Source of the DNA: an uncultured Lachnospiraceae bacterium
GTDB lineage: Bacteria; Bacillota; Clostridia; Lachnospirales; Lachnospiraceae
NCBI GenBank assembly: GCA_946612455.1
Contig: CAMOER010000008.1
Location: 24,934 to 88,933 of the forward strand
Direction of reading: 5' to 3'
DNA length: 64,000 bases
In this document: piece after piece, positions 1-64,000 of the stretch
Layout: each line of letters starts with the position of its first letter
Position numbering within the stretch: the first letter of the stretch is position 1
Notes under the pieces: generated by a model
Told to the model about the DNA's origin: nothing
The model's database searches: none
Seen by the model: the letters and a program-made list of their open reading frames with translations, nothing else
Program-made: the position numbers and the translations under genes

Positions 1-5
1 TTGCT

Positions 6-515
6 ATGACAGTATTCATCGAAAAGGAAACCGATATTGAACTTCGATGCGATGCGGAAGCGGTGATCCGGCGTGTTGCCGCACAGGCTTTGGCAGAGGA
101 AGGTTTTCCGGAAAATCTGGAGATCAATGTGCTCCTGACGGACGATGCAGCCATTCACGAGATCAATCAGTCCGAGCGGGAGATCGATGCAGCGACGGAT
201 GTTCTGTCCTTCCCGATGATCGAGTATGAGGAGCCGGGAAATGCAGCCGCGCTGGAAGACGCAGATATCGATCCCGAGACGGACGAGATCATTCTCGGAG
301 ATATCGTGATCTCCCTGGAACATGTCATTGCGCAGGCTGCGGAATATAACCACAGCCAGCGCCGGGAACTGGGGTTCCTGACAGCCCACAGCATGCTGCA
401 TCTGATGGGCTATGATCATATGACGGAGGATATGCGGGCCGATATGGAGGAACGGCAGGATCGGATCCTCGCAGCCTGCGGTATCCCGCGGGATGATGAG
501 GAAGCGCTCGTATGA
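6..515 (+). CDS. ybeY: endoribonuclease YbeY (rRNA maturation factor)
   Basis: 169-aa ORF with the C-terminal HSMLHLMGYDH motif (H-x3-H-x5-H metal site) typical of YbeY. Its stop overlaps the next gene. Confidence 0.9.
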   Translation: MTVFIEKETDIELRCDAEAVIRRVAAQALAEEGFPENLEINVLLTDDAAIHEINQSEREIDAATDVLSFPMIEYEEPGNAAALEDADIDPETDEIILGDIVISLEHVIAQAAEYNHSQRRELGFLTAHSMLHLMGYDHMTEDMRADMEERQDRILAACGIPRDDEEALV

Positions 516-1720
516 GCGGACTGTATATCATCGGAGCCGGTGCAGCGGGCCTTGCAGCTTCGATCGCAGCGGCCGAAGCCGGCGCACATCCGGTCCTTGT
601 GACCGGCCGTACCGCACCGGGGAAAAAGATCCTCGCGACCGGGAACGGACGCTGTAATTTCACCAACCTCCGGATGAAAAAGGACTGCTATTATTCTTCC
701 TGGACGGACGGCCCGATGCAGGTCATCCGATCCTTCGGAAGCGAAGATACCATCCGGTTTTTCAGAAAACTCGGACTGCTTTCCTGCGACAGGGACGGCT
801 ATGTCTATCCTCGCAGTATGCAGGCGGCTTCCGTGAGAGATGCACTCCTTGCAGGGATCCGCCGGCAGGGTGTGCAATTGATCGAAGAGGATCCGTTGTC
901 TGCGCTTACCGCATCGGATGACGGCGGATTTGGTCTTCAGCTGGCATCCGGCAGGATCCTGCAGGCTGACTGCGTGATCATGGCTGCCGGCGGCTGTGCC
1001 GCACCTTCGACCGGATCGGACGGAAGCGGACTCCGGATCGCGGAGAGACTCGGCCTGAAGGTAATCCCGGCGGTTCCCGCGCTGACCGGACTGCTCTCGG
1101 ATGATCCCTGCTGCCCGGTCTGGCACGGCGTCAGAACGCATGCGCGGGTCACTGTCTGCGACAGGAACGGAAAGCCGCATTCCGATACCGGGGAAGTGCA
1201 GCTGATGAAAAACGGCATTTCCGGCATTCCGGTATTTCAGATCAGCAGGCATACTGCCTACGTTCTTATGAAATCCGCTGTCTCGGAGGCGGTCATCGAT
1301 TTCATGCCTGAGGAGGATTCGGATCTTCAGGAGACACTCCGGATCCCGGATCTGACGATTTCTGAAGTCTTAAAGGGCGCTTTTCCGGCGAAGCTCGCGG
1401 AGGTATTCCTGCAGAAACTCGGCGAAAGGCCGGAAACGAAAGCTGCCCGCGTTAATTCCCGAAAACTGTTTCATCTGATCCATTCCTTCCGGATCCCGAT
1501 CACCGGTGTGCGGGGCTTTGCCGATGCGCAGGTCACCGCCGGCGGAGTCGATCTGCGTTCCGTGGATACGGAAACGATGGAATCGAAGAAATTCCCGGGA
1601 CTGTATTTTGCCGGTGAAATACTGGATGCAGACGGGATCTGCGGCGGCTATAACCTGCAGTGGGCTTTTGCCACCGGCGTTCTTGCCGGTACGGCCGCCG
1701 CTTCCAAAGTACGATCATGA
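512..1720 (+). CDS. NAD(P)/FAD-dependent oxidoreductase, HI0933/YhiN (BaiN-like) family
   Basis: N-terminal dinucleotide-binding GAGAAGL motif, a C-terminal GGYNLQWAFATG-like segment, and about 400 aa, all typical of this family. Confidence 0.75.
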   Translation: MSGLYIIGAGAAGLAASIAAAEAGAHPVLVTGRTAPGKKILATGNGRCNFTNLRMKKDCYYSSWTDGPMQVIRSFGSEDTIRFFRKLGLLSCDRDGYVYPRSMQAASVRDALLAGIRRQGVQLIEEDPLSALTASDDGGFGLQLASGRILQADCVIMAAGGCAAPSTGSDGSGLRIAERLGLKVIPAVPALTGLLSDDPCCPVWHGVRTHARVTVCDRNGKPHSDTGEVQLMKNGISGIPVFQISRHTAYVLMKSAVSEAVIDFMPEEDSDLQETLRIPDLTISEVLKGAFPAKLAEVFLQKLGERPETKAARVNSRKLFHLIHSFRIPITGVRGFADAQVTAGGVDLRSVDTETMESKKFPGLYFAGEILDADGICGGYNLQWAFATGVLAGTAAASKVRS

Positions 1721-3300
1721 TCAGAATCAGCAATATCAAACTGCCGCCGGGGTATGGTGCGGCAGATATCGAAAAACAATTGAGACGGATCGGCGTAAAG
1801 GGAAACGAGTATCAGCTTTCGAGGCTTTCCCTGGATGCCCGGAAGAAGGAGGATATTCATTATCTGGCTTCCGTCGACTTAAAAGAGACGGGCGCCCTGC
1901 GGCCGCGCGGCGGCATCCAGCTGTCGGAAATTCATGAAAGACCGTATGCGCCCCCGGAACATGGTTCCGGTACGCTGACCGGACGGCCCGTGATCATCGG
2001 CGCCGGACCTGCCGGCATGTTCGCCGGCCTTCTGCTTGCACAGCAGGGATACGCCCCGGTGGTAATTGAACGCGGGGCTCCGGCAGATGAACGGACGGGA
2101 ATCGTCCGGGATTTCTGGAATGGAGGTCAGATCGATCCGGATCCGGATTCCAATGCCTGCTTCGGCGAAGGCGGCGCAGGGACCTTTTCCGACGGAAAGC
2201 TGACGACCGGCATCAAAGACAGGAACGGACGGATCCGGCAGATCCTGCAGTGGTTTTATGAGGCCGGAGCGGATGAAGACATCCTTTACTGGCACAAACC
2301 GCATCTGGGCTCCGACAAGCTGCCGGGGATCATGATGAATATCCGCAAAAGAACGATTGCTTCCGGCGGATCCTACCGGTTTCACACCAGAGCCGAAAGA
2401 CTGATCATAAAAGACGGCGCCGTGCGGGGCGTTCTTCTGAAGAACAGCGCCGGAGAAACGGAAGAAATGGAAACGGGCTGTGTAATCCTGGCCTGCGGTC
2501 ATTCGGCCAGGGACACGATCCGTATACTGTATTCCCAGGGCGTGCCTGCGGAAAGCAAGAATTTTGCTGTCGGCCTCCGGATCGAACATCCGGCGGAAAT
2601 GATCAACAGCGCACAGTACGGGAAGACACAGGATCAGCTTCCGACAGCGGATTATAAGTTGACCGGGCAGAGCGAGGACGGACACGGCGTCTATTCCTTC
2701 TGCATGTGCCCGGGCGGCTGTGTGGTCGATTCCTCCACCGAACCCGGCATGATCTGCGTGAACGGTATGAGCCTGAAGGCCCGGGACGGCAGAAATTCCA
2801 ATTCCGCAATCGTGGTCGGCGTCGGACCGGCGGATTTCGGAGAAGGCGTATTTGCCGGGATGGACATGCAGATCCGTCTGGAAAAAGCAGCCTTCAGAGC
2901 CGGCGGCGGGAAGATCCCGGTCCAGCTTCTGGGCGATTTCATAAACGGGAAGGAATCCAGAGCCTTCGGCGATGTACAGCCGGATATCCGGGGAGCCTTT
3001 GCTTTTGCAGATCTCCGGGAGGTCTTGACGGATTCTCTTTCTTCGTCGATAATATCCGTAATGCCGAATTTCGGCAGAAGGATAGACGGATTCGACCGGT
3101 ATGATGCGGTCCTGTCCGGTGTGGAGAGCAGAACGTCCTCCCCTGTCAGGATCAACAGAGATGAACATTTTGAGAGCAGTATAAAAGGACTTTTCCCCTG
3201 CGGAGAGGGCGCCGGCTATGCGGGCGGGATCACATCCGCCGCAGCCGACGGGATGAAGACAGCAGAGGAGATCATAGGAAGATATAAGCCATGGATATGA
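1717..3300 (+). CDS. FAD-dependent protein (COG2509-type NAD(P)/FAD oxidoreductase)
   Basis: The ATG at 1717 overlaps the upstream stop (ATGA). GAGPAG dinucleotide-binding motif and a C-terminal GEGAGYAGGI motif. The longer 1660 start in the ORF track lies inside the upstream gene. Confidence 0.7.
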   Translation: MIRISNIKLPPGYGAADIEKQLRRIGVKGNEYQLSRLSLDARKKEDIHYLASVDLKETGALRPRGGIQLSEIHERPYAPPEHGSGTLTGRPVIIGAGPAGMFAGLLLAQQGYAPVVIERGAPADERTGIVRDFWNGGQIDPDPDSNACFGEGGAGTFSDGKLTTGIKDRNGRIRQILQWFYEAGADEDILYWHKPHLGSDKLPGIMMNIRKRTIASGGSYRFHTRAERLIIKDGAVRGVLLKNSAGETEEMETGCVILACGHSARDTIRILYSQGVPAESKNFAVGLRIEHPAEMINSAQYGKTQDQLPTADYKLTGQSEDGHGVYSFCMCPGGCVVDSSTEPGMICVNGMSLKARDGRNSNSAIVVGVGPADFGEGVFAGMDMQIRLEKAAFRAGGGKIPVQLLGDFINGKESRAFGDVQPDIRGAFAFADLREVLTDSLSSSIISVMPNFGRRIDGFDRYDAVLSGVESRTSSPVRINRDEHFESSIKGLFPCGEGAGYAGGITSAAADGMKTAEEIIGRYKPWI

Positions 3301-3515
3301 AAGACATTGACCGTATCAATACACTGTACCACAAAGCGAAGGCCGTGGGACTGACACCGGAGGAAAAAGCCGAACAGGACCGGCTGCGGCAGGAATATAT
3401 TGCAGCGATCCGGGCCAATCTGCGGGGGACGCTGGACAGTACGAAGATCCAGTATCCGGACGGACGGATCGTCGATCTGGGGGAAAAATACGGCAACAAA
3501 GGCAAAAAACACTAA
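3291..3515 (+). CDS. DUF896 family protein (YnzC-like)
   Basis: 74-aa helical protein. The INxLxxKxKxxGLTxEExxEQxxLRxEY pattern matches the UPF0291/DUF896 family. Confidence 0.7.
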   Translation: MDMKDIDRINTLYHKAKAVGLTPEEKAEQDRLRQEYIAAIRANLRGTLDSTKIQYPDGRIVDLGEKYGNKGKKH

Positions 3516-3527
3516 GGAGCTGGGGAT

Positions 3528-4988
3528 ATGAAGACCTTTCGAGCAGCTGCCTGCGCGGCAGTGATGGGACTGATGATACTTGTTTTTTCCGTACCGGCAT
3601 TCGGCGCAGATCTTTATCCGCTGGCAGACGGAAAGAGCATGGTGTATACCTATCCGATAAAATCCGGCAGTATTACCGTCTATTCTGATGAGAATCTGTC
3701 TGTGCAGACGGAGAAAATCAAGGGAAGCAAGACATATGCCGCGATCATGAAACAGTCCGGATCCGCCATCTACGCAAAATACAAGTACAACGGGAAACTG
3801 AAGGAAGGCTGGTTCAAGGCCTCGGTTTTCCTTTGTCAGCCGTCATACGAGTCTGCAGATGCCTGTACAAGGTATGATGCAAAAGTCATCCGTACCGTCA
3901 AAAAGAAAAAATCCTTCGGCTCGATCCCCGCGTTTTCCAAACTGCAGATCGTCGGGGAATATAAGGGATACCGGCAGATTGTCTTCCAGTACGGAAAGAA
4001 ATACCGTATGGGCTGGGTCACCGAGAGTGTCTATAATAATAAGATCAAGCTGTATGACGGTTCCGAAAAGCAGATCATGGCCGATGGGACCTACACGCTC
4101 GCACCGAAGAGCGGAAAAGGGATGCTTGTGACTTCGGAGAACGGCAAAGTGGCGCTGGCAGAAGCGGATAAGAACGCAAAACAGAAGTTCGTGTTCGAAT
4201 ATTATACGAGCGATTATTTCCGTATCAGCAGCTCCGCTGACAGTTTGTACCTGACCTATAATGCATCCGGAGAAGGCGATCCTGTCATCATGGCTGCGAA
4301 ATCTGCAGATCCGGATGATAAAACACAGCTCTGGCATATGGAACGCTACGGCGCCTATTATTATCTGAAGAATGCTGCAGCCGGCCAATATCTGTATGCG
4401 GATGACACTTTCTGCCTGAAACCGGCCGGCGGCAATGATCACAAGAGATTCCGGGTCGTCATGGCAGACGGAAAGAACAAGAATCACTGGAGGGTCTTCT
4501 GCCAGTACGAACCGGACTGGGGCGGTAAGAAGTACGGAAGGACAAACAACATGGCAGCTTCCGCCTGCGGCATCCTGTCCCTGACCAATACGGTCTATGC
4601 GCTCAACGGACAGTATATAGATCCGATGAAGACGGCAGCCTTCGCAGTGAAGAAGAAATACAGAGTCGAGGGCAGCGGCACGAGCTACAAGGTCTTTGCA
4701 GCCGCAGCAAAGCAATTCGGCAAGACGTACGGCTTCGAGTATCTGGGTGCCACGACCAGTTTCAACGTACTGAAAAAGCATCTGAAGAAAGGGGAGACGG
4801 CGATCGCCTATGTGCCCGGTCATTATATGGCCTGCGTAGCCTATAAAGGCGGAAAATACCTGATGCTGGAATCCGCGTACGGCAAGAAGCGCGGAACGAC
4901 CCCTTACGGAGACTGGGTGACCGCCTCCCGGCTGAAGAGCGGCGCGATGAAATCGAAGAACTTTTTCGTCTTTAAAGCCACGGACTGA
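3528..4988 (+). CDS. secreted multidomain protein: SH3b-like repeats, ricin-type lectin-like segment, C-terminal C39/papain-like cysteine peptidase-like domain
   Basis: Signal peptide MKTFRAAACAAVMGLMILVFSVPAFGA. GWV/GWF SH3b-like motifs. QKFVFEY and QLWHMERYG (QxW-like) lectin motifs. C-terminal Cys (ASACGILS) and His (GHYMACVAY) spaced as in C39-like peptidases. Confidence 0.55.
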   Translation: MKTFRAAACAAVMGLMILVFSVPAFGADLYPLADGKSMVYTYPIKSGSITVYSDENLSVQTEKIKGSKTYAAIMKQSGSAIYAKYKYNGKLKEGWFKASVFLCQPSYESADACTRYDAKVIRTVKKKKSFGSIPAFSKLQIVGEYKGYRQIVFQYGKKYRMGWVTESVYNNKIKLYDGSEKQIMADGTYTLAPKSGKGMLVTSENGKVALAEADKNAKQKFVFEYYTSDYFRISSSADSLYLTYNASGEGDPVIMAAKSADPDDKTQLWHMERYGAYYYLKNAAAGQYLYADDTFCLKPAGGNDHKRFRVVMADGKNKNHWRVFCQYEPDWGGKKYGRTNNMAASACGILSLTNTVYALNGQYIDPMKTAAFAVKKKYRVEGSGTSYKVFAAAAKQFGKTYGFEYLGATTSFNVLKKHLKKGETAIAYVPGHYMACVAYKGGKYLMLESAYGKKRGTTPYGDWVTASRLKSGAMKSKNFFVFKATD

Positions 4989-4997
4989 TCTGATCAC

Positions 4998-5040
4998 AAG
5001 AAGCAAAGCAGTAAGTATTCTGCTTTGCTTCTTTTCAAAT
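4998..5040 (+). terminator. rho-independent terminator
   Basis: 14-bp perfect stem AAGAAGCAAAGCAG / CTGCTTTGCTTCTT with an 8-nt loop, followed by a T-rich tail. Confidence 0.75.
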
Positions 5041-5167
5041 TACGGCTTGCTATAATACGTCCGTTTTGCTAAAATGATTAATCAGCCTTGTCCTTTCCTG
5101 CAGTGTGCGGGACAGTGACATCTGACCTGGGACAGGAATTCGCTTTGCGATTAAAGGATTGAGAAGA

Positions 5168-6607
5168 ATGACAAAATTTGACCTGGATATGATCGACATC
5201 ACGATGCCGCCGCCTGAATATGAACCCATGCGGCAGTACTATTATATGCGTCTCTGCAGGGATATTATCTGCAGAATGCAGACGGAAAAAGGAAGACCGC
5301 TCACCTGCTGCGTCAACACCTTCGGCTGCCAGATGAACGCCCGGGATTCGGAAAAGCTGCTCGGCGTGCTGACAGCGGTGGGGTTTACGGAAAGCGAAGA
5401 TGAGAATGCCGATCTGGTCCTCTACAATACCTGTACGGTCAGAGAAAATGCCAATGTCCGTGTCTACGGACGCCTGGGGCATCTGCATCACTATAAAAAG
5501 AAGAATCCCGATATGCTGATCGGCCTGTGCGGCTGCATGATGCAGGAACCGAAGGTCGTGGAAAAGCTCAGATCCTCCTATCCTTTCGTGGACCTGATCT
5601 TCGGCACCCATAATGTCTATAAGCTGGCAGAGCTTCTGTACCGCGTTCTGGCAGAAAAAACAAGAGTCATTGATATCTGGGACAAAGCGGATGCGATCGT
5701 GGAGGATCTTCCGGTCAACCGGAAATATTCCTTCAAATCCGGCGTCAATATCTCTTTTGGCTGCAACAATTTCTGCACCTACTGCATCGTTCCTTACGTC
5801 AGAGGCCGGGAACGCAGCCGCGCACCGGAGGATATCCTGAAAGAGATCCGGCAGCTGGCCGATGACGGCGTGATCGAGATCATGCTGCTCGGGCAGAATG
5901 TCAATTCCTACGGCAAGGATCTGGAGACGCCCATGACATTTTCCGAACTGCTCCGGGAAGTGGAGAAGATCGAAGGGATCCGAAGGATCCGGTTCATGAC
6001 GTCCCATCCGAAGGATCTTTCGGATGAACTGATCGCTGTCATGAAGGACAGCAAAAAAATCTGCAGGCATCTGCATCTGCCGCTGCAGTCGGGAAGCACA
6101 AAGCTCCTTGCGGCCATGAACCGCAGATATACCAAAGAAGATTATCTGAACCTGGCACTGAAGATCCGGCGAGAGATCCCGGACATTTCCCTGACAACGG
6201 ATATCATTGTCGGCTTCCCCGGCGAGACGGAAGAGGATTTTCAGGATACGCTGGACGTCGTCCGCCAGGTCCGTTATGAGAGCGCATTCACCTTCATCTA
6301 TTCGCCCCGCACAGGCACGCCGGCCGCGAAGATGGAGCAGGTACCGGAAGCTGTTGTCCATGAACGCTTTGACAGACTTCTTGCCGAAGTGCAGGAGATC
6401 GCGAAGGAAGTTTGCTGCAGGGATACCGGAAAGATAATGGAAGTGCTGGTCGAAGAGGTCAATGAGAAGGATCCTTCACTGCTGACCGGCAGACTGTCGA
6501 ATCATATCATGGTCCATTTCCCGGGATGTCCGGCGCTTGTCGGCAGGCTGGTCAATGTGAAGCTGACGTCAGCGCACGGATTCTATTATCAGGGAGAAAT
6601 GGTCTGA
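5168..6607 (+). CDS. miaB: tRNA (N6-isopentenyl-A37) methylthiotransferase MiaB
   Basis: UPF0004 N-domain (NTFGCQMN), radical-SAM CNNFCTYC motif and C-terminal TRAM region. The ATG at 5168 follows an AAGGA RBS; the track start at 5159 is a TTG. Confidence 0.9.
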   Translation: MTKFDLDMIDITMPPPEYEPMRQYYYMRLCRDIICRMQTEKGRPLTCCVNTFGCQMNARDSEKLLGVLTAVGFTESEDENADLVLYNTCTVRENANVRVYGRLGHLHHYKKKNPDMLIGLCGCMMQEPKVVEKLRSSYPFVDLIFGTHNVYKLAELLYRVLAEKTRVIDIWDKADAIVEDLPVNRKYSFKSGVNISFGCNNFCTYCIVPYVRGRERSRAPEDILKEIRQLADDGVIEIMLLGQNVNSYGKDLETPMTFSELLREVEKIEGIRRIRFMTSHPKDLSDELIAVMKDSKKICRHLHLPLQSGSTKLLAAMNRRYTKEDYLNLALKIRREIPDISLTTDIIVGFPGETEEDFQDTLDVVRQVRYESAFTFIYSPRTGTPAAKMEQVPEAVVHERFDRLLAEVQEIAKEVCCRDTGKIMEVLVEEVNEKDPSLLTGRLSNHIMVHFPGCPALVGRLVNVKLTSAHGFYYQGEMV

Positions 6608-6655
6608 TCTGGGGCGTCCTGCAGGGACTGCCCGATTTGGAGAGGTTTGATACAC

Positions 6656-9304
6656 ATGATGACACCGATGATGCAGCATTATCTGGATACGAAAAAAGAG
6701 TATCCGGACTGCATTTTATTCTACAGGCTCGGCGATTTTTATGAAATGTTCTACGAGGACGCCATCACGGTCTCCCGGGAACTTGAACTGACGCTGACGG
6801 GCAAGGACTGCGGCATGCCGGAACGTGCGCCCATGTGCGGCGTGCCGCATCATGCAGCCGACGTCTATATCAGCAAGCTCGTGGAACGGGGATTTAAAGT
6901 CGCCATTGCAGAGCAGACGGAGGATCCGAAGCAGGCAAAGGGACTGGTACGCCGGGAAGTCGTCCGGATCGTGACGCCCGGGACGAACATGGCCCCGCAG
7001 GCGCTGGAAGAAGGCAGAAACAATTACATCATGTGCATTGCTGCGCAGGACCGGGAATTCGGACTTTCCGCAGCAGATGTTTCTACGGGCGAATTTTTTG
7101 CGACGGAAGTGACCTCTGTCGGAGAACTGTTCGATGAGATCTATAAATTCATGCCGTCCGAGATCATCGTAAATGAAGCCTTTATGATCCGCGGCGTGGA
7201 TACAGATGAACTGAAGAACCGCTATCATATGATGATCTCCGTGCTGCCGGCTTCGTATTTTAAGGAAACGGACTGCGTGAAACGGCTCTGTGATCATTTC
7301 GATGTCTATTCCTATGAAAGCCTGGGCTTTAAGGACCGCCACGCGGCAGGTCTTGCTTCCGGCGCTATGCTCATTTATCTGGATGAGACACAGAAGATCG
7401 CGCTCACGCATATTACCGGGGTCAGCCTGTATGACCGTGGGAAATATATGATCATCGATACGTCCACCAGAAGAAATCTGGAACTGACCGAGACGCTGCG
7501 GGAGAAGAAGAAGCACGGGACGCTTCTGTGGGTCCTGGACCGGACGAAGACCGCCATGGGCGCCAGACTCCTGCGTACCATTATCGAACAGCCGCTCCTC
7601 ACAAAGGAGGAGATCATCCGTCGGCAGGATGCGATTCAGGATCTTCTGGACGATCTGATCACCAGAGAGGAGCTGCGGGAATATCTGGCTCCTGTCTATG
7701 ACCTGGAGCGTCTGATGGGAAGGATCACCTTCCATACGGCCGGTCCCAGAGATCTGATCGCTTTTAAGACATCCCTGGAAATGCTGCCGCATATCAGAGG
7801 ACTGCTGCAGGGCTTTGAGAGTGCCCTGCTTACAGAGCTTCATGAGGATATGGATGATCTCACAGATATCTGCGCAATGATCGGCGCAGCGATCAATGAT
7901 GATCCGCCGCTGTCCTCGAAGGAAGGCGGCATTATCAAGGCCGGATATTCCGAAGAAGCCGACCGGCTCCGGGAGGCAAAAACAGAGGGTAACGGCTGGC
8001 TGAAAGAGCTCGAAGAAACAGAAAAAGAGCGCACAGGCATCAAGAACCTGCGTATCAAATACAACAGAGTATTCGGCTATTATCTGGAGGTCACCAACTC
8101 CTTTAAGGATCTGGTACCGGAGGATTATATCCGGAAGCAGACGCTGACGAATGCCGAACGGTACACGACGCCGCGGCTGAAAGAACTTGAGAACGTCATT
8201 CTGGGCGCCGATGAAAAACTGACCGCGTTGGAATATGACATTTTCTGTGAGATCCGGGAGCATATTTCGGGACAAGTCGCACGTGTTCAGAAGACAGCCC
8301 ATGCGGTTGCCATGCTGGATGTGCTGCTGTCGCTGGCGCATGCCGCAGAGCATGAGCATTTCGTGCGGCCGAAGATCAACGACAAAGGAAGCATCAATAT
8401 CATCGGCGGACGTCATCCGGTGGTTGCCAAAATGATGAAGGATGAGCCGTTCGTACCGAACGATACGAAGCTGGATCTGAAGGAGCACAGGATCGCCGTC
8501 ATCACCGGACCGAACATGGCCGGTAAGTCCACGTACATGCGGCAGACAGCGCTGATCGTGCTGATGGCGCAGACCGGATCCTTTGTCCCGGCCGATAAGG
8601 CGGACATCGGGATCAGCGACCGGATCTTCACTCGCGTCGGCGCATCGGACGATCTCGCTTCCGGGCAGAGCACCTTCATGGTGGAAATGACGGAAGTGGC
8701 CAACATCCTGCGGAATGCTACCAGGAATTCCCTTCTGATCCTGGACGAGATCGGCAGGGGCACGAGCACATTTGACGGCCTGGCGATCGCGTGGGCGGTC
8801 GTGGAGCATATCAGTCAGCCGAAGCTGATCGGCGCGAAAACGCTTTTTGCGACGCATTATCATGAACTGACGGAGCTGGAAGGTCATCTTCCCGGCGTGA
8901 ACAACTACTGCATTGCCGTCAAGGAGCAGGGAGATACGATCGTTTTCCTGCGTAAGATCGTTGCCGGCGGCGCGGACAAGAGCTACGGTATCCAGGTCGC
9001 AAAGCTGGCCGGCGTTCCCGGACAGGTGATCGAGAGAGCGAAGGAACTCGTCGCGGAACTGTCCGATGCGGATATCTCGGCACGTGCTAGAGAAGTCGCA
9101 GAGTCGGGGGTCACCGACAGGAAAAAACACGTTCCGAAACCGGATTACGTCGACAGGAACCAGCTTTCGCTGTTCGATACGAACAGTGACGACGAGATCC
9201 TGAAGGAGATCGACAGCCTGGAGCTTTCCACGATGACACCGATCGATGCACTGAATACACTGTATTCGCTGCAGGCTAAAAGAAAGAACCGCTGGCAGGG
9301 ATAA
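6656..9304 (+). CDS. mutS: DNA mismatch repair protein MutS
   Basis: N-terminal TPMMQHYL..FYRLGDFYE mismatch-binding motif. Walker A GPNMAGKST. DEIGRGTST motif. Confidence 0.95.
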   Translation: MMTPMMQHYLDTKKEYPDCILFYRLGDFYEMFYEDAITVSRELELTLTGKDCGMPERAPMCGVPHHAADVYISKLVERGFKVAIAEQTEDPKQAKGLVRREVVRIVTPGTNMAPQALEEGRNNYIMCIAAQDREFGLSAADVSTGEFFATEVTSVGELFDEIYKFMPSEIIVNEAFMIRGVDTDELKNRYHMMISVLPASYFKETDCVKRLCDHFDVYSYESLGFKDRHAAGLASGAMLIYLDETQKIALTHITGVSLYDRGKYMIIDTSTRRNLELTETLREKKKHGTLLWVLDRTKTAMGARLLRTIIEQPLLTKEEIIRRQDAIQDLLDDLITREELREYLAPVYDLERLMGRITFHTAGPRDLIAFKTSLEMLPHIRGLLQGFESALLTELHEDMDDLTDICAMIGAAINDDPPLSSKEGGIIKAGYSEEADRLREAKTEGNGWLKELEETEKERTGIKNLRIKYNRVFGYYLEVTNSFKDLVPEDYIRKQTLTNAERYTTPRLKELENVILGADEKLTALEYDIFCEIREHISGQVARVQKTAHAVAMLDVLLSLAHAAEHEHFVRPKINDKGSINIIGGRHPVVAKMMKDEPFVPNDTKLDLKEHRIAVITGPNMAGKSTYMRQTALIVLMAQTGSFVPADKADIGISDRIFTRVGASDDLASGQSTFMVEMTEVANILRNATRNSLLILDEIGRGTSTFDGLAIAWAVVEHISQPKLIGAKTLFATHYHELTELEGHLPGVNNYCIAVKEQGDTIVFLRKIVAGGADKSYGIQVAKLAGVPGQVIERAKELVAELSDADISARAREVAESGVTDRKKHVPKPDYVDRNQLSLFDTNSDDEILKEIDSLELSTMTPIDALNTLYSLQAKRKNRWQG

Positions 9305-9323
9305 AGGATAAAACGGAGGCATC

Positions 9324-11339
9324 ATGCAGAAGATACATGTCCTTGATCAGGATACGATTAATCAGATCGCGGCCGGTGAGGTGATCGAACGTCCGGCTTC
9401 CGTGGTCAAGGAACTGACGGAAAACGCGATCGATGCGGGCGCAACTGCGGTCACGGTCGAGATCAGAGACGGCGGAAAAGCCCTGATCCGGGTGACGGAT
9501 AACGGCTCCGGCTTTGACCCGGCCGATATCCGCACGGCCTTCATGCCGCATGCGACCAGCAAAATACAGACGGCGGAAGATCTTTTCTCTGTGGGTTCGC
9601 TTGGATTCCGCGGGGAGGCGCTGCCTTCCGTTGCGTCCGTTTCCAGGACGGAGCTGATCACCCGGACGTCCGAGAACATTACCGGCATCCGATACATCAA
9701 TGAAGGCGGCGTGGAAAAGGAATTCTCGGAGGTCGGCGCACCGGAAGGTACGACGATCATCATCCGGGATCTGTTCTTCAATACGCCGGCGAGAAAAAAG
9801 TTCTTAAAGAAGGGGATCACGGAAGCCTCGAATGTCAGTACAATGATGGAAAGACTGGCGCTGTCGCATCCGTCGGTGGCCATACGGCTGATTGCAGATG
9901 ATAAAGTGCGGCTTTCCACGCCGGGCAACGGCAGGCTGAAGGATCTGGTCTATTCCATTTACGGGAAGGACGCTGCGGCAGCCATGATCCCGGTTGAAGG
10001 CACCTTTTCCGGTGTGGAAATTTCCGGATTTACCGCAAAGCCCGAGTACAGCCGCGCCAACCGTACGTCCGAGATCTACTTTGTCAATAACCGCTTCGTC
10101 AGGAATCCGGTGATCGGCAAGGCGATCGAAAATGCGTATCTGGGATTTCTGATGCAGCACCGCTATCCGGTATGCATCCTGTTCCTTCGTTTCCGTCCGG
10201 GCGCTGTGGATGTGAATGTCCATCCCGCCAAGCTGGAAATCCGGTTTTCGGATGAGGATCTGGCCTATCAGGCGGTTTACGAAGCTGTCCGGGAGGCTCT
10301 CTCATCTGTCGAACTGATCAAACGGCAGCAGTTGGTGAAGGAACTGCAGGAAGAGACACGGAAGGATATGGGGACAGAGCCGTTCTTTGCGGAACGAAGA
10401 CCTGTCTATTCCTTCGGTACAGAAAAGATCAGAAGACCGGAAGCTGCGGCTGTGTCGTCCATGCCTGAAAGACAGGATTCTGTTTCGGATGGTTATGATG
10501 GGAATCCGGCGGAGACAAGACCGGAACCGATCCAGCCGAAAAGGCGGGAGCTCTCCACGGTGGAACTTCTGATGAAGAAATGGGACAGTAAAAACGGAGC
10601 GGAAAATGGTTCTGCAGAGATCTCAGCGCCTGTATCTGCGTCTGTTCCGGAGCCTGCTGCTCCAACCCTTGCTGCGGAACCTGTTCCTGCAACCGGTCCT
10701 TCGTCCAGAAAAAGCGATACGCTTCTCGCCGGCACGCAGGAGAGGCTTTTTACGGAGGAAACCAGAAAAGACTACAGAGTGATCGGTCAGCTGTTCGATA
10801 CCTACTGGCTGTTCGAATATAAGGATACATTTCTGATGATGGATCAGCATGCGGCGCATGAAAAGGTCCTGTATGAGAAGAATCTGGCGGCTTTCCGGAA
10901 TAAGGAATTCACCTCCCAGATGCTGATGCCGCCGTATGAACCGGAACTCGGCGTAAAGGAAATGCAGATGTTCTCTGAATACATCCGTGCATTCCGGCAG
11001 CTTGGTTTCGAATTCGGGAATAGCGACGGGAAGCTTACGATTACCGCTGTACCGGGAAATGTACTGGGACTGTCCTGGCAGGAGGTCTTTAAGGAACTGC
11101 TGGATTCCGTATCCGGGGAGACCGGCCGCGAACCGGTCCATATCCTGGAAGAAAAGCTGGCGCTGATGTCCTGCAAAGCGGCGATCAAAGGGAATTATAC
11201 GATCAGTCTTGCGGAGATCAACGAACTGCTGGACCAACTGCTGAAGCTGGAGAATCCGTATATGTGCCCGCACGGCAGACCGACCATGATATCAATGTCG
11301 AAGTATGAGATAGAAAAGAGATTTTCAAGGATCGTTTGA
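9324..11339 (+). CDS. mutL: DNA mismatch repair protein MutL
   Basis: GHKL ATPase motifs (VVKELTENAIDAG, DNGSG, GFRGEAL). C-terminal dimerisation domain with a CPHGRP motif. Confidence 0.95.
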   Translation: MQKIHVLDQDTINQIAAGEVIERPASVVKELTENAIDAGATAVTVEIRDGGKALIRVTDNGSGFDPADIRTAFMPHATSKIQTAEDLFSVGSLGFRGEALPSVASVSRTELITRTSENITGIRYINEGGVEKEFSEVGAPEGTTIIIRDLFFNTPARKKFLKKGITEASNVSTMMERLALSHPSVAIRLIADDKVRLSTPGNGRLKDLVYSIYGKDAAAAMIPVEGTFSGVEISGFTAKPEYSRANRTSEIYFVNNRFVRNPVIGKAIENAYLGFLMQHRYPVCILFLRFRPGAVDVNVHPAKLEIRFSDEDLAYQAVYEAVREALSSVELIKRQQLVKELQEETRKDMGTEPFFAERRPVYSFGTEKIRRPEAAAVSSMPERQDSVSDGYDGNPAETRPEPIQPKRRELSTVELLMKKWDSKNGAENGSAEISAPVSASVPEPAAPTLAAEPVPATGPSSRKSDTLLAGTQERLFTEETRKDYRVIGQLFDTYWLFEYKDTFLMMDQHAAHEKVLYEKNLAAFRNKEFTSQMLMPPYEPELGVKEMQMFSEYIRAFRQLGFEFGNSDGKLTITAVPGNVLGLSWQEVFKELLDSVSGETGREPVHILEEKLALMSCKAAIKGNYTISLAEINELLDQLLKLENPYMCPHGRPTMISMSKYEIEKRFSRIV

Positions 11340-12313
11340 TGAACAGGAAAGAGACATTTTCCGAAACAGAAAAGAGACCGCTGATCATTCTGGCCGGACC
11401 GACTGCCGTCGGCAAGACGGAATGCTCGCTTCTGCTGGCTGAAAAACTGGGCTGCGAGATCATCAGCGCAGATTCCATGCAGGTCTACAGAGGAATGGAT
11501 ATCGGCACGGCCAAGGCGCTTCCGGAGGAACGGCTCCGTGTGCCGCATCATCTGATCGATGTGTGTGATCCGACGGAAGAATTCAATGTTGTCCGATATA
11601 AAGAGGAAGCATCCGCCGCGATCACGGATATCTGTTCGCGCGGGAAGATCCCTCTCCTGACGGGCGGTACGGGCTTCTACATCCAGGCAGTCCTGAAGGA
11701 TACGGACTTTACGGAGAATGCGAGCGATCCGGATTACCGGGAACAGCTGGAGGCCATGGAAGCTGCGGATCCGGGCTGCCTGTACCGGATGCTTCTGGAG
11801 CATGATCCGAAAGCGGCAGAGGAGATCCATCAGAACAATATCAAGCGCGTTGTCCGTGCGCTGGAATTTTTCCATGCATCCGGCGAACGCATTTCAGATC
11901 ATAATGCACGGGAGAAAGAGCGGCAGTCACCGTATAAGTTCCTTTTCATCGTACTTGAGAGAGACCGCGGGGAACTGTACCGCCGCATTGACAGGCGGGT
12001 AGATCTCATGATGGAAGAGGGGCTGACGGAGGAAACGCGGAAGCTGAAAGAAGCCGGCTGCACAAGAAACATGGTCTCCATGCAGGGCCTCGGATACAAG
12101 GAAATGCTCGCATATCTCGATGGGGAATATCCCCTGGAGGAGACCGTGCGTCTTATTAAAAGAAATACCAGACATTATGCGAAACGTCAGCTGACGTGGT
12201 TCAGACGCACACAGGAAACCGTCTGGCTGAACTGTGCTGGTTTTGCTGATGTGGATCAGCTGAGCGGTCATATTATATCGCTCTGGGAAAAGAAAAAGAA
12301 AGAGCAGGAGTAA
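11336..12313 (+). CDS. miaA: tRNA dimethylallyltransferase MiaA
   Basis: P-loop GPTAVGKT and SADSMQVYRGMDIGTAK motif. Overlaps the mutL stop. Confidence 0.9.
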   Translation: MMNRKETFSETEKRPLIILAGPTAVGKTECSLLLAEKLGCEIISADSMQVYRGMDIGTAKALPEERLRVPHHLIDVCDPTEEFNVVRYKEEASAAITDICSRGKIPLLTGGTGFYIQAVLKDTDFTENASDPDYREQLEAMEAADPGCLYRMLLEHDPKAAEEIHQNNIKRVVRALEFFHASGERISDHNAREKERQSPYKFLFIVLERDRGELYRRIDRRVDLMMEEGLTEETRKLKEAGCTRNMVSMQGLGYKEMLAYLDGEYPLEETVRLIKRNTRHYAKRQLTWFRRTQETVWLNCAGFADVDQLSGHIISLWEKKKKEQE

Positions 12314-12317
12314 CCAA

Positions 12318-13631
12318 ATGGAGCGTTCAGAAGAAACAATAAACGCGATGCTGCGCACTTCCTATACAGAATCCGGTATTTCGGAACCCGTATTCCGGCT
12401 GGGAGAGGAAGTGCTCAGTACATTGAAAGAAAGATTTGACAGGATCGACAGGATCGCGGAGATCAATCAGCTGAAAGTACTGTCGGCCATGCGCAAGAAC
12501 CGTGTATCCGAAGGCCATTTTCAGGCAACGACCGGATACGGCTATAACGATCTTGGGAGAGATACGCTGGAATCCGTGTATGCGGATACTTTTCACACAG
12601 AAGATGCGCTCGTCAGAATGCAGATTACCTGCGGAACGCATGCGCTGAATCTCGCGCTTTCCGCGAATCTGCGCCCCGGCGATCATCTGCTTTCGCCGGT
12701 CGGCAGTCCGTATGATACGCTGGAGGAAGTGATCGGGATCCGTGAATCTGAAGGGTCCCTTGCAGAGTACGGCGTGACGTATTCCCAGGTGGAGCTGACA
12801 CCGGAAGGCGCTTTCGATTATGACGCGATCCGTGCGGCGATCCGGCCGGAAACGAAGATGGCGACGATCCAGCGATCCTGCGGGTATTCATCGAGAAAGA
12901 CGTTCTCGCCGGCAGAGATCGGTGAGCTGATCGCTTTTCTGAAGAGCGTAAAGCCGGATATCATCTGTATGGTCGATAACTGCTACGGCGAATTTACGGA
13001 TACGGTGGAACCGTCGGATTTCGGCGCGGATATGATTGTCGGCTCGCTGATCAAAAATCCCGGCGGCGGACTGGCACCGGCCGGCGGCTATATCTGTGGA
13101 ACGCATGCCTGCGTGGAAAGAGTCGCCAAAAGACTGACTTCTCCGGGACTCGGACGGGAAGTAGGCGCGAATCTGGGGATCAACCCCGCTTTTTACCAGG
13201 GATTTTTCCTTGCACCGACAGTCACGGCCTCTGCAGAGAAGGGCGCGATCTTTGCTGCGGCGATGTATGAGAAGCTCGGATTCCGGGTGCATCCGGCTGC
13301 TGCCGCTGACAGATTCGACATCATTCAGTCTGTTGAGCTCGGCAGTGCAGAGGCACTGAAGGCTTTCTGTCTGGGCATTCAAGCAGCGGCACCGGTGGAC
13401 TCCTATCTGACGCCGGAACCCTGGGATATGCCCGGATATGATGACCCGGTGATCATGGCAGCCGGCGCTTTCGTCTCCGGTTCTTCGATCGAATTATCCG
13501 CTGACGGACCGCTCAGACCGCCCTACGCTGTCTTTTTCCAGGGCGGCATCACCTGGCAGCATGCGAAATTCGGCATCCTGATGTCTGTGCAAAAATTAGT
13601 GGACGCGGGCGCTGCCGTTGTGGTAAGATAG
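12318..13631 (+). CDS. PLP-dependent methionine gamma-lyase-family protein (aluminium-resistance / YnbB-like)
   Basis: About 437 aa. SLIKNPGGG motif (PLP Lys region). Conserved position downstream of miaA as in many Firmicutes. Confidence 0.7.
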   Translation: MERSEETINAMLRTSYTESGISEPVFRLGEEVLSTLKERFDRIDRIAEINQLKVLSAMRKNRVSEGHFQATTGYGYNDLGRDTLESVYADTFHTEDALVRMQITCGTHALNLALSANLRPGDHLLSPVGSPYDTLEEVIGIRESEGSLAEYGVTYSQVELTPEGAFDYDAIRAAIRPETKMATIQRSCGYSSRKTFSPAEIGELIAFLKSVKPDIICMVDNCYGEFTDTVEPSDFGADMIVGSLIKNPGGGLAPAGGYICGTHACVERVAKRLTSPGLGREVGANLGINPAFYQGFFLAPTVTASAEKGAIFAAAMYEKLGFRVHPAAAADRFDIIQSVELGSAEALKAFCLGIQAAAPVDSYLTPEPWDMPGYDDPVIMAAGAFVSGSSIELSADGPLRPPYAVFFQGGITWQHAKFGILMSVQKLVDAGAAVVVR

Positions 13632-13675
13632 CATATTATAAATCATCCGACGGGGTCATTGGGAGAGCACGGAGG

Positions 13676-14398
13676 ATGTTTATGATCGAAAAAAGAATAA
13701 CGATGAAAGAACTTCCGGTCTCGGAGAGACCGTATGAGAAATGCATCTCGTTCGGACCGGAGGTCTTAAGTGATGCAGAACTTCTGGCAGTCATTCTGCG
13801 GAGCGGCACGCCCGGCGTCAGTTCCAGGCAGCTTGCCGAGACAGTCCTGAAGCGGCTCGCACCGCTCGGCGGACTGCCTGCCCTGAAAAACATCTCGATC
13901 GATGAGCTGACCGAGATGCCCGGGATCGGGCCGGTCAAAGCCGTGCAGCTTCAGTGTATCGGGGAACTCGGCATACGCATTTCCAGAACGGAAATGCATG
14001 CTTCCGTACGGCTGACTTCGCCCGATTCGATCGCCGCCTTCTTTATGGAGGAAATGCGGTCCCTGGATCATGAGGTCGTAAAAGCCGCTTATTTTGATAA
14101 TAAGGGCGGTTTTATTACGTCCAGAGATCTAAGCAGCGGGACGGTGGCGCGGTCAGTTCTTTCTCCGAGAGAGTTTTTTATAGAAGCGCTGAAGCACAGG
14201 GCTGTCTATACTGTTGTGCTGCACAATCATCCGAGCGGCGATCCGACGCCGAGTGCGGAGGACCTGCAGCTGACGCTTCAGCTTGTCCGGGCCGGAAGAC
14301 TTCTGCAGATCCCGGTCTATGACCATATTATTATCGGTGATCACTGTTATACCAGCTTTCAGGAGTGCGGTTATATGAAGGATGACTGCGCTTTTTGA
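13676..14398 (+). CDS. radC: RadC-like JAMM domain protein
   Basis: HhH-like N-terminus (ELLAVILRSGTPG) and C-terminal JAMM motif HNHPSGDPTPSAED. Lies upstream of mreC as is usual. Confidence 0.85.
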   Translation: MFMIEKRITMKELPVSERPYEKCISFGPEVLSDAELLAVILRSGTPGVSSRQLAETVLKRLAPLGGLPALKNISIDELTEMPGIGPVKAVQLQCIGELGIRISRTEMHASVRLTSPDSIAAFFMEEMRSLDHEVVKAAYFDNKGGFITSRDLSSGTVARSVLSPREFFIEALKHRAVYTVVLHNHPSGDPTPSAEDLQLTLQLVRAGRLLQIPVYDHIIIGDHCYTSFQECGYMKDDCAF

Positions 14399-14409
14399 GG
14401 ATAGATTGA

Positions 14410-15345
14410 ATGAAGAAGAAAAAAAGGCCGAGTATTCAGCCCAAACATATATTTACAATTCTGGCAGCGCTGTGCCTGGTGCTCATTGTAGCCACGTCCG
14501 TTTCAAGCGGCGGCAATATCCTGCGCGGCGGCTTCAACACGCTCCTGATGCCGATGCAGAAAGGATTTAATCTGGTCGGCGGGGGCATCTTTAACCGTGC
14601 CGACAATCTGATCCATCTGCATAATGTCGAGAAGGAAAACGAACAGCTGAAGGATGAACTGGCCGAACTGAAGGAGCAGAACACCCGTTATCAGCTGGAG
14701 CTCACCGAGCTTGCGGAGTACAGAGGACTCTTAAAGCTGGCGGAGCAGTATCCGGATTATGAGACGGTCGGCGCACATATCATCGGCAAGAACTCCGACA
14801 ACTGGTATAAGACGATCATGGTCGACAAGGGTTCCCGGGACGGAATTGCGGTCGATATGAACGTGATCGCGGACGGCGGTCTGGTCGGCATCGTTACATC
14901 CGTTACGCCGGCGACAGCCACGATCAGTACGATCATCAATGACAACCGGAATGTCGGCGCCATGGCGCTCAATTCCAAGGATGCCTGTATCGTCACAGGA
15001 GATCTTTCCCTGTATGAGAAAGGCCTTCTTTCCCTGTCCAGGATCGCAAAGGACGATGACATCAACAATGACGACAAGATCGTGACTTCCAACACCAGTA
15101 CGATGTACATGCCCGGGATCCTGATCGGCTATGCTTCGGAACTGACCGTGGATGCCAACAATCTGACGAAATCGGGATATCTGATCCCGGTCGTGGATTT
15201 CACGCATCTGGATTCCGTTCTGATCATTACCAGCGTCAAGGAGACCGGTACCGGCACTTCGGCGGAGGAAAATCCTGCGGACAGCGAAGCGGCGGAAGCC
15301 GAAGCATCGGCTGAGACGACGGCAGCAGAGGAGGACAGTCAATGA
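14410..15345 (+). CDS. mreC: rod shape-determining protein MreC
   Basis: N-terminal TM segment, a coiled-coil (ENEQLKDELAELKEQN), then a beta-rich domain. Placed between radC and mreD. Confidence 0.85.
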   Translation: MKKKKRPSIQPKHIFTILAALCLVLIVATSVSSGGNILRGGFNTLLMPMQKGFNLVGGGIFNRADNLIHLHNVEKENEQLKDELAELKEQNTRYQLELTELAEYRGLLKLAEQYPDYETVGAHIIGKNSDNWYKTIMVDKGSRDGIAVDMNVIADGGLVGIVTSVTPATATISTIINDNRNVGAMALNSKDACIVTGDLSLYEKGLLSLSRIAKDDDINNDDKIVTSNTSTMYMPGILIGYASELTVDANNLTKSGYLIPVVDFTHLDSVLIITSVKETGTGTSAEENPADSEAAEAEASAETTAAEEDSQ

Positions 15346-15860
15346 AAAGAGTTCTCTCGTATGCCGGAATCATCCTGCTCGCGTTTCTGCTCCAGAACAA
15401 TGTCTTTGCCGTCTGTCCGATCATTGACGCCACGCCGAACCTTCTGCTGATCCTGACATTTTCACTCGGTTTTATACGGGGAACGACGGAGGGCATGACA
15501 GCCGGCTTTTTCTGCGGTCTTCTGATGGATTTTGCTTTCGGAACGATCATCGGCTATTATGCGCTGATCTATCTGGTGGTCGGATACGTGACCGGACTGA
15601 TCGGCCAGATGTTTTACATCGAATTCCTGAACATGCCGCTGCTTCTGTGCGTGCTCAGTGATTTTATCTACAACATGTATATTTACACATTCGGATTTCT
15701 GATCCGCGGCAGGACTGCGCTGGGAGCCTATATGACGCAGGTGATCCTGCCGGAAGTGGTTTATACGGCCCTTCTGACGCTTCTTGTGTATCCTCTCATC
15801 CTGAAGCTGAATGAACGGCTTTCCGCTTCCGAAAAGAGGAGTGCGAAGAGATTTGTTTAG
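15342..15860 (+). CDS. mreD: rod shape-determining protein MreD
   Basis: 172-aa polytopic membrane protein directly after mreC (overlapping stop/start). Confidence 0.75.
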   Translation: MKRVLSYAGIILLAFLLQNNVFAVCPIIDATPNLLLILTFSLGFIRGTTEGMTAGFFCGLLMDFAFGTIIGYYALIYLVVGYVTGLIGQMFYIEFLNMPLLLCVLSDFIYNMYIYTFGFLIRGRTALGAYMTQVILPEVVYTALLTLLVYPLILKLNERLSASEKRSAKRFV

Positions 15861-18693
15861 AGATATCCTGGAAATCATCATTTATCACCTGAAACGGATT
15901 GCCGGATCGAGACTGCTCCCGATCAGCATTCTGTTTTTTGTCATGTTCAGCGTCCTGACTGTCCGGCTCTTCCAGCTCCAGATCCTGGAAGGCGAAGAAG
16001 CGCAGGAGCAGTATACGCAGACCACCAAGAAGACGATCAGCGTCGCCAGTACCAGAGGCAATATTTATGACCGGAACGGAGAGCTGCTGGCCTACAACAA
16101 GCTCGTCTATGCCGTTACGGTAACGGACAACGGCGATTACAGGAACGGTTACGAAAAGAACGTCATGCTCATCAGACTGCTGGATATCCTGCGGTCACAC
16201 AATGAGTCGATCCTTTCCTATGTGCCGATCATTCGTACGCCGGAAGGAAAATACAGCTTTACGACGGAGGGTAAATCCAGGCTCCGTTTTCTGAGGGATA
16301 TGTACGGCCTGCCTACCACGGATGATTTCTCCGACGAAAAGCCTTCGGATATCACCGCGGAAGAGGCTGTCGATTACATGAAGGAAAGATACGGCGTCGG
16401 TAAGTATTCCTCTGCAGAAGGGGATACCTATGAGATCTCCGACGAATACGCTTTCTATATCGTCAACATCCGCTATGCGATGTCGCTGAACAGCTACCAG
16501 AAATATGTACCGACCACGGTCGCGCAGGATATCACCACGGAGACCATGCAGGACATTCTGGAGCATTCCACCCAGATGCTCGGTGTGGCTGTGGAAGACT
16601 ATTCTGTGAGGGAATATCCAGACAGCGTTTGCTTCTCTCATATCATCGGCTATACGGGCAAGGCTTCCGCGGAAGAGATCGACGTGCTCAATGAAGAGGG
16701 CGGCGATTATGCGAACGGCGATGTTATCGGCAAGACCGGCATAGAGAATTTTGCGGAACACCAGCTGCAGGGCATCAAGGGTGAACGCGTCATGTATGTG
16801 GACAGCGTCGGCCATGTACAGTCCATTGAAAGCGAGACGCCTTCGCAGACCGGCTGCGACGTGTATCTGACGATCGACGCGAACCTGCAGAAGGGCCTGT
16901 ATCATCTGATCGAGCAGAACCTGGCCGGCATCATTCTCGATAAACTTGAACCCGGCGACGTGACGATCCTTCCGACCATGAAGAGCTCGGAAAGAAAGAT
17001 CAGTATCAAGGATATCTATTTCCAGATGATCAACAATAATGTGCTGGACTTCCGGTCATTCTCCGCAGAGGATGCCACTCCTGCGGAAGCCAGGATCTAT
17101 TCGGCATTTGCTTCCGAGCTGGAAACGGTCGTACAGGAGATGCGCAGCGAACTCACATCGTCTTCGCCGGTCCCCTATAACAAGCTCTCCGAGGATATGC
17201 AGGCGTATATGACGTACGCCCATACGGCGATGGAATACAGCGGACTGCTTCTGGAAGACAGGATCGACCCGGCGGATGAGGTCTATCTGGCATACCACAA
17301 GGATGAGACGATGAGCCTGGCGGAATTCCTGAAGTATGCCATCTCGAAGTCCTGGATCGATGTGACGAAGCTCGGCCTTTCAGACCGCTATGCAAGTGCG
17401 GACGATACCTATAATGCACTGGTGGAAAAAACGCTGGAGCTTCTGATGACAGACCGGGATTTCAGCAAGCGCATCTACCAGATCCTCGTGGATTCCGGAC
17501 GGATCGCTCCCTGCGATATCTGCCTTGCACTGTTTGATCAGGGCGTGCTTGCAGAGGATCCGGAAAGCTATGCACAGCTGCAGAGCGGCGACGGAAGCAC
17601 AGCCTACAAATTCATGCGCGAGAAGATCCGGAAGCTGGAGATCACCCCCGCCCAGATGGCGCTCGATCCCTGCACCGGTGCGGTCACGATCGTGGATACG
17701 GATTCCGGAGAAGTTCTGGCAATGGTCTCTTATCCGGGATATGACAACAACAGGATCTCGGATCCGGCCTACTATTTCGCGCTGTCAGAGGATCTTTCGC
17801 ATCCGCTGTACAGCTCGGCGACACAGACGAGAACCGCACCCGGTTCGTCCTTCAAGCTCGTTTCTACGATGGCCGGCATGGAAGAGGGCGTGATCACGGC
17901 AAATACTTCCATCGACTGTGAAGGTATTTTTGAAAAGCAGGGCCTGCACCTGAAGTGTACGGGAACGCACGGCAGCATCAGTACGATCGAAGCCATCCAG
18001 AAATCCTGCAACTCCTTCTTCTCCGAAGTCGGTTACCGGCTGAGCTGTGATGAATCCGATACGTATATCGAATCCAAGGGCGTCAATATGATCCAGAAGT
18101 ATGCCTCAATGGTCGGCCTGAACGAGAAGACCGGCGTTGAGGTAGCGGAATCGGAGCCCAAGGTATCGGATACGGCGCCTGTGCCGTCTGCGATCGGTCA
18201 GGGTACCCATAACTATTCGAACGTACAGCTGGCAAGATACGCGACGGTTATGGCGACAAGCGGTACGGTTTACAATTTCACGCTCCTTGACAGGATTACC
18301 GATATCAACGGAAAAACGACAGAGGAATTCGCACCGGAGGTCATCAACCAGATCAATATCGCCTCTGAAACCTGGAATACGATCCACACCGGTATGGCGA
18401 GAGTGGTCCGGTATGAACACGAAGAGGAATTCCTGCAGGAACTGAATATCGCCGGAAAGACCGGTACGGCTGAGGAAAACAAGATGCGTCCGAACCATGC
18501 AACATTCGTCGGCTATGCGCCTTTTGATGACCCGCAGTATGCGATCGCAGCTACGATCCCCAACGGTTTCTCGTCGACGTATTCCTGCAGACTTGCCAAT
18601 TCTTCCATGGAATACGTATTCGGCAAGAATACGTTGGAGAACATCCTCGAATCCGGTGCCGCGATCTTCCAGGGATCCATCTCGGATGAGTAA
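15811..18693 (+). CDS. mrdA: penicillin-binding protein 2 (elongasome transpeptidase)
   Basis: TM anchor, then transpeptidase motifs SSFK (SxxK), SCN (SxN) and KTGT. The start is uncertain: ATG at 15811 or in-frame GTG at 15841, both overlapping the mreD end. Confidence 0.85.
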   Translation: MNGFPLPKRGVRRDLFRDILEIIIYHLKRIAGSRLLPISILFFVMFSVLTVRLFQLQILEGEEAQEQYTQTTKKTISVASTRGNIYDRNGELLAYNKLVYAVTVTDNGDYRNGYEKNVMLIRLLDILRSHNESILSYVPIIRTPEGKYSFTTEGKSRLRFLRDMYGLPTTDDFSDEKPSDITAEEAVDYMKERYGVGKYSSAEGDTYEISDEYAFYIVNIRYAMSLNSYQKYVPTTVAQDITTETMQDILEHSTQMLGVAVEDYSVREYPDSVCFSHIIGYTGKASAEEIDVLNEEGGDYANGDVIGKTGIENFAEHQLQGIKGERVMYVDSVGHVQSIESETPSQTGCDVYLTIDANLQKGLYHLIEQNLAGIILDKLEPGDVTILPTMKSSERKISIKDIYFQMINNNVLDFRSFSAEDATPAEARIYSAFASELETVVQEMRSELTSSSPVPYNKLSEDMQAYMTYAHTAMEYSGLLLEDRIDPADEVYLAYHKDETMSLAEFLKYAISKSWIDVTKLGLSDRYASADDTYNALVEKTLELLMTDRDFSKRIYQILVDSGRIAPCDICLALFDQGVLAEDPESYAQLQSGDGSTAYKFMREKIRKLEITPAQMALDPCTGAVTIVDTDSGEVLAMVSYPGYDNNRISDPAYYFALSEDLSHPLYSSATQTRTAPGSSFKLVSTMAGMEEGVITANTSIDCEGIFEKQGLHLKCTGTHGSISTIEAIQKSCNSFFSEVGYRLSCDESDTYIESKGVNMIQKYASMVGLNEKTGVEVAESEPKVSDTAPVPSAIGQGTHNYSNVQLARYATVMATSGTVYNFTLLDRITDINGKTTEEFAPEVINQINIASETWNTIHTGMARVVRYEHEEEFLQELNIAGKTGTAEENKMRPNHATFVGYAPFDDPQYAIAATIPNGFSSTYSCRLANSSMEYVFGKNTLENILESGAAIFQGSISDE

Positions 18694-18728
18694 CACGGTT
18701 CCTCTGTAAGCAGAAGATAGGGAAAGAA

Positions 18729-19883
18729 ATGTTTGCTTTTGAAAAATACAAAAGAAGAAACATCAATTATCAGATCATCCTGTGTGTCCTTGCGCTGTCC
18801 GTGATCGGTGCGCTGATCCTGCACAGTGCCATGGCCAATGATATTGACCGCGACGCCGCCATGATGAAGCAGATCATGGGCCTCACGGCCGGCTTTGTGA
18901 TCATGGCGTTCCTCATGATCGTGGACTATCATTTCGTGCTGAAATTCGCACCGCTGATCATGCTGGTGAATGTCGTTCTGCTGGGACTCGTTCTGACCAG
19001 TCTCGGCGCTACGGTAAACGGCGCGACCAGATGGCTGGATTTCGGCATCCGTATCCAGCCGTCGGAGTTTGCCAAGATCTTCCTGATCCTGATGCTCGCC
19101 TGGTTCTACGGTAAAAATGAATTCCGGATCAACCGGGTATGGGTGGTCTTTCTTGGGATCCTGTTTTACGGCATTACCGCCGCCCTGATCCTTGCAGAGC
19201 CGGATCTTTCCACGACGCTTGTCGTGACATTCATCTTCATTGCCGTCGTCTATGCTTCCAGGATCAGCTATAAATGGATTCTGGCTGCCATTCTGATCCT
19301 GATCCCGCTCATGCTGATCGGTTATTATGTGATCATGCGCTATCAGGATTATCTGATCAACGAGCTGCATATCTATCAGGTGAAACGTGTGCTGGACTTC
19401 ATCTATCCGGACAGAGCCGGCGCGACAAGCGGAAACACACAGCAGGATAACTCGATCCTTGCGATCGCTTCCGGGCAGCTCTTCGGCAAAGGCCTGAACA
19501 ACACCAGTTTCGAATCTGTCAAGAACGGCAACTTCCTGGCGGAGGAAAACAGTGATTTCATCTTCGCCGTTGTGGGAGAGGAGCTCGGCTTTGTCGGATG
19601 CCTCATTATCATCGCGCTCATCGTCGTACTGGTTTTCATGTGCATCAGAACGGCTTCCAAGGCCCCGGATATGAGCGGCCGGCTGATCTGTGTGGGCGTT
19701 GCCTCACTGATCGCCTTCCAGTCGTTCGTAAACATCGGCGTTTCGATCAAGCTCCTGCCGAATACGGGACTTCCGCTGCCGTTCTTCTCAGCCGGCATCA
19801 GTTCCCTGTGGTGCTTCTTTATGGGCGTCGGCCTGGTGCTGAATGTGGCGCTGCAGAAGAAAGAAGACCTGAACGCATGGTAA
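18729..19883 (+). CDS. rodA: SEDS-family peptidoglycan polymerase RodA/FtsW
   Basis: 10-TM SEDS-like protein (QPSEFAKI, NTGLPLPFFSAG motifs) immediately after PBP2. Confidence 0.85.
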   Translation: MFAFEKYKRRNINYQIILCVLALSVIGALILHSAMANDIDRDAAMMKQIMGLTAGFVIMAFLMIVDYHFVLKFAPLIMLVNVVLLGLVLTSLGATVNGATRWLDFGIRIQPSEFAKIFLILMLAWFYGKNEFRINRVWVVFLGILFYGITAALILAEPDLSTTLVVTFIFIAVVYASRISYKWILAAILILIPLMLIGYYVIMRYQDYLINELHIYQVKRVLDFIYPDRAGATSGNTQQDNSILAIASGQLFGKGLNNTSFESVKNGNFLAEENSDFIFAVVGEELGFVGCLIIIALIVVLVFMCIRTASKAPDMSGRLICVGVASLIAFQSFVNIGVSIKLLPNTGLPLPFFSAGISSLWCFFMGVGLVLNVALQKKEDLNAW

Positions 19884-20037
19884 TATAGGCAAAATTATCA
19901 GTAATTTTGAAAATTGCTTGTACTTTTTTCCGATTTCGGATATACTGTATTCAGCAGTTCACCGAACGGAACGTCTCGGTGAGGATAAGGTTATTTATCG
20001 TCCGGGAAGACGAAATACATTCAAGGAGGATAACATT

Positions 20038-20457
20038 ATGGTTCAGATCATTTCGGGTAACCGGGGAAAGGGCAAGACACGCTATCTGCTGGAGAAAGTC
20101 AATTCAGCAATCAAAGAGGCGCACGGCTCTATCTGTTACCTTGATAAGAACACCAAGCACATGTTCGAACTTAACAACAAAATCCGTCTGATAGACGTTT
20201 CTTCATATCCGATTCATTCGTACGAGGGTTTCCTCGGATTTGTCTGCGGCATCATCTCACAGGATCATGATCTCGAGCAGATGTATCTCGACAGCTTTTT
20301 AAAGATCGCCCATGTAAGCGACGAGGATATCGAGAAGGTCATCAAGGATCTGATCTACATCGGCGAGAAGTTCGATGTCGTATTTGTCCTCAGTATCTCC
20401 AGAGATAATGAGCATCTTCCCGAGATCGCAAAGGAAAAGACGATCATTGCTCTGTAA
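20038..20457 (+). CDS. small stand-alone P-loop protein (hypothetical)
   Basis: ATG at 20038 preceded by AAGGAGG. Walker-A-like GNRGKGKT at residues 7-14. 139 aa. The longer track ORF (19918) has no RBS. Confidence 0.5.
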   Translation: MVQIISGNRGKGKTRYLLEKVNSAIKEAHGSICYLDKNTKHMFELNNKIRLIDVSSYPIHSYEGFLGFVCGIISQDHDLEQMYLDSFLKIAHVSDEDIEKVIKDLIYIGEKFDVVFVLSISRDNEHLPEIAKEKTIIAL

Positions 20458-20482
20458 GTCACTGCAAAGTACAGGATACCAG

Positions 20483-20520
20483 ATGCAGAAAAGCTCCGTG
20501 CGGGCTTTTCTGCATTTTTG
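20483..20520 (+). terminator. rho-independent terminator
   Basis: Stem ATGCAGAAAAGC / GCTTTTCTGCAT followed by TTTTT. Confidence 0.75.
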
Positions 20521-20543
20521 AAGAATAAAGAAAGGAGGGCGTC

Positions 20544-21962
20544 ATGAAGAAAAACAGAAGAAACATCATCAGCTACAGCGGACGGATCCATCTGAATATC
20601 GGCATGATCGTCTTCCTGGTGTTCTTTATTTATATCGTGATCAATCTCGTATTGTATGCGGTCCGGCCCAGGATCCAGGTCTATGAGGTGAACTCTGAAA
20701 GTTCCGTCATGCAGGATACGACCTATACCGCGCTGATCTTAAGAGACGAGCATGTGGTCAACGCGCCTGCGTCCGGGTATGTCAATGTCTATGTCCGAGA
20801 AGGGACGCGTGCTTCCATGGGCGAATATGTGTGTCTGCTGGATTCGAACGGCCAGTATACACAGATGCTCTCGAAGCAGACCAATACGGAAAGCACTTTG
20901 ACATCTGCCCAGCTGATTTCCCTGAAGAACAGGCTGGTCACCTTTTCCACAGCTTATGATCCTGCCAGATTCCAGGATGTCTACAGTGAGAAATTCGGCC
21001 TGCAGAACCAGCTCTTAAGCTTCATGAGCCAGGACAGTCTGAATGAGATCGCGGAGCTTGGTGTCGATACGCAGTATCTTACGCTGGTGCCTTCCGAGGC
21101 GAGCGGTGTGGTGGAATACTATACCGACGGCATGGAGACACTGACAGAAGAGAATATGACTGCCGATTCCTTCCGGACATCCAATGCGCAGCGAAATTCG
21201 CTGACTTCCGGAAATATGGTGTCTTCCGGTGATCCCGTCTTCAAGACGATCAGCAGTGAGAACTGGACCGTTTATCTGCCGCTCAACACGGAAGACCAGG
21301 CGGCGCTGACGGACCAGACCAGCATCCGTCTTTTCTTTACCGATATCAACATGGAACTTCCGGCAAGATTTTCGCTCGTCACGCTTTCCGACGGGACGGT
21401 CGTCGGAAAATGCGAGATAAAGGATTATATGATCCAGCTTGCGGATAAGCGGTTCACTACCGTGTCGATCCGGAGAGCCGGCAGCAACGGATCATCGGTC
21501 ACCGGACTGAAGATCCCCAGGTCGGCAATCGTAACGGAAGAATTCTATGTCGTGCCGGTATCCTATGCCGGCCTTGGCGGCAACGACGGATCCCAGGGAT
21601 TCTACCTGCAGGGAGAAGACGGCCAGGTAACATTCTCCAGTGCAGAGATCTGCGGCCGGAATGATGATTTCTACTATATCCGGTCGGAAGAGATTACCGA
21701 AGGAAGCGTACTGGTCAAGCCTGAAGGCGGTGAGAACGGCGAACCCGGCGAGAACGCACCGACTTATACCGTCAGTGCGGAAGCCACGCTGCAGGGCGTC
21801 ATGAACATCAATAAAGGCTATGCGCAGTTCCGCCAGATCACGATCCTGAATGAGAGCAGTGATTATGTGATCATCCGCAACGGACAGCCGTACGGCCTCA
21901 CGATCTATGACCATATCCTTCTGAACGGAAATATGGCGAAAGACGGCGAGATCATCTACTGA
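20544..21962 (+). CDS. membrane-anchored HlyD/barrel-sandwich-like protein (hypothetical)
   Basis: A single N-terminal TM (IGMIVFLVFFIYIVINLVLYAV) followed by a beta-rich extracytoplasmic region. Resembles proteins annotated as HlyD-family adaptors upstream of sepF in Clostridia. The family call is from memory only. Confidence 0.4.
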   Translation: MKKNRRNIISYSGRIHLNIGMIVFLVFFIYIVINLVLYAVRPRIQVYEVNSESSVMQDTTYTALILRDEHVVNAPASGYVNVYVREGTRASMGEYVCLLDSNGQYTQMLSKQTNTESTLTSAQLISLKNRLVTFSTAYDPARFQDVYSEKFGLQNQLLSFMSQDSLNEIAELGVDTQYLTLVPSEASGVVEYYTDGMETLTEENMTADSFRTSNAQRNSLTSGNMVSSGDPVFKTISSENWTVYLPLNTEDQAALTDQTSIRLFFTDINMELPARFSLVTLSDGTVVGKCEIKDYMIQLADKRFTTVSIRRAGSNGSSVTGLKIPRSAIVTEEFYVVPVSYAGLGGNDGSQGFYLQGEDGQVTFSSAEICGRNDDFYYIRSEEITEGSVLVKPEGGENGEPGENAPTYTVSAEATLQGVMNINKGYAQFRQITILNESSDYVIIRNGQPYGLTIYDHILLNGNMAKDGEIIY

Positions 21963-22086
21963 TTTGCGGCTTCCCATTGAGAAAATTGTCTGTTTTGGTT
22001 GACAATTGATGAAAAAACCATGATAATAGAAACGATGCAGGAATGCATCTTCTGACTTAATTATTTTGACTAGGAGAGTGCGGATT

Positions 22087-22611
22087 ATGGCGAATTTTAT
22101 CGACCGTTTCTTAAATTCCATGAAGCTTTATGATGATGACGATGAATATGATGATGAAGAGGAATTTGAAGAGAAGGAAGAACCCGCTCCCCGCAGGTCT
22201 TTCCGCAAGAGCGCACCGAAGGAAGAGAAGCCTGTAAGGCAGGCGGAGCCCGAGAAGCCGGCACGTACGGCTCCGAGACGCCCCACCAGAGACAATATCG
22301 TGCCGATGAAGAATACCGGCGGCATGGAAGTCTGCATGGTCAAGCCGGCTGCGCTGGATGACGCCAGAGAGATCTGTGACATTCTTCTTTCCGGCCGCGC
22401 TGTCGTGATCAATATGGAGGGCGTGCATGTCGATCTTGCACAGCGGATCGTGGACTTCACGTCCGGTTCCTGCTATTCGATCAACGGCAATCTGCAGAAG
22501 ATCTCCAAATATATCTTTATCGTAACACCGCAGTCCATCGGCCTCTCCGGTGATTTTGCCGATGTGATCGAAGGCAGTCAGGATCTTTCCACGCTGAGCC
22601 TGAATTCCTGA
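22087..22611 (+). CDS. sepF: cell division protein SepF
   Basis: MANFIDRFLNSMKL N-terminus, acidic/low-complexity linker, and conserved C-domain (VCMVKPAALDDAREICDILLSGRAVVINMEG). Confidence 0.85.
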   Translation: MANFIDRFLNSMKLYDDDDEYDDEEEFEEKEEPAPRRSFRKSAPKEEKPVRQAEPEKPARTAPRRPTRDNIVPMKNTGGMEVCMVKPAALDDAREICDILLSGRAVVINMEGVHVDLAQRIVDFTSGSCYSINGNLQKISKYIFIVTPQSIGLSGDFADVIEGSQDLSTLSLNS

Positions 22612-22634
22612 CTTACGAAATCAGATAAGACCCC

Positions 22635-22670
22635 ACGCCATCGTTCATATACTGCGATGGCGTTTTTTCT
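22635..22670 (+). terminator. rho-independent terminator after sepF
   Basis: Stem ACGCCATCG / CGATGGCGT followed by TTTTTT. Confidence 0.75.
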
Positions 22671-22697
22671 TTGAACAGGCAGAATGTGAGGTCACGG

Positions 22698-23195
22698 ATG
22701 AAAAAACATGCTTCCTATATACTGTTATCAGCGCTCTGCTCGGTCCTGCTGATCCTGGCTGACCGTGTTACGAAAGCAGCAGCCGTCCGGCATCTGAAGG
22801 ACCAGGAGCCGATCCGGCTGATCCGCGGCGTACTTGAATTAAAATATCTGGAGAATCACGGCGCCGCCTTCGGCATGCTGCAGAATAAGCAGACGCTGTT
22901 CTTTATTCTTACAGTTGCTGTTCTCGGACTGATCCTGTTCTTTTTCCTGTTCCGGATCCCGCAGGGACGCAAATACATGCCGCTGAATATTATGTGCATT
23001 CTTCTGTTCTCCGGTGCGATCGGCAATTTTATCGACCGGATCACCCAGTCGTATGTGGTTGATTTCATCTATTTTTCTCTGATCGATTTTCCGATCTTTA
23101 ATGTTGCCGACTGTTATGTATCCGTATCCGCAGTTCTGCTGTTCGTACTCATCCTCTTTTTTTATAAAGAAGAGGATCTGAAAGGCATCTTATGA
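22698..23195 (+). CDS. lspA: lipoprotein signal peptidase II
   Basis: 4-TM protein with NxGAAFG and FNVADCYVSV motifs. ATG at 22698 chosen because the TTG at 22671 abuts the sepF terminator. Confidence 0.85.
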   Translation: MKKHASYILLSALCSVLLILADRVTKAAAVRHLKDQEPIRLIRGVLELKYLENHGAAFGMLQNKQTLFFILTVAVLGLILFFFLFRIPQGRKYMPLNIMCILLFSGAIGNFIDRITQSYVVDFIYFSLIDFPIFNVADCYVSVSAVLLFVLILFFYKEEDLKGIL

Positions 23196-24100
23196 GTGAA
23201 GAGATCAGGATCATCGTGGATGATGAGCATACGGGAGAGAGACTGGATCTGTATCTCTCTCATTTTCTGGACGGTTATTCACGCTCCTTCCTGCAGAAAC
23301 GGATCACGGAAGGGAGCGTGCTTTTTAACGGGAAGACCGTGAAGGCAAAGCAGCCGGTCCGTCCGGGGGATGAGATCCTGCTGACGATCCCGGAACCTGC
23401 GCCGGCCACGGCCGTTCCCGAGAATATCCCGCTCGAGATCCTGTATGAAGACGAGGATCTTCTTTTTGTGAACAAACCGAAGGGCATGGTGGTCCATCCG
23501 GCCCCCGGACATGAAACGGGGACGCTTGTGAATGCGCTTGTTTACTATCTGGGTGAAAATCTGTCCTCGATCGGCGGTGTGCTGCGTCCGGGCATTGTCC
23601 ACCGGATCGACATGGATACGAGCGGTGTACTTGTCATTGCGAAGAATGATCAGGCGCACAGGCATGTTGCGGAGCAGCTGGCCGTGCACAGCATAAAGCG
23701 AAGATACCGGGCGATCGTGCACGGAAGGATCGAAGAGGAAGCAGGCACGATTAACAAGCCGATCGGACGGTCCCGGACCAACAGGCTGAAGATGGCCGTA
23801 CAGCCGGACGGGAAACGCGCTGTAACGCATTTTAAGGTGCTGCAGAGGTTCCAGGCGTATACTTATATAGAATGCAGCCTGGAGACCGGCAGAACGCATC
23901 AGATTCGCGTACACATGACATCCGAAGGCCATCCTCTTTTGGGGGATACGGTGTACGGCAACCGGCCGGATAAATTTAAACTGCAGGGACAGACGCTCCA
24001 TGCACTTTCTCTGGGGCTTGTTCATCCGCGGACCGGTGAGTGGATCGAGGTCACTTCAGAGATCCCAGCTTACATGCAGCATCTTTTGGATATCTTATGA
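23192..24100 (+). CDS. rluD: RluA-family 23S rRNA pseudouridine synthase (RluD-like)
   Basis: S4 domain at the N-terminus. Catalytic HRIDMDTSG motif. Classic lspA-rluD pairing. Confidence 0.9.
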   Translation: MSEEIRIIVDDEHTGERLDLYLSHFLDGYSRSFLQKRITEGSVLFNGKTVKAKQPVRPGDEILLTIPEPAPATAVPENIPLEILYEDEDLLFVNKPKGMVVHPAPGHETGTLVNALVYYLGENLSSIGGVLRPGIVHRIDMDTSGVLVIAKNDQAHRHVAEQLAVHSIKRRYRAIVHGRIEEEAGTINKPIGRSRTNRLKMAVQPDGKRAVTHFKVLQRFQAYTYIECSLETGRTHQIRVHMTSEGHPLLGDTVYGNRPDKFKLQGQTLHALSLGLVHPRTGEWIEVTSEIPAYMQHLLDIL

Positions 24101-24223
24101 ACGTAATACGCAAAAAATATACTCAATTGTGTAAATTATTCTTGCTTTTTCCATTGAAACGTCGTATATTATAGAAAAGTAACAATTTGAGCAATTTCAT
24201 GACATTCAAGGAAGGGAACTCTT

Positions 24224-24862
24224 ATGAATAAAATCGTAACGATCGGCAGACAGTTCGGCAGCGGCGGCTATACTATCGCAAAGATGCTTGCGGAACGTCT
24301 TAATGTCACCTGCTATGACAAGGAACTCCTGAGCCTGGCGGCAAAGGAGAGCGGACTGGCGGCGGAGGTCGTCGAGACCCATGACGAGAAGCCCATCAAC
24401 AGCTTCTTTTATTCATTGGTTGTGGACAATTCCGTGAGCCGCGGGATCAACAATTATGTCGACCTGCCGCTGAACCAGAGGGTATTCCTGGCGCAGTTTG
24501 AGACGATCCAGAATATCGCGAAGAGGGAATCCTGTGTCATCGTGGGACGCTGTGCCGACTATGCGCTGGCGGATTTCCCGGATGTCACGAACATTTTCAT
24601 CTGTGCGAATCTGGCGGACAGAGTGAAGCGGATCTCCAAAAGATTCGATGTGTCTGCGGACAAGGCCATGGAAATGATCACCAAGAACGACAAGAAGAGA
24701 TCCAGCTATTACAATTATTATTCGGACAAGAAATGGGGCGTTGCGAACACCTATGATCTGACGCTGAACAGTTCCTGCCTTTCGCCTGAAAGCGCTGTTG
24801 AACTGATCCTCGGTTTCCTGAAAGCGAGAGATGAAAAACGCGACAGCATTCTGCATGTCTGA
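24224..24862 (+). CDS. cytidylate kinase-like family protein
   Basis: N-terminal IGRQFGSGG P-loop variant and about 210 aa, typical of the cytidylate-kinase-like (AAA_33-type) family. Confidence 0.7.
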   Translation: MNKIVTIGRQFGSGGYTIAKMLAERLNVTCYDKELLSLAAKESGLAAEVVETHDEKPINSFFYSLVVDNSVSRGINNYVDLPLNQRVFLAQFETIQNIAKRESCVIVGRCADYALADFPDVTNIFICANLADRVKRISKRFDVSADKAMEMITKNDKKRSSYYNYYSDKKWGVANTYDLTLNSSCLSPESAVELILGFLKARDEKRDSILHV

Positions 24863-24875
24863 TGTAAAAACCTGT

Positions 24876-24919
24876 ATTAAAATACACGCCTGCCGGCTGC
24901 GGCAGGCGTGTATTTTAAT
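24876..24919 (+). terminator. long perfect hairpin / terminator
   Basis: 20-bp stem ATTAAAATACACGCCTGCCG / CGGCAGGCGTGTATTTTAAT with a GCTG loop. Confidence 0.7.
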
Positions 24920-24927
24920 ACGAAAAT

Positions 24928-24941
24928 CGAAAATATGTTCG
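24928..24941. promoter_or_regulatory. LexA (Cheo) box 1 upstream of the LysM gene
   Basis: CGAAAATATGTTCG has 1 mismatch to the Firmicute consensus CGAAC-N4-GTTCG. Confidence 0.7.
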
Positions 24942-24950
24942 AAAATGCGG

Positions 24951-24979
24951 TTGACAAACGTATGTTCGGGTGCTATATT
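24951..24979 (+). promoter_or_regulatory. sigma-A promoter of the LysM (YneA-like) gene
   Basis: TTGACA, 17 nt, TATATT, with a TGc extended -10. Confidence 0.65.
24955..24968. promoter_or_regulatory. LexA (Cheo) box 2, between -35 and -10
   Basis: CAAACGTATGTTCG has 1 mismatch to CGAAC-N4-GTTCG and overlaps the promoter spacer. Confidence 0.65.
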
Positions 24980-24994
24980 GTAATCACAGCACAC

Positions 24995-25008
24995 AGAACA
25001 AATGTTCG
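24995..25008. promoter_or_regulatory. LexA (Cheo) box 3, in the 5' leader
   Basis: AGAACAAATGTTCG has 1 mismatch and lies just upstream of the GGAGG RBS. Confidence 0.65.
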
Positions 25009-25017
25009 GAGGAGAAT

Positions 25018-25317
25018 ATGAACAGAAAAGCATTTCGAATGATTTCCGTTTTCATACTGCTGGCCGTGATCCTGATCGCCAGCTTCGGCGCACGTACAAT
25101 GGCTACTTCCAGAAAAGATACACTGCCGCGGGCCTATTCATCTGTGCAGATCCTGCCGGGAGACACGCTCTGGTCCATTTCCGAGACGTACTGCGGGAGC
25201 AGTGATCCGCAGGATATCCGGGAATATGTCCGTGATCTGAAGGAGATGAACCATATCCTGAATGATACATCGCTCCGTGCAGGCGCCTATCTTATGATCT
25301 ATACAGTCAAAAGATAA
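25018..25317 (+). CDS. LysM-domain membrane protein, YneA-like candidate SOS cell-division inhibitor
   Basis: 99 aa. N-terminal TM (ISVFILLAVILIASF) followed by a LysM-like segment (VQILPGDTLWSISETY...LRAGAYLMIY). Preceded by three Cheo boxes, the same architecture as B. subtilis YneA. Confidence 0.6.
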   Translation: MNRKAFRMISVFILLAVILIASFGARTMATSRKDTLPRAYSSVQILPGDTLWSISETYCGSSDPQDIREYVRDLKEMNHILNDTSLRAGAYLMIYTVKR

Positions 25318-25358
25318 GCCGGTGATAGAAGAGCAGTACACTAATATACGCTTACAGC

Positions 25359-25417
25359 AGAGGACTCCGGGTACTCCCACCTCTTATCCAATGCCCGGAG
25401 AACTCTGTTGTTTTTTA
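25359..25417 (+). terminator. probable terminator (imperfect hairpin plus T-tract)
   Basis: AGAGGACTCCGGG ... CCCGGAGAACTCT followed by GTTGTTTTTTA. The loop is long, so confidence is moderate. Confidence 0.4.
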
Positions 25418-25433
25418 TTGCCGACGTTTAACA

Positions 25434-26489
25434 TCAGTCCTTCTTTTCTCTGAGCTGGACTTTATTCCTGGCACTGCGGCGTCGTTCGTCATCAAGCGCT
25501 GCATAGTGCTTCCGCGTGGTATTGACATCCGAGTGCCCGAGCACATCCGCGACCAGATAGATGTCGCCGGTTTCACGGTACAGATTCGTACCGTAGGTGC
25601 TGCGAAGCTTATGCGGAGTAATATTCTTTAATGTCGTGACGGTCCTGGCATATTTTCTGACCAGATTCTCCACGCTGCGGACGCTCATCCTTTTGCGCTG
25701 CAGAGAAAGGAAAAATGCATCTTCATGTCCTTTTACGGGTATGATATGCTTCCGTTCATTCTCATAGACACGAAGCGCTTCCTCGACTTCATCGCCGAAA
25801 TAAACGATGACTTCCTTGCCGCCTTTCCGGTGAATATGGATGCCGCCGTTCTTGAAATCGACATCATCCAGATTGAGCCCGATACATTCCGAAACTCGGA
25901 TGCCGGTACCGAGCATGAGCGTCATCAGGGCCAGGTCCCGGATCTTTGTTTTTTCATGAAAAGCCTGCTGTTTTTCCGTCAGTTTTTCACCGGATTCGAC
26001 CTGGTCCAGAAGATCGGCGACTTCATCGATATCCAGACGGACGATTTCCTTTTCGTGCAGTTTCGGTAGCGAGATCAGGGCGGTCGGGTTGGTAAAGATC
26101 ATTTCCTTTTTAAAGAAATAATTATAGAAAGTCTTTAAGGAAGACAATTTCCGCATGATGCCGCGTTCCTGGTTGATCCTTTCCGTATCCTCATTGGAAT
26201 AATAACGAAGATGATCCATGTATTTTTCAAGATCAAGGGCTTTGATCTTATCCAGATCGGAAACGACGTACGAAGTGATTTCACGATCGGTAAAATCCGG
26301 ATGCGACTGATGCAGGTAATCAAAGAAGACATGCAGATCGTAGGCGTAGGCGATTTTCGTGCGGGAGGAAGTCGTCTGGTCGATGCCGCGCATGAAAGTC
26401 GCGACGAAGTCCGGCAGGCCGGCAATCAGCTCGCGGAGTTTGATGGTGTTGGCTTTATCAAGCTGTTCGTGGTATGAACGGGAAGGCAT
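25434..26489 (-). CDS. tyrosine site-specific recombinase, XerC/XerD-like
   Basis: 351 aa. SAM-like N-domain. Catalytic-domain motifs LGTGIRVSE (Arg), HKLRST (His-x-x-Arg), LGHSDVNTTRKHY (His ... Tyr). Confidence 0.85.
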   Translation of the reverse strand: MPSRSYHEQLDKANTIKLRELIAGLPDFVATFMRGIDQTTSSRTKIAYAYDLHVFFDYLHQSHPDFTDREITSYVVSDLDKIKALDLEKYMDHLRYYSNEDTERINQERGIMRKLSSLKTFYNYFFKKEMIFTNPTALISLPKLHEKEIVRLDIDEVADLLDQVESGEKLTEKQQAFHEKTKIRDLALMTLMLGTGIRVSECIGLNLDDVDFKNGGIHIHRKGGKEVIVYFGDEVEEALRVYENERKHIIPVKGHEDAFFLSLQRKRMSVRSVENLVRKYARTVTTLKNITPHKLRSTYGTNLYRETGDIYLVADVLGHSDVNTTRKHYAALDDERRRSARNKVQLREKKD

Positions 26490-26529
26490 GAATACAGTCC
26501 TTTCTAAGTAAATGTTAAAAAAATCACAA

Positions 26530-26560
26530 TTATGTAGGATAATTAAATAATCTTACATAA
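26530..26560. promoter_or_regulatory. AT-rich palindrome just upstream of the recombinase start codon (operator-like)
   Basis: TTATGTAGGAT-AATTAAATA-ATCTTACATAA. The 11-nt arms match at 10/11. It lies 41-71 nt upstream of the recombinase ATG. Confidence 0.35.
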
Positions 26561-26585
26561 TCTGATGGAATGAATCCGGCGACAA

Positions 26586-26757
26586 CCGCTGCAGACAGTC
26601 ACCGGCTGAAACTGTGTGTGAAGAGCGACAGGATCGGGCGAAACCGCCGACTGGAAGCCAACACGCTTTATTCGTTGGCTGGAAGGAGTGCGTATGTTTC
26701 GTCCCGGATCCGAAGCAATCTGAGGACCCTGTTTCAGGCGGTGACTGTCTGCAGCGG
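26586..26757. repeat. 27-bp near-perfect inverted repeat pair flanking a 118-bp core (inverton-like, or the closing stem of a structured RNA)
   Basis: IRL 26586-26612 is CCGCTGCAGACAGTCACCGGCTGAAAC. IRR 26731-26757 is GTTTCAGGCGGTGACTGTCTGCAGCGG. They are complementary at 26/27. Outer complementary 8-mers TGAATCCG (26571) and CGGATTCA (26778) extend the pairing. Confidence 0.85.
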
Positions 26758-26933
26758 CGTCACTCGAATGCATAATTCGGATTCAGTAAAACCTAAGACT
26801 TTCAGCGGTGGATTCTTCAGGCTGCAGGCAGCCTTCAGAATGACAATTGATATCAAACGCTGATCACAGTTAAAATGTAATGAATCCGTTGAGGCGAACA
26901 GGTAAAACATGTAAGCCTTGAATAAAAATAATT

Positions 26934-27040
26934 GCACCCAAACTTTACGAATCAGTTGCGGGCGGACTCGAAAAGCAAGTCAATCAACCGAAGTATTATC
27001 AGCACCCAAACTTTAACGAATCAGTTGCGGGCGGACTCGA
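26934..27040 (+). repeat. two direct repeats (38 and 39 nt) separated by a 30-nt unique spacer
   Basis: GCACCCAAACTTT(A)ACGAATCAGTTGCGGGCGGACTCGA occurs at 26934-26971 and 27002-27040, identical except for a 1-nt indel. The spacer is AAAGCAAGTCAATCAACCGAAGTATTATCA. Confidence 0.85.
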
Positions 27041-27071
27041 CAAGTAATACTTCATTAAATCATTGATTTTT

Positions 27072-27123
27072 CGCCCCCAACTATTCGTTAAAGTTTTCTT
27101 TTGCGAATAGTTGGGTTTATTTG
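27072..27123 (+). terminator. inverted partial copy of the repeat forming a 12-bp (extendable to about 18-bp) hairpin plus T-tract
   Basis: CGCCCCCAACTATTCGTTAAAGTTT resembles the reverse complement of the repeat core. CCCAACTATTCG (27076-27087) pairs with CGAATAGTTGGG (27104-27115) and is followed by TTTATTT. Confidence 0.55.
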
Positions 27124-27124
27124 G

Positions 27125-27153
27125 ATCGTACCACTCCATCGGATAAATGTCAA
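27125..27153 (-). promoter_or_regulatory. candidate sigma-A promoter firing toward the repeat locus and recombinase
   Basis: The minus strand reads TTGACA, 17 nt, TACGAT. It would give a leader of about 630 nt ahead of the recombinase ATG. Confidence 0.4.
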
Positions 27154-27183
27154 CCGTTAACTCCTCCGAAGCATCTTTCTCCC

Positions 27184-27216
27184 ACAAAAAACAGGGATAA
27201 ACCCGTTTATCCCTGT
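27184..27216 (-). terminator. rho-independent terminator of the AIM24-family gene
   Basis: The minus strand has ACAGGGATAAA-CGGG-TTTATCCCTGT followed by TTTTTTG. Confidence 0.75.
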
Positions 27217-27245
27217 CAAACCATTCTATACAGTTTTTCTCAGCC

Positions 27246-27914
27246 TCAGCTGCTTCCCTTCGGAATATACGGAATGATCGCACCAGCCACGCTGCTGATC
27301 GGCATTGTCTGCAGCAGCACCTTGCCGGGACCGGTCAGTACGGTATTAAACAGACCTTCGCCGCCGAACAATTTATTCTTCAGTCCCGGAACAGTTTGAA
27401 TATCCATGCTGACACTTTCTTCAAAGCCGGCCACATTTCCCGTGTCCACGATCAGGCTTTCCCCGGACCGCAGATCATATTCCACACATTCGCCGTCAAT
27501 CTCGACAAAAGCGATTCCGTGTCCGGAAAGCTTCTGCATGATAAAGCCTTCACCGCCGAACAGCCCGACCGTTCCTTTCTTGCGGAAATGGACGCTCAGT
27601 TTGACGGATGACTCGGATGCCAGAAATGCGGATTTCTGGAAGATCCAGCTGCCGGAGGACACATCGATCGGAAGGATCTTCCCGGGAAAGCTGGATCCGA
27701 ATGCGATCATGCCGGAACCGCCTTTCGCGGTATAGATATTCTGGAAAATACTCTCTCCGGAGAACATTCTGCCGAATCCTCCCGTACCGGATGTCTGCAT
27801 TTCCATATTCGGAGACATCCAGACCATCGAGCCTTTCTCAGTGATCATCGCTTCATTCGGCTGCAGGCTGCATTCCACGACAGGGAAAGATCCGCCTATG
27901 ATCTCATATTGCAT
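27246..27914 (-). CDS. TIGR00266 / AIM24 (DUF124) family protein
   Basis: 222 aa with the MQYEIIGGSFPVVECSL..GEAMITEKGSMVWM N-terminus and a beta-rich body typical of the AIM24 family. Confidence 0.8.
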   Translation of the reverse strand: MQYEIIGGSFPVVECSLQPNEAMITEKGSMVWMSPNMEMQTSGTGGFGRMFSGESIFQNIYTAKGGSGMIAFGSSFPGKILPIDVSSGSWIFQKSAFLASESSVKLSVHFRKKGTVGLFGGEGFIMQKLSGHGIAFVEIDGECVEYDLRSGESLIVDTGNVAGFEESVSMDIQTVPGLKNKLFGGEGLFNTVLTGPGKVLLQTMPISSVAGAIIPYIPKGSS

Positions 27915-27994
27915 TGCATACTCTCCTTTCAGTCAAAATACAATTTATATATTATAAATAGCACAATTCAATTCATAAATCAATGATTTTATTT

Positions 27995-28008
27995 CGAACA
28001 TTCGTTTG
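27995..28008. promoter_or_regulatory. LexA (Cheo) box overlapping the lexA -35 region
   Basis: CGAACATTCGTTTG has 1 mismatch to CGAAC-N4-GTTCG. A weaker second site, AGAACATACATTTG, lies at 28042-28055. Confidence 0.65.
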
Positions 28009-28034
28009 CATTTTGCCAGGATCCGTGCTACAAT
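28006..28034 (+). promoter_or_regulatory. lexA promoter
   Basis: TTGCAT, 17 nt, TACAAT. Confidence 0.55.
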
Positions 28035-28087
28035 CTCTAACAGAACATACATTTGGGTATGCGTACTATTTCCCGGAGGTCGATCGC

Positions 28088-28720
28088 ATGGCTGGCAATG
28101 ACAATCTTACCAAAAAGCAGGAACAGATCCTTGAATTCATCAGAGACCGTATTATGAAGAAAGGCTATCCGCCGGCTGTCAGAGAGATCTGTGAGGCCGT
28201 TGGCCTGAAATCCACCTCGAGTGTCCATGCCCATCTCGAAAGCCTGGAAAAGAAAGGCTTCATCCGTCGTGATCCAACGAAACCCCGTGCCATTGAGATC
28301 GTAGACGATGATTACGGCATTTATCACGGTGAGATGACCCGGATCCCGATCATCGGTCAGGTAGCCGCCGGTCAGCCCATCCTGGCGGAGGAAAATATCT
28401 CCGGTTACTATCCCTTCCCCGCGGATCAGCTGCCGAACAATGAACTGTTCATGCTCTCCGTAAAGGGCGACAGCATGGTCAATATCGGTATTCTCGACGG
28501 CGATTATGTTCTTGTCGAACAGCAGCAGACAGCGAGCAACGGCGAAGTCGTGGTTGCGCTGGTCGATGATTCCGCGACCGTCAAGCGCTTTTATAAGGAG
28601 AAGGATCATATCCGTCTGCAGCCGGAAAATGATCTCATGGATCCGATCATTGTTCCGGACTGTCAGGTGCTCGGCAGTGTGTTCGGCGTACTTCGTCTGA
28701 TGAAGAACAGAAAAATGTAA
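28088..28720 (+). CDS. lexA: SOS transcriptional repressor LexA
   Basis: ATG at 28088 after a GGAGG RBS. wHTH N-domain ([44 protein letters not shown]). S24 peptidase domain with GDSM (Ser) and VKR (Lys). Confidence 0.95.
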
Positions 28721-28724
28721 ACAG

Positions 28725-28752
28725 AAAAAGCAGACCTTCGGGCCTGCTTTTT
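28725..28752. terminator. bidirectional terminator (lexA / rsfS)
   Basis: AAAAAGCAGACC-TTCG-GGCCTGCTTTTT, with A- and T-tracts on either side. Confidence 0.75.
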
Positions 28753-28770
28753 GCATGCAATGAATGCGGT

Positions 28771-29145
28771 TTATTCACCGATCTCTTCTTTTTCGATGAT
28801 CTTTCCGTCTCTCCAGATCCTCTCAAGATCGAACCATCTGCGGTCTTCTCTGGAAAAGACATTGACGACAATATCGCCGTAGTCCATCAGTACCCAGTTC
28901 GCAGCCTTGTAGCCTTCCAGGGAACGGCAGGCATAACCGGCTTTATACATTTTTTCCTGTACATTTTCTACAAGCGCCTGTACATGGTTTGCATTCTCAC
29001 CATTTGTGATGACATAATAATCGGCTATCGTTGAAACATCGTGAATGTCGATCACGGTGATATCGTCAGCCTTCTTCTCGTCAAGTGCGTCATAAGAGAT
29101 CTGCAGCATTTTCTTGGCGTCTTCCATACTTCTTGCGTCGCTCAC
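28771..29145 (-). CDS. rsfS: ribosome silencing factor RsfS (iojap family)
   Basis: DYYVITNGENANHVQAL..WVLMDYGDIVVNVF motifs and about 120 aa. Lies downstream of nadD/yqeK as usual. Confidence 0.9.
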   Translation of the reverse strand: MSDARSMEDAKKMLQISYDALDEKKADDITVIDIHDVSTIADYYVITNGENANHVQALVENVQEKMYKAGYACRSLEGYKAANWVLMDYGDIVVNVFSREDRRWFDLERIWRDGKIIEKEEIGE

Positions 29146-29151
29146 AGGATA

Positions 29152-30291
29152 TCACTCCTTTCTGCCGTTTACCAAATTTTTGTAATAATTATATGTTTCA
29201 ATCGAAGCCGCGTCAATACAGGTTCCGGAGTTCCTTAAATAGGAAAGTGTATCTTCCAAAATACAATATATTGTTTTGTCGGGATCAGAAAATGCAAGTT
29301 TCCGGAGCATATCCAGATGCGGTGCTCTGTCCCGGCCGGGTTCTATATAGTCGGCGATGAAGATGATTTTTTCCAATACGCTCATCTCCGCCCGTCCGGT
29401 CGTATGCCAGCGGATCGCACCGAGGATCTCGGCGTCTCTGATGCCGTACTCTTCTCTTGCGATCACAGCACCTAACGGCGCATGTCCCAGCGCATCAGCC
29501 TCAGATTTTGCACAGTCGTGCAGAAGTGCCGCCAGTCTGGCTTTTTCCGGATGCGGATAATGCCAGGCAGAAGCCAGCGCTTCTGCTGTCTCGATCACAC
29601 CGAGCGTATGCTGAAACCGGGAAGGCTTGATCCGTTTCTTCAACGAAGCAATGATCTCCGCTTCACTCTTCTGTTTCCCATACAGGCCATGTTCCGCGAT
29701 ATACCGGTTGACGGCGGGCTCCAGCATCGGATGCGGAAGCTTGCCGTCGTAGATTTCCTGTCGGATTTGAGAGGAAGACACAGGCAGATCGGACAGCGGA
29801 AGGACATGGATCACTGCACTGTAGCGGTCTTTCATGTACTGCATATCCGCCTGCAGCTGCGCCTGATCACACTGGTCTTCTCTCGTGGCAAGGATCAGCT
29901 CAGCATGACGGCAGATCACTTCCGGTGCGAACCAGGTCTTCATGCCGGCCAGGGAATCCGCGCCCAGAATAAAATACCATTTCACATCCGGACAGGCTCG
30001 CGAGAGCTCCAGAAGCGTATCGGCGGTAAACGTGTACCCCTGCCGTCTGATCTCGATGTCGGAACAGGTGAACAGCGGATCGTTCTGGATGGAAAGACGG
30101 ACCATCTCCAGTCTGTGTTTTGCGCTGGTCACATTTCCGTGCAGCGTCTTAAAATAGGAATTGCCGGTCGGGATCACCATGACCTCATCCAGCCCGAGCA
30201 TTTCCTGCGCGGCATGGCCGATGCGCTCATGGGCGAGATGGATGGGATCAAATGTTCCGCCGAGAATGCCGGTCTTTTTCATAGGCTGCAC
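29152..30291 (-). CDS. nadD: fused nicotinate-nucleotide adenylyltransferase (NadD) and HD-domain YqeK
   Basis: N-terminal GGTFDPIHLAH (HxGH-type) and ISSSQIR-like (VSSSQIR) NadD motifs. The C-terminal half has RFQHTLGV ... LLHDCAK HD-hydrolase motifs (YqeK). It is one continuous 379-aa ORF. Confidence 0.85.
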   Translation of the reverse strand: MQPMKKTGILGGTFDPIHLAHERIGHAAQEMLGLDEVMVIPTGNSYFKTLHGNVTSAKHRLEMVRLSIQNDPLFTCSDIEIRRQGYTFTADTLLELSRACPDVKWYFILGADSLAGMKTWFAPEVICRHAELILATREDQCDQAQLQADMQYMKDRYSAVIHVLPLSDLPVSSSQIRQEIYDGKLPHPMLEPAVNRYIAEHGLYGKQKSEAEIIASLKKRIKPSRFQHTLGVIETAEALASAWHYPHPEKARLAALLHDCAKSEADALGHAPLGAVIAREEYGIRDAEILGAIRWHTTGRAEMSVLEKIIFIADYIEPGRDRAPHLDMLRKLAFSDPDKTIYCILEDTLSYLRNSGTCIDAASIETYNYYKNLVNGRKE

Positions 30292-30296
30292 TCCAA

Positions 30297-30587
30297 TCAG
30301 GGAAGAACGATGGGATCCTTTTTGTCGGGGTTGGGACGGTAGAGCACGATCTTCCTTCCAATCACGGTGACGACCGTCGAACGGGTCCTGTCGGCGATGG
30401 TCTCCGCGATCTCCCGGATATCATAGCCGCAGTTCTTCAGAACATTGAGCTTGATCAGCTCTCTTGCCTTGATGGCCTCTGCAGCGGAAGCGGTCACTTC
30501 CGGCGTTGCACCGTCCTTGCCGACATGAACGACAGGATCAAGCTTTGCGGCGAGGCTCATCAGATAACTTCTCTGTTTGCTTGTCAT
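30297..30587 (-). CDS. yhbY: ribosome assembly RNA-binding protein YhbY (CRM domain)
   Basis: 96 aa. LTSKQRSYL...VHVGKDG...IKARELIKL pattern. Confidence 0.85.
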   Translation of the reverse strand: MTSKQRSYLMSLAAKLDPVVHVGKDGATPEVTASAAEAIKARELIKLNVLKNCGYDIREIAETIADRTRSTVVTVIGRKIVLYRPNPDKKDPIVLP

Positions 30588-30613
30588 TGTATTCTCCGAT
30601 CAGGATCTAATCC

Positions 30614-31900
30614 TTATTTGTAATAGTCAAAAGCGAATCCGTACATGCGGACCGTATCGCCGTCCGTGATCCCAAGCGCTTCGAGATCGTCCAGGATCCC
30701 GCGGTCTTTCAGGAACTGCTGGAAGAACAGGAAGCCTTTCTCGGATTCCAGATTGGTATAGCCGAGCATCTTTTCGATCATCGGACCTTCGATCACATAC
30801 TCTCCGTCCTCATTGACGGAAACTTCGTAGGGCAGATCCGGCACATTGTTCTTCGGAATGTATTCCTTCTCATAGACGACAGGTTCCTTGCCGATCTGCT
30901 GCAGACGCTCGTAAATCGCGTTTATAAGCTCATTTACGCCCTTTCCAGTCACAGCCGATATCGGATATACCTTCATGCCTTCGGGCCCGAATTCGGCCGT
31001 AAGACGCGCGACAGGGTCCTCTTCGCCCTCTTCCGTCTGGATAATGTCTGTTTTGTTCGCAGCGATGATCTGCGGCACCTGCATCAGTTCGGGATTGAAG
31101 CGTTCAAGTTCGGCATTGATCGCACGGATATCTTCCACGGGATCACGGCCTTCGGAACCGGAGGCATCCACGATATGCACGAGCAGTCTGGTCCGCTCGA
31201 TATGGCGCAGGAAATCATGCCCCAGTCCGATGCCTTCGGAGGCGCCGTCGATGAGTCCCGGGATGTCCGCGATCACGAAGCCTTTCCCGTTTCCCATATC
31301 CACCACGCCCAGATTCGGCTGCAGTGTAGTAAAATGATAATTTGCGATCTTCGGCCGGGCATTCGTTACTCTGGAAAGGAAGGTGGATTTGCCGACATTC
31401 GGATAGCCGAGCAGGCCGACATCCGCGATCACCTTCAGTTCCAGTTCCACCATCAGCTCCTGTCCGGGCTGTCCGGGACGGGCATACTTCGGAGCCTGCA
31501 TCGTGGAGGTTGCATAATGCATGTTGCCGGTACCGCCTCTGCCGCCCCGCAGGACGACCTCCCGCTCATTGCCGCCGGACATATCCGCGATGACTTTTCC
31601 GCTCTCTGCTTCCCGGATGACGGTGCCTTCCGGCACCTTCAGGATCAGATCCTCCGCGGAAGCACCGGTGCATCTTCTCTTTCCGCCTTCCTTGCCGTTG
31701 GCAGCGACATATTTTCTTTTGTGACGGTAATCGGAAAGCGTGTTCATGCCTTTGTCGATCACAAAGACGATGTCGCCGCCCTTTCCGCCGTCGCCGCCGT
31801 CGGGTCCGCCGTCGGGCACATAAAGCTCGCGCCGGAAGCTGACGTGGCCGTCGCCGCCGTCGCCTGATTTTATATAGATCTTTGCGTGATCAGCAAACAT
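30614..31900 (-). CDS. obg: GTPase Obg/CgtA
   Basis: MFADHAKIYIKSGDGGDGHVSFRRE Obg fold, G-domain GYPNVGKST / DIPGLI / NKTD, and a C-terminal OCT domain. ATG at 31900 follows a GGAGG RBS. Confidence 0.95.
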   Translation of the reverse strand: MFADHAKIYIKSGDGGDGHVSFRRELYVPDGGPDGGDGGKGGDIVFVIDKGMNTLSDYRHKRKYVAANGKEGGKRRCTGASAEDLILKVPEGTVIREAESGKVIADMSGGNEREVVLRGGRGGTGNMHYATSTMQAPKYARPGQPGQELMVELELKVIADVGLLGYPNVGKSTFLSRVTNARPKIANYHFTTLQPNLGVVDMGNGKGFVIADIPGLIDGASEGIGLGHDFLRHIERTRLLVHIVDASGSEGRDPVEDIRAINAELERFNPELMQVPQIIAANKTDIIQTEEGEEDPVARLTAEFGPEGMKVYPISAVTGKGVNELINAIYERLQQIGKEPVVYEKEYIPKNNVPDLPYEVSVNEDGEYVIEGPMIEKMLGYTNLESEKGFLFFQQFLKDRGILDDLEALGITDGDTVRMYGFAFDYYK

Positions 31901-31956
31901 AGTGACCTCCGTAGTGAGTAAAAAAGCCGGTGCGAAAAGCACCGGCCAAAGTGTTG

Positions 31957-32226
31957 TTATTCCGTGACTTCGGTTCTGGGGTAAACGGAGACCTGCTTTT
32001 TGTCTCTGCCCTTACGCTCAAAACGTACAACGCCGTCTGCCGTAGCAAAGAGCGTGTCATCACTTCCACGTCCGACATTCACACCGGGATGGATGTGCGT
32101 GCCGCGCTGGCGGTAAAGGATATTACCGGCCAGAACAAACTGTCCGTCTGCTCTTTTTGCTCCCAAACGCTTTGACTCGGAATCTCTTCCGTTCTTGGTG
32201 GAGCCAACTCCCTTTTTATGTGCCAT
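31957..32226 (-). CDS. rpmA: 50S ribosomal protein L27
   Basis: [29 protein letters not shown]. Starts directly at the mature N-terminus, with no propeptide. Confidence 0.95.
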
Positions 32227-32248
32227 GAATGTTCACCTCCCCTTGCGA

Positions 32249-32557
32249 TTATTTCTCGATGGAATCGATCTTCAGCTTTGTGTACTGCTGTCTGTGACCG
32301 TTCTTCTTGTGATAACCGGTCTTTCTCTTGTACTTGTAAACGATGACCTTGCGTCCCTTTTCCTGTGCAAGAACGGTAGCCTTGACCTTCGCGCCCTCTA
32401 CAACGGGAGTGCCGATGGTGAAGGTATCATCACTTACAGCAAGGACCTGATCAAATTCATAAGTCTCACCTGCAGCTACATCAAGCTTCTCGACGAGGAT
32501 CACATCCCCTTCAGCGACCTTATACTGCTTGCCGCCAGTTGCAATGATTGCGTACAT
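32249..32557 (-). CDS. rplU: 50S ribosomal protein L21
   Basis: [18 protein letters not shown]... at the internal ATG 32557, preceded by a GGAGG RBS. 102 aa. Confidence 0.95.
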
Positions 32558-32679
32558 TGAAGTACACCTCCTGATTCGAATTCGCCGGCTTCGGTGTCCT
32601 CTCGGATCTTCGACCTTACCGTGCGTGCCGTGTGAATACACACTAGGACATATTACCATCATCTGCCGGGTAAAGTCAA
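32558..32679 (-). promoter_or_regulatory. rplU promoter plus structured 5' leader (possible L21-leader-type element)
   Basis: The minus strand has TTGACT, 18 nt, TAATAT (32679-32650), then a GC-rich leader of about 90 nt with hairpins (GTGTG-TATT-CACAC). Equating it with the known Firmicute L21 leader is not verified. Confidence 0.35.
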
Positions 32680-32680
32680 G

Positions 32681-32716
32681 CACAAAATAGCGGAGAAACC
32701 CGAAGATTTCTCCGTT
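32681..32716 (-). terminator. rho-independent terminator after glmM
   Basis: The minus strand has AACGGAGAAATC-TTCG-GGTTTCTCCGCT followed by ATTTTGTG. Confidence 0.75.
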
Positions 32717-32727
32717 ATGCAGAGGTT

Positions 32728-34074
32728 TTATTCCATATGTCCCTTTGCCTTGATCACCGCGATCACGTCATCGACATATTTCTCGCAGATCTCATCTGTA
32801 TCGGCTTCGACCATGACTCTGATCACGGGCTCGGTGCCGGACTCACGGACCAGAATACGGCCGTTGTCACCGAGTTCTTCCGCGACTTTCGCAACGGCAG
32901 CCTGCACATCCGGATCGTTCTGCGCGTCGGGCTTGCTCTTGACGCGGACGTTCTTCAGCACCTGCGGATAGAATACGACTGGGGCCGCCAGCTCGCTCAT
33001 GGGCTTCTTCTTCGCCAGCATGACCTCCATCATCTTCAGGGAAGTCAGGATGCCGTCGCCGGTCGTCTCGTACTTCGAGAAAATGATATGGCCGCTCTGT
33101 TCGCCGCCGATCCGGTGTCCGTTCGCGATCATGTTCTCATAGACATACTTGTCGCCGACTTTGGTCTTCTCATATTCGATGCCGGCTTTGTCGAGCGCCT
33201 TGTACAGTCCGAAGTTGCTCATGACGGTCGTGACGACTTTATTGTTGAGCAGCTTTCCGCGCTCCTTCATGTAGACGCCGTAGATATAGATGATGTGGTC
33301 GCCGGTGATGACATTTCCCTTTTCATCCACGCAGAGGCATCTGTCGGCATCGCCGTCAAAGGCAAATCCGACATCCAGGCCTTTCTCGACCACGAACTTC
33401 TGCAGATGCTCGATATGCGTGCTGCCGCAGTCCGTGTTGATGTTGTAGCCGTCGGGATCGTCATTCATGACATACGTCTTGGCGCCCAGCGCGTCGAAAA
33501 TGCCCTTGGCGATCTGCCAGGCCGCGCCGTTCGCAACATCCAGTCCGACCTTGACATCCTTGAAGCTGTATTTGGACATGGAGATCAGATGGCCGATATA
33601 GCGGTTGCGGCCCGCGACATAGTCGACGGTACGGCCGATATTCTCCCGTTCGGAGACCGGGATCTCCATCTTTCCGTCAATATAATCCTCGACCTTCAGG
33701 ATCGTCTCCTCATCCATCTTCTCGCCGCTTCCGTTCAGAAGCTTGATGCCGTTGTCATAGAAGGGATTGTGGGATGCGGAGATCATGATGCCGCAGTCAA
33801 AATCATCGACTCTGGTGATATAGGCGACGGACGGTGTGGTCGTAACATGCATGATATAGGCATCTGCGCCGCTGGCCATCAGGCCGGTGCAGAGGGCATA
33901 CTCGAACATGTAGGAGGATCTTCTGGTATCCTTGCCGATCACGATCTTGGCTTTCTTTCCCTGTCTGGCGCCGTAGTACCAGCCCAGGAATCTGCCGATC
34001 TTAATGGCATGGTCAAATGTCAGTGTCTTGTTGGCTTCCCCGCGGAAACCGTCTGTTCCGAAATATTTTCCCAT
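32728..34074 (-). CDS. glmM: phosphoglucosamine mutase GlmM
   Basis: [12 protein letters not shown] start, active-site [21 protein letters not shown] Mg site, GGEQSGH sugar-binding loop. Confidence 0.95.
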
Positions 34075-34745
34075 TATTTTTTCCTCACGATCTCACCGTT
34101 GTTTTTGTGAATGCTGTACTCCGGGATCACGCCGCGGACGCAGGATGTCGGATAGACATTGCAGTGACGTCCGATCACGGTGCCGGGGTTCAGTACGGAA
34201 TTGCAGCCGACCTCCACATAGTCGCCCAGCATGGCGCCGAATTTCTTCAGGCCGGTGGGAATGTCTTCGCCCTGGTTGTGGACGACGACAAGCTGCTTAT
34301 CGGATTTCACGTTGGAAGTGATCGATCCGGCGCCCATATGGCTGTAATAGCCGAGGATGGAATCGCCGACATAATTATAATGCGGCGTCTGTACATGGTC
34401 GAACAGGATGACGTTCTTCAGCTCGCAGCTGTTGCCGACGACACAGTTCGCACCGACAAGCGCCGCGCTGCGGATGAACGCGCAGTGGCGGACTTCGGTC
34501 TCCGGTCCGATGATGCAGGGAGCGCCGAGATAAGCGGAAGGAAAGACCTTCGCGGTCTTATGGACCCAGACATGCTCGGAGACTTCTTCATAATCCTCTC
34601 CCAGCTGCGGGCCGAGGGTAAGAATCAGCTCCTTGATGCCCTTCAGTGCTTCCCAGGGATAAGTGAAGCCGCGGAGGTAATCCGCAGCGATCGTATGCTC
34701 AAGATCATACAGGTCATTGATCGTATACATAAATACTGTCCTCAT
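34074..34745 (-). CDS. left-handed beta-helix (hexapeptide-repeat) protein, GlmU-C-terminal-like acyltransferase candidate
   Basis: 223 aa with repeated [LIV]-G-x4 hexapeptide periodicity (IGPETEV, VGANCVV, VGDSIL, VGCNSVL, IGRHCNV). Start and stop overlap yvcK and glmM. Confidence 0.55.
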   Translation of the reverse strand: MRTVFMYTINDLYDLEHTIAADYLRGFTYPWEALKGIKELILTLGPQLGEDYEEVSEHVWVHKTAKVFPSAYLGAPCIIGPETEVRHCAFIRSAALVGANCVVGNSCELKNVILFDHVQTPHYNYVGDSILGYYSHMGAGSITSNVKSDKQLVVVHNQGEDIPTGLKKFGAMLGDYVEVGCNSVLNPGTVIGRHCNVYPTSCVRGVIPEYSIHKNNGEIVRKK

Positions 34746-35707
34746 TCGTATTCGTTTTCCATCAGATAGGAGAAAACCAGAAAGGCGGTGTGCAGCACTT
34801 TGTGTCTGATCTTCTCTTCTTCATCAATGCAGAAAATATCGTCTTCGATGATCCTGGTACCGAGCTCTGCAATATTCTCCCTGTCGAGCTCGACAAGCGT
34901 TTTCTTCTCGGTGACCAGATATTTCTCCGTGATCTTCGGGTCGATCCCGGCATTGTTCGCGACCACGATATCCACATTCCGGCTGCCCAGATAGCTGTTG
35001 AGGACCTTCAGATGGTCGCTCACATTGTAGCCGTCGGTCTCGCCGGGCTGGGTGACCAGGTTGGAAATATACATGATCGGCGCATCCGAATGCTCGATCG
35101 CTTTAACAATATCTTCGGCGATCAGGTGCGGCAGAATGGACGTATAAAGACTGCCGGGGCTGAAAATGATCAGATCAGCCTCTGCGATGGCTTTCTTTAC
35201 CTTCTTCGTCACATGAATATTATGGTCATAGGACAGCCTGGAGATCCTGCGGATATTCTGGCTGACGCTGACCTGCCCGAAGAACTCCTCGCCGTTCTCG
35301 TCGCTGATGCCGACAAGCTCGGCCCGCTCCTCGGTGAGCGGAAGCACTTCGCCCTTGATGTTCAGGAGATTTCCCATGTACCTGGCAGCCTCGGTGAGAC
35401 TCCCCTTCTGATCGATCAGTGCGGTCAGAAGAATATTGCGGACTGGATGATTAAAAAGCGTGGAACCTTCCTTGTGGAAACGGTAGCGAAGCAGTTTGAT
35501 CAGATCCTCATCCGCATTGGCCATGGAAAGCAGGACTTTGCCGACGTCGCCTACGGCAGGAATATCGAATTCCTTTTTCAGAACGCCGGTGCTGCTGCCA
35601 TCGTCACTCACCGTGATCACGGTCGTGACTTCGACCGGAAACAGCTTCAGTCCCGACAGGAGGCACGAGAGTCCCGTGCCTCCTCCGAAGACGATCACTT
35701 TTTTCAT
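34742..35707 (-). CDS. yvcK: YvcK-family (CofD-like) gluconeogenesis/morphogenesis factor
   Basis: MKKVIVFGGGTGLSCLLSGLK N-terminus, SNLVTQPGETDGY motif, about 320 aa. Confidence 0.85.
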   Translation of the reverse strand: MKKVIVFGGGTGLSCLLSGLKLFPVEVTTVITVSDDGSSTGVLKKEFDIPAVGDVGKVLLSMANADEDLIKLLRYRFHKEGSTLFNHPVRNILLTALIDQKGSLTEAARYMGNLLNIKGEVLPLTEERAELVGISDENGEEFFGQVSVSQNIRRISRLSYDHNIHVTKKVKKAIAEADLIIFSPGSLYTSILPHLIAEDIVKAIEHSDAPIMYISNLVTQPGETDGYNVSDHLKVLNSYLGSRNVDIVVANNAGIDPKITEKYLVTEKKTLVELDRENIAELGTRIIEDDIFCIDEEEKIRHKVLHTAFLVFSYLMENEYE

Positions 35708-35709
35708 TA

Positions 35710-36501
35710 TTACAGTCTTTCCTTCTTCTCGATGTCAAGAAAATACTTGTAGGTGTCAACGGTCAGTTCGCCGCAGGCTTCCTCGTCGCAGGCGATGATC
35801 GCGCCGTTGTGCATCTGGAGTGCGGAGCAGGTCCATTTCTGGCTGACGCCGCCTTCTACGGTAGCGGCAAGTGCTCTGGCTTTGTTGTGTCCGGAAATCA
35901 GGACAAGGACTTCCTTCGAATCGGTAACGGTTCCGATACCGACGGAAAGCGCCTGTGCAGGGACCTTTTCCGGATCATTTCCAAAGAAACGGCTGTTCAC
36001 GATCCTGGTGTCGGTCGTCAGATCCCTGACGCCGGTACGGGAAGTAAGGGAAGTGTAGGGCTCGTTGAAAGCAAGATGGCCGTCTACACCGATGCCGCCC
36101 ATGAACAGATCGATGCCGCCGTAGGAAGCGATCTTGGCTTCGTAAGCAGCGCACTCCGCTTCGGGATCCTCGGTCATGCCGTTCAGAATATTGATATTCT
36201 CGGGCTTCATGTCAACAAGATGATCGAAAAGATTGTCATGCATGAAATACCAGTAGCTCTGGTCATGCTCGTGCGGCAGTCCGAGATATTCGTCCATGTT
36301 GAAAGTGACGACATTCGCAAAGGAAAGCTCGCCGGCCTGGTTCATGCGGACAAGCTCTTTATAAACGCCGATCGGGCTGGAGCCGGTCGGAAGACCGAGG
36401 ACAAAGGGACGGTCCTCTTTATGAGCCTTGATCTTTGCAGCGATATAATCGGCTGCCCATTTGCACATCTTATCGTAATTATCCTGAATAACAACTCTCA
36501 T
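35710..36501 (-). CDS. nagB: glucosamine-6-phosphate deaminase NagB (E. coli-type, about 263 aa)
   Basis: Collinear with E. coli NagB as I recall it: RPFVLGLPTGSSP, VVTFNMDEYLGLP, LFMGGIGVDGHLAFNEP, DTRIVNSRFF. Confidence 0.92.
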   Translation of the reverse strand: MRVVIQDNYDKMCKWAADYIAAKIKAHKEDRPFVLGLPTGSSPIGVYKELVRMNQAGELSFANVVTFNMDEYLGLPHEHDQSYWYFMHDNLFDHLVDMKPENINILNGMTEDPEAECAAYEAKIASYGGIDLFMGGIGVDGHLAFNEPYTSLTSRTGVRDLTTDTRIVNSRFFGNDPEKVPAQALSVGIGTVTDSKEVLVLISGHNKARALAATVEGGVSQKWTCSALQMHNGAIIACDEEACGELTVDTYKYFLDIEKKERL

Positions 36502-36527
36502 TGTATGATCTCCTTTGTTTTAAGATA

Positions 36528-36683
36528 AGACGTCGGAAGAGCCTCTGTTACAGTGTTGATTCTGCTTTTTGCTCTCTTCCTGTCGGCCCGTCCGCTGCAG
36601 AATTTTGCAGTTCTGACCGTGGCAGCATCCGCCGAATCTTTCGATGACTGCCATACCTCGTCAACCTTGCGGTCCCGGCGCTA
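36528..36683 (-). ncRNA. glmS ribozyme: glmS ribozyme (GlcN6P-activated self-cleaving riboswitch)
   Basis: The minus strand reads A/GCGCCGGGACCGCAAGGUUGACGAGGUAUGGCAGUCAUCGAAAGAUUCGGCGGAUGCUGCCACGG...GGCUCUUCC. It matches the conserved blocks of the B. subtilis ribozyme as I recall them (AGCGCC, GUUGACGAGG, AUCGAA, UUCGGCGGAUGC, 3' UCUUCC). The predicted cleavage site is 5' of the G at 36681. Confidence 0.88.
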
Positions 36684-36764
36684 ACCTGTTTCCTGTTTAC
36701 CTCCGTGAAGAAACGGGTTTTACATATATAGAGTCCGTATGTAATAACACAGACCTAGCTAATA

Positions 36765-36793
36765 ATTTTATACTGCAGAATGATGATTGTCAA
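36765..36793 (-). promoter_or_regulatory. candidate sigma-A promoter for the ribozyme-nagB operon
   Basis: The minus strand has TTGACA, 17 nt, TAAAAT, located in the last codons of rng. Confidence 0.5.
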
Positions 36794-37943
36794 GAATTGT
36801 TAACTGTGCATCAAGCGGATTCCTTTTCTTCTGCCTGGTGATCTCCGCAAGACCGAGCTTTGTGATATCGATGAGTACAGCTTTGGCCGGATCATCCCGG
36901 AGAGCTTCCTGAAAGGCCGATTCCACGTCCTTCCAGTGAACGCGGTCCTTCATGTTGATCAGATCGGCGAGAATGATGCCTGATAAATTCCGGAGACGGA
37001 TCTGATAGCCGATCTCCGCGGCAGCCTCCAGATTCGTGCGCAGGAAGGTCTCCTCTTTGTCTTTCCCGCTGATGGCGCTGCCGGTATTGACATCGATCAC
37101 TGTCATCGCTTCCGTCCGGTCGATGATCAGATATCCGCCGGATTTCAGCCAGACCTTCCGGCTGCGGGCCAGATCAAGATAATGAGAAAGTCGGAAAAGC
37201 TTTGCCAACGGCCAGGCATCGTCATACGATCTTGTCGAGAACCGGATTCCCGCAAGGACCGGATCCTTCTGCAGTGCGTCGAGAATGGCCGCATCGTCGG
37301 AAATGACTTCGGTCTCTTCTTCCTCCTGCAGACCGAGAAGACGTTCTCTCAGGAAATCGGGAGCCGGGGAAAGAAGGTTCCCGGGGGTACGGAAGGCGGC
37401 ATCTGCAAGGATTCTGTCCGCTCTTCCAATCAGGACTTTCGCTTCCCGGAGGATCACTTCCGGATCTGCAGCAAATGCATTTGTCCGGATGATGAAGCCG
37501 TACGACGGATTCTCGCATACCTGCGCCAGCATCTCCCGGATGCGGGCGGCAAGTTTTCTGTCCTGTACCTTCTTTGAAACGCAGAAGCGTTCGCCCTTCG
37601 GCGCATAAAGAAAAACAAGATATCTTCCGGCCAGGGAGAATCTGGCGGTCAGCATCTCCTCTTTCGAGCCGGCGGCTTCCCGCTTGACCTGGACAGGGAT
37701 CAGCATCCTGCCTTTCGGCGGGACCGGGCATTCCGAAAGCGGAAGAAAGCCGGTCTTCCCGTTTCCGAGGTCACAGAAAGCGGCGCGGATATTTTCGGAA
37801 ATGTCTTTCACGCTGCAGACAACGATATCGCCGGTCTTCAGGGAAGCACCGGCAGGAGCCGCATCCAGCGCAATGATCCTGTCCTGCTCTGATTCTGCTG
37901 TGAGGATCATGTTTTGATATTTGGTGACAATGAATTTTTTCAT
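36768..37943 (-). CDS. rng: ribonuclease E/G family protein (Rng-like)
   Basis: S1-like N-terminus, then RNase E/G catalytic-core motifs (GGYLIIDRTEAMTVIDVNTG, SGIILADLINM). ATG at 37943 overlaps the upstream stop (ATGA). Confidence 0.8.
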   Translation of the reverse strand: MKKFIVTKYQNMILTAESEQDRIIALDAAPAGASLKTGDIVVCSVKDISENIRAAFCDLGNGKTGFLPLSECPVPPKGRMLIPVQVKREAAGSKEEMLTARFSLAGRYLVFLYAPKGERFCVSKKVQDRKLAARIREMLAQVCENPSYGFIIRTNAFAADPEVILREAKVLIGRADRILADAAFRTPGNLLSPAPDFLRERLLGLQEEEETEVISDDAAILDALQKDPVLAGIRFSTRSYDDAWPLAKLFRLSHYLDLARSRKVWLKSGGYLIIDRTEAMTVIDVNTGSAISGKDKEETFLRTNLEAAAEIGYQIRLRNLSGIILADLINMKDRVHWKDVESAFQEALRDDPAKAVLIDITKLGLAEITRQKKRNPLDAQLTILDNHHSAV

Positions 37944-38674
37944 GGAAGTGCCCTTCCCGTTTCGGAAAGCGATACGCCTTCTGCTGTCAGCATGTCGAGG
38001 CGCGTAATCGAAAACCGCAGATCCCGCAGGATCTCTTCGTTTACCAGCGGTTCCGTCCCCGGGATCGCGGCGAAACGGAACAGATCCTCCATCACGACCT
38101 CCGGCTTCAGATTGACCTGGGAGCCCGCGTTCAGGCACAGGATGAATGCGCCGTCATCGTATGCAAAGTGATAGATATAGGGAAGGATATCCGTTCTGGA
38201 TTCGCTCCGCTTGGTCTTCTTGACAAGGATCCTCTCCGGCTGTGATCGGTAGTCGGCGATGATTGCGGCCGGATCCGTTCCCTCGGGCAGCGCATCGTAA
38301 GGCGGCCGGAGCCGGACTTCATAAACTGCCCGCCCGAAGATTGCCATGGCATTGTTGTTCTTTTTCTTCTCCTCATCGGGCAGCTGACGGATGGACAGAC
38401 ACCGGATCTCCGCCGGCAGCGTCTTGTTCAGCCGTGTGAGGACCTCCTGCCCGGTCATCGGATCTGTCAGTTCCGTATCCATATATTCTCCGAGCGATGT
38501 TTCGCCGACGCTTAAGGGCGAGGCGAAGGACATCATCGGATGCGGATGGAAGCCTTCGGAGAAACGGACCGGCAGATCCGCTCTGGCGATCGCTTTCTGA
38601 AATGTCCGCATCAGATCCAGATGGCCGATATATCTTAAATTTCCGGTTTTGGAAAAACGTATCCTGATCTTCAT
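37940..38674 (-). CDS. radical SAM-associated DUF2344 (TIGR03936-like) protein
   Basis: MKIRIRFSKTGNLRYIGHLDLMRTFQKAIARA is typical of DUF2344. Translationally coupled (ATGA) to the radical SAM gene upstream and rng downstream. Confidence 0.75.
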   Translation of the reverse strand: MKIRIRFSKTGNLRYIGHLDLMRTFQKAIARADLPVRFSEGFHPHPMMSFASPLSVGETSLGEYMDTELTDPMTGQEVLTRLNKTLPAEIRCLSIRQLPDEEKKKNNNAMAIFGRAVYEVRLRPPYDALPEGTDPAAIIADYRSQPERILVKKTKRSESRTDILPYIYHFAYDDGAFILCLNAGSQVNLKPEVVMEDLFRFAAIPGTEPLVNEEILRDLRFSITRLDMLTAEGVSLSETGRALP

Positions 38675-40551
38675 TTTCTTTCCTTTACGCAGATCCCGCA
38701 GCCGAATACCGCTGCACCGCAGCCGGAACATGCATCCCTGCAGTTCGGCGTCAGTTCCCCATTCTGAGAGCGCTTCCATTCTCTTAAGAGAAATGCCTTT
38801 GTCACGCCGATGTCGATGAAATCCCAGGGGAAAAGCTCGTCATCAGCGCGGCTCCTTACGGTATAGAAATCCGGGTCGATGCCGCAGGAGGCAAATGCCT
38901 GCAGCCACTTGTCGAACTCGAAAAAATCTCCCCATGCATCAAACAGACAGCCGGAGCGGTAGGCTGTCTCAATGACATCCGCCAGCTTCCGGTCGCCACG
39001 TGCGAGAACGCCTTCCAGCACGGTAACATCCGCTTCGTGATATTCGTAATGCATCGAACGGTTGTTGAGCTGGGCGCGGAACGTATCCTTGACAAGATGC
39101 GCCCGTCTTAAATATTCATCCTTCTGCTCCATGACGGCCCACTGGAACGGTGTAAAGGGCTTTGGAACGAAGAAGGAGGAACTGGCTGTCAGCTGGATCT
39201 TTCCTTTTCGGTTCTCCTTCGGTACCGTATCAAAGAAGCATTCGCAGATGCGCTCGGAAAGCTCTGCGATCCCCTTCATATCCTCTTCCGTTTCGGTCGG
39301 CAGGCCGAGCATGAAATACAGCTTGACTTTCGTCCAGCCGCCCTTGAACGCCTCGGCCGCACCGGTCAGGATATCCTCTTCCGTCAGACCTTTGTTGATC
39401 ACATTCCGCATTCTCTGCGTGCCGGCCTCCGGCGCAAAGGTGATGCTGCTCTTCCGGACATCCTGCACACGGCTCATGACGTCAAGCGAAAAGGAATCGA
39501 TCCGGAGCGAAGGCAGCGAAATATTGACATGCTTTTCATTGCAGGAGTCGATCAGGGATTCGATCAGCGGCCGGATCTGTGAATGATCGCTGGAACTCAG
39601 CGAACTGAGCGACAGTTCGTCCTGGCCTGTTGCAGCGAGCATTTTCCCAGCAAGTGCTGTCAGACGGTCAAGGCTTCGTTCACGAACCGGGCGGTAGATC
39701 ATGCCGGCCTGACAGAAACGGCAGCCGCGGATGCACCCGCGCTGGATCTCCATGACGACGCGGTCCTGCGTGACGCGGATGTACGGGACAATCGGTTCTT
39801 CCGGATAATACGCCGTATCCATCTCCCGGACGATCTCCTTGCGGACTTTCGACGGAACATCGGGACAGACCGGATCGAAGGAAGCAAGCGTCCCGTCTGC
39901 ATTGTATGCCGGTTCATAGAGGGAGGGCACGTAGATCCCCGGAATCTGGGCCGCTGCCTTCAGGAAATCCGCTCTGGATCCGCCGCGCTTCCTGTTTTCT
40001 TTATAGGCATCGATCAGCGGGAACATCTGCGTCTCGCCTTCGCCGATATAGAACAGATCAAAGAAATCCGCCAGCGGTTCCGGATTGTAGGTGCAGGGAC
40101 CGCCGCCGATCACGATCGGATCCTCTTCCGCTCTGGCTGAAGCTCTTAGCGGGATGCCGGACAGATCCAGGATCTGCAGGATGTTCGTATAGCACATTTC
40201 GTACTGGATCGTGATGCCGAGGAAATCGAAATCTTTTACCGGATCCTGGGATTCCAGCGCAAAAAGAGGGATCCTGCGGCTTCGCATCAGCGGGTCCAGG
40301 TCGGTCCACGGGGAATATACTCTCTCGCACCAGATGTCTTCCCGCATATTGAGCATATGGTAGAGGATCTGGATGCCGAGATGGCTCATGCCGATCTCAT
40401 AGACATCCGGAAAGCACATGGCGAACCGGACGTCGATTTTCCCGTTTTTCTGTTCATCTGTTTTGTCGATGCTGTTGATCTCGCCGCCGATATATCTCGC
40501 CGGCTTGTCGATCGTAAGCAGTATTTCATCAGGTAATGCTGGTCTTCTCAT
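38671..40551 (-). CDS. B12-binding-domain radical SAM protein (TIGR03960-like)
   Basis: Radical-SAM CxxxCxxC variant (RGCIRGCRFCQAG) and about 626 aa. The family that pairs with DUF2344 and RNase G in Clostridia. Confidence 0.8.
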   Translation of the reverse strand: MRRPALPDEILLTIDKPARYIGGEINSIDKTDEQKNGKIDVRFAMCFPDVYEIGMSHLGIQILYHMLNMREDIWCERVYSPWTDLDPLMRSRRIPLFALESQDPVKDFDFLGITIQYEMCYTNILQILDLSGIPLRASARAEEDPIVIGGGPCTYNPEPLADFFDLFYIGEGETQMFPLIDAYKENRKRGGSRADFLKAAAQIPGIYVPSLYEPAYNADGTLASFDPVCPDVPSKVRKEIVREMDTAYYPEEPIVPYIRVTQDRVVMEIQRGCIRGCRFCQAGMIYRPVRERSLDRLTALAGKMLAATGQDELSLSSLSSSDHSQIRPLIESLIDSCNEKHVNISLPSLRIDSFSLDVMSRVQDVRKSSITFAPEAGTQRMRNVINKGLTEEDILTGAAEAFKGGWTKVKLYFMLGLPTETEEDMKGIAELSERICECFFDTVPKENRKGKIQLTASSSFFVPKPFTPFQWAVMEQKDEYLRRAHLVKDTFRAQLNNRSMHYEYHEADVTVLEGVLARGDRKLADVIETAYRSGCLFDAWGDFFEFDKWLQAFASCGIDPDFYTVRSRADDELFPWDFIDIGVTKAFLLREWKRSQNGELTPNCRDACSGCGAAVFGCGICVKERK

Positions 40552-40700
40552 TTTACGCTCCGTGAATTCTGCTGAGAGTCTGAAAAAGTATAGCATTTCT
40601 GTGGTAGACAGTCAAACCCGTGAACCTGTACAGAAGAAGCCGTTTTTTTGATTGTATTTTTGTTCGGCGGTGAGTATGATAGGCAGGTGAGGTATTTGTC

Positions 40701-41546
40701 ATGGAAAATGTCGAAGCAACGGAAGTGAAAAACAACACGGAACCGGCGGCGGAAAAGAATGTGATCCCGGACCATGTCGGTGTGATGCAGGTCGCTTCCC
40801 TCATGGGGGAAATCCTGCTGAGCAACGGCGCCGAGATCTACCGTGTCATGGATACACTGCATCGCGTGATCAAAGCATGCGGATTCGAAAACCACAGCGT
40901 GTATGTTCTCTCCAACGGCGTCTTTATCACGATCAATGAAGGAGAACCGGATGCCTGCACCTCGATCAAGCATGTGCCGATCGGGAGTGTCAATCTCGAG
41001 AAGCTGGCCAGGGTGAACCAGATCTCCCGGAATCTGTGCAACGGATATATTACGAGGGAAATGGCTTATGCCGGATTGAAGGAGATTCAGAGGAAGGTCA
41101 ATTATACGGATATGGGCCAGGCACTGGCCTACGCATTCGGCAGCGCCGGTTTTGAAGTGATCCTGGGCGGCACGCTGTTTGACAGCATTCCGGCCTTCTT
41201 TATCGGTCTCGGGCTGTATTTTGTGCTGAAGTTCCTGTCCAATTACGGACATGTATCCAGATTCCCGGCCAATATCGGCGGCGCGCTGTATGTGACCATC
41301 TTTGCGGCGGCTTTTGCGGCGAGCGAACTGAATCTGTCGTTCAACAACATCGTGATCGGCGGAATTATGCCGCTCGTGCCGGGATACGCGATTACGACTT
41401 CCATCCGGGATCTGTTCAACGGCGATTATCTTTCCGGCATTATCCATATGCTGGATGCGTTCCTGACTGCCGTCTGCATAGCGATCGGTGTCGGTGTCGG
41501 CATTATGCTCATCAACTATATCGGAGGAGGTGCGGTGCTGGTATGA
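40701..41546 (+). CDS. threonine/serine exporter family protein (ThrE, DUF1212 part)
   Basis: The N-terminal soluble part (LLSNGAEIYRVMDTL) followed by 5 TM segments is typical of ThrE. Confidence 0.75.
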   Translation: MENVEATEVKNNTEPAAEKNVIPDHVGVMQVASLMGEILLSNGAEIYRVMDTLHRVIKACGFENHSVYVLSNGVFITINEGEPDACTSIKHVPIGSVNLEKLARVNQISRNLCNGYITREMAYAGLKEIQRKVNYTDMGQALAYAFGSAGFEVILGGTLFDSIPAFFIGLGLYFVLKFLSNYGHVSRFPANIGGALYVTIFAAAFAASELNLSFNNIVIGGIMPLVPGYAITTSIRDLFNGDYLSGIIHMLDAFLTAVCIAIGVGVGIMLINYIGGGAVLV

Positions 41547-42016
41547 TCACGCAGATCGTCGTAGAATATACAATTCATGTCATATCTGCCATGATGGGCG
41601 TGATCGCATTCTCCGCCATCTTTCACGCACCGAGATCCGAATATCTCGCCTGCGGCATCACGGGGACGATCGGCTGGCTGGCGTACTGCATCGCTGTGGA
41701 TCTGGGCGTCAGTCTGATCCCGGCCAATTTCATCGCCACGGTGATCCTGACGCTGTTCGCACGTATCATCGTGATCATCCGCAGGAATCCGATCACGGTC
41801 TATCTCGTACCGGGAATCTTCCCGCTGGTGCCGGGAGCAGGCATCTATTATACAGCGTATTATCTGTTCCAGGGTTATCCGCAGATGGCTTTTACAAAGG
41901 GGATCGAGACGATCGAAGTGGCGGGAGCCATCACGATGGGGATCATCCTCGGCTCCTTTATCGCTTATGAATACTTCCGGCAGAAGAGAGAATTCCGGAG
42001 ACTGATGAAAGATTAA
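41543..42016 (+). CDS. threonine/serine exporter family protein (ThrE_2, DUF3815 part)
   Basis: 157-aa polytopic membrane protein with a LVPGAGIY motif. Its start overlaps the previous gene. Confidence 0.75.
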   Translation: MITQIVVEYTIHVISAMMGVIAFSAIFHAPRSEYLACGITGTIGWLAYCIAVDLGVSLIPANFIATVILTLFARIIVIIRRNPITVYLVPGIFPLVPGAGIYYTAYYLFQGYPQMAFTKGIETIEVAGAITMGIILGSFIAYEYFRQKREFRRLMKD

Positions 42017-42025
42017 GAAACCACA

Positions 42026-42083
42026 GGGACAGGAAAAGCGGGTTACGAAACAACGAATTGTTCGTAACCCGCTTTATCTGTCC
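42026..42083. terminator. bidirectional terminator hairpin
   Basis: AAAGCGGGTTACGAA / TTCGTAACCCGCTTT 15-bp stem, extended by GGACAG / CTGTCC. Confidence 0.75.
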
Positions 42084-42094
42084 TCACGGTTTTT

Positions 42095-43786
42095 TTATCC
42101 GGCAAACATCATGCCGTCAAAGAGTTCATCGATTTCTATGCCGTTTACCGTATGCGGCCATCCTTCGCCTTCCTGTGTGATCCGGACGACCGTACCGTCA
42201 TCCGTCTTCATATCGACTGTATTTTCCGAATCCGTTCGGATGAACGTCAGATGCGTACCTGCGGCAAGACTTACGGGAGCGCCGGCTTCGAGTGTTTTCT
42301 CATCAACAGCCGGTAATTCCGTATCCTGTTTCAGCGTGATATTGTAAGCGTCCGGATTGAAGAGGATGATGTCATCCCAGTCGGACAGCGGTTCAGCGGT
42401 TCCATCGGCCTTGAAACTGAAATATCTTCCTGCGGTATACGTGCTCAGGATATCGACGCCGTGGGAAAGGTATACACGCTTCGGATCGGTCGGCTGGCCT
42501 TTCCCGAAATAACGGGCGATTACAGGGAGCTCCGTGGGTGCGCCGGGATCTGTCAGATCGTACAGATGCAGTTCACTGTAATCATCCATCATGGCGGCTT
42601 CCATTACAAATATTGTTTTTCCGTCGACCTGCATGATATAGGCAGAAGGCTCGAATGTCTGGATCGTGAACGGCACATCCGTTTCGGAGGAGGCGGCCAG
42701 CATATCCTTGTCCCCTTCCGCCAGATTCAGATGCCATTCGCTTGAGGTGACCAGATGCAGATCGCGGTCCACATAATCCTCTCCTTCGCCAAGATACCAG
42801 GAAAAATAAGCATCGCCGGATGGCAGAAGGACCTGCTCGGTCTCATTGACCGGAATAAAATAGTTTTCAGGGGTCTCCATAAATTCCGCTCTGACGAGAT
42901 CCGGATATTCCGAAAACGGCAGCTTGATCACGACAGGACCTGCAGCATAGGCTGCGAGTTCATAGGGGGAGAACCAGAAGGTGATGCCGTCATATCCCAG
43001 CGTGTACTTCAGATCATAGTCTTCCTGCGCCGGATCCATCTCATCCTTTACGACATCTTCCACACTGTCCACGATCAGCTGTTCTTTATCGATCACCTTT
43101 TCCACTTCCGCCGCCAGCAGAGCAGGCAGGGCATCGGGATCATTGACGACCGACTGGATTTCCACCTTTTCTCCGGTTTCCGGGGAGAAGCTTGCGGTCT
43201 CATACCACATATTCGGATGGGCGCCGCCCATATAGCTTCCTCTCTGGCAGAGCATGCTGACAAGCGCACTGTCCGCACGCTGGATCGTCAGCTTTGCTTC
43301 TGAAAACAGCGCCTCTTCGGTTTCATACTCCTTGAGTCCGGAGACGATATCCTCCCCATCCTGCTTCATGGTATCCGTCAGCGATTTCGCGTAGGTCTCC
43401 AGCGCACTGTTCAGTGCAGGATAGGTACCGGCGGCCTCCGCATCCAGGAAAGGCACTTCATAGTTGATCCAGTCCCAGCGCTCGTCACCGGTCTCCAGCG
43501 TTTCGTAGGATCCGGTGGTCTCAATATTGAGCGGACGGATCGACTCTGCGGCAACGACTTCATCCGCAGCTGTTTCTGTCTCGGCCGCTTCCGTATCCGG
43601 AACGGCAGTCTCTTCCGTTTCCGCAGCGGCTTCCGTATCCGGCACAGCCGTTTCCTCTGCTTCCGTTTCCAGGGCAACGACTTCCTCTTCCTCCGGCGAG
43701 CTGGTCTTGACCGAAGCTGCGGATCCGCAGGCCGCGAGGGATAACATCAGTGACAGTGCAAGGATCAGGGACAGTGTTTTTTTCAT
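42095..43786 (-). CDS. lipoprotein with DUF4163/DUF3298 (RsiV-like) domains
   Basis: Lipobox LSLAAC after MKKTLSLILALSLM. Acidic Glu/Thr/Ala-rich linker with a duplicated EETAVPDTEAA unit. YMGGAHP motif typical of DUF3298. Confidence 0.65.
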   Translation of the reverse strand: MKKTLSLILALSLMLSLAACGSAASVKTSSPEEEEVVALETEAEETAVPDTEAAAETEETAVPDTEAAETETAADEVVAAESIRPLNIETTGSYETLETGDERWDWINYEVPFLDAEAAGTYPALNSALETYAKSLTDTMKQDGEDIVSGLKEYETEEALFSEAKLTIQRADSALVSMLCQRGSYMGGAHPNMWYETASFSPETGEKVEIQSVVNDPDALPALLAAEVEKVIDKEQLIVDSVEDVVKDEMDPAQEDYDLKYTLGYDGITFWFSPYELAAYAAGPVVIKLPFSEYPDLVRAEFMETPENYFIPVNETEQVLLPSGDAYFSWYLGEGEDYVDRDLHLVTSSEWHLNLAEGDKDMLAASSETDVPFTIQTFEPSAYIMQVDGKTIFVMEAAMMDDYSELHLYDLTDPGAPTELPVIARYFGKGQPTDPKRVYLSHGVDILSTYTAGRYFSFKADGTAEPLSDWDDIILFNPDAYNITLKQDTELPAVDEKTLEAGAPVSLAAGTHLTFIRTDSENTVDMKTDDGTVVRITQEGEGWPHTVNGIEIDELFDGMMFAG

Positions 43787-43789
43787 AAA

Positions 43790-44236
43790 CTATACCTCCT
43801 GTTCATCATTGGCATCCGTTCTCCTTACGGAAACGATCCGTTCGAACGGTATTTGCAAATCGGTATCATCTTCATCGAGCAGGACCAGGACCCTCCGGAA
43901 ACGGTCTGTCTTCCTAAGCCGTCCGACCGTCGTTCTGTAGGAGCCGCCGTCCTTTCGGTCATCCTCCCGGAACCAGACCAGCTCGATCTGCGCTTCGGGA
44001 TCCTCCTGCAGAATGCCCGCGAATGCGGCATCCAGCTTCTCCAGGACATTTTCATCCGGCTGTTTCCACTCTTCGGTGTACCGGCCTGTCTCTGTAATGA
44101 CGGCGCCGAAACCGGTCAGTGCGGCAAACGGCGCGAACTGCGCGGCACGGTCGTACAGGGGCATCGGCGGGTGTCCGGGAATCGCTCCGGGATACCGGTC
44201 GATGATGTCTTCATAGGGAAAAATCTCATTCTTCAT
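43790..44236 (-). CDS. YolD-like family protein
   Basis: 148 aa. PMPLYDRAAQFAPFAALTGF motif. Directly downstream of, and overlapping, a Y-family polymerase, as in B. subtilis uvrX-yolD. Confidence 0.75.
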   Translation of the reverse strand: MKNEIFPYEDIIDRYPGAIPGHPPMPLYDRAAQFAPFAALTGFGAVITETGRYTEEWKQPDENVLEKLDAAFAGILQEDPEAQIELVWFREDDRKDGGSYRTTVGRLRKTDRFRRVLVLLDEDDTDLQIPFERIVSVRRTDANDEQEV

Positions 44237-45750
44237 GCTTTATGACCGCCGATCATGGCGTTTCTCTCTTTTGCCGTAGCGCCCTCCTGCAGGTTCATGC
44301 CCTTCAGAACGGCATTTTTTCCGAATTTTTCCTGCAGATCCAGGATCGCCTTCTGCATCTTCTTTTCTTTTGCCAGCGCGGCTTCTTCCTTACGAACGGC
44401 AGCGTCTCTGGCTTCGTAATCCGTAAAAAGATCCAGCTGTTCATATTTCGGCTGTTCGATCTTTTCAACCCCTTCGGTGATATGATTTGCGACCACATAC
44501 ATCCGCCGTACCAGCAGACGTTCGTCGACGATCCTGTCAAACAGCGTCATGACGGCGTCAACGATCAGCTTTGTGGAAGAAGTCTTCCGCTTCAGATTAA
44601 TGCTGCCATGCGCATTTTTCGGGACTGTGCGTCCGTATCTGTCCTTTTCGATCTCAAATCCGGTCTTTCTTCCCGTTATATTTTCAATATCGTAGCCGAC
44701 GGTCAGCACCATCTGATCGGTCAGCAGACCTTTCTTTACCAGATCCAGGACGAGGCTCTCCGTCATCTCACGGACGACCAGCTTTGCTTTTTTAAACGGA
44801 TACGGCTCCTGCAGCACCTGGCCGCTGCTGATGCTGTTGTTCTCGGGCACAAAGCTCTTAATATCCCGGATCGTGCAGGGCTCCACGCCCCAGGCATGAT
44901 CGATCAGCAGTTCCGCATTGATGCCGAAAAGATCAAAGAGCAGCTCCGGGTTGTGATATTCCCCCGGTTTCCCAAGCGAACATCTGGCAATATCGCCCAT
45001 CGTATACAGGCCGGCAGATTCCAGCCGCTTGCGATAGCCTCTTCCGACGCGCCAGAAATCCGTGATCGGCGTGTGTTCCCAGAGCTCCCTGCGGTAACGC
45101 ATTTCATCCAGTTCTGCGATCCGGACGCCGTCTTTGTCCGCAGGCATCTTTTTCGCCACGATATCCATAGCGATCTTCGCCAGATAGAGATTGGTGCCGA
45201 TCCCTGCTGTTGCAGTGATGCCGGTATTCACAAGCACATCCCGGATCATTTTCATGGCCAGTTCATGTGCGGATAATCCGTAGGTGTCCAGATAATCCGT
45301 TACGTCCATGAAGACTTCATCGACAGAGTAGACATGGATGTCTTCCGGCGCGATGTATTTCAGATAGATCTGATAAATGCGGGAGGAATAGTCCATATAA
45401 AGCGCCATCCTGGGCTTTGCGACTTCATAACTGATCTCCAGGGAAGGATCCGCCGCCAATGCATTTTTATCCGAGGAGGAACCGGTAAATCTTCGCCCCG
45501 GCGCGTGCAGGATGCGTTTCCGGTTCAGCGCTCTGACGTCACGGACCACTTCAAACAGCCGCGCTCTCCCGGAGATCCCATAGGCCTTCAGAGACGGTGT
45601 GACTGCCAGACAGATCGTTTTTTCCGTACGGGAAAGATCGGCTACCACGAGATTGGTGGAAAGCGGATCCAGCTTTCGCTCCACGCACTCCACGGAAGCA
45701 TAGAAGGATTTCAGATCGATGGCGATGTAGGTCTTCGTTTTGTTTTTCAT
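44233..45750 (-). CDS. Y-family (translesion) DNA polymerase, UmuC/DinB-like
   Basis: N-terminal IAIDLKSFYASVE catalytic motif, VYSVDEVFMDVT, and little-finger region. 505 aa. Confidence 0.88.
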   Translation of the reverse strand: MKNKTKTYIAIDLKSFYASVECVERKLDPLSTNLVVADLSRTEKTICLAVTPSLKAYGISGRARLFEVVRDVRALNRKRILHAPGRRFTGSSSDKNALAADPSLEISYEVAKPRMALYMDYSSRIYQIYLKYIAPEDIHVYSVDEVFMDVTDYLDTYGLSAHELAMKMIRDVLVNTGITATAGIGTNLYLAKIAMDIVAKKMPADKDGVRIAELDEMRYRRELWEHTPITDFWRVGRGYRKRLESAGLYTMGDIARCSLGKPGEYHNPELLFDLFGINAELLIDHAWGVEPCTIRDIKSFVPENNSISSGQVLQEPYPFKKAKLVVREMTESLVLDLVKKGLLTDQMVLTVGYDIENITGRKTGFEIEKDRYGRTVPKNAHGSINLKRKTSSTKLIVDAVMTLFDRIVDERLLVRRMYVVANHITEGVEKIEQPKYEQLDLFTDYEARDAAVRKEEAALAKEKKMQKAILDLQEKFGKNAVLKGMNLQEGATAKERNAMIGGHKA

Positions 45751-45841
45751 GAATTCGCAAAAATGAAGATTGATGATTCACCCGGATTGTTTCGCAAACA
45801 GTGCTTGTTGCCTGTGAATCATTATAGCATTAATTTATATA

Positions 45842-45875
45842 GAAAAACAGGCGGCCGGATAAAATCCGACCGCCC
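45842..45875 (-). terminator. rho-independent terminator after ackA
   Basis: The minus strand has GGCGGTCGGAT-TTT-ATCCGGCCGCC followed by TGTTTTTC. Confidence 0.75.
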
Positions 45876-45908
45876 GGAATCTTAAGATTTTATGGATACT
45901 GCTGAGGA

Positions 45909-47105
45909 TCAGCCGACAAGTCTCACGGTCTCTCTTGCGATCGCGAGTTCTTCGTTCGTAGGATACAGAACGACCTGGACCTTGGAATCATCCGCGGAGA
46001 TGATGCGCGCTTCGCCTCTGACGTTGTTGCGCTCGTCATCGATCTTCACGCCGAGATAGGAAAGGTTCTCGCAGATTGCCTTTCTGGTCTTGATATCGTT
46101 CTCGCCGACACCTGCGGTGAAAGCGATCGCGTCCACGCCGTTCATGGCAGCGGTGTAAGCGCCGATGTACTTAACGACACGATAGATGAAAGCGTCCAGC
46201 GCGACAGCGGCCAGTCTGTTGCCTTCCTGCTTCGCTGCTTCGATATCACGGAAGTCGGAGGAAACGCCGCCGGACATGCCGAGAACACCGGATTTCTTGT
46301 TCAGCATGTTCAGAACATCATTGACATCCCTGCCTTCCTTGTTGCAGATGTACTGTACGACAGCGGGATCGACGTCACCGGATCTGGTGCCCATGATCAG
46401 GCCTTCCAGCGGAGTCAGACCCATGGAGGTATCTACGCACTTGCCGCCGATGGAAGCGGAAATGGAACCGCCGTTGCCGAGGTGGCAGACAATGACTTTG
46501 CCTTTCTCGGGATCCAGATGGCAGAACTTCAGGACTTCGCCGGATACGAACATATGGCTGGTGCCGTGGAAGCCGTAACGGCGGATGCTGTATTTGTCAT
46601 AGTACTCATGCGGGATCGCGTACATATAGGCCTTCTCCGGCATGGACATACCGAAAGTGGTATCGAATACGGCAACGTTCGGTGTGCCGGGCATTGCCTC
46701 TTCGCAGGCCTCGATACCCATCAGGTTTGCAGGATTGTGGAGAGGTCCGAGATCGAAGCAGTCGCGGATGGCCTGTTTGACCTTCTCATCAACAACAGTG
46801 GACTCGGTGAATTTGCTTCCGCCGTGCAGTACGCGATGACCGATCGCGGAGATTTCGGAAGTATCCGCAATAACGCCGTGCTCTTTATCCATCAGCGCAT
46901 CCATGACCAGCTTGATCGCCTCGGTATGGGTGGGCATGGGGGCTTCCAGTTTGAATGTATCCTTGCCGGTGGGCTTATGGGTAAGCTTGGAACCTTCGAT
47001 GCCGATACGCTCGCAAAGGCCCTTTGCGATGACGCTCTCGTTATCCATGTCGATCAGCTGATACTTCAGGGATGAGCTTCCGCAGTTTAATACTAAAACC
47101 TTCAT
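45909..47105 (-). CDS. ackA: acetate kinase
   Basis: MKVLVLNCGSSSLKYQL start, GHRVLHGG and FHGTSH motifs, 398 aa. Confidence 0.95.
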   Translation of the reverse strand: MKVLVLNCGSSSLKYQLIDMDNESVIAKGLCERIGIEGSKLTHKPTGKDTFKLEAPMPTHTEAIKLVMDALMDKEHGVIADTSEISAIGHRVLHGGSKFTESTVVDEKVKQAIRDCFDLGPLHNPANLMGIEACEEAMPGTPNVAVFDTTFGMSMPEKAYMYAIPHEYYDKYSIRRYGFHGTSHMFVSGEVLKFCHLDPEKGKVIVCHLGNGGSISASIGGKCVDTSMGLTPLEGLIMGTRSGDVDPAVVQYICNKEGRDVNDVLNMLNKKSGVLGMSGGVSSDFRDIEAAKQEGNRLAAVALDAFIYRVVKYIGAYTAAMNGVDAIAFTAGVGENDIKTRKAICENLSYLGVKIDDERNNVRGEARIISADDSKVQVVLYPTNEELAIARETVRLVG

Positions 47106-47255
47106 TATGTTTCCTCCTGAATCATTCCGCGTCTGGCGGATATCTTTCCATATTTTAAACGATTTTTTCGAAACTGTAAACCGTTTATGCAGATTCGGAA
47201 TTATATAAATAATATCCTTTCTTATACAGGCAGAGTCTGAAACGGATGCCTGCCG

Positions 47256-47894
47256 TCAGGACTTCGCATCTTCCGGGTGCCGTTCCCGGTAAGAGAAAAT
47301 GCAGCCGCAGTAGTCCTGCCGGTACATCCCGAACTCGGCGGACAGCTCGCAGGAACGTTTATAGCCGTTCCGCTTTTTGAAATCCGACGGCAGGAACCGG
47401 AGCCCCGGATAATCCGCTGCGATCTCCTCTCCGACCGCATTCAGAACTTCTGCATTTTTTAACGGGCTGACTGTAAGCGTCGTAGTAAAAAAATCCATCT
47501 GCAGCTCGGCGGCTTTCCGGGCCGCCTCCGTGAGACGAAGCCGGAAACATTCGCGGCACCGCGCACCGCCTTCCGGCGCGTCCTCCAGGCCTTTCGCGGC
47601 CTGATAGAAATCCGCGGGGAGATAGTCCCCTGCCAGAAAATGAATCGGGTTGACCGCCGGAAATGACCGGATCAGACGCTCCTGCTCCTGCACCCGTTTA
47701 TAATACTCTTCTTCCGGCCAGATGTTGGGATTGTAATAAAAGACCGTCAGTTCAAAATCCGGTGTCAGACGTTCCAGCACTGCGCTGCTGCACGGCCCGC
47801 AGCAGGAATGCAGAAGAAGAGCCGGTACATGTCCCGGCTCCTTCTCCTTCTGTATGATCTCCTGCATCACTTTGTCATAGTTGATACGGTTCAC
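47256..47894 (-). CDS. queH: epoxyqueuosine reductase QueH (DUF208)
   Basis: LLHSCCGPCS motif and C-terminal YCGC motif. The likely start is the GTG at 47894 after an AGAGGTG RBS; the track ORF extends to 47933. Confidence 0.8.
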   Translation of the reverse strand: MNRINYDKVMQEIIQKEKEPGHVPALLLHSCCGPCSSAVLERLTPDFELTVFYYNPNIWPEEEYYKRVQEQERLIRSFPAVNPIHFLAGDYLPADFYQAAKGLEDAPEGGARCRECFRLRLTEAARKAAELQMDFFTTTLTVSPLKNAEVLNAVGEEIAADYPGLRFLPSDFKKRNGYKRSCELSAEFGMYRQDYCGCIFSYRERHPEDAKS

Positions 47895-47920
47895 GAAATT
47901 CACCTCTGTAAATGATCCCG

Positions 47921-49531
47921 TTAATCTTCCCACTTTTCGATCACGCTGTCAATATCCCTGGTGAGCCTGCGCACATCGCGGTTCGTACGGCCGCGGAATG
48001 TCTCGATCAGCACCATCAGGCGCTTGCCTGCCTCCACAAGCGTTCTGTACAGGCCTTCGACCTTCGCAGCAGACTTCGGCGCTTCGACAGGAACGCCTTC
48101 CGTCAGGACGACGGCGCTGCCGGAGATCAGATCGTAGACCGTGCCGGAATACGGCGCGACCGCCCGTTTGATGCCCTGCTCATCCATCAGATAAGACGCG
48201 AAGGAAGCGGCCACGGCATCCTCTCCGTGGTTGACGAAGACCAGATCCGGCTGCTTCGTAAAGGACTTGATCCAGGCTGTCAGACCGTCCTTGTCCGCAT
48301 GGCCGCTGATATTGGCTAGATAAGAGATTTCCGCGTTCACCTGGATCTCTTCGCCGAACAGCATGACTTTCTCGGCGCCTTCGAATATCGCGCGGCCGAG
48401 CGTGCCGTTCGCCTGATAGCCGGCGAACAGGATCAGGGATTCCTTCCGCCACAGATTGTGCTTTAAGTGATGCCGGATCCGGCCGGCTTCGCACATGCCG
48501 CTGGCGGACAGGATCACCTTCGGCTCCTGATCGAAATTGATGGCTTTGGATTCCTCCGCGGAAACAGCGACCTCCAGACCCGGGAAAAAGATCGGATTGA
48601 CGCCTTCCGCAAGGACTTTCTGCAGGTCTTCGTCAAAGTAATCCGGATCTGTCTGTACGAAGATGCCGGTGGCTTCATTCGCAAGCGGAGAATCGATATA
48701 CACCTTAAAGTTCGGATTGCAGCTGACCAGTCCGCGCTGCTTGATCTCCCGGATATAATACAGAAGCTCCTGGGTGCGTCCGACCGCGAACGACGGGATC
48801 ACGACATTCCCGCCTCTTGCGAGCGTCTTCTCGATCGCTGCGGCAAGCTGCTCCACGATATCCGCGTGCTCCTGCGGCTTTTCATGATAGCGGTCGCCGT
48901 AAGTGGATTCGATAACAACATAATCGGCATCCTCAAAGGCTGCGGGATCCTTCAGGATCGGTTTGTCTTTGTTCCCGATATCGCCGGAGAAAACAATGGT
49001 GCGCTCTTCTCCGTTCTCCGTCAGGAACAGCTTGATGCAGGCCGACCCGAGCAGGTGCCCGACATCCCGGAAAATGACTTCGACGCCCTCGGCGGCCTGA
49101 AAACGTTTTTCATAAGGGTACGGAACAAACCGCTTCATGATGCCTTCCGCATCGTCCACCGTATACATCGGTTCGACGGGTTTCTTTCCGGAACGCTGTC
49201 CCTTGCGGTTCTTCCATTCCGCTTCCATTTCCTGGATGTGCGCGGAATCCCGGAGCATGATCTCACAAAGACTGGCAGTGGCTTCGGTCGCGTAGACCTG
49301 ACCGCGGAAACCCTGTTTGTACAGCAGCGGCAGTTTACCGGAATGATCGATATGCGCATGTGTCAGGATCACACAGTCGACTTCGGAAGGCCGGACAGGC
49401 AGTTCCTGATTCACAAAGACATCCCTTCCCTGCTCCATGCCGCAGTCGATCATGACATGCCTGTCACCGACGGTCAGGAGTGTGCAGGAACCGGTCACTT
49501 CATGTGTTGCGCCTAAAAATGTAATTTCCAT
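47921..49531 (-). CDS. MBL-fold beta-CASP ribonuclease-like hydrolase
   Basis: HAHIDHSG metallo-beta-lactamase motif, a beta-CASP region and a C-terminal RNA-specificity-like domain. 536 aa. Confidence 0.8.
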   Translation of the reverse strand: MEITFLGATHEVTGSCTLLTVGDRHVMIDCGMEQGRDVFVNQELPVRPSEVDCVILTHAHIDHSGKLPLLYKQGFRGQVYATEATASLCEIMLRDSAHIQEMEAEWKNRKGQRSGKKPVEPMYTVDDAEGIMKRFVPYPYEKRFQAAEGVEVIFRDVGHLLGSACIKLFLTENGEERTIVFSGDIGNKDKPILKDPAAFEDADYVVIESTYGDRYHEKPQEHADIVEQLAAAIEKTLARGGNVVIPSFAVGRTQELLYYIREIKQRGLVSCNPNFKVYIDSPLANEATGIFVQTDPDYFDEDLQKVLAEGVNPIFFPGLEVAVSAEESKAINFDQEPKVILSASGMCEAGRIRHHLKHNLWRKESLILFAGYQANGTLGRAIFEGAEKVMLFGEEIQVNAEISYLANISGHADKDGLTAWIKSFTKQPDLVFVNHGEDAVAASFASYLMDEQGIKRAVAPYSGTVYDLISGSAVVLTEGVPVEAPKSAAKVEGLYRTLVEAGKRLMVLIETFRGRTNRDVRRLTRDIDSVIEKWED

Positions 49532-49624
49532 AAATACGAATCCTCACTGATCTGAGTGCAGAACATTAAGAATACAGGTTACAATAAGATGATAACATAC
49601 TACGGAAATAAATGAAATACGCAA

Positions 49625-50167
49625 ATGGAAAAATATTCTGACTTCAAACGAAAATTTATGGATTTACACGGCAGGAATTCATGCTATACTAACCCTATGA
49701 TTGCATTAAACATCGAAGATCAGAAATTGTTCACCAGGCTTTTGTTCGTCACGGATACCTTTGACAATTTTGAACTTGTCGAAGGCGAGTTCGTGACCCG
49801 TTTTTCCGCCAATCTGGACGGGACGCTGACGGAAGAAGACAGCGATGCCCGTTATGTCCGCTGGGGCGATGCCCGCAATATCGCCTTTCAGATCATAAAA
49901 GGGAAACAGCTTCCGCGCGCCTTCCGTCTGACGATGCGCCTGACGGAGCCGAATATGGAGAAGACGCTTGCGTCGATCGGAAAGACAGCCGAATCGACCA
50001 ATATCACCAGTCTTCTCTTCAACATCCGCTATGAGCATGAAGCACTGATGCTCATTACGGGCTGTGCCTACAGCACGTTTACGCCGGACCGCACGGCGGA
50101 AAGGGAATGGGATGAGCTGATGCTGAAGTTCCTGATGAAGCATGAGATCCCGTATCTGAGATCATAG
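49625..50167 (+). CDS. hypothetical protein (start uncertain)
   Basis: 180-aa ORF without a convincing RBS. The internal ATG at 49697 (MIALNIEDQ...) is an alternative start. No motif I can name with confidence. Confidence 0.4.
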   Translation: MEKYSDFKRKFMDLHGRNSCYTNPMIALNIEDQKLFTRLLFVTDTFDNFELVEGEFVTRFSANLDGTLTEEDSDARYVRWGDARNIAFQIIKGKQLPRAFRLTMRLTEPNMEKTLASIGKTAESTNITSLLFNIRYEHEALMLITGCAYSTFTPDRTAEREWDELMLKFLMKHEIPYLRS

Positions 50168-50168
50168 A

Positions 50169-50201
50169 AAGAAGGATGGCCGTGAAGCCATCCTTCTTTT
50201 T
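50169..50201. terminator. bidirectional terminator
   Basis: AAGAAGGATGGC-CGTGAA-GCCATCCTTCTT followed by TTT. Confidence 0.75.
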
Positions 50202-51747
50202 ACTCTAATGTTCCGTATTCGGAATCATATCCGTCATGACCGGCTTCCCGGCTCCTCTCCACTTCAAACCAGAATTCCACGCCGTCCTCCGTGTTCCGCA
50301 CGCCGCACCGGCTGTTGTGCGTCTTCATGATCGCCTTGACAATCGACAGGCCGATGCCGCTGCCGCCGTATGCTCTGGTACGCGCCTTATCCACTTTATA
50401 GAATTTATCCCAGATATGCTGGATATGCTCTTCCGGGATGCTGCTGCCGGTATTCCGGATATAGATGCGGACTCTTCCGTAAACATCCCGGTAATACGCT
50501 GTCACTGTACCGGGATCGCTGACATAATGCCAGGCGTTGCTGAAGAAATTCTGCAGGACGCCCTCGATCATGAATTCATCGGCATGGACCGGCAGCTCCT
50601 CCGGAAGATCAAATACCAGACGGACATCCTTTCCGTCCGCAAGCTTTTTGCTGCTTTCTCCGATCCCGCGGATGATCTCGCACAGATCGAAATCCGACCA
50701 GGTGATCTGCATCTTTCCGGATTCGATGGCATCCAGACTGAGCAGCCGTTTGACGATCTCGTTCATCTTCTTCGCTTCATCGGCGATGATTTCACAGTAA
50801 TATTTCGTACTTTCCGGATCGTCCGCAATGCCCTCCGTCAGTCCCTCTGCATAGCCCTGAATGAGCGCGATCGGCGTCTTCAGCTCATGGGAAACATTCG
50901 ACAGGAAGAGCCTGCGCATCTCATCAAGCTGTTCCTTTTCCTTCAGATCTGCGGCGAGCTTGTCATTCGCTGCCTGCAGACTCGTGATCGTATCCTGCAG
51001 TCTGTCGGACAGGTGATTCATGTTCCTGCCGAGGATACCGATCTCGTTCTCATCCTGTCCCTCATATCTGGCATCGAAGGACAGATCGGCCATCCTGTCA
51101 GAGATCTCCGCCAGACGCAGGACCGGTTCCGTCAGTCTCGAAGAGGCCAGATACATCAGGATGCCGCCGATGATGACGGCGACCATGCCGATGATCAGGA
51201 GAAAACGGCTTGACAGCTCTACGCTGTCGCGGATGCTCTCCATATGGGTGATCATGATATAGCGGATCTCGTCTCCCGCTTCGCCGATACAGTCGAGCTG
51301 GTAGCCGGCTTCTTCGCTCGCAAAGAGGCTCAGGATCACATGATCCGCTTCCTCTTCATAGATCTCGATCTGCTCGTGATCTTCGAAATCTCCTTCCTCA
51401 TAGAGCTGCAGGAGCTTGAAAATAAAGCCGCCCTGGTTCAGATTTGTTGCATAGATGACGACCGGGGTATCATATACATTGTCCAGGATGATCAGATCGA
51501 TATTGGTACGCTGCAGTTTATGATCCAGTGCGGCCAGAGAATCCTCGTCAAAATCAGCATCTACCGTATTCTGTATCAGTTCGATGGTCTCCCGGAAACG
51601 GATCTGCTTGCTGCGCACGGCGTACCGTTCCAGCTGCGTGGAATTCAGAATGAAGACCAGCATGATCACGGCGGCCAGTACGCCCGCTGTGATCAGCGGA
51701 AAGCTTGTTCTTAAAGATATGAATCTGCGGTCGGTATTCCTGTTCAT
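50200..51747 (-). CDS. sensor histidine kinase (TM-sensor-TM, HAMP, HisKA, HATPase_c)
   Basis: H-box SNVSHELKTPIA. N/G boxes (NAWHY, GGSGIGLSIVK). Two TM segments flank a domain of about 150 aa. Confidence 0.85.
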   Translation of the reverse strand: MNRNTDRRFISLRTSFPLITAGVLAAVIMLVFILNSTQLERYAVRSKQIRFRETIELIQNTVDADFDEDSLAALDHKLQRTNIDLIILDNVYDTPVVIYATNLNQGGFIFKLLQLYEEGDFEDHEQIEIYEEEADHVILSLFASEEAGYQLDCIGEAGDEIRYIMITHMESIRDSVELSSRFLLIIGMVAVIIGGILMYLASSRLTEPVLRLAEISDRMADLSFDARYEGQDENEIGILGRNMNHLSDRLQDTITSLQAANDKLAADLKEKEQLDEMRRLFLSNVSHELKTPIALIQGYAEGLTEGIADDPESTKYYCEIIADEAKKMNEIVKRLLSLDAIESGKMQITWSDFDLCEIIRGIGESSKKLADGKDVRLVFDLPEELPVHADEFMIEGVLQNFFSNAWHYVSDPGTVTAYYRDVYGRVRIYIRNTGSSIPEEHIQHIWDKFYKVDKARTRAYGGSGIGLSIVKAIMKTHNSRCGVRNTEDGVEFWFEVERSREAGHDGYDSEYGTLE

Positions 51748-51885
51748 CGATAATGCGCCTGCCTCTTGTTGTTCACGAAAAAGGATTGTGTTATCCTGAA
51801 TAATCTATCACAATTCGGGCGGATTCACAATAATACTTGTAATATCGTGCGGGAAAGGATAAAATAATGCATGATCGGAGGTAAC

Positions 51886-52971
51886 ATGGCTAAAGTAATC
51901 GTTGGCATGTCCGGAGGCGTGGATTCCTCCGTGGCAGCATTCTTATTAAAACAGGCCGGTCATGATGTCACTGGCGTGACCATGCAGATCTGGCAGGAGG
52001 ATTCGCCGGCGGACGAGGAAGGCTCGTGCTGCGGTCTTTCCGCCGCGTATGATGCCGGCAGAGTTGCCAGAGCGATCGGCATCCCGCATTATGTGTTCAA
52101 TTTCCGGGATGTTTTCCGTGAAAAAGTCATGGATTACTTTGCCGATTCCTATCTCGACGGCGAAACGCCCAATCCCTGCATTGCCTGCAACCGTTATGTC
52201 AAATGGGAGGCGCTCCTGAACCGCTCGCTTGCACTGGGCGCGGATTATATCGCGACCGGCCATTATGCAAGGATCCGGAAAACACCGGAGGGCAGATATG
52301 CTGTCGCCTCTTCCGTAACGGCCAGAAAAGACCAGACCTACGCTTTGTATAATCTGACGCAGGAGCAGCTGGCGCACACGCTGATGCCCGTCGGGGAATA
52401 TGAAAAAGATGAGATCCGGAGGATCGCCGAAGAAGCCGGCCTTCCGGTGGCGCATAAGCCGGACAGCCAGGAGATCTGCTTTATTCCCGATCATGACTAT
52501 GCTTCTTTTATCTGTTCGTACAGAAATCATACGGATGTGCCCGGCAATTTCGTAAATTCTGCCGGTGAAGTAATCGGCCGTCACAGAGGCATTATTCATT
52601 ATACTGTCGGACAGCGGAAAGGCCTCGGCAATACCTTCGGGAAGCCGATGTTCGTCCTGGAAATCCGGCCGGAAACGAATGAAGTCGTTCTCGGAGAATC
52701 GCCCGAGACGATGAGCGATCATTTGGTCTGTGAAGATATCAATTTCATGGCGGTCTCCGGCCTTTCCGGAGAAACAGAAGTGACCGCCAAGATCCGGTAT
52801 AATCATGCCGGGGCACCGGCGGTGATCCGCATGACGGAGGATGGGCGGATCCATTGCAGATTCAAAGAGCCGGTCCGTGCTGTCACGCCGGGCCAGGCCG
52901 CGGTATTTTATAAAGACGACATGATCCTGTGCGGGGGAAAGATCATCAGGACAAAGAACGCGTCGCGATAA
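51886..52971 (+). CDS. mnmA: tRNA 2-thiouridine(34) synthase MnmA
   Basis: PP-loop VGMSGGVDSS, catalytic Cys motifs (NPCIACN, EICFI). ATG at 51886 follows a GGAGG RBS. Confidence 0.95.
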   Translation: MAKVIVGMSGGVDSSVAAFLLKQAGHDVTGVTMQIWQEDSPADEEGSCCGLSAAYDAGRVARAIGIPHYVFNFRDVFREKVMDYFADSYLDGETPNPCIACNRYVKWEALLNRSLALGADYIATGHYARIRKTPEGRYAVASSVTARKDQTYALYNLTQEQLAHTLMPVGEYEKDEIRRIAEEAGLPVAHKPDSQEICFIPDHDYASFICSYRNHTDVPGNFVNSAGEVIGRHRGIIHYTVGQRKGLGNTFGKPMFVLEIRPETNEVVLGESPETMSDHLVCEDINFMAVSGLSGETEVTAKIRYNHAGAPAVIRMTEDGRIHCRFKEPVRAVTPGQAAVFYKDDMILCGGKIIRTKNASR

Positions 52972-52982
52972 AGGAGTTTGAC

Positions 52983-53417
52983 ATGAAAAAACAGCTTGCG
53001 CTTTGGATCATTTTTGCTTTCACATTCAGCTTTCTGTGCGCCTGCAGTGCCGTGACGCCGGGACCGAGCACGACCCGCTCCCAGGCAGCGCCGATGACCG
53101 TGCCGACAACGGCTGTCGCCGAGACGCAGACGGAATCGCAGACTACGGAAAAACAGACGGAACAGTATTCCACCTGGGCAGGCGTCACGCATGAAGAGAC
53201 AGAGGCGCTTCCGGATGCGGACGAAGTCACGGGAGAGATCCTGTATGTGAAGTCCGGCGTCAATGTCCGTCAGGGACCGGATAAGAACTCCACGGTGCTG
53301 GGAACGCTCTCCAGCGGGGATACCGTGGAAAAAGTCGGTCAGGAAGGCCGCTGGGTACAGATCAAGTACAATGACGGCACGGCCTATGTATTCGAAACGT
53401 ATCTGGAAAGCAGATAA
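52983..53417 (+). CDS. small lipoprotein with a C-terminal SH3b-like domain
   Basis: ATG at 52983 after an AAGGAG RBS. Lipobox FLCAC. The C-terminal VNVRQGPDKNSTVLGTLSSGDTVEKV...RWVQIKYNDGTAYV is SH3_3-like. Confidence 0.6.
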   Translation: MKKQLALWIIFAFTFSFLCACSAVTPGPSTTRSQAAPMTVPTTAVAETQTESQTTEKQTEQYSTWAGVTHEETEALPDADEVTGEILYVKSGVNVRQGPDKNSTVLGTLSSGDTVEKVGQEGRWVQIKYNDGTAYVFETYLESR

Positions 53418-53454
53418 ATGCGAACAGCCCACGGGACTGTCCCCATGGGCTGTC

Positions 53455-53487
53455 AAAAAAAGAAGCGGACTGCCCCGCTTCTTTTTA
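53455..53487. terminator. bidirectional terminator
   Basis: AAAAAAAGAAGCGG-ACTGCC-CCGCTTCTTTTT. Confidence 0.75.
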
Positions 53488-54150
53488 TACGCTGAATTTA
53501 TAGCCCATTCCCCAGATCGTCTGGATATAGCTTCCCTTCTCTCCGATCTTCGCACGCAGCTTCTTGACATGCGTGTCGATCGTGCGTGCATCGCCGTAAT
53601 AATTGTAATTCCAGACATTGTTCAGGATCACCTCACGCGACAGCGCGATCCCCTGGTTCTCCAGAAAATACTGGAGAAGCTCGAATTCCTTGACCGACAG
53701 ATCGATATTCTTCCCGTCCACGGTCACGATATGCGCGGTCTTGTTCAGTTCGATCCCGCCGGCGGAAATGATGTCCGGCGAATCACCGGAAATGCGCCGC
53801 AGAAGAGCATTGACGCGTGCAACGAGGACCTTCGGGCTGAACGGCTTGGTGATGTATTCGTCCACCCCGAGATTGAAACCCTTCAACTCATCGCGCTCTT
53901 CCGATCTCGCAGTCAGCATGATCACCGGCAGCTTCGAATAGCCGCGGATCGTCGACAGCACTTCCCAGCCGTCCATCTTCGGCATCATGACATCCAGAAT
54001 CAGCAGATCGATCTGGCTGTTCCCGAAGATCTGATCGACGGCTTCCTCTCCGTCTCCGGCCTCCAGCACCTGATGTCCTTCCTTGACCAGAAAATCCTTG
54101 ACCAGCTTCCGCATCCTGGGTTCATCATCCGCAACAAGAATCACAGCCAT
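53485..54150 (-). CDS. OmpR-family response regulator
   Basis: Receiver domain (ILVADDEP, LLILDVMMP, ...). wHTH output domain ending in TIWGMGYKF. ATG at 54150 follows a GGAAGGAG RBS. Confidence 0.9.
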   Translation of the reverse strand: MAVILVADDEPRMRKLVKDFLVKEGHQVLEAGDGEEAVDQIFGNSQIDLLILDVMMPKMDGWEVLSTIRGYSKLPVIMLTARSEERDELKGFNLGVDEYITKPFSPKVLVARVNALLRRISGDSPDIISAGGIELNKTAHIVTVDGKNIDLSVKEFELLQYFLENQGIALSREVILNNVWNYNYYGDARTIDTHVKKLRAKIGEKGSYIQTIWGMGYKFSV

Positions 54151-54220
54151 GATACAGTCTCCTTCCACGAAAGAATCAGAGTTGCTTACAGAAAAAGCAC
54201 GCAAATGCGTGCTTCGTAAG

Positions 54221-54294
54221 TGGGACCGATGGGGCTCGAACCCATGACCTCTCGCGTGTGAGGCGAACGCTCATCCCAGCTGAGCTACGATCCC
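54221..54294 (-). tRNA. tRNA-Val (anticodon CAC)
   Basis: Hand-folded cloverleaf: acceptor GGGATCG/CGGTCCC, D arm GCTC..GAGC, anticodon stem TTCGC/GCGAG with loop CTCACAC, T arm ATGGG-TTCGAGC-CCCAT. CCA is not encoded. Confidence 0.9.
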
Positions 54295-54394
54295 GAAAGA
54301 ATTACCTACGCTAGTATAGCACGATTCCGCAAAAAATCAAGTGCGGATCGGACGATATTTGCGAAGGAATATAGAAACGGAAAGAATCCGGAAA

Positions 54395-54482
54395 CGGAGA
54401 GTGTGGGATTCGAACCCACGTGCCGGGAAACCGACAACCGCATTTCGAGTGCGGCTCGTTATGACCACTTCGATAACTCTCC
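54395..54482 (-). tRNA. tRNA-Ser (anticodon CGA), class II with a long variable arm
   Basis: Acceptor GGAGAGT/ACTCTCC, anticodon stem CCGCA/TGCGG with loop CTCGAAA, long variable arm, T arm GTGGG-TTCGAAT-CCCAC, discriminator G. Confidence 0.9.
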
Positions 54483-54510
54483 ATACTGTCACAAAGTGAC
54501 GCCGGCACAC

Positions 54511-54539
54511 ATTATAACATGCGCCGGCGGATTATGCAA
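54511..54539 (-). promoter_or_regulatory. candidate promoter for the tRNA-Ser/tRNA-Val pair
   Basis: The minus strand has TTGCAT, 17 nt, TATAAT, about 29 nt upstream of the tRNA-Ser 5' end. Confidence 0.5.
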
Positions 54540-54570
54540 CGACTTCTCTTTTTTCGTCCGTGACAATCGA

Positions 54571-54939
54571 TTACAGGGAAACCTTGCCCGTGATCTTGTC
54601 ATTGATGACATAGTAAGCTGCGCCGTCCTCGGGCTTGATGTAGAGCTCGATGGATTTTACGCTGGAGAAACGATGTCCCTGTGCGGTAAAGGCAGCCTCG
54701 ACTTTCGCCATGATATCGCTTTCCTTATATTCGGCACCTGCAAACTGGATATAGGTCTCGCGGACCATGAGCTTTGTAACTTCTTTCTTGGCAGCCTTGG
54801 TCGCTTTCTCCGTTACCTTCTTAGCTTCCTTTGTCGCTTTCTTCGCACTGGCTTTCGCTTTCTTTACTGTCTCTTTTGCAGTATCCATTGCGAGATCTTT
54901 GGTGGATTCGATGGTTTCCTTGACTTCTTCCTTGTTCAT
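54571..54939 (-). CDS. hypothetical Lys/Ala/Thr-rich protein
   Basis: 122 aa. The N-terminal half is low-complexity (KETVKKAKASAKKATKEAKKVTEKATKAAKKE). The C-terminal half is a compact alpha/beta region. No family assigned. Confidence 0.5.
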   Translation of the reverse strand: MNKEEVKETIESTKDLAMDTAKETVKKAKASAKKATKEAKKVTEKATKAAKKEVTKLMVRETYIQFAGAEYKESDIMAKVEAAFTAQGHRFSSVKSIELYIKPEDGAAYYVINDKITGKVSL

Positions 54940-55113
54940 GAAAATACGCTCCTTTCATAAGGATCAGAAATATTGGAATACGTCAGTCCCTATTGTCTGA
55001 CGTATGCAGGTCGTGGTTTTGTAAGTGATCCTCGCTCTTACGGTTCTCTACTCTAGCACAGAACATAATTTAATGCAAGTGAAAAGTGATAATTCATGAA
55101 TCTTTAAGGATTC

Positions 55114-57084
55114 TTAAGGAATGACTTTCCATTCTTTACCGGTCATGGAAAATGCTGTCACATCGTTACCGACTATGTAAAAAGTTTCCTCTGCGTACAG
55201 GCCGCGGACAGCATCGTCATCTTCCGTTTCGGCATGCAGAAGTTTTTCAAAACCTTTTCCGGCCTGCCAGGTAAAGACATTGTAGTACGGCATCCAGGCG
55301 ACATCCTCCTCTCCTTCCAGGGCCGAAAATCCGATCAGGTTTTTTCCCGGATCGGCGAGGATCGCTTTGTAATTATAATCGATCGCCGAGGAGGCACGCC
55401 CTTCCCTGATCACCATCGTATCTTCTGCTTTGATATCGGTCGGATCGGACACGTTGAACATCGTGAGCTTGATACCCAGAAACGTTCCGGTCACGGGATC
55501 CGTTTCATAACCGAGGCCGAGCATGTGATCTTCATCCCACGGGTGCATATAATCCGAAAAGCCGCTGATCTTCAGTTCGCCGAGCAGCTTCGGATGCGCC
55601 GGATCGGCAATATCCGCCGCGAAGATCGGATCGGTATTTCTGTAGGTCACGAAATACGCTGTATCCCCGATATATCTGGCGGCGTAAATGTACTCGCCTT
55701 TCGCAATGCCGGTGAGGAAGCCGGTCAGCTCCAGGGAATCCTTATCGAGCAGATACAGCCGGTTGTCCGTCTGTCCGGATCCGTTATCGACTGTCGCAAG
55801 TACCCGGAGCGTATCCGGTCCTTCAGAGATCGCAAATCTGTCTGTGATCGAACCCTTCACACTGCATGTGTTTCCTGCAAAAATCCTGCCGTCTCCGTAG
55901 GGCATGCTGATGATCTTTGTAGATCCGGAACCGTACAGATAATCATTATAGTAAAGCCATACGGCGGAAGGACCGACATACACCTGGGCATAATGCAGGA
56001 AGATGAATTTGGCATCATCGAAGACTTCCGGCGTGCTTTCCGTAAAGGTAGACGCCAGGATCCCGGAATCGGAATCTTCCGCCATGTAAATGCTGTCCGC
56101 CGGGATCATTTTGTCCGCAGCCTGCGGCACCCACTGCTCCGGAGCGTTCATCTTTCCATCTTTCTCAAAAGCTTCCGCATACAGATAAACATTCGTGAAC
56201 AGGGTAATGCGGCTGCCCTGCTTTCTAGCGGTGTTGTAATAGCCGTCCTGGGTAAAAAGGCCCGTAAACTGCGGCGCTTCCCCGGAAATATCATATACGG
56301 CTGCGAATGTCCGGACCTGATCCGGAATCCCCTCCGGCCGCGCATAGTCCTGCCCGAACTGCTGCAGTTCAGCTGTCTTCGTCATTTCACCGATGACAGT
56401 CAGATACTTTTCATCCAGGAAGAGCTCCAGAATATTGTCGGAAGCCTGCGGATCCGGCAGTTCGATGGTGCTCTCCGCACCCGGCCTGCCGTCCCGAATA
56501 TCGGTACGGATGACGGAGGTTCCGGATACTCTGTAAATATATTTGCCGTCTGTCTTTACGAGATCGCTTTCATCAATGCCTTCCACCATGACATTGGTTC
56601 CGGAATGATTCGAAGCACCGGTCGCCGCTGCTTCTTTTGCTGCCGTACCGGAATCCGCAAGCGGCGCTTCTTCTGTAACGATATCCTCAGCCGCAGCTTC
56701 CGTCATATAAGCAATATCCCCGTCCAGGATCTGTGCATCGTTATACAGCTTCAGCATGGTATAAACTTCATCGTAGTTCCCCGCCGCAGGAACTGCTGCT
56801 TCTCCGGATGCCGAGTGATTGATTTCAGAAGCTTCCGTTTCTTCCTGAAGGAGCCCGGAAGCCGCTTCCTGCTGTGTTTCTTGTGTAACGGAGGTCTGTT
56901 CATAATGGTTTACTGCGATGCCTGTCCGCATGACGGAATAGCCGACAAGCAGTGTCATACACGCAGCCGCTGCAACAGGGATCACCCAGATCCGTTTTCT
57001 GCGCACCGGTTCCTTCTGCAGTGCTTCTTCGATCAGTTCATCGTCTATATGATTCATGCCGTTTAACAGATCTTCCGGTCTCAT
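55114..57084 (-). CDS. membrane-anchored beta-propeller-domain protein, probable anti-sigma factor partner
   Basis: Short cytoplasmic N-terminus, one TM (IWVIPVAAAACMTLLVGYSV), and a large extracytoplasmic domain resembling the secreted beta-propeller family. Its start overlaps the ECF sigma stop (ATGA). Confidence 0.65.
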   Translation of the reverse strand: MRPEDLLNGMNHIDDELIEEALQKEPVRRKRIWVIPVAAAACMTLLVGYSVMRTGIAVNHYEQTSVTQETQQEAASGLLQEETEASEINHSASGEAAVPAAGNYDEVYTMLKLYNDAQILDGDIAYMTEAAAEDIVTEEAPLADSGTAAKEAAATGASNHSGTNVMVEGIDESDLVKTDGKYIYRVSGTSVIRTDIRDGRPGAESTIELPDPQASDNILELFLDEKYLTVIGEMTKTAELQQFGQDYARPEGIPDQVRTFAAVYDISGEAPQFTGLFTQDGYYNTARKQGSRITLFTNVYLYAEAFEKDGKMNAPEQWVPQAADKMIPADSIYMAEDSDSGILASTFTESTPEVFDDAKFIFLHYAQVYVGPSAVWLYYNDYLYGSGSTKIISMPYGDGRIFAGNTCSVKGSITDRFAISEGPDTLRVLATVDNGSGQTDNRLYLLDKDSLELTGFLTGIAKGEYIYAARYIGDTAYFVTYRNTDPIFAADIADPAHPKLLGELKISGFSDYMHPWDEDHMLGLGYETDPVTGTFLGIKLTMFNVSDPTDIKAEDTMVIREGRASSAIDYNYKAILADPGKNLIGFSALEGEEDVAWMPYYNVFTWQAGKGFEKLLHAETEDDDAVRGLYAEETFYIVGNDVTAFSMTGKEWKVIP

Positions 57085-57632
57085 AATGTATACCCCTCTC
57101 TGTTCAGATGCTCCCGGAGACGATTTCTCGTCCGGTGCAGATTTACCTTCACGCGGCTCTCCGTGCTGCCGGTGACGTCCGCGATCTCCCTGACGGATTC
57201 GCCAAACCAGTAACGCAGGATGAACATGCGCCTGGAATCCGGATTCTGGCTGTACAGGAATGCGGAGAGCGTACGGCCCAGCTCGTGCATGTCAATCCCC
57301 TCTTCCACGCTGCCGCCGGGAATACACGCAAGGAGCTCATCGGAAAGCTCCCCGACGACGGCTTTCCGTTTTGCCGCGTTCAGCCGGGAAAGACGATGAC
57401 CGATATGATTCCGGAGGACCTTCAGAAGCCAGGCGCAGAAATGCACAGGCCGGACGGGCGGGATCGAATTCCAGGCCGACAGATATGTGTCGTTTACGCA
57501 TTCCTCTCCGTCTTCCTTTGCCAGCAGATTGTCTGCCAGATGGTGCAGCCGGCTTCCGTATTTGCTGTCGGTCTCGGAGATCGCCCGCTCATCCCTTTCA
57601 AAATACAGGCTGATGATCTCAATATCTTCCAT
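57081..57632 (-). CDS. ECF-type RNA polymerase sigma-70 factor
   Basis: 183 aa. Region 2 (DTYLSAWNSIP) and region 4 (FILRYWFGESVREIADVTGSTESRVKVNLHRTR) signatures. Confidence 0.85.
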   Translation of the reverse strand: MEDIEIISLYFERDERAISETDSKYGSRLHHLADNLLAKEDGEECVNDTYLSAWNSIPPVRPVHFCAWLLKVLRNHIGHRLSRLNAAKRKAVVGELSDELLACIPGGSVEEGIDMHELGRTLSAFLYSQNPDSRRMFILRYWFGESVREIADVTGSTESRVKVNLHRTRNRLREHLNREGYTL

Positions 57633-57708
57633 TGCGGGTCCCTTTCTGTGAATATAAGTCTGCGTTCATCCTTACAGTACCGTTTGATTCCGGAAGGTTA
57701 CATCTGAA

Positions 57709-57751
57709 CAAAAAAAGCGGTATAAAGTCTTTCTGCAAGACGATTATACCG
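57709..57751 (-). terminator. rho-independent terminator after citXG
   Basis: The minus strand has GCGGTATAA ... TTATACCGC followed by TTTTTTTG. Confidence 0.75.
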
Positions 57752-57780
57752 CATAAATTCTGTCTGAAACAGCAAAGCTT

Positions 57781-59178
57781 TTATAAGAGCCAGGAAAGGA
57801 GATACAGCCAGTAGGTCAGCGCGAGCAGATCGGCACATCCGCCTGCACTGAGATTCTTTTCGATAAAGGACCGGTCGAGCGCCCGGATCACGCTTTCCGT
57901 CGGTTCCGGATCCTTAGCAAGAAGGCTCCGGATCTCCTCTTTGACCTGCAGCTGCACCTCTCTGGAAGAACGTTTGATCATATTGGAATCATCTACGTTG
58001 GCAAGCAGATGGAGCAGCGCAAGGGAACCGGCGCGCTGATAGTCCATGCCGGCATCCAGATACTCCGCCAGATACGGCCAGCAGAACCGCTGTACCGACA
58101 GAAAACCGCCGGCTGCTTCCGCTCGGATCCCGCCCAGGCGGAATTTCTCATACTGCTCTTCACCCGCTGTGCGGATGTGTCCGTCTTCCAGCGGCAGAAG
58201 ACGGAAATCCTCTTTCAGGGCCGGTGCAGCGATCTTGGACGCCGTAGCCAGGATCTGGGGAAGCAGTGTTTCCCGTTCGGTATAGGAAGCTGTGACATAG
58301 CCCGCAGCAGCTGCCAGAATGCCGAGTGAGAAGATCATGCCTTTATGCGTGTTGACTCCGCCTGTAGCCTGCAGCATGGCGTTTTCCGCCTCTATGCCGA
58401 TCGGGCGGATATATTTCAGGACGCTCTCCGCCGATTCATTCTGCAGTTCGAATCCGGCCGCAGCAAACCGGGTGAAATAGGTTTCCAGCGCATAGGTGCT
58501 CTTTTCAAACAATGCGACATCCATGTCGGTATGGGAACCGGAATTCTCAAGGTCGACCAGGCCCGGCTTCGGTGTGGTATACACCTCCATCAGCATGGCC
58601 TGCCGGCACAGTCTGCCGATCATATCGGAGGAAAGCCTGTATCTGCCGCACTGGGCGAGCAGCAGCCGCACGGTGGCATCCTGGATCTCTTCCACGGTAT
58701 GGGCACGGCTTCTGGCGCAGATGCCGTCTGTTTTTCCGCAGACCAGACATGGTCTCGCAGCGAGGCCCAGTTCTGTCCGGGATACCTTCTCTCCGTCCGG
58801 CTTCAGCACATCGATGTCAAAGAGCCTGCCGGCAGGTTCTTCCTCCTCCAGGGGAAGCAGTACTTTCTTCACTTCATACGCGTCTGCATGCACAGAGAGA
58901 TATCCTTCTGGTCCGTATACGTTATCCGCGATAAATGAATCGGCAGGAGGCATGCGGCTGACCAGAAGTGTATTCCTGATGAGGTCAAAGGTATTATAGA
59001 AAACTTCCTCGGCCAGTGGGAAACGTTTGACCGGTCCGGCAATATTCAATGTAAAACAGACCAGCGTACACGGGTTTTTGATCTGTGCGCGCATCTGTCT
59101 GCGGACGCGGTCTTCCCGGCCTTTCAGCATAACAGGCAGGGTAACTTCGGGGCCAATGATCCAGTTGGTGCTTTTCAT
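57781..59178 (-). CDS. citXG: bifunctional CitX (apo-ACP phosphoribosyl-dephospho-CoA transferase) / CitG (triphosphoribosyl-dephospho-CoA synthase)
   Basis: The N-terminal roughly 180 aa are CitX-like (LKGREDRVRRQ...CFTLNIAGPVK). The C-terminal roughly 280 aa are CitG-like (TPKPGLVDLENSGSHTDMD, GGVNTHKG). Confidence 0.7.
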   Translation of the reverse strand: MKSTNWIIGPEVTLPVMLKGREDRVRRQMRAQIKNPCTLVCFTLNIAGPVKRFPLAEEVFYNTFDLIRNTLLVSRMPPADSFIADNVYGPEGYLSVHADAYEVKKVLLPLEEEEPAGRLFDIDVLKPDGEKVSRTELGLAARPCLVCGKTDGICARSRAHTVEEIQDATVRLLLAQCGRYRLSSDMIGRLCRQAMLMEVYTTPKPGLVDLENSGSHTDMDVALFEKSTYALETYFTRFAAAGFELQNESAESVLKYIRPIGIEAENAMLQATGGVNTHKGMIFSLGILAAAAGYVTASYTERETLLPQILATASKIAAPALKEDFRLLPLEDGHIRTAGEEQYEKFRLGGIRAEAAGGFLSVQRFCWPYLAEYLDAGMDYQRAGSLALLHLLANVDDSNMIKRSSREVQLQVKEEIRSLLAKDPEPTESVIRALDRSFIEKNLSAGGCADLLALTYWLYLLSWLL

Positions 59179-59232
59179 GATTCTGGTTCCTTTTCCGGCA
59201 TCGGACTCGGCCGGGCTTTCTATTTTGATCGG

Positions 59233-60420
59233 TCAGAACGGTCTGCCGCTTTTCGTGATCTTTTCTCCGGTATAGGTCCTTCCGGCGCCTTCGGCATCGA
59301 AGAAGTCAGAGGCTTTCTCAAGGAGCGCCCTGATCGGCAGATGCTGCGGGCAGTAAGTCTCACAGTTTCCGCAGTGCAGACAGTCCTCCATCTTTCCGTA
59401 GCCGTCGGAGATCAGGTTGGCATACATTTCCTTCTCAGAGGACCAGCTGGGGTTCGTATCCAGCTTTTCCTGATTGTACAGCGCAAAATAGCTGGGGATA
59501 TTGAGATTCATCGGACAGCGGTCCGCTTCCACGCAGTAGCGGCAGCCCGTGCACGGAATCGAAATGCTGGAATTCAGGATGATCCGGACTTTGTCAAGCG
59601 CTGCGAGTTCCTCTTCGGTCAGAGGCACTGCTTCCTGCATGGTCTTCATATTGTCGGCAAGCTGGGCCTCATCGCTCATTCCGGAGAGGACCATAAAGAC
59701 ACCGGGCAGACCTGCGGCGAAACGGATCGCCCAGGACGCCGGGCTCCAGTCGGGGTGTACTTTCCGCAGGACTGCTTCTGCTTCCTTCGGGATATTGGCA
59801 AGCGTACCGCCCTTTACGGGTTCCATGACGATCACGGGTTTGCCGTGGCGAACGGCTGCTTCGTAACATTTGCGGCTCTGAATCCCTTCATTTTCCCAGT
59901 CCAGATAGTTGATCTGCAGCTGGACAAATTCGAGCTGCGGAAATTCGGAAAATGTACGGTCGACAAAATCCCCCGTATCATGGCAGGAAAATCCAAGCTT
60001 TCTGATCTTCCCTTCGTCTTTCATCCGCTGCAGGAAACCGACCGTGTCGAGCTTCCTGGCAGTGTCGATGCAGGAAGAATTCAGATTATGGATCAGGTAA
60101 AAATCAAAGTAATCTACGCCGCATTTCTGTAGCTGTTCATAAAAGATCTTTTCCTGCTGCTCTTTTGTCTCGAACATGCCCATCGGCATCTTGGTCGCGA
60201 CAGTAAAGCTGTCTCTCGGATAACGCGCGACGACCGTTTTCCCGGTGACCGGTTCACTCTGAAATTCATGATACATATAGGCAGAGTCAAAATAACTGAA
60301 TCTACCGGCCATGAACATATCCACCATACCTGCAGTACGTTCGACATCAATACTGCCTTTATCATTCTTATCTGTGATGGGAAGCCGCATCATACCGAAG
60401 CCGAGCTTTTTCTGTTCCAT
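59233..60420 (-). CDS. aldo/keto reductase with a C-terminal 4Fe-4S ferredoxin-type domain
   Basis: ATG at 60420 after a GGAGGG RBS. AKR N-domain (LGFGMMRLP, DSAYMY). C-terminal CTGCRYCVEADRCP and CLHCGNCETYCP clusters. Confidence 0.8.
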   Translation of the reverse strand: MEQKKLGFGMMRLPITDKNDKGSIDVERTAGMVDMFMAGRFSYFDSAYMYHEFQSEPVTGKTVVARYPRDSFTVATKMPMGMFETKEQQEKIFYEQLQKCGVDYFDFYLIHNLNSSCIDTARKLDTVGFLQRMKDEGKIRKLGFSCHDTGDFVDRTFSEFPQLEFVQLQINYLDWENEGIQSRKCYEAAVRHGKPVIVMEPVKGGTLANIPKEAEAVLRKVHPDWSPASWAIRFAAGLPGVFMVLSGMSDEAQLADNMKTMQEAVPLTEEELAALDKVRIILNSSISIPCTGCRYCVEADRCPMNLNIPSYFALYNQEKLDTNPSWSSEKEMYANLISDGYGKMEDCLHCGNCETYCPQHLPIRALLEKASDFFDAEGAGRTYTGEKITKSGRPF

Positions 60421-60559
60421 AAGATCATCCCTCCGTTTGTTTGTCCCATCAGTATACCACAGATTCTGCGGTTGCAAACAGAAATCTTCCGTGCATCGGA
60501 ACGGACAAAAGAAAAGCACCCCGGGCAAAGCCGGGGTGCGGATCTTCGTAATATGAAAA

Positions 60560-61780
60560 TTACAGAAGCTTCTCGAGTCTCTTGCGGATCTCAAGGATGA
60601 ACTCTCTGGAGTTGACCTGATGTACTTCTTCCTTCGGAATCGTGGTGATCAGGGCAAGGTCCTTGGTCATATAGCCTTCCTCGATGGTATCGATGGTAGC
60701 TTTCTCAAGAGCCTTAGCGAATTTCTGCAGCTCAGCATTGCCGTCCAGCTCGCCTCTCTTGTTCAGAGCGCCGGTCCATGCAAAGATGGTAGCCACAGAG
60801 TTCGTGGAGGTCTCTTCACCCTTCAGATGCTTGTAGTAATGTCTGGTGACAGTACCATGAGCAGCTTCATACTCGTACTTGCCGTTCGGGTTTACAAGAA
60901 CGGAAGTCATCATAGCCAGGGAACCGAAAGCTGTTGCAAGCATATCGGACATGACATCGCCGTCATAGTTCTTGCAGGCCCAGATGTATCCACCCTCGGA
61001 ACGGATGACACGTGCTACGACGTCGTCGATCAGAGTGTAGAAATAGGTGATGCCGGCAGCTTCGAATTTCTCTTTGTACTCGGTCTCGTATACTTCTGCG
61101 AAGATATCCTTGAAGGTATGGTCATACTGTTTGGAGATGGTATCCTTGGTAGCGAACCACAGATCCTGCTTGGTATCGAGAGCATAGTTCATGCAGCTTC
61201 TTGCGAAAGATCTGATGGAGTTGCAGCGGTTGTGCATACCCTGGATCACGCCGCCCTCGTCCTCAGTGAATGTGAAGATCTCGGACTCTTTGGTCTCGCC
61301 CTTTTCGTTGGTGAATACGAGCTTCGCAGTACCTTTCTCAAAGCACTTCATCTCGGTGTTCTTGTAAACATCACCATAAGCATGACGAGCGATCGTGATG
61401 GGTTTCTTCCAGGTTCTTACGTAAGGCTCGATACCTCTTACAAGGATGGGAGCACGGAAAACGGTTCCGTCCATGATCGCACGGATGGTGCCGTTCGGGC
61501 TCTTCCACATCTGTGAAAGGTTGTACTCTTCAACACGCTGTGCATTGGGAGTGATGGTCGCGCACTTTACAGCTACGCCATACTTTAATGCAGCATTCGC
61601 GGAATCAATAGTGATCTGATCCTTGGTCTCTTCTCTCTTTACGAGGCTGAGATCATAATATTCTGTCTTGAGATCGATGAAGGGCAGCAGCAGCTCGTCT
61701 TTAATGATCTGCCACAGAACTCTTGTCATCTCATCGCCATCCATCTCGACCAGCGGAGTGGTCATCTGAATCTTTCCCAT
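60560..61780 (-). CDS. icd: NADP-dependent isocitrate dehydrogenase (eukaryotic-like IDH1/2 type)
   Basis: VEMDGDEMTRVLW, CATITPN and SIRSFA-type motifs, about 406 aa. ATG at 61780 follows a GGAGG RBS. Confidence 0.92.
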   Translation of the reverse strand: MGKIQMTTPLVEMDGDEMTRVLWQIIKDELLLPFIDLKTEYYDLSLVKREETKDQITIDSANAALKYGVAVKCATITPNAQRVEEYNLSQMWKSPNGTIRAIMDGTVFRAPILVRGIEPYVRTWKKPITIARHAYGDVYKNTEMKCFEKGTAKLVFTNEKGETKESEIFTFTEDEGGVIQGMHNRCNSIRSFARSCMNYALDTKQDLWFATKDTISKQYDHTFKDIFAEVYETEYKEKFEAAGITYFYTLIDDVVARVIRSEGGYIWACKNYDGDVMSDMLATAFGSLAMMTSVLVNPNGKYEYEAAHGTVTRHYYKHLKGEETSTNSVATIFAWTGALNKRGELDGNAELQKFAKALEKATIDTIEEGYMTKDLALITTIPKEEVHQVNSREFILEIRKRLEKLL

Positions 61781-62221
61781 TGGAATCATCCTCCTTTTGT
61801 GACTAAGCGCTTTTGCGCATAGACCTTTAAGATACAAAGATTATAGGACAGCAGGAAGTTAAAGTCAATTAGTAAAGAACTGAAAAAGCGGTCATTTTCT
61901 TTTCTTTTATATGGGATAGTTATATCTTTTCTTTATTTTTACAGCTTTAGGCCGTTTGGATTCGCAAAATTGATTCCGCAGCCGCTATAATTTGTAAAAT
62001 TGTCAGAATTCAAAATCGAATTGCTGTTTATTTATCCTGTGTATCATAAAATACAGGAATGGTATGTTTATAAAACAAGTAAAATAATAAAAACGGGTGC
62101 AGACAAACCGGGCGGCAGATTTACATAAACCTTTTGACACTGTCACGCGCTTATGCTATTGTTACATCATGAAAAGCCGTCCGAAACGGCTTGCAGAAGG
62201 AGGAATTTACGATGGTCTATG

Positions 62222-62377
62222 TATGTGACGTATGCGGTTGGGAATATGATGAAGAAGCCGGTTTCCCGGATGCCGGAATCGAGCCCGGAACGAAATGGGA
62301 AGATATCCCGGATGATTTCGAATGTCCGCTCTGCGGCGTAGACAAGAGCCAGTTTTCAGAACAGTAATCGGTAAGAA
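62222..62377 (+). CDS. rd: rubredoxin
   Basis: A 51-aa ORF missing from the track because it is under 60 aa: [51 protein letters not shown]. It has two CxxCG knuckles and an AGGAGG RBS. Confidence 0.9.
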
Positions 62378-62394
62378 AAAGCTCAAGGGGACAG

Positions 62395-62472
62395 GCACCG
62401 CGGTTAACCCGCGGTGCCTGTCCCCTTGGGTTAACCGCGGTTCCTGTCCTTGGGTTCTTTTATTATCAGTAT
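62395..62472. terminator. bidirectional terminator with a duplicated 3' arm
   Basis: 19-bp perfect stem AAGGGGACAGGCACCGCGG / CCGCGGTGCCTGTCCCCTT. A second near-copy of the 3' arm (GGGTTAACCGCGGTTCCTGTCCTTGGG) follows, then TTCTTTTATT. Confidence 0.75.
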
Positions 62473-62981
62473 TCTCCGAGCCATCTGGCCGAAGTCTCAG
62501 CCACGGCCTCTCCGGCCTGCAGGCTTGCCGGCACATTCAGCACCCGCTGGTTCCTGCTGCCGCGGAAATTCAGCTCCAGGCTCTTCTCTTCCATCAGGAA
62601 CGGTCCGTCGACAAGCACATCGATCAGCGACAGCAGTTTTTTCTGCGCTTCCGTCCCGTTCTGATACAGTTCTTCAAAGGTGAATCCCGTATAGGAAGCC
62701 ACTTCATAGCCTGCTTCTTTTAAAAGAACAGCCAGCTTTGCCAGTCCCTCCGCCTGCGTGAAAGGCTCTCCGCCGGAAAACGTGACGCCCCGGCAGAGCG
62801 GATTGCTCTTTACGATCTGAAGCAGCGTCTCCTCTTCCATCTCCTTACCGCCTGCGTAATCCCAGGTCTCTGGATTGTGACAGCCGGGGCAGTGATGCGG
62901 ACATCCCTGCACATAAAAGGCCGTGCGAATGCCCGGCCCGTCAACGATGGAATCTTCAGCTATTCCCGCCAGCTTAAGCAT
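62466..62981 (-). CDS. nrdG: anaerobic ribonucleoside-triphosphate reductase activating protein NrdG
   Basis: DGPGIRTAFYVQGCPHHCPGCHNPETW radical-SAM cluster motif, 171 aa. Confidence 0.9.
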   Translation of the reverse strand: MLKLAGIAEDSIVDGPGIRTAFYVQGCPHHCPGCHNPETWDYAGGKEMEEETLLQIVKSNPLCRGVTFSGGEPFTQAEGLAKLAVLLKEAGYEVASYTGFTFEELYQNGTEAQKKLLSLIDVLVDGPFLMEEKSLELNFRGSRNQRVLNVPASLQAGEAVAETSARWLGEY

Positions 62982-63135
62982 GGGCGGTAAGACCGTGCTT
63001 TACGCGGTCATGCTCTTCGGCGCGCTTTGCGTCGTTCCACTTATCCATGGTTCCTACAAGATATCCGGTGATGCGGCGGATCCGCTCAAATCCTACGCCC
63101 TGTCCGAGTTTCTCGTTATAGCTCTGTTCGCTCAT
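62974..63135 (-). CDS. stand-alone NrdD C-terminal glycyl-radical peptide (53 aa)
   Basis: Hand translation of the minus strand gives MSEQSYNEKLGQGVGFERIRRITGYLVGTMDKWNDAKRAEEHDRVKHGLTAHA. It contains the class III RNR glycyl-radical motif RRITGYL. It has its own AAGGGAG RBS 8 nt upstream, overlaps the nrdG start by 8 nt, and is in a different frame from the nrdD body. Confidence 0.7.
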   Translation of the reverse strand: MSEQSYNEKLGQGVGFERIRRITGYLVGTMDKWNDAKRAEEHDRVKHGLTAHA

Positions 63136-63175
63136 GATATTGATCTCCCTTCGTATGTGTATTGTTTTCTTCTCT

Positions 63176-64000
63176 TTACTGAATTCCCTGGAATGCAGGC
63201 ATTTCAGGATACATCTTTCTTAATTTCTCGACCAGCTCCTGCGGGATCTGCTCGCCTTCGCGTCTTCCGCAGCGGGGGCAGACATCGCCGATCACGCCGA
63301 CGTAACCGCAGACCGGATCTCTGTCTACAGGATGATTGATGCTGCCGTAACCGACGCCGCAGTCATGCATCCAGCGAACGACCTGCTCGAAAGCCTCGAT
63401 ATTCTTGGAGGTATCGCCGTCCATCTCGACATAGCTGATATGACCGGCGTTGCAAAGCGCATGATACGGTCCTTCCAGACGGATCTTGTCATAGGCAGAG
63501 ATCGGGAACCAGACCGGAATATGGAAGCTGTTGGTATAGTACTCTCTGTCGGTGATCCCGGGGATCTTGCCGAAGCGCTGCTGGTCCTGACGGATGAACT
63601 TTCCGGACAGGCCCTCGGCCGGTGTGGCAAGCAGGGTGAAGTTCATCTTCATCTCCTGCGATTTTTTGTTGCAGAAATCTCTCATATGGCCGATGATCTC
63701 CAGGCCCTTCTGCTGGATCTCCTCGCTCTCGCCGTGGTGCTTGCCGTACAGTGCTGTCAGCGTCTCCGCCAGGCCGATGAAGCCGATGGAAAGCGTTCCG
63801 TGCTTCAGCACATCGCGGATCTCGTCGCTGTTGGCCAGCGTGTCGGAATCCAGCCATACGCCCTGTCCCATCAGGAACGGGAAGTTATAGACATGCTTCG
63901 CAGCCTGGATCTCGAATCTGTCGAGCAGCTGCTGGGCCGTCATATTGAGCATCCAGTCAAGCTTCTCATAGAAGACCTTCTCGTCATGATCGGCTTCGAG
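63176..64000 (-). CDS. nrdD: anaerobic ribonucleoside-triphosphate reductase NrdD, large fragment (5' end outside the window; lacks the glycyl-radical tail)
   Basis: Class III RNR motifs (FTLLATPAEGLSGKF, NSFHIPVW, GHISYVEMDG) and a Zn-ribbon-like VCGY...CPRCG. The ORF stops at 63176, before any RxxGY motif. The frame stays open to the window edge. Confidence 0.88.
   Translation of the reverse strand, partial: LEADHDEKVFYEKLDWMLNMTAQQLLDRFEIQAAKHVYNFPFLMGQGVWLDSDTLANSDEIRDVLKHGTLSIGFIGLAETLTALYGKHHGESEEIQQKGLEIIGHMRDFCNKKSQEMKMNFTLLATPAEGLSGKFIRQDQQRFGKIPGITDREYYTNSFHIPVWFPISAYDKIRLEGPYHALCNAGHISYVEMDGDTSKNIEAFEQVVRWMHDCGVGYGSINHPVDRDPVCGYVGVIGDVCPRCGRREGEQIPQELVEKLRKMYPEMPAFQGIQ

Follow-up and report, generated by a model that had tools for sequence, protein, structure and literature searches.

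The class III ribonucleotide reductase encoded at one end of the DNA examined here (the window, a stretch of 64,000 nucleotides from an uncultured Lachnospiraceae bacterium) is specified by two consecutive genes, one for a 761-residue catalytic chain that has no glycyl-radical loop and one for a 53-residue protein that carries this loop. The split is real and is kept in hundreds of anaerobes. We consider it probable that both products form a functional, obligate two-subunit enzyme. The first-pass annotation of this locus had left a choice between a genuinely two-piece NrdD and either a recent frameshift or nonsense split or an assembly error. The former is supported and the latter refuted by a break that is kept across genera and phyla while spacers, frames and stop codons vary independently, by strong purifying selection on the small ORF, by exact copies on public contigs and by an indel-free contig from an RNA library (see below).

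On the minus strand, the large nrdD gene is followed by a short spacer, the 53-codon ORF and the activase gene nrdG (Table 1), and all coordinates reported earlier for these features hold. The bacterium that carries them comes from the goat gut. That the nrdD frame closes at 63176, before any glycyl-radical motif, is supported by coordinates and profile matches alike; the 53-residue ORF indeed lies in another frame behind a ribosome-binding site of its own, bears the RxxGY tail that had been recognized in it, and overlaps the start of nrdG.

Table 1. Features of the split nrdD locus, in window coordinates
Feature	Position	Strand	Remarks
nrdD-large, 3' part	63176..64000	-	gene extends past window edge; full product 761 aa (P0121)
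Zinc-ribbon ligand positions D715, C718, C728, C731 of large subunit	63269..63319	-	from alignment to 8p23
24-residue C-terminal tail of large subunit, pattern L..L+K.YP..P	63179..63250	-	
Stop codon TAA of nrdD-large	63178-63176	-	CPRCG zinc-ribbon motif and 24 residues upstream
Spacer, 40 nt, from nrdD-large TAA to small-ORF ATG	63136..63175	-	
Shine-Dalgarno AAGGGAG in spacer	63151-63145	-	9 nt ahead of ATG at 63135
Small subunit gene, 53 aa (P0122)	62974..63135	-	frame offset +1 relative to nrdD-large
Gly24 codon of small ORF, within RIRRITGYL	63066-63064	-	
nrdG, radical-SAM activase, 171 aa	62466..62981	-	starts 8 nt inside the end of the small ORF
Likely intrinsic terminator of operon	62370..62428	-	perfect 20-bp stem 62384-62428, then U-run

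In profile searches NF005497, a model of 746 positions, matches the large ORF over positions 1-714 with 1056 bits (the cut-off being 764 bits), and Pfam recognizes in it an ATP-cone and positions 1-531 of the 562 of PF13597 (NRDD, 591.6 bits). It aligns to residues 5-707 of Prevotella copri NrdD (chain 8p23), where its motifs MGCRTRV, NAN flap, TTCTQ and RGNLSF match Cys416, the NxN flap, Cys171 and Asn435; by the same alignment the finger-loop cysteine, which bears the thiyl radical, sits in MGCR. The HxHD motif reads YIHD in the window and HIHD in the related genome G025. The chain therefore comprises ATP-cone, catalytic barrel and zinc ribbon, without a glycyl-radical loop, and ends 24 residues past the zinc ribbon. 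Because the glycine loop is missing from the large chain, the small protein would be an obligate part of the enzyme and not a spare copy. As had been noticed earlier, the first cysteine of the zinc site is replaced: RCLDCGY of 8p23 is aligned with RDPVCGY, placing Asp at the first ligand position, and the resulting DxxC...CxxC site may still hold metal. Within the clade, 44 of the 53 split and 10 of the 44 fused clusters have Asp at this position; since it occurs in both forms, it is a trait of the clade that is not tied to the split.

The small protein consists of a variable head, the motif G.GV.F, the glycyl-radical hairpin RIRRITGYL and a C-terminal helix. It matches positions 711-744 of the 746 of NF005497 and, above the cut-off, positions 533-562 of the 562 of PF13597, and it aligns to residues 707-738 of 8p23; in the Pfam search PF13597 was its only match, PF01228 (the glycine radical domain of pyruvate formate-lyase type) not being matched. 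With both profiles and with 8p23, the matches pass cleanly from the large ORF to the small one. Its dN/dS is about 0.05, a value obtained at saturated dS, compared with 0.04 for the zinc-ribbon region and about 0.37 for the tail of the large chain. The small ORF is thus under strong purifying selection. Homologues of it that are free-standing make up at least 7993 clusters.

The relatives of this NrdD are not all fused. Our family sample of 151 genera holds nine NrdDs of the NF005497 type, and eight of these are split at the same point. Their spacers range from -44 to +173 nt, the frame offsets are 0, 1 and 2, all three stop codons are used, and at every small ORF of the eight split genera there is a separate Shine-Dalgarno sequence and ATG. 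Aligned with its orthologues, as the first-pass annotation suggested, the linker proves contiguous in the fused loci of G148 and Pelosinus, in which CGR.EGE runs directly into G.GFERIRRITGY, and broken in the eight split genera, all of which share the tail pattern of the large chain (Table 1) that these fused loci are missing. The Cys-rich ends of many large-subunit tails raised the idea of a split intein, which we rejected, tail and head together having about 40 residues in the window, far too few, and the tail there having no Cys. In two of the genomes, G015 (94% complete) and G045 (86% complete), the split pair alone carries the Pfam NRDD domain, and neither a full-length NrdD nor a class I or II reductase domain was found in them. 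No reductase other than the split one was thus detected in these two incomplete genomes.

In reference genomes, the split form accounts for 69 of the 79 best loci whose type could be determined, and these belong to Lachnospiraceae, Oscillospiraceae, Treponemataceae, Fibrobacter, Muribaculaceae, Desulfovibrio and others. When related sequences were clustered at 50% identity, 54 of 102 clusters lacked the glycine motif and 48 were fused. A quick maximum-likelihood tree built on 104 C-terminal cores shows the two forms interspersed; it needs 16 changes of state between split and fused, only three of them forced by well-supported branches, and a tree with all split forms in one clade is not rejected by the AU test (p = 0.236).

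The product of nrdG matches TIGR02491 with 146.3 bits (cut-off 126.1 bits) and shows the cluster motif CX3CX2C as CPHHCPGC. No Shine-Dalgarno sequence of its own was seen at its start in the window locus, and this start overlaps the small ORF in six of the eight split genera. The conserved overlap indicates that the small gene is tightly coupled to nrdG in translation, as had been suggested for the window. From their arrangement, the large nrdD gene, the small gene and nrdG are assigned to one operon. Its terminator candidate has a folding energy of -51.8 kcal/mol (z = -7.4), and the arms of the stem are a repeat that is also present at some 39 other positions of the genome. NrdR is encoded in the genome and NrdR-box-like candidate sites lie upstream of nrdD, where, in a search for a riboswitch, no Rfam family scored above its threshold. 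On one contig from a metagenome (L024), 2.6 kb and five genes separate the large gene from the small one, which adjoins nrdG; none of the intervening genes had a PHROG match by which the contig could be called a phage or a mobile element be named.

Structural information comes from a homology-based model of the G025 homologue, whose two ORFs share one frame and were joined by an artificial tether, the stops between them being read through. This read-through chain has a mean pLDDT of 92.9, with 83-84 in the glycine hairpin and 92 in the C-terminal helix; confidence is low in the small protein's head (51-60), and the tail of the large chain is predicted to be helical (76-85). The best match of the model in the PDB is P. 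copri NrdD, chain 8p23_B, and in that enzyme the glycyl-radical domain is mobile (PMC11226230). P. copri NrdD (8P23 and related entries) is the closest solved structure, and those of the phage T4 and Streptococcus thermophilus enzymes match as well. Compared with P. copri NrdD, the break falls inside what the authors of that structure call the glycyl-radical domain (residues 676-739), past the zinc site and ahead of the Gly711 loop; the large chain gains the 24-residue tail and the small protein about 12 variable N-terminal residues, and the first zinc ligand is Asp. The split enzyme shares with single-chain NrdD/NrdG systems the ATP-cone, the NxN flap, the barrel, the finger-loop cysteine, the formate-type active site (RGNLSF), the zinc ribbon (its first ligand apart), the RITGY loop with its C-terminal helix and the adjacent NrdG, and differs from them in having the RxxGY motif on a separate product and not on the same polypeptide.

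We propose that the 761-residue chain would supply, besides the ATP-cone and the zinc ribbon, the ten-stranded barrel that houses the thiyl-radical cysteine, and that the 53-residue protein would stand for the stretch that follows the zinc ribbon in ordinary NrdDs, i.e. a buried beta-hairpin with the radical glycine and a short C-terminal helix. NrdG would take the hydrogen from Gly24 either before or after the small protein has docked, and the hairpin would lodge in the barrel beside the finger-loop cysteine in the same way as in the single-chain enzyme. The extra helical tail of the large chain may help to recruit or hold the small protein. As for a benefit, one may speculate that when oxygen cuts the chain at the radical glycine only the 53-residue part would have to be remade. 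An extension of this proposal, which we regard as possible but put forward tentatively, is that the small protein serves as a detachable and exchangeable radical cofactor, activated by NrdG off the enzyme (with co-translation helping), loaded into empty large subunits, dropped after oxygen has cleaved it at the glycine, and replaced by a fresh copy.

One may also consider that the two-piece layout is neutral. An insertion, perhaps of a mobile element, could have cut nrdD between zinc ribbon and glycine loop, the products still assembling and the layout persisting and spreading along with the operon although it offers no advantage over a fused gene. This explanation shares its mechanism with ours and differs in meaning alone. 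Ribonucleotide reductase genes are often hit by homing endonucleases, introns and inteins, and many of the relatives bear inteins (representatives of 900-1700 aa; Intein_splicing and HNH matches). The interspersion of the two forms on the tree and the presence of junction tails in split but not in fused forms would also fit such an origin. There are precedents for reductases in pieces: Pseudomonas aeruginosa has a split class II enzyme, NrdJa/NrdJb. In Aeromonas phage Aeh1 the class I gene nrdA is split by mobE into NrdA-a and NrdA-b, and the enzyme cannot work without the additional tails at its junction (PMC3045599). A phage survey found nrdD to be the reductase gene most often split in phages and catalogued six such cases (Dwivedi et al. 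2013, PMC3653736). Against neutrality, no endonuclease or element remnant was found at the junction in the window or in seven relatives, whatever the length of the spacer; among near relatives split forms are no rarer than fused ones (54 versus 48 clusters); the split is kept where it concerns the sole reductase detected; and the coupling between the small gene and nrdG is conserved, which suggests an organised system. On balance, we find a neutral origin somewhat unlikely.

The precedents themselves resemble the split NrdD only in part. As in NrdJa/NrdJb and Aeh1, where the two products assemble, a catalytic subunit comes from two consecutive genes, and the junction tails of Aeh1 have a counterpart in all eight split genera. 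However, those systems belong to other reductase classes and are broken at other points, whereas the piece that is detached from NrdD is the one that bears the radical; the split NrdD is also widespread in bacteria and not confined to a single lineage, and, unlike in Aeh1, its junction contains no endonuclease gene. The phage nrdD genes are interrupted elsewhere, by introns, inteins or unexplained fragmentation, and no conserved glycine-loop mini-subunit has been described for them (PMC3653736). Our literature search found no paper describing an NrdD split into a body and a glycyl-radical mini-protein.

GrcA/YfiD of Escherichia coli and Y06I of phage T4 are autonomous glycyl-radical proteins that act as spare parts for pyruvate formate-lyase. 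The comparison with GrcA/YfiD that the first-pass annotation drew holds conceptually, both being small free-standing proteins with a radical glycine loop, presumably activated by the activase of the enzyme they serve and inserted into a barrel without a working loop. It fails in that GrcA is a duplicate that rescues a full-length enzyme cleaved by oxygen, whereas the large chain of the split NrdD never has the loop, which makes the small protein obligate rather than spare; moreover, the latter is homologous to the tail of NrdD (PF13597) and not to that of pyruvate formate-lyase (PF01228). Still, one could imagine that it repairs oxygen-damaged full-length NrdDs, the truncated large chain being inactive or otherwise employed. 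The genome does encode two canonical single-chain NrdDs of the E. coli type, so that viability can be explained here without the split enzyme, and in our phylum sample some genomes (G398, G528 and G369) have a fused NrdD together with a stand-alone glycine protein, both of one type. Yet the small protein matches the tail of the NF005497 type (RIRRITGYLVGT) and not that of the two full-length paralogues (CRRVCGYLGTNYF), the large chain is under selection with all its active-site motifs intact, and G015 and G045 yielded no full-length NrdD that could be repaired. Such a role is, in our opinion, very improbable. A 2026 review names formate lyases as the sole class of glycyl radical enzymes with separate glycyl-radical proteins (PMC13450708).

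That programmed recoding, by frameshift or by read-through of the stop, yields one fused NrdD chain after all is scarcely credible. The small frame is open from 41 nt ahead of the large stop in the window, where a +1 shift would be possible, and in G025 both ORFs share one frame with TAG and TAA between them; but in G061, G082, G045 and G015, with spacers of 89-173 nt, stops close every linking frame, the offsets and stop codons vary and every small ORF has a start of its own, as described above, and in L024 some of the genes that lie between the two pieces are on the opposite strand. We give just as little credence to a sequencing or assembly error, or a recent pseudogene, in a metagenome-assembled genome of 81 contigs and 87% completeness, given that the exact 53-residue sequence is found on 42 public-assembly contigs and the exact 761-residue sequence on nine, that an independent contig from a sheep-gut RNA library matches 63144-63333 at 98% identity and is free of indels where the stop and spacer lie, and that hundreds of genomes keep the break, with low dN/dS. 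A systematic assembly error shared by all of them is excluded because the junctions vary. An independent DNA contig, X4, spans the junction, and its alignment shows spacer indels of +5 and -1 nt. Other metatranscriptome contigs, about 90% identical over the conserved glycine-loop codons, come from relatives. The RNA-library contigs touch only parts of the locus and possibly include DNA, and neither co-transcription nor translation can be read from them.

For annotation, the finding means that large subunits without the motif are easily mistaken for broken genes, and that the mini-genes are called "hypothetical protein" or given the name of the full enzyme, as in RefSeq. To our knowledge, every characterised glycyl radical enzyme has the radical glycine on its catalytic chain, and GrcA/YfiD and Y06I, all of them spares for pyruvate formate-lyase, are the sole known separate radical proteins. 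If our explanation is true, the split NrdD, which is natural and widespread, would be the first glycyl radical enzyme that consists of two obligate pieces. It would open long-standing questions to experiment: how an activase gains access to a glycine that lies deep inside the barrel, whether activation of the loop is possible away from the enzyme, and how anaerobes recover after oxygen damage; Allofournierella massiliensis DSM 100451 is a cultured carrier and offers a route to such work. Should the small protein in addition prove to be an exchangeable cofactor, strict anaerobes would possess a cheap, built-in repair cycle for their reductase, and other genomes, those of phages among them, could either provide the radical part or keep it back.

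The locus encodes a genuine class III ribonucleotide reductase that is split over two genes, an arrangement conserved in relatives. When its frames, spacer, small ORF and nrdG overlap were read again, the split nrdD described in the first-pass annotation was borne out in every detail. The full large chain (P0121, retrieved from the genome contig) has 761 aa, with Pfam matches to an ATP-cone and the NRDD barrel, and ends in a zinc-ribbon motif, CPRCG, plus 24 more residues; a glycyl-radical motif is absent from the whole product. Matches to curated profiles divide cleanly, one part falling in each ORF, and public records label the mini-gene either "hypothetical protein" or with the full enzyme's name.

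Coordinates of the split reductase locus, its profile matches, the structural model and related loci
Feature	Position	Strand	Details
nrdD (large)	stop TAA 63178-63176; gene runs past window end	minus	frame reading
Spacer	40 nt between large-chain stop and small-ORF start	minus	AAGGGAG 9 nt ahead of ATG
Small ORF	63135-62974	minus	53 codons; short head, G.GV.F, RIRRITGYL, conserved C-terminal stretch
nrdG	62981-62466	minus	start shares 8 nt with small-ORF end
GC-rich repeat with the terminator-hairpin arms	62384-62467		after nrdG
TTGACA and NrdR-box-like palindromes	L107:1496-1620, outside window	minus
NF005497 (746 positions)	large ORF 1-714; small ORF 711-744		profile match
Pfam NRDD (562 positions)	large ORF 1-531; small ORF 533-562		profile match
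P. copri NrdD chain 8p23	large ORF 5-707; small ORF 707-738		alignment
E. coli-type NrdD genes	C69:1451-3619 (L018); C63:1987-4155 (L019)		short contigs; NF006732 above cut-off
P0274 large-chain tail	737-747		helix, pLDDT 76-85
P0274 artificial link and small-protein head	751-780		low confidence, pLDDT 51-60
P0274 glycine hairpin	782-794		beta-hairpin, pLDDT 83-84
P0274 C-terminal helix	800-808		helix, pLDDT 92
L024 large gene	6914-9307		metagenome contig
L024 small gene	11940-12107		55 aa, directly ahead of nrdG
L026 small ORF	5941-6149		phage
L020 small ORF	3560-3643		metagenome contig
L025 nrdD	3836-7106		two pieces

In Prevotella copri NrdD, the ATP-cone (1-91), NxN flap (111-122) and barrel (123-671) are followed by a highly mobile glycyl-radical domain (676-739), in which a zinc site leads to a buried loop with Gly711 and then to a tail over the barrel top (PMC11226230). 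By alignment, the split point lies inside the equivalent domain; compared with the P. copri enzyme, the zinc ribbon is kept on the large chain, whereas the glycine hairpin and C-terminal helix form a separate small protein whose Gly24 and Tyr25 are the counterparts of Gly711 and Tyr712. Alignment to 8p23, a PDB chain of P. copri NrdD, shows the finger-loop MGCR cysteine, NAN flap, first-strand cysteine and formate-type RGNLSF preserved in the large chain. At its residue 165 (contig C8, outside the window) the triphosphate-binding HxHD reads YIHD, the motif being HIHD in the family relative G025 and in P. copri. The replaced first zinc cysteine reported earlier is indeed an Asp (D715), which occupies this position in 44 of 53 split and 10 of 44 fused (one-chain) clusters of the clade, closest fused relatives included; judged by these sequences it is a clade trait, uninformative on decay.

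Could the two pieces instead be read as one chain by recoding? In a sample of 151 family genomes (one per genus, NrdD type set by NF005497 above its cut-off) nine carry this type; in eight, the window's genome included, the large chain ends at profile position 711-715 and a separate small ORF is present, and the ninth, G148, is fused. The eight split junctions have spacers of -44 to +173 nt, frame offsets of 0, 1 and 2, and TAA, TAG and TGA stops, each small ORF starts at an ATG behind a GGAGG-like site of its own, and at four of these junctions every frame that might link the pieces is closed by stop codons, so recoding is rejected. Gene decay is likewise rejected, given this conservation and dN/dS values of 0.05 in the small-ORF core and 0.04 in the zinc-ribbon region (0.37 in the extra tail), with synonymous sites saturated (dS > 1.2). 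Assembly or sequencing error is dismissed by the same shared split, by the exact 53-aa and 761-aa sequences on 42 and nine contigs, respectively, of public assemblies, and by a sheep-gut RNA-library contig, 98% identical over 63144-63333, in which neither stop nor spacer shows an indel. Thus, of the two readings offered by the first-pass annotation, assembly error or recent split fails on conserved yet varied junctions, purifying selection and independent contigs, and a genuine two-piece NrdD stands, with eight of nine same-type family NrdDs split at the matching point. Its proposed alignment of the linker across orthologues found it contiguous in G148 and Pelosinus and interrupted in those eight.

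In the fused Pelosinus loci CGR.EGE runs straight into.G.GFERIRRITGY, and the link in G148 is equally short. In split forms EGE closes the conserved part of the large chain and G.GV.F opens that of the small protein; between them lie a tail of ~20 residues (pattern L..L+K.YP..P), the stop, spacer and start, and ~8-12 variable residues. Split-type tails often bear terminal Cys pairs (CC, CGC or CxC, e.g. G035, G045, P0127, P0143, P0159) that recall the redox cysteines at the C-terminus of class I/II reductases; the tail of the window's own large chain has none. We predicted a structure, using 65 relatives, for P0274, the G025 homologue whose two ORFs share a frame and were read through TAG and TAA as a single chain (mean pLDDT 92.9, pTM 0.90). 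Its closest PDB structure is P. copri chain 8p23_B, and the model, which rests on homology, agrees with canonical docking of the glycine loop.

Among 5.8 billion protein clusters searched, at least 7993 are free-standing relatives of the small ORF, mostly of 53 aa, and 561 stretches of reference contigs (one genome per species) encode one. Among the best 79 typeable reference loci, 69 have a stand-alone frame of < 130 aa, seven a frame of 136-167 aa, and three are fused (Pelosinus and one uncultured bacterium). By record title, uncultured or MAG carriers include Lachnospiraceae, Oscillospiraceae, Faecousia, Bacilli, Treponemataceae, Fibrobacter, Muribaculaceae, Bacteroides, Desulfovibrio, Mailhella and Anaerobiospirillum; Allofournierella massiliensis DSM 100451 is a cultured carrier. 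Typing was possible for 102 of the 150 50%-identity representatives closest to the large chain: 54 end in a tail without glycine motif and 48 are fused. The two states are mixed on a quick tree, needing 16 changes, at least three of them forced by well-supported branches; a single split clade was not rejected by the AU test (p = 0.236).

Unusual relatives were also seen. A longer stand-alone version (open frames of ~100-150 aa; L068, L087, L091, L096, L100, L106), found in Veillonellaceae, an Oscillospiraceae MAG, Anaerovibrio, Selenomonadaceae and Megamonas, has an extra conserved N-terminal domain ahead of FERIRRITGY. In some genomes of the phylum sample (G398, G528, G369) a stand-alone glycine protein accompanies a same-type fused NrdD, a genuine spare-part layout. 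Many large-chain relatives are 900-1780 aa long (P0124-P0197 and others) and align in 2-4 separate stretches, a sign of inteins (Pfam Intein_splicing), with a recurrent insertion point near query residue 455. In one intein-bearing split-type locus (L020) the small ORF encodes GKGVGFNRIRRVTG before losing frame right at the radical glycine, near the contig end, which may reflect an intron or other insertion at the glycine codon. The cultured Eggerthella phage EL753P1 (OP172808.1, L026) has a split-type nrdD of 952 aa, its tail lacking the glycine motif, and a downstream small ORF in which five inserted nucleotides, TGACC, part the RRI codons from the TGY codons; the deposited record has a 42-aa hypothetical protein there, and the cause may be an error, gene breakage or recoding. 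At L025 nrdD has an additional break, which leaves an ATP-cone piece of 224 aa and a second piece of 747 aa; a small glycine ORF was looked for within 17 kb and not found.

Upstream of the operon are TTGACA and two NrdR-box-like palindromes ~31 nt apart, and the genome has an NrdR gene; 3' of nrdG is a hairpin with a perfect 20-bp stem, followed by a U-run. The hairpin arms belong to a GC-rich repeat of about 30-65 nt found at ~39 other genome sites, on many contigs and often as inverted pairs, that looks like a REP-like element. Neighbouring genes are ordinary (beta-eliminating lyase family protein, rubredoxin, isocitrate dehydrogenase, aldo/keto reductase). Since the genome also encodes two single-chain, E. 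coli-type NrdDs (722 aa, mutually 85% identical, one with its own NrdG), which may represent genuine paralogues or a second strain that entered the MAG during binning, the split enzyme is one of three class III reductases here, not the sole one; no class I or II reductase was found in this 87% complete genome. In the relatives G015 (94% complete) and G045 (86%), NRDD-family matches are the split large and small pieces only, and no class I/II large-subunit domain was found. Both organisms seem to rely on the two-piece enzyme, with the reservation that their genomes are incomplete.

In six of eight genera nrdG begins inside the small ORF, with 8-17 nt shared, and lacks a separate ribosome-binding site, so the linkage of the small gene to nrdG is general. 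At L024 the large and small genes are 2.6 kb apart, separated by five genes (two on the opposite strand), with the small one before nrdG, which shows that they are two independent genes and that the small one is linked to its activase gene.

Known split ribonucleotide reductases include NrdJa/NrdJb in class II and, in class I, NrdA-a/NrdA-b of phage Aeh1, whose junction tails are essential (PMC3045599); six fragmented phage nrdD genes have been ascribed to introns, inteins or unexplained breaks (PMC3653736). According to a 2026 review, formate lyases alone among glycyl radical enzymes have separate glycyl-radical proteins (PMC13450708); such proteins for further enzymes have been suggested as speculation (PMC8683613). 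No paper on a class III enzyme divided in this way, with its glycine loop on a protein of its own, was found in the searched literature. The two-gene reductase most probably functions as an obligate complex of large and small chain that NrdG activates, and the split would mean either an oxygen-repair advantage or a tolerated gene in pieces.
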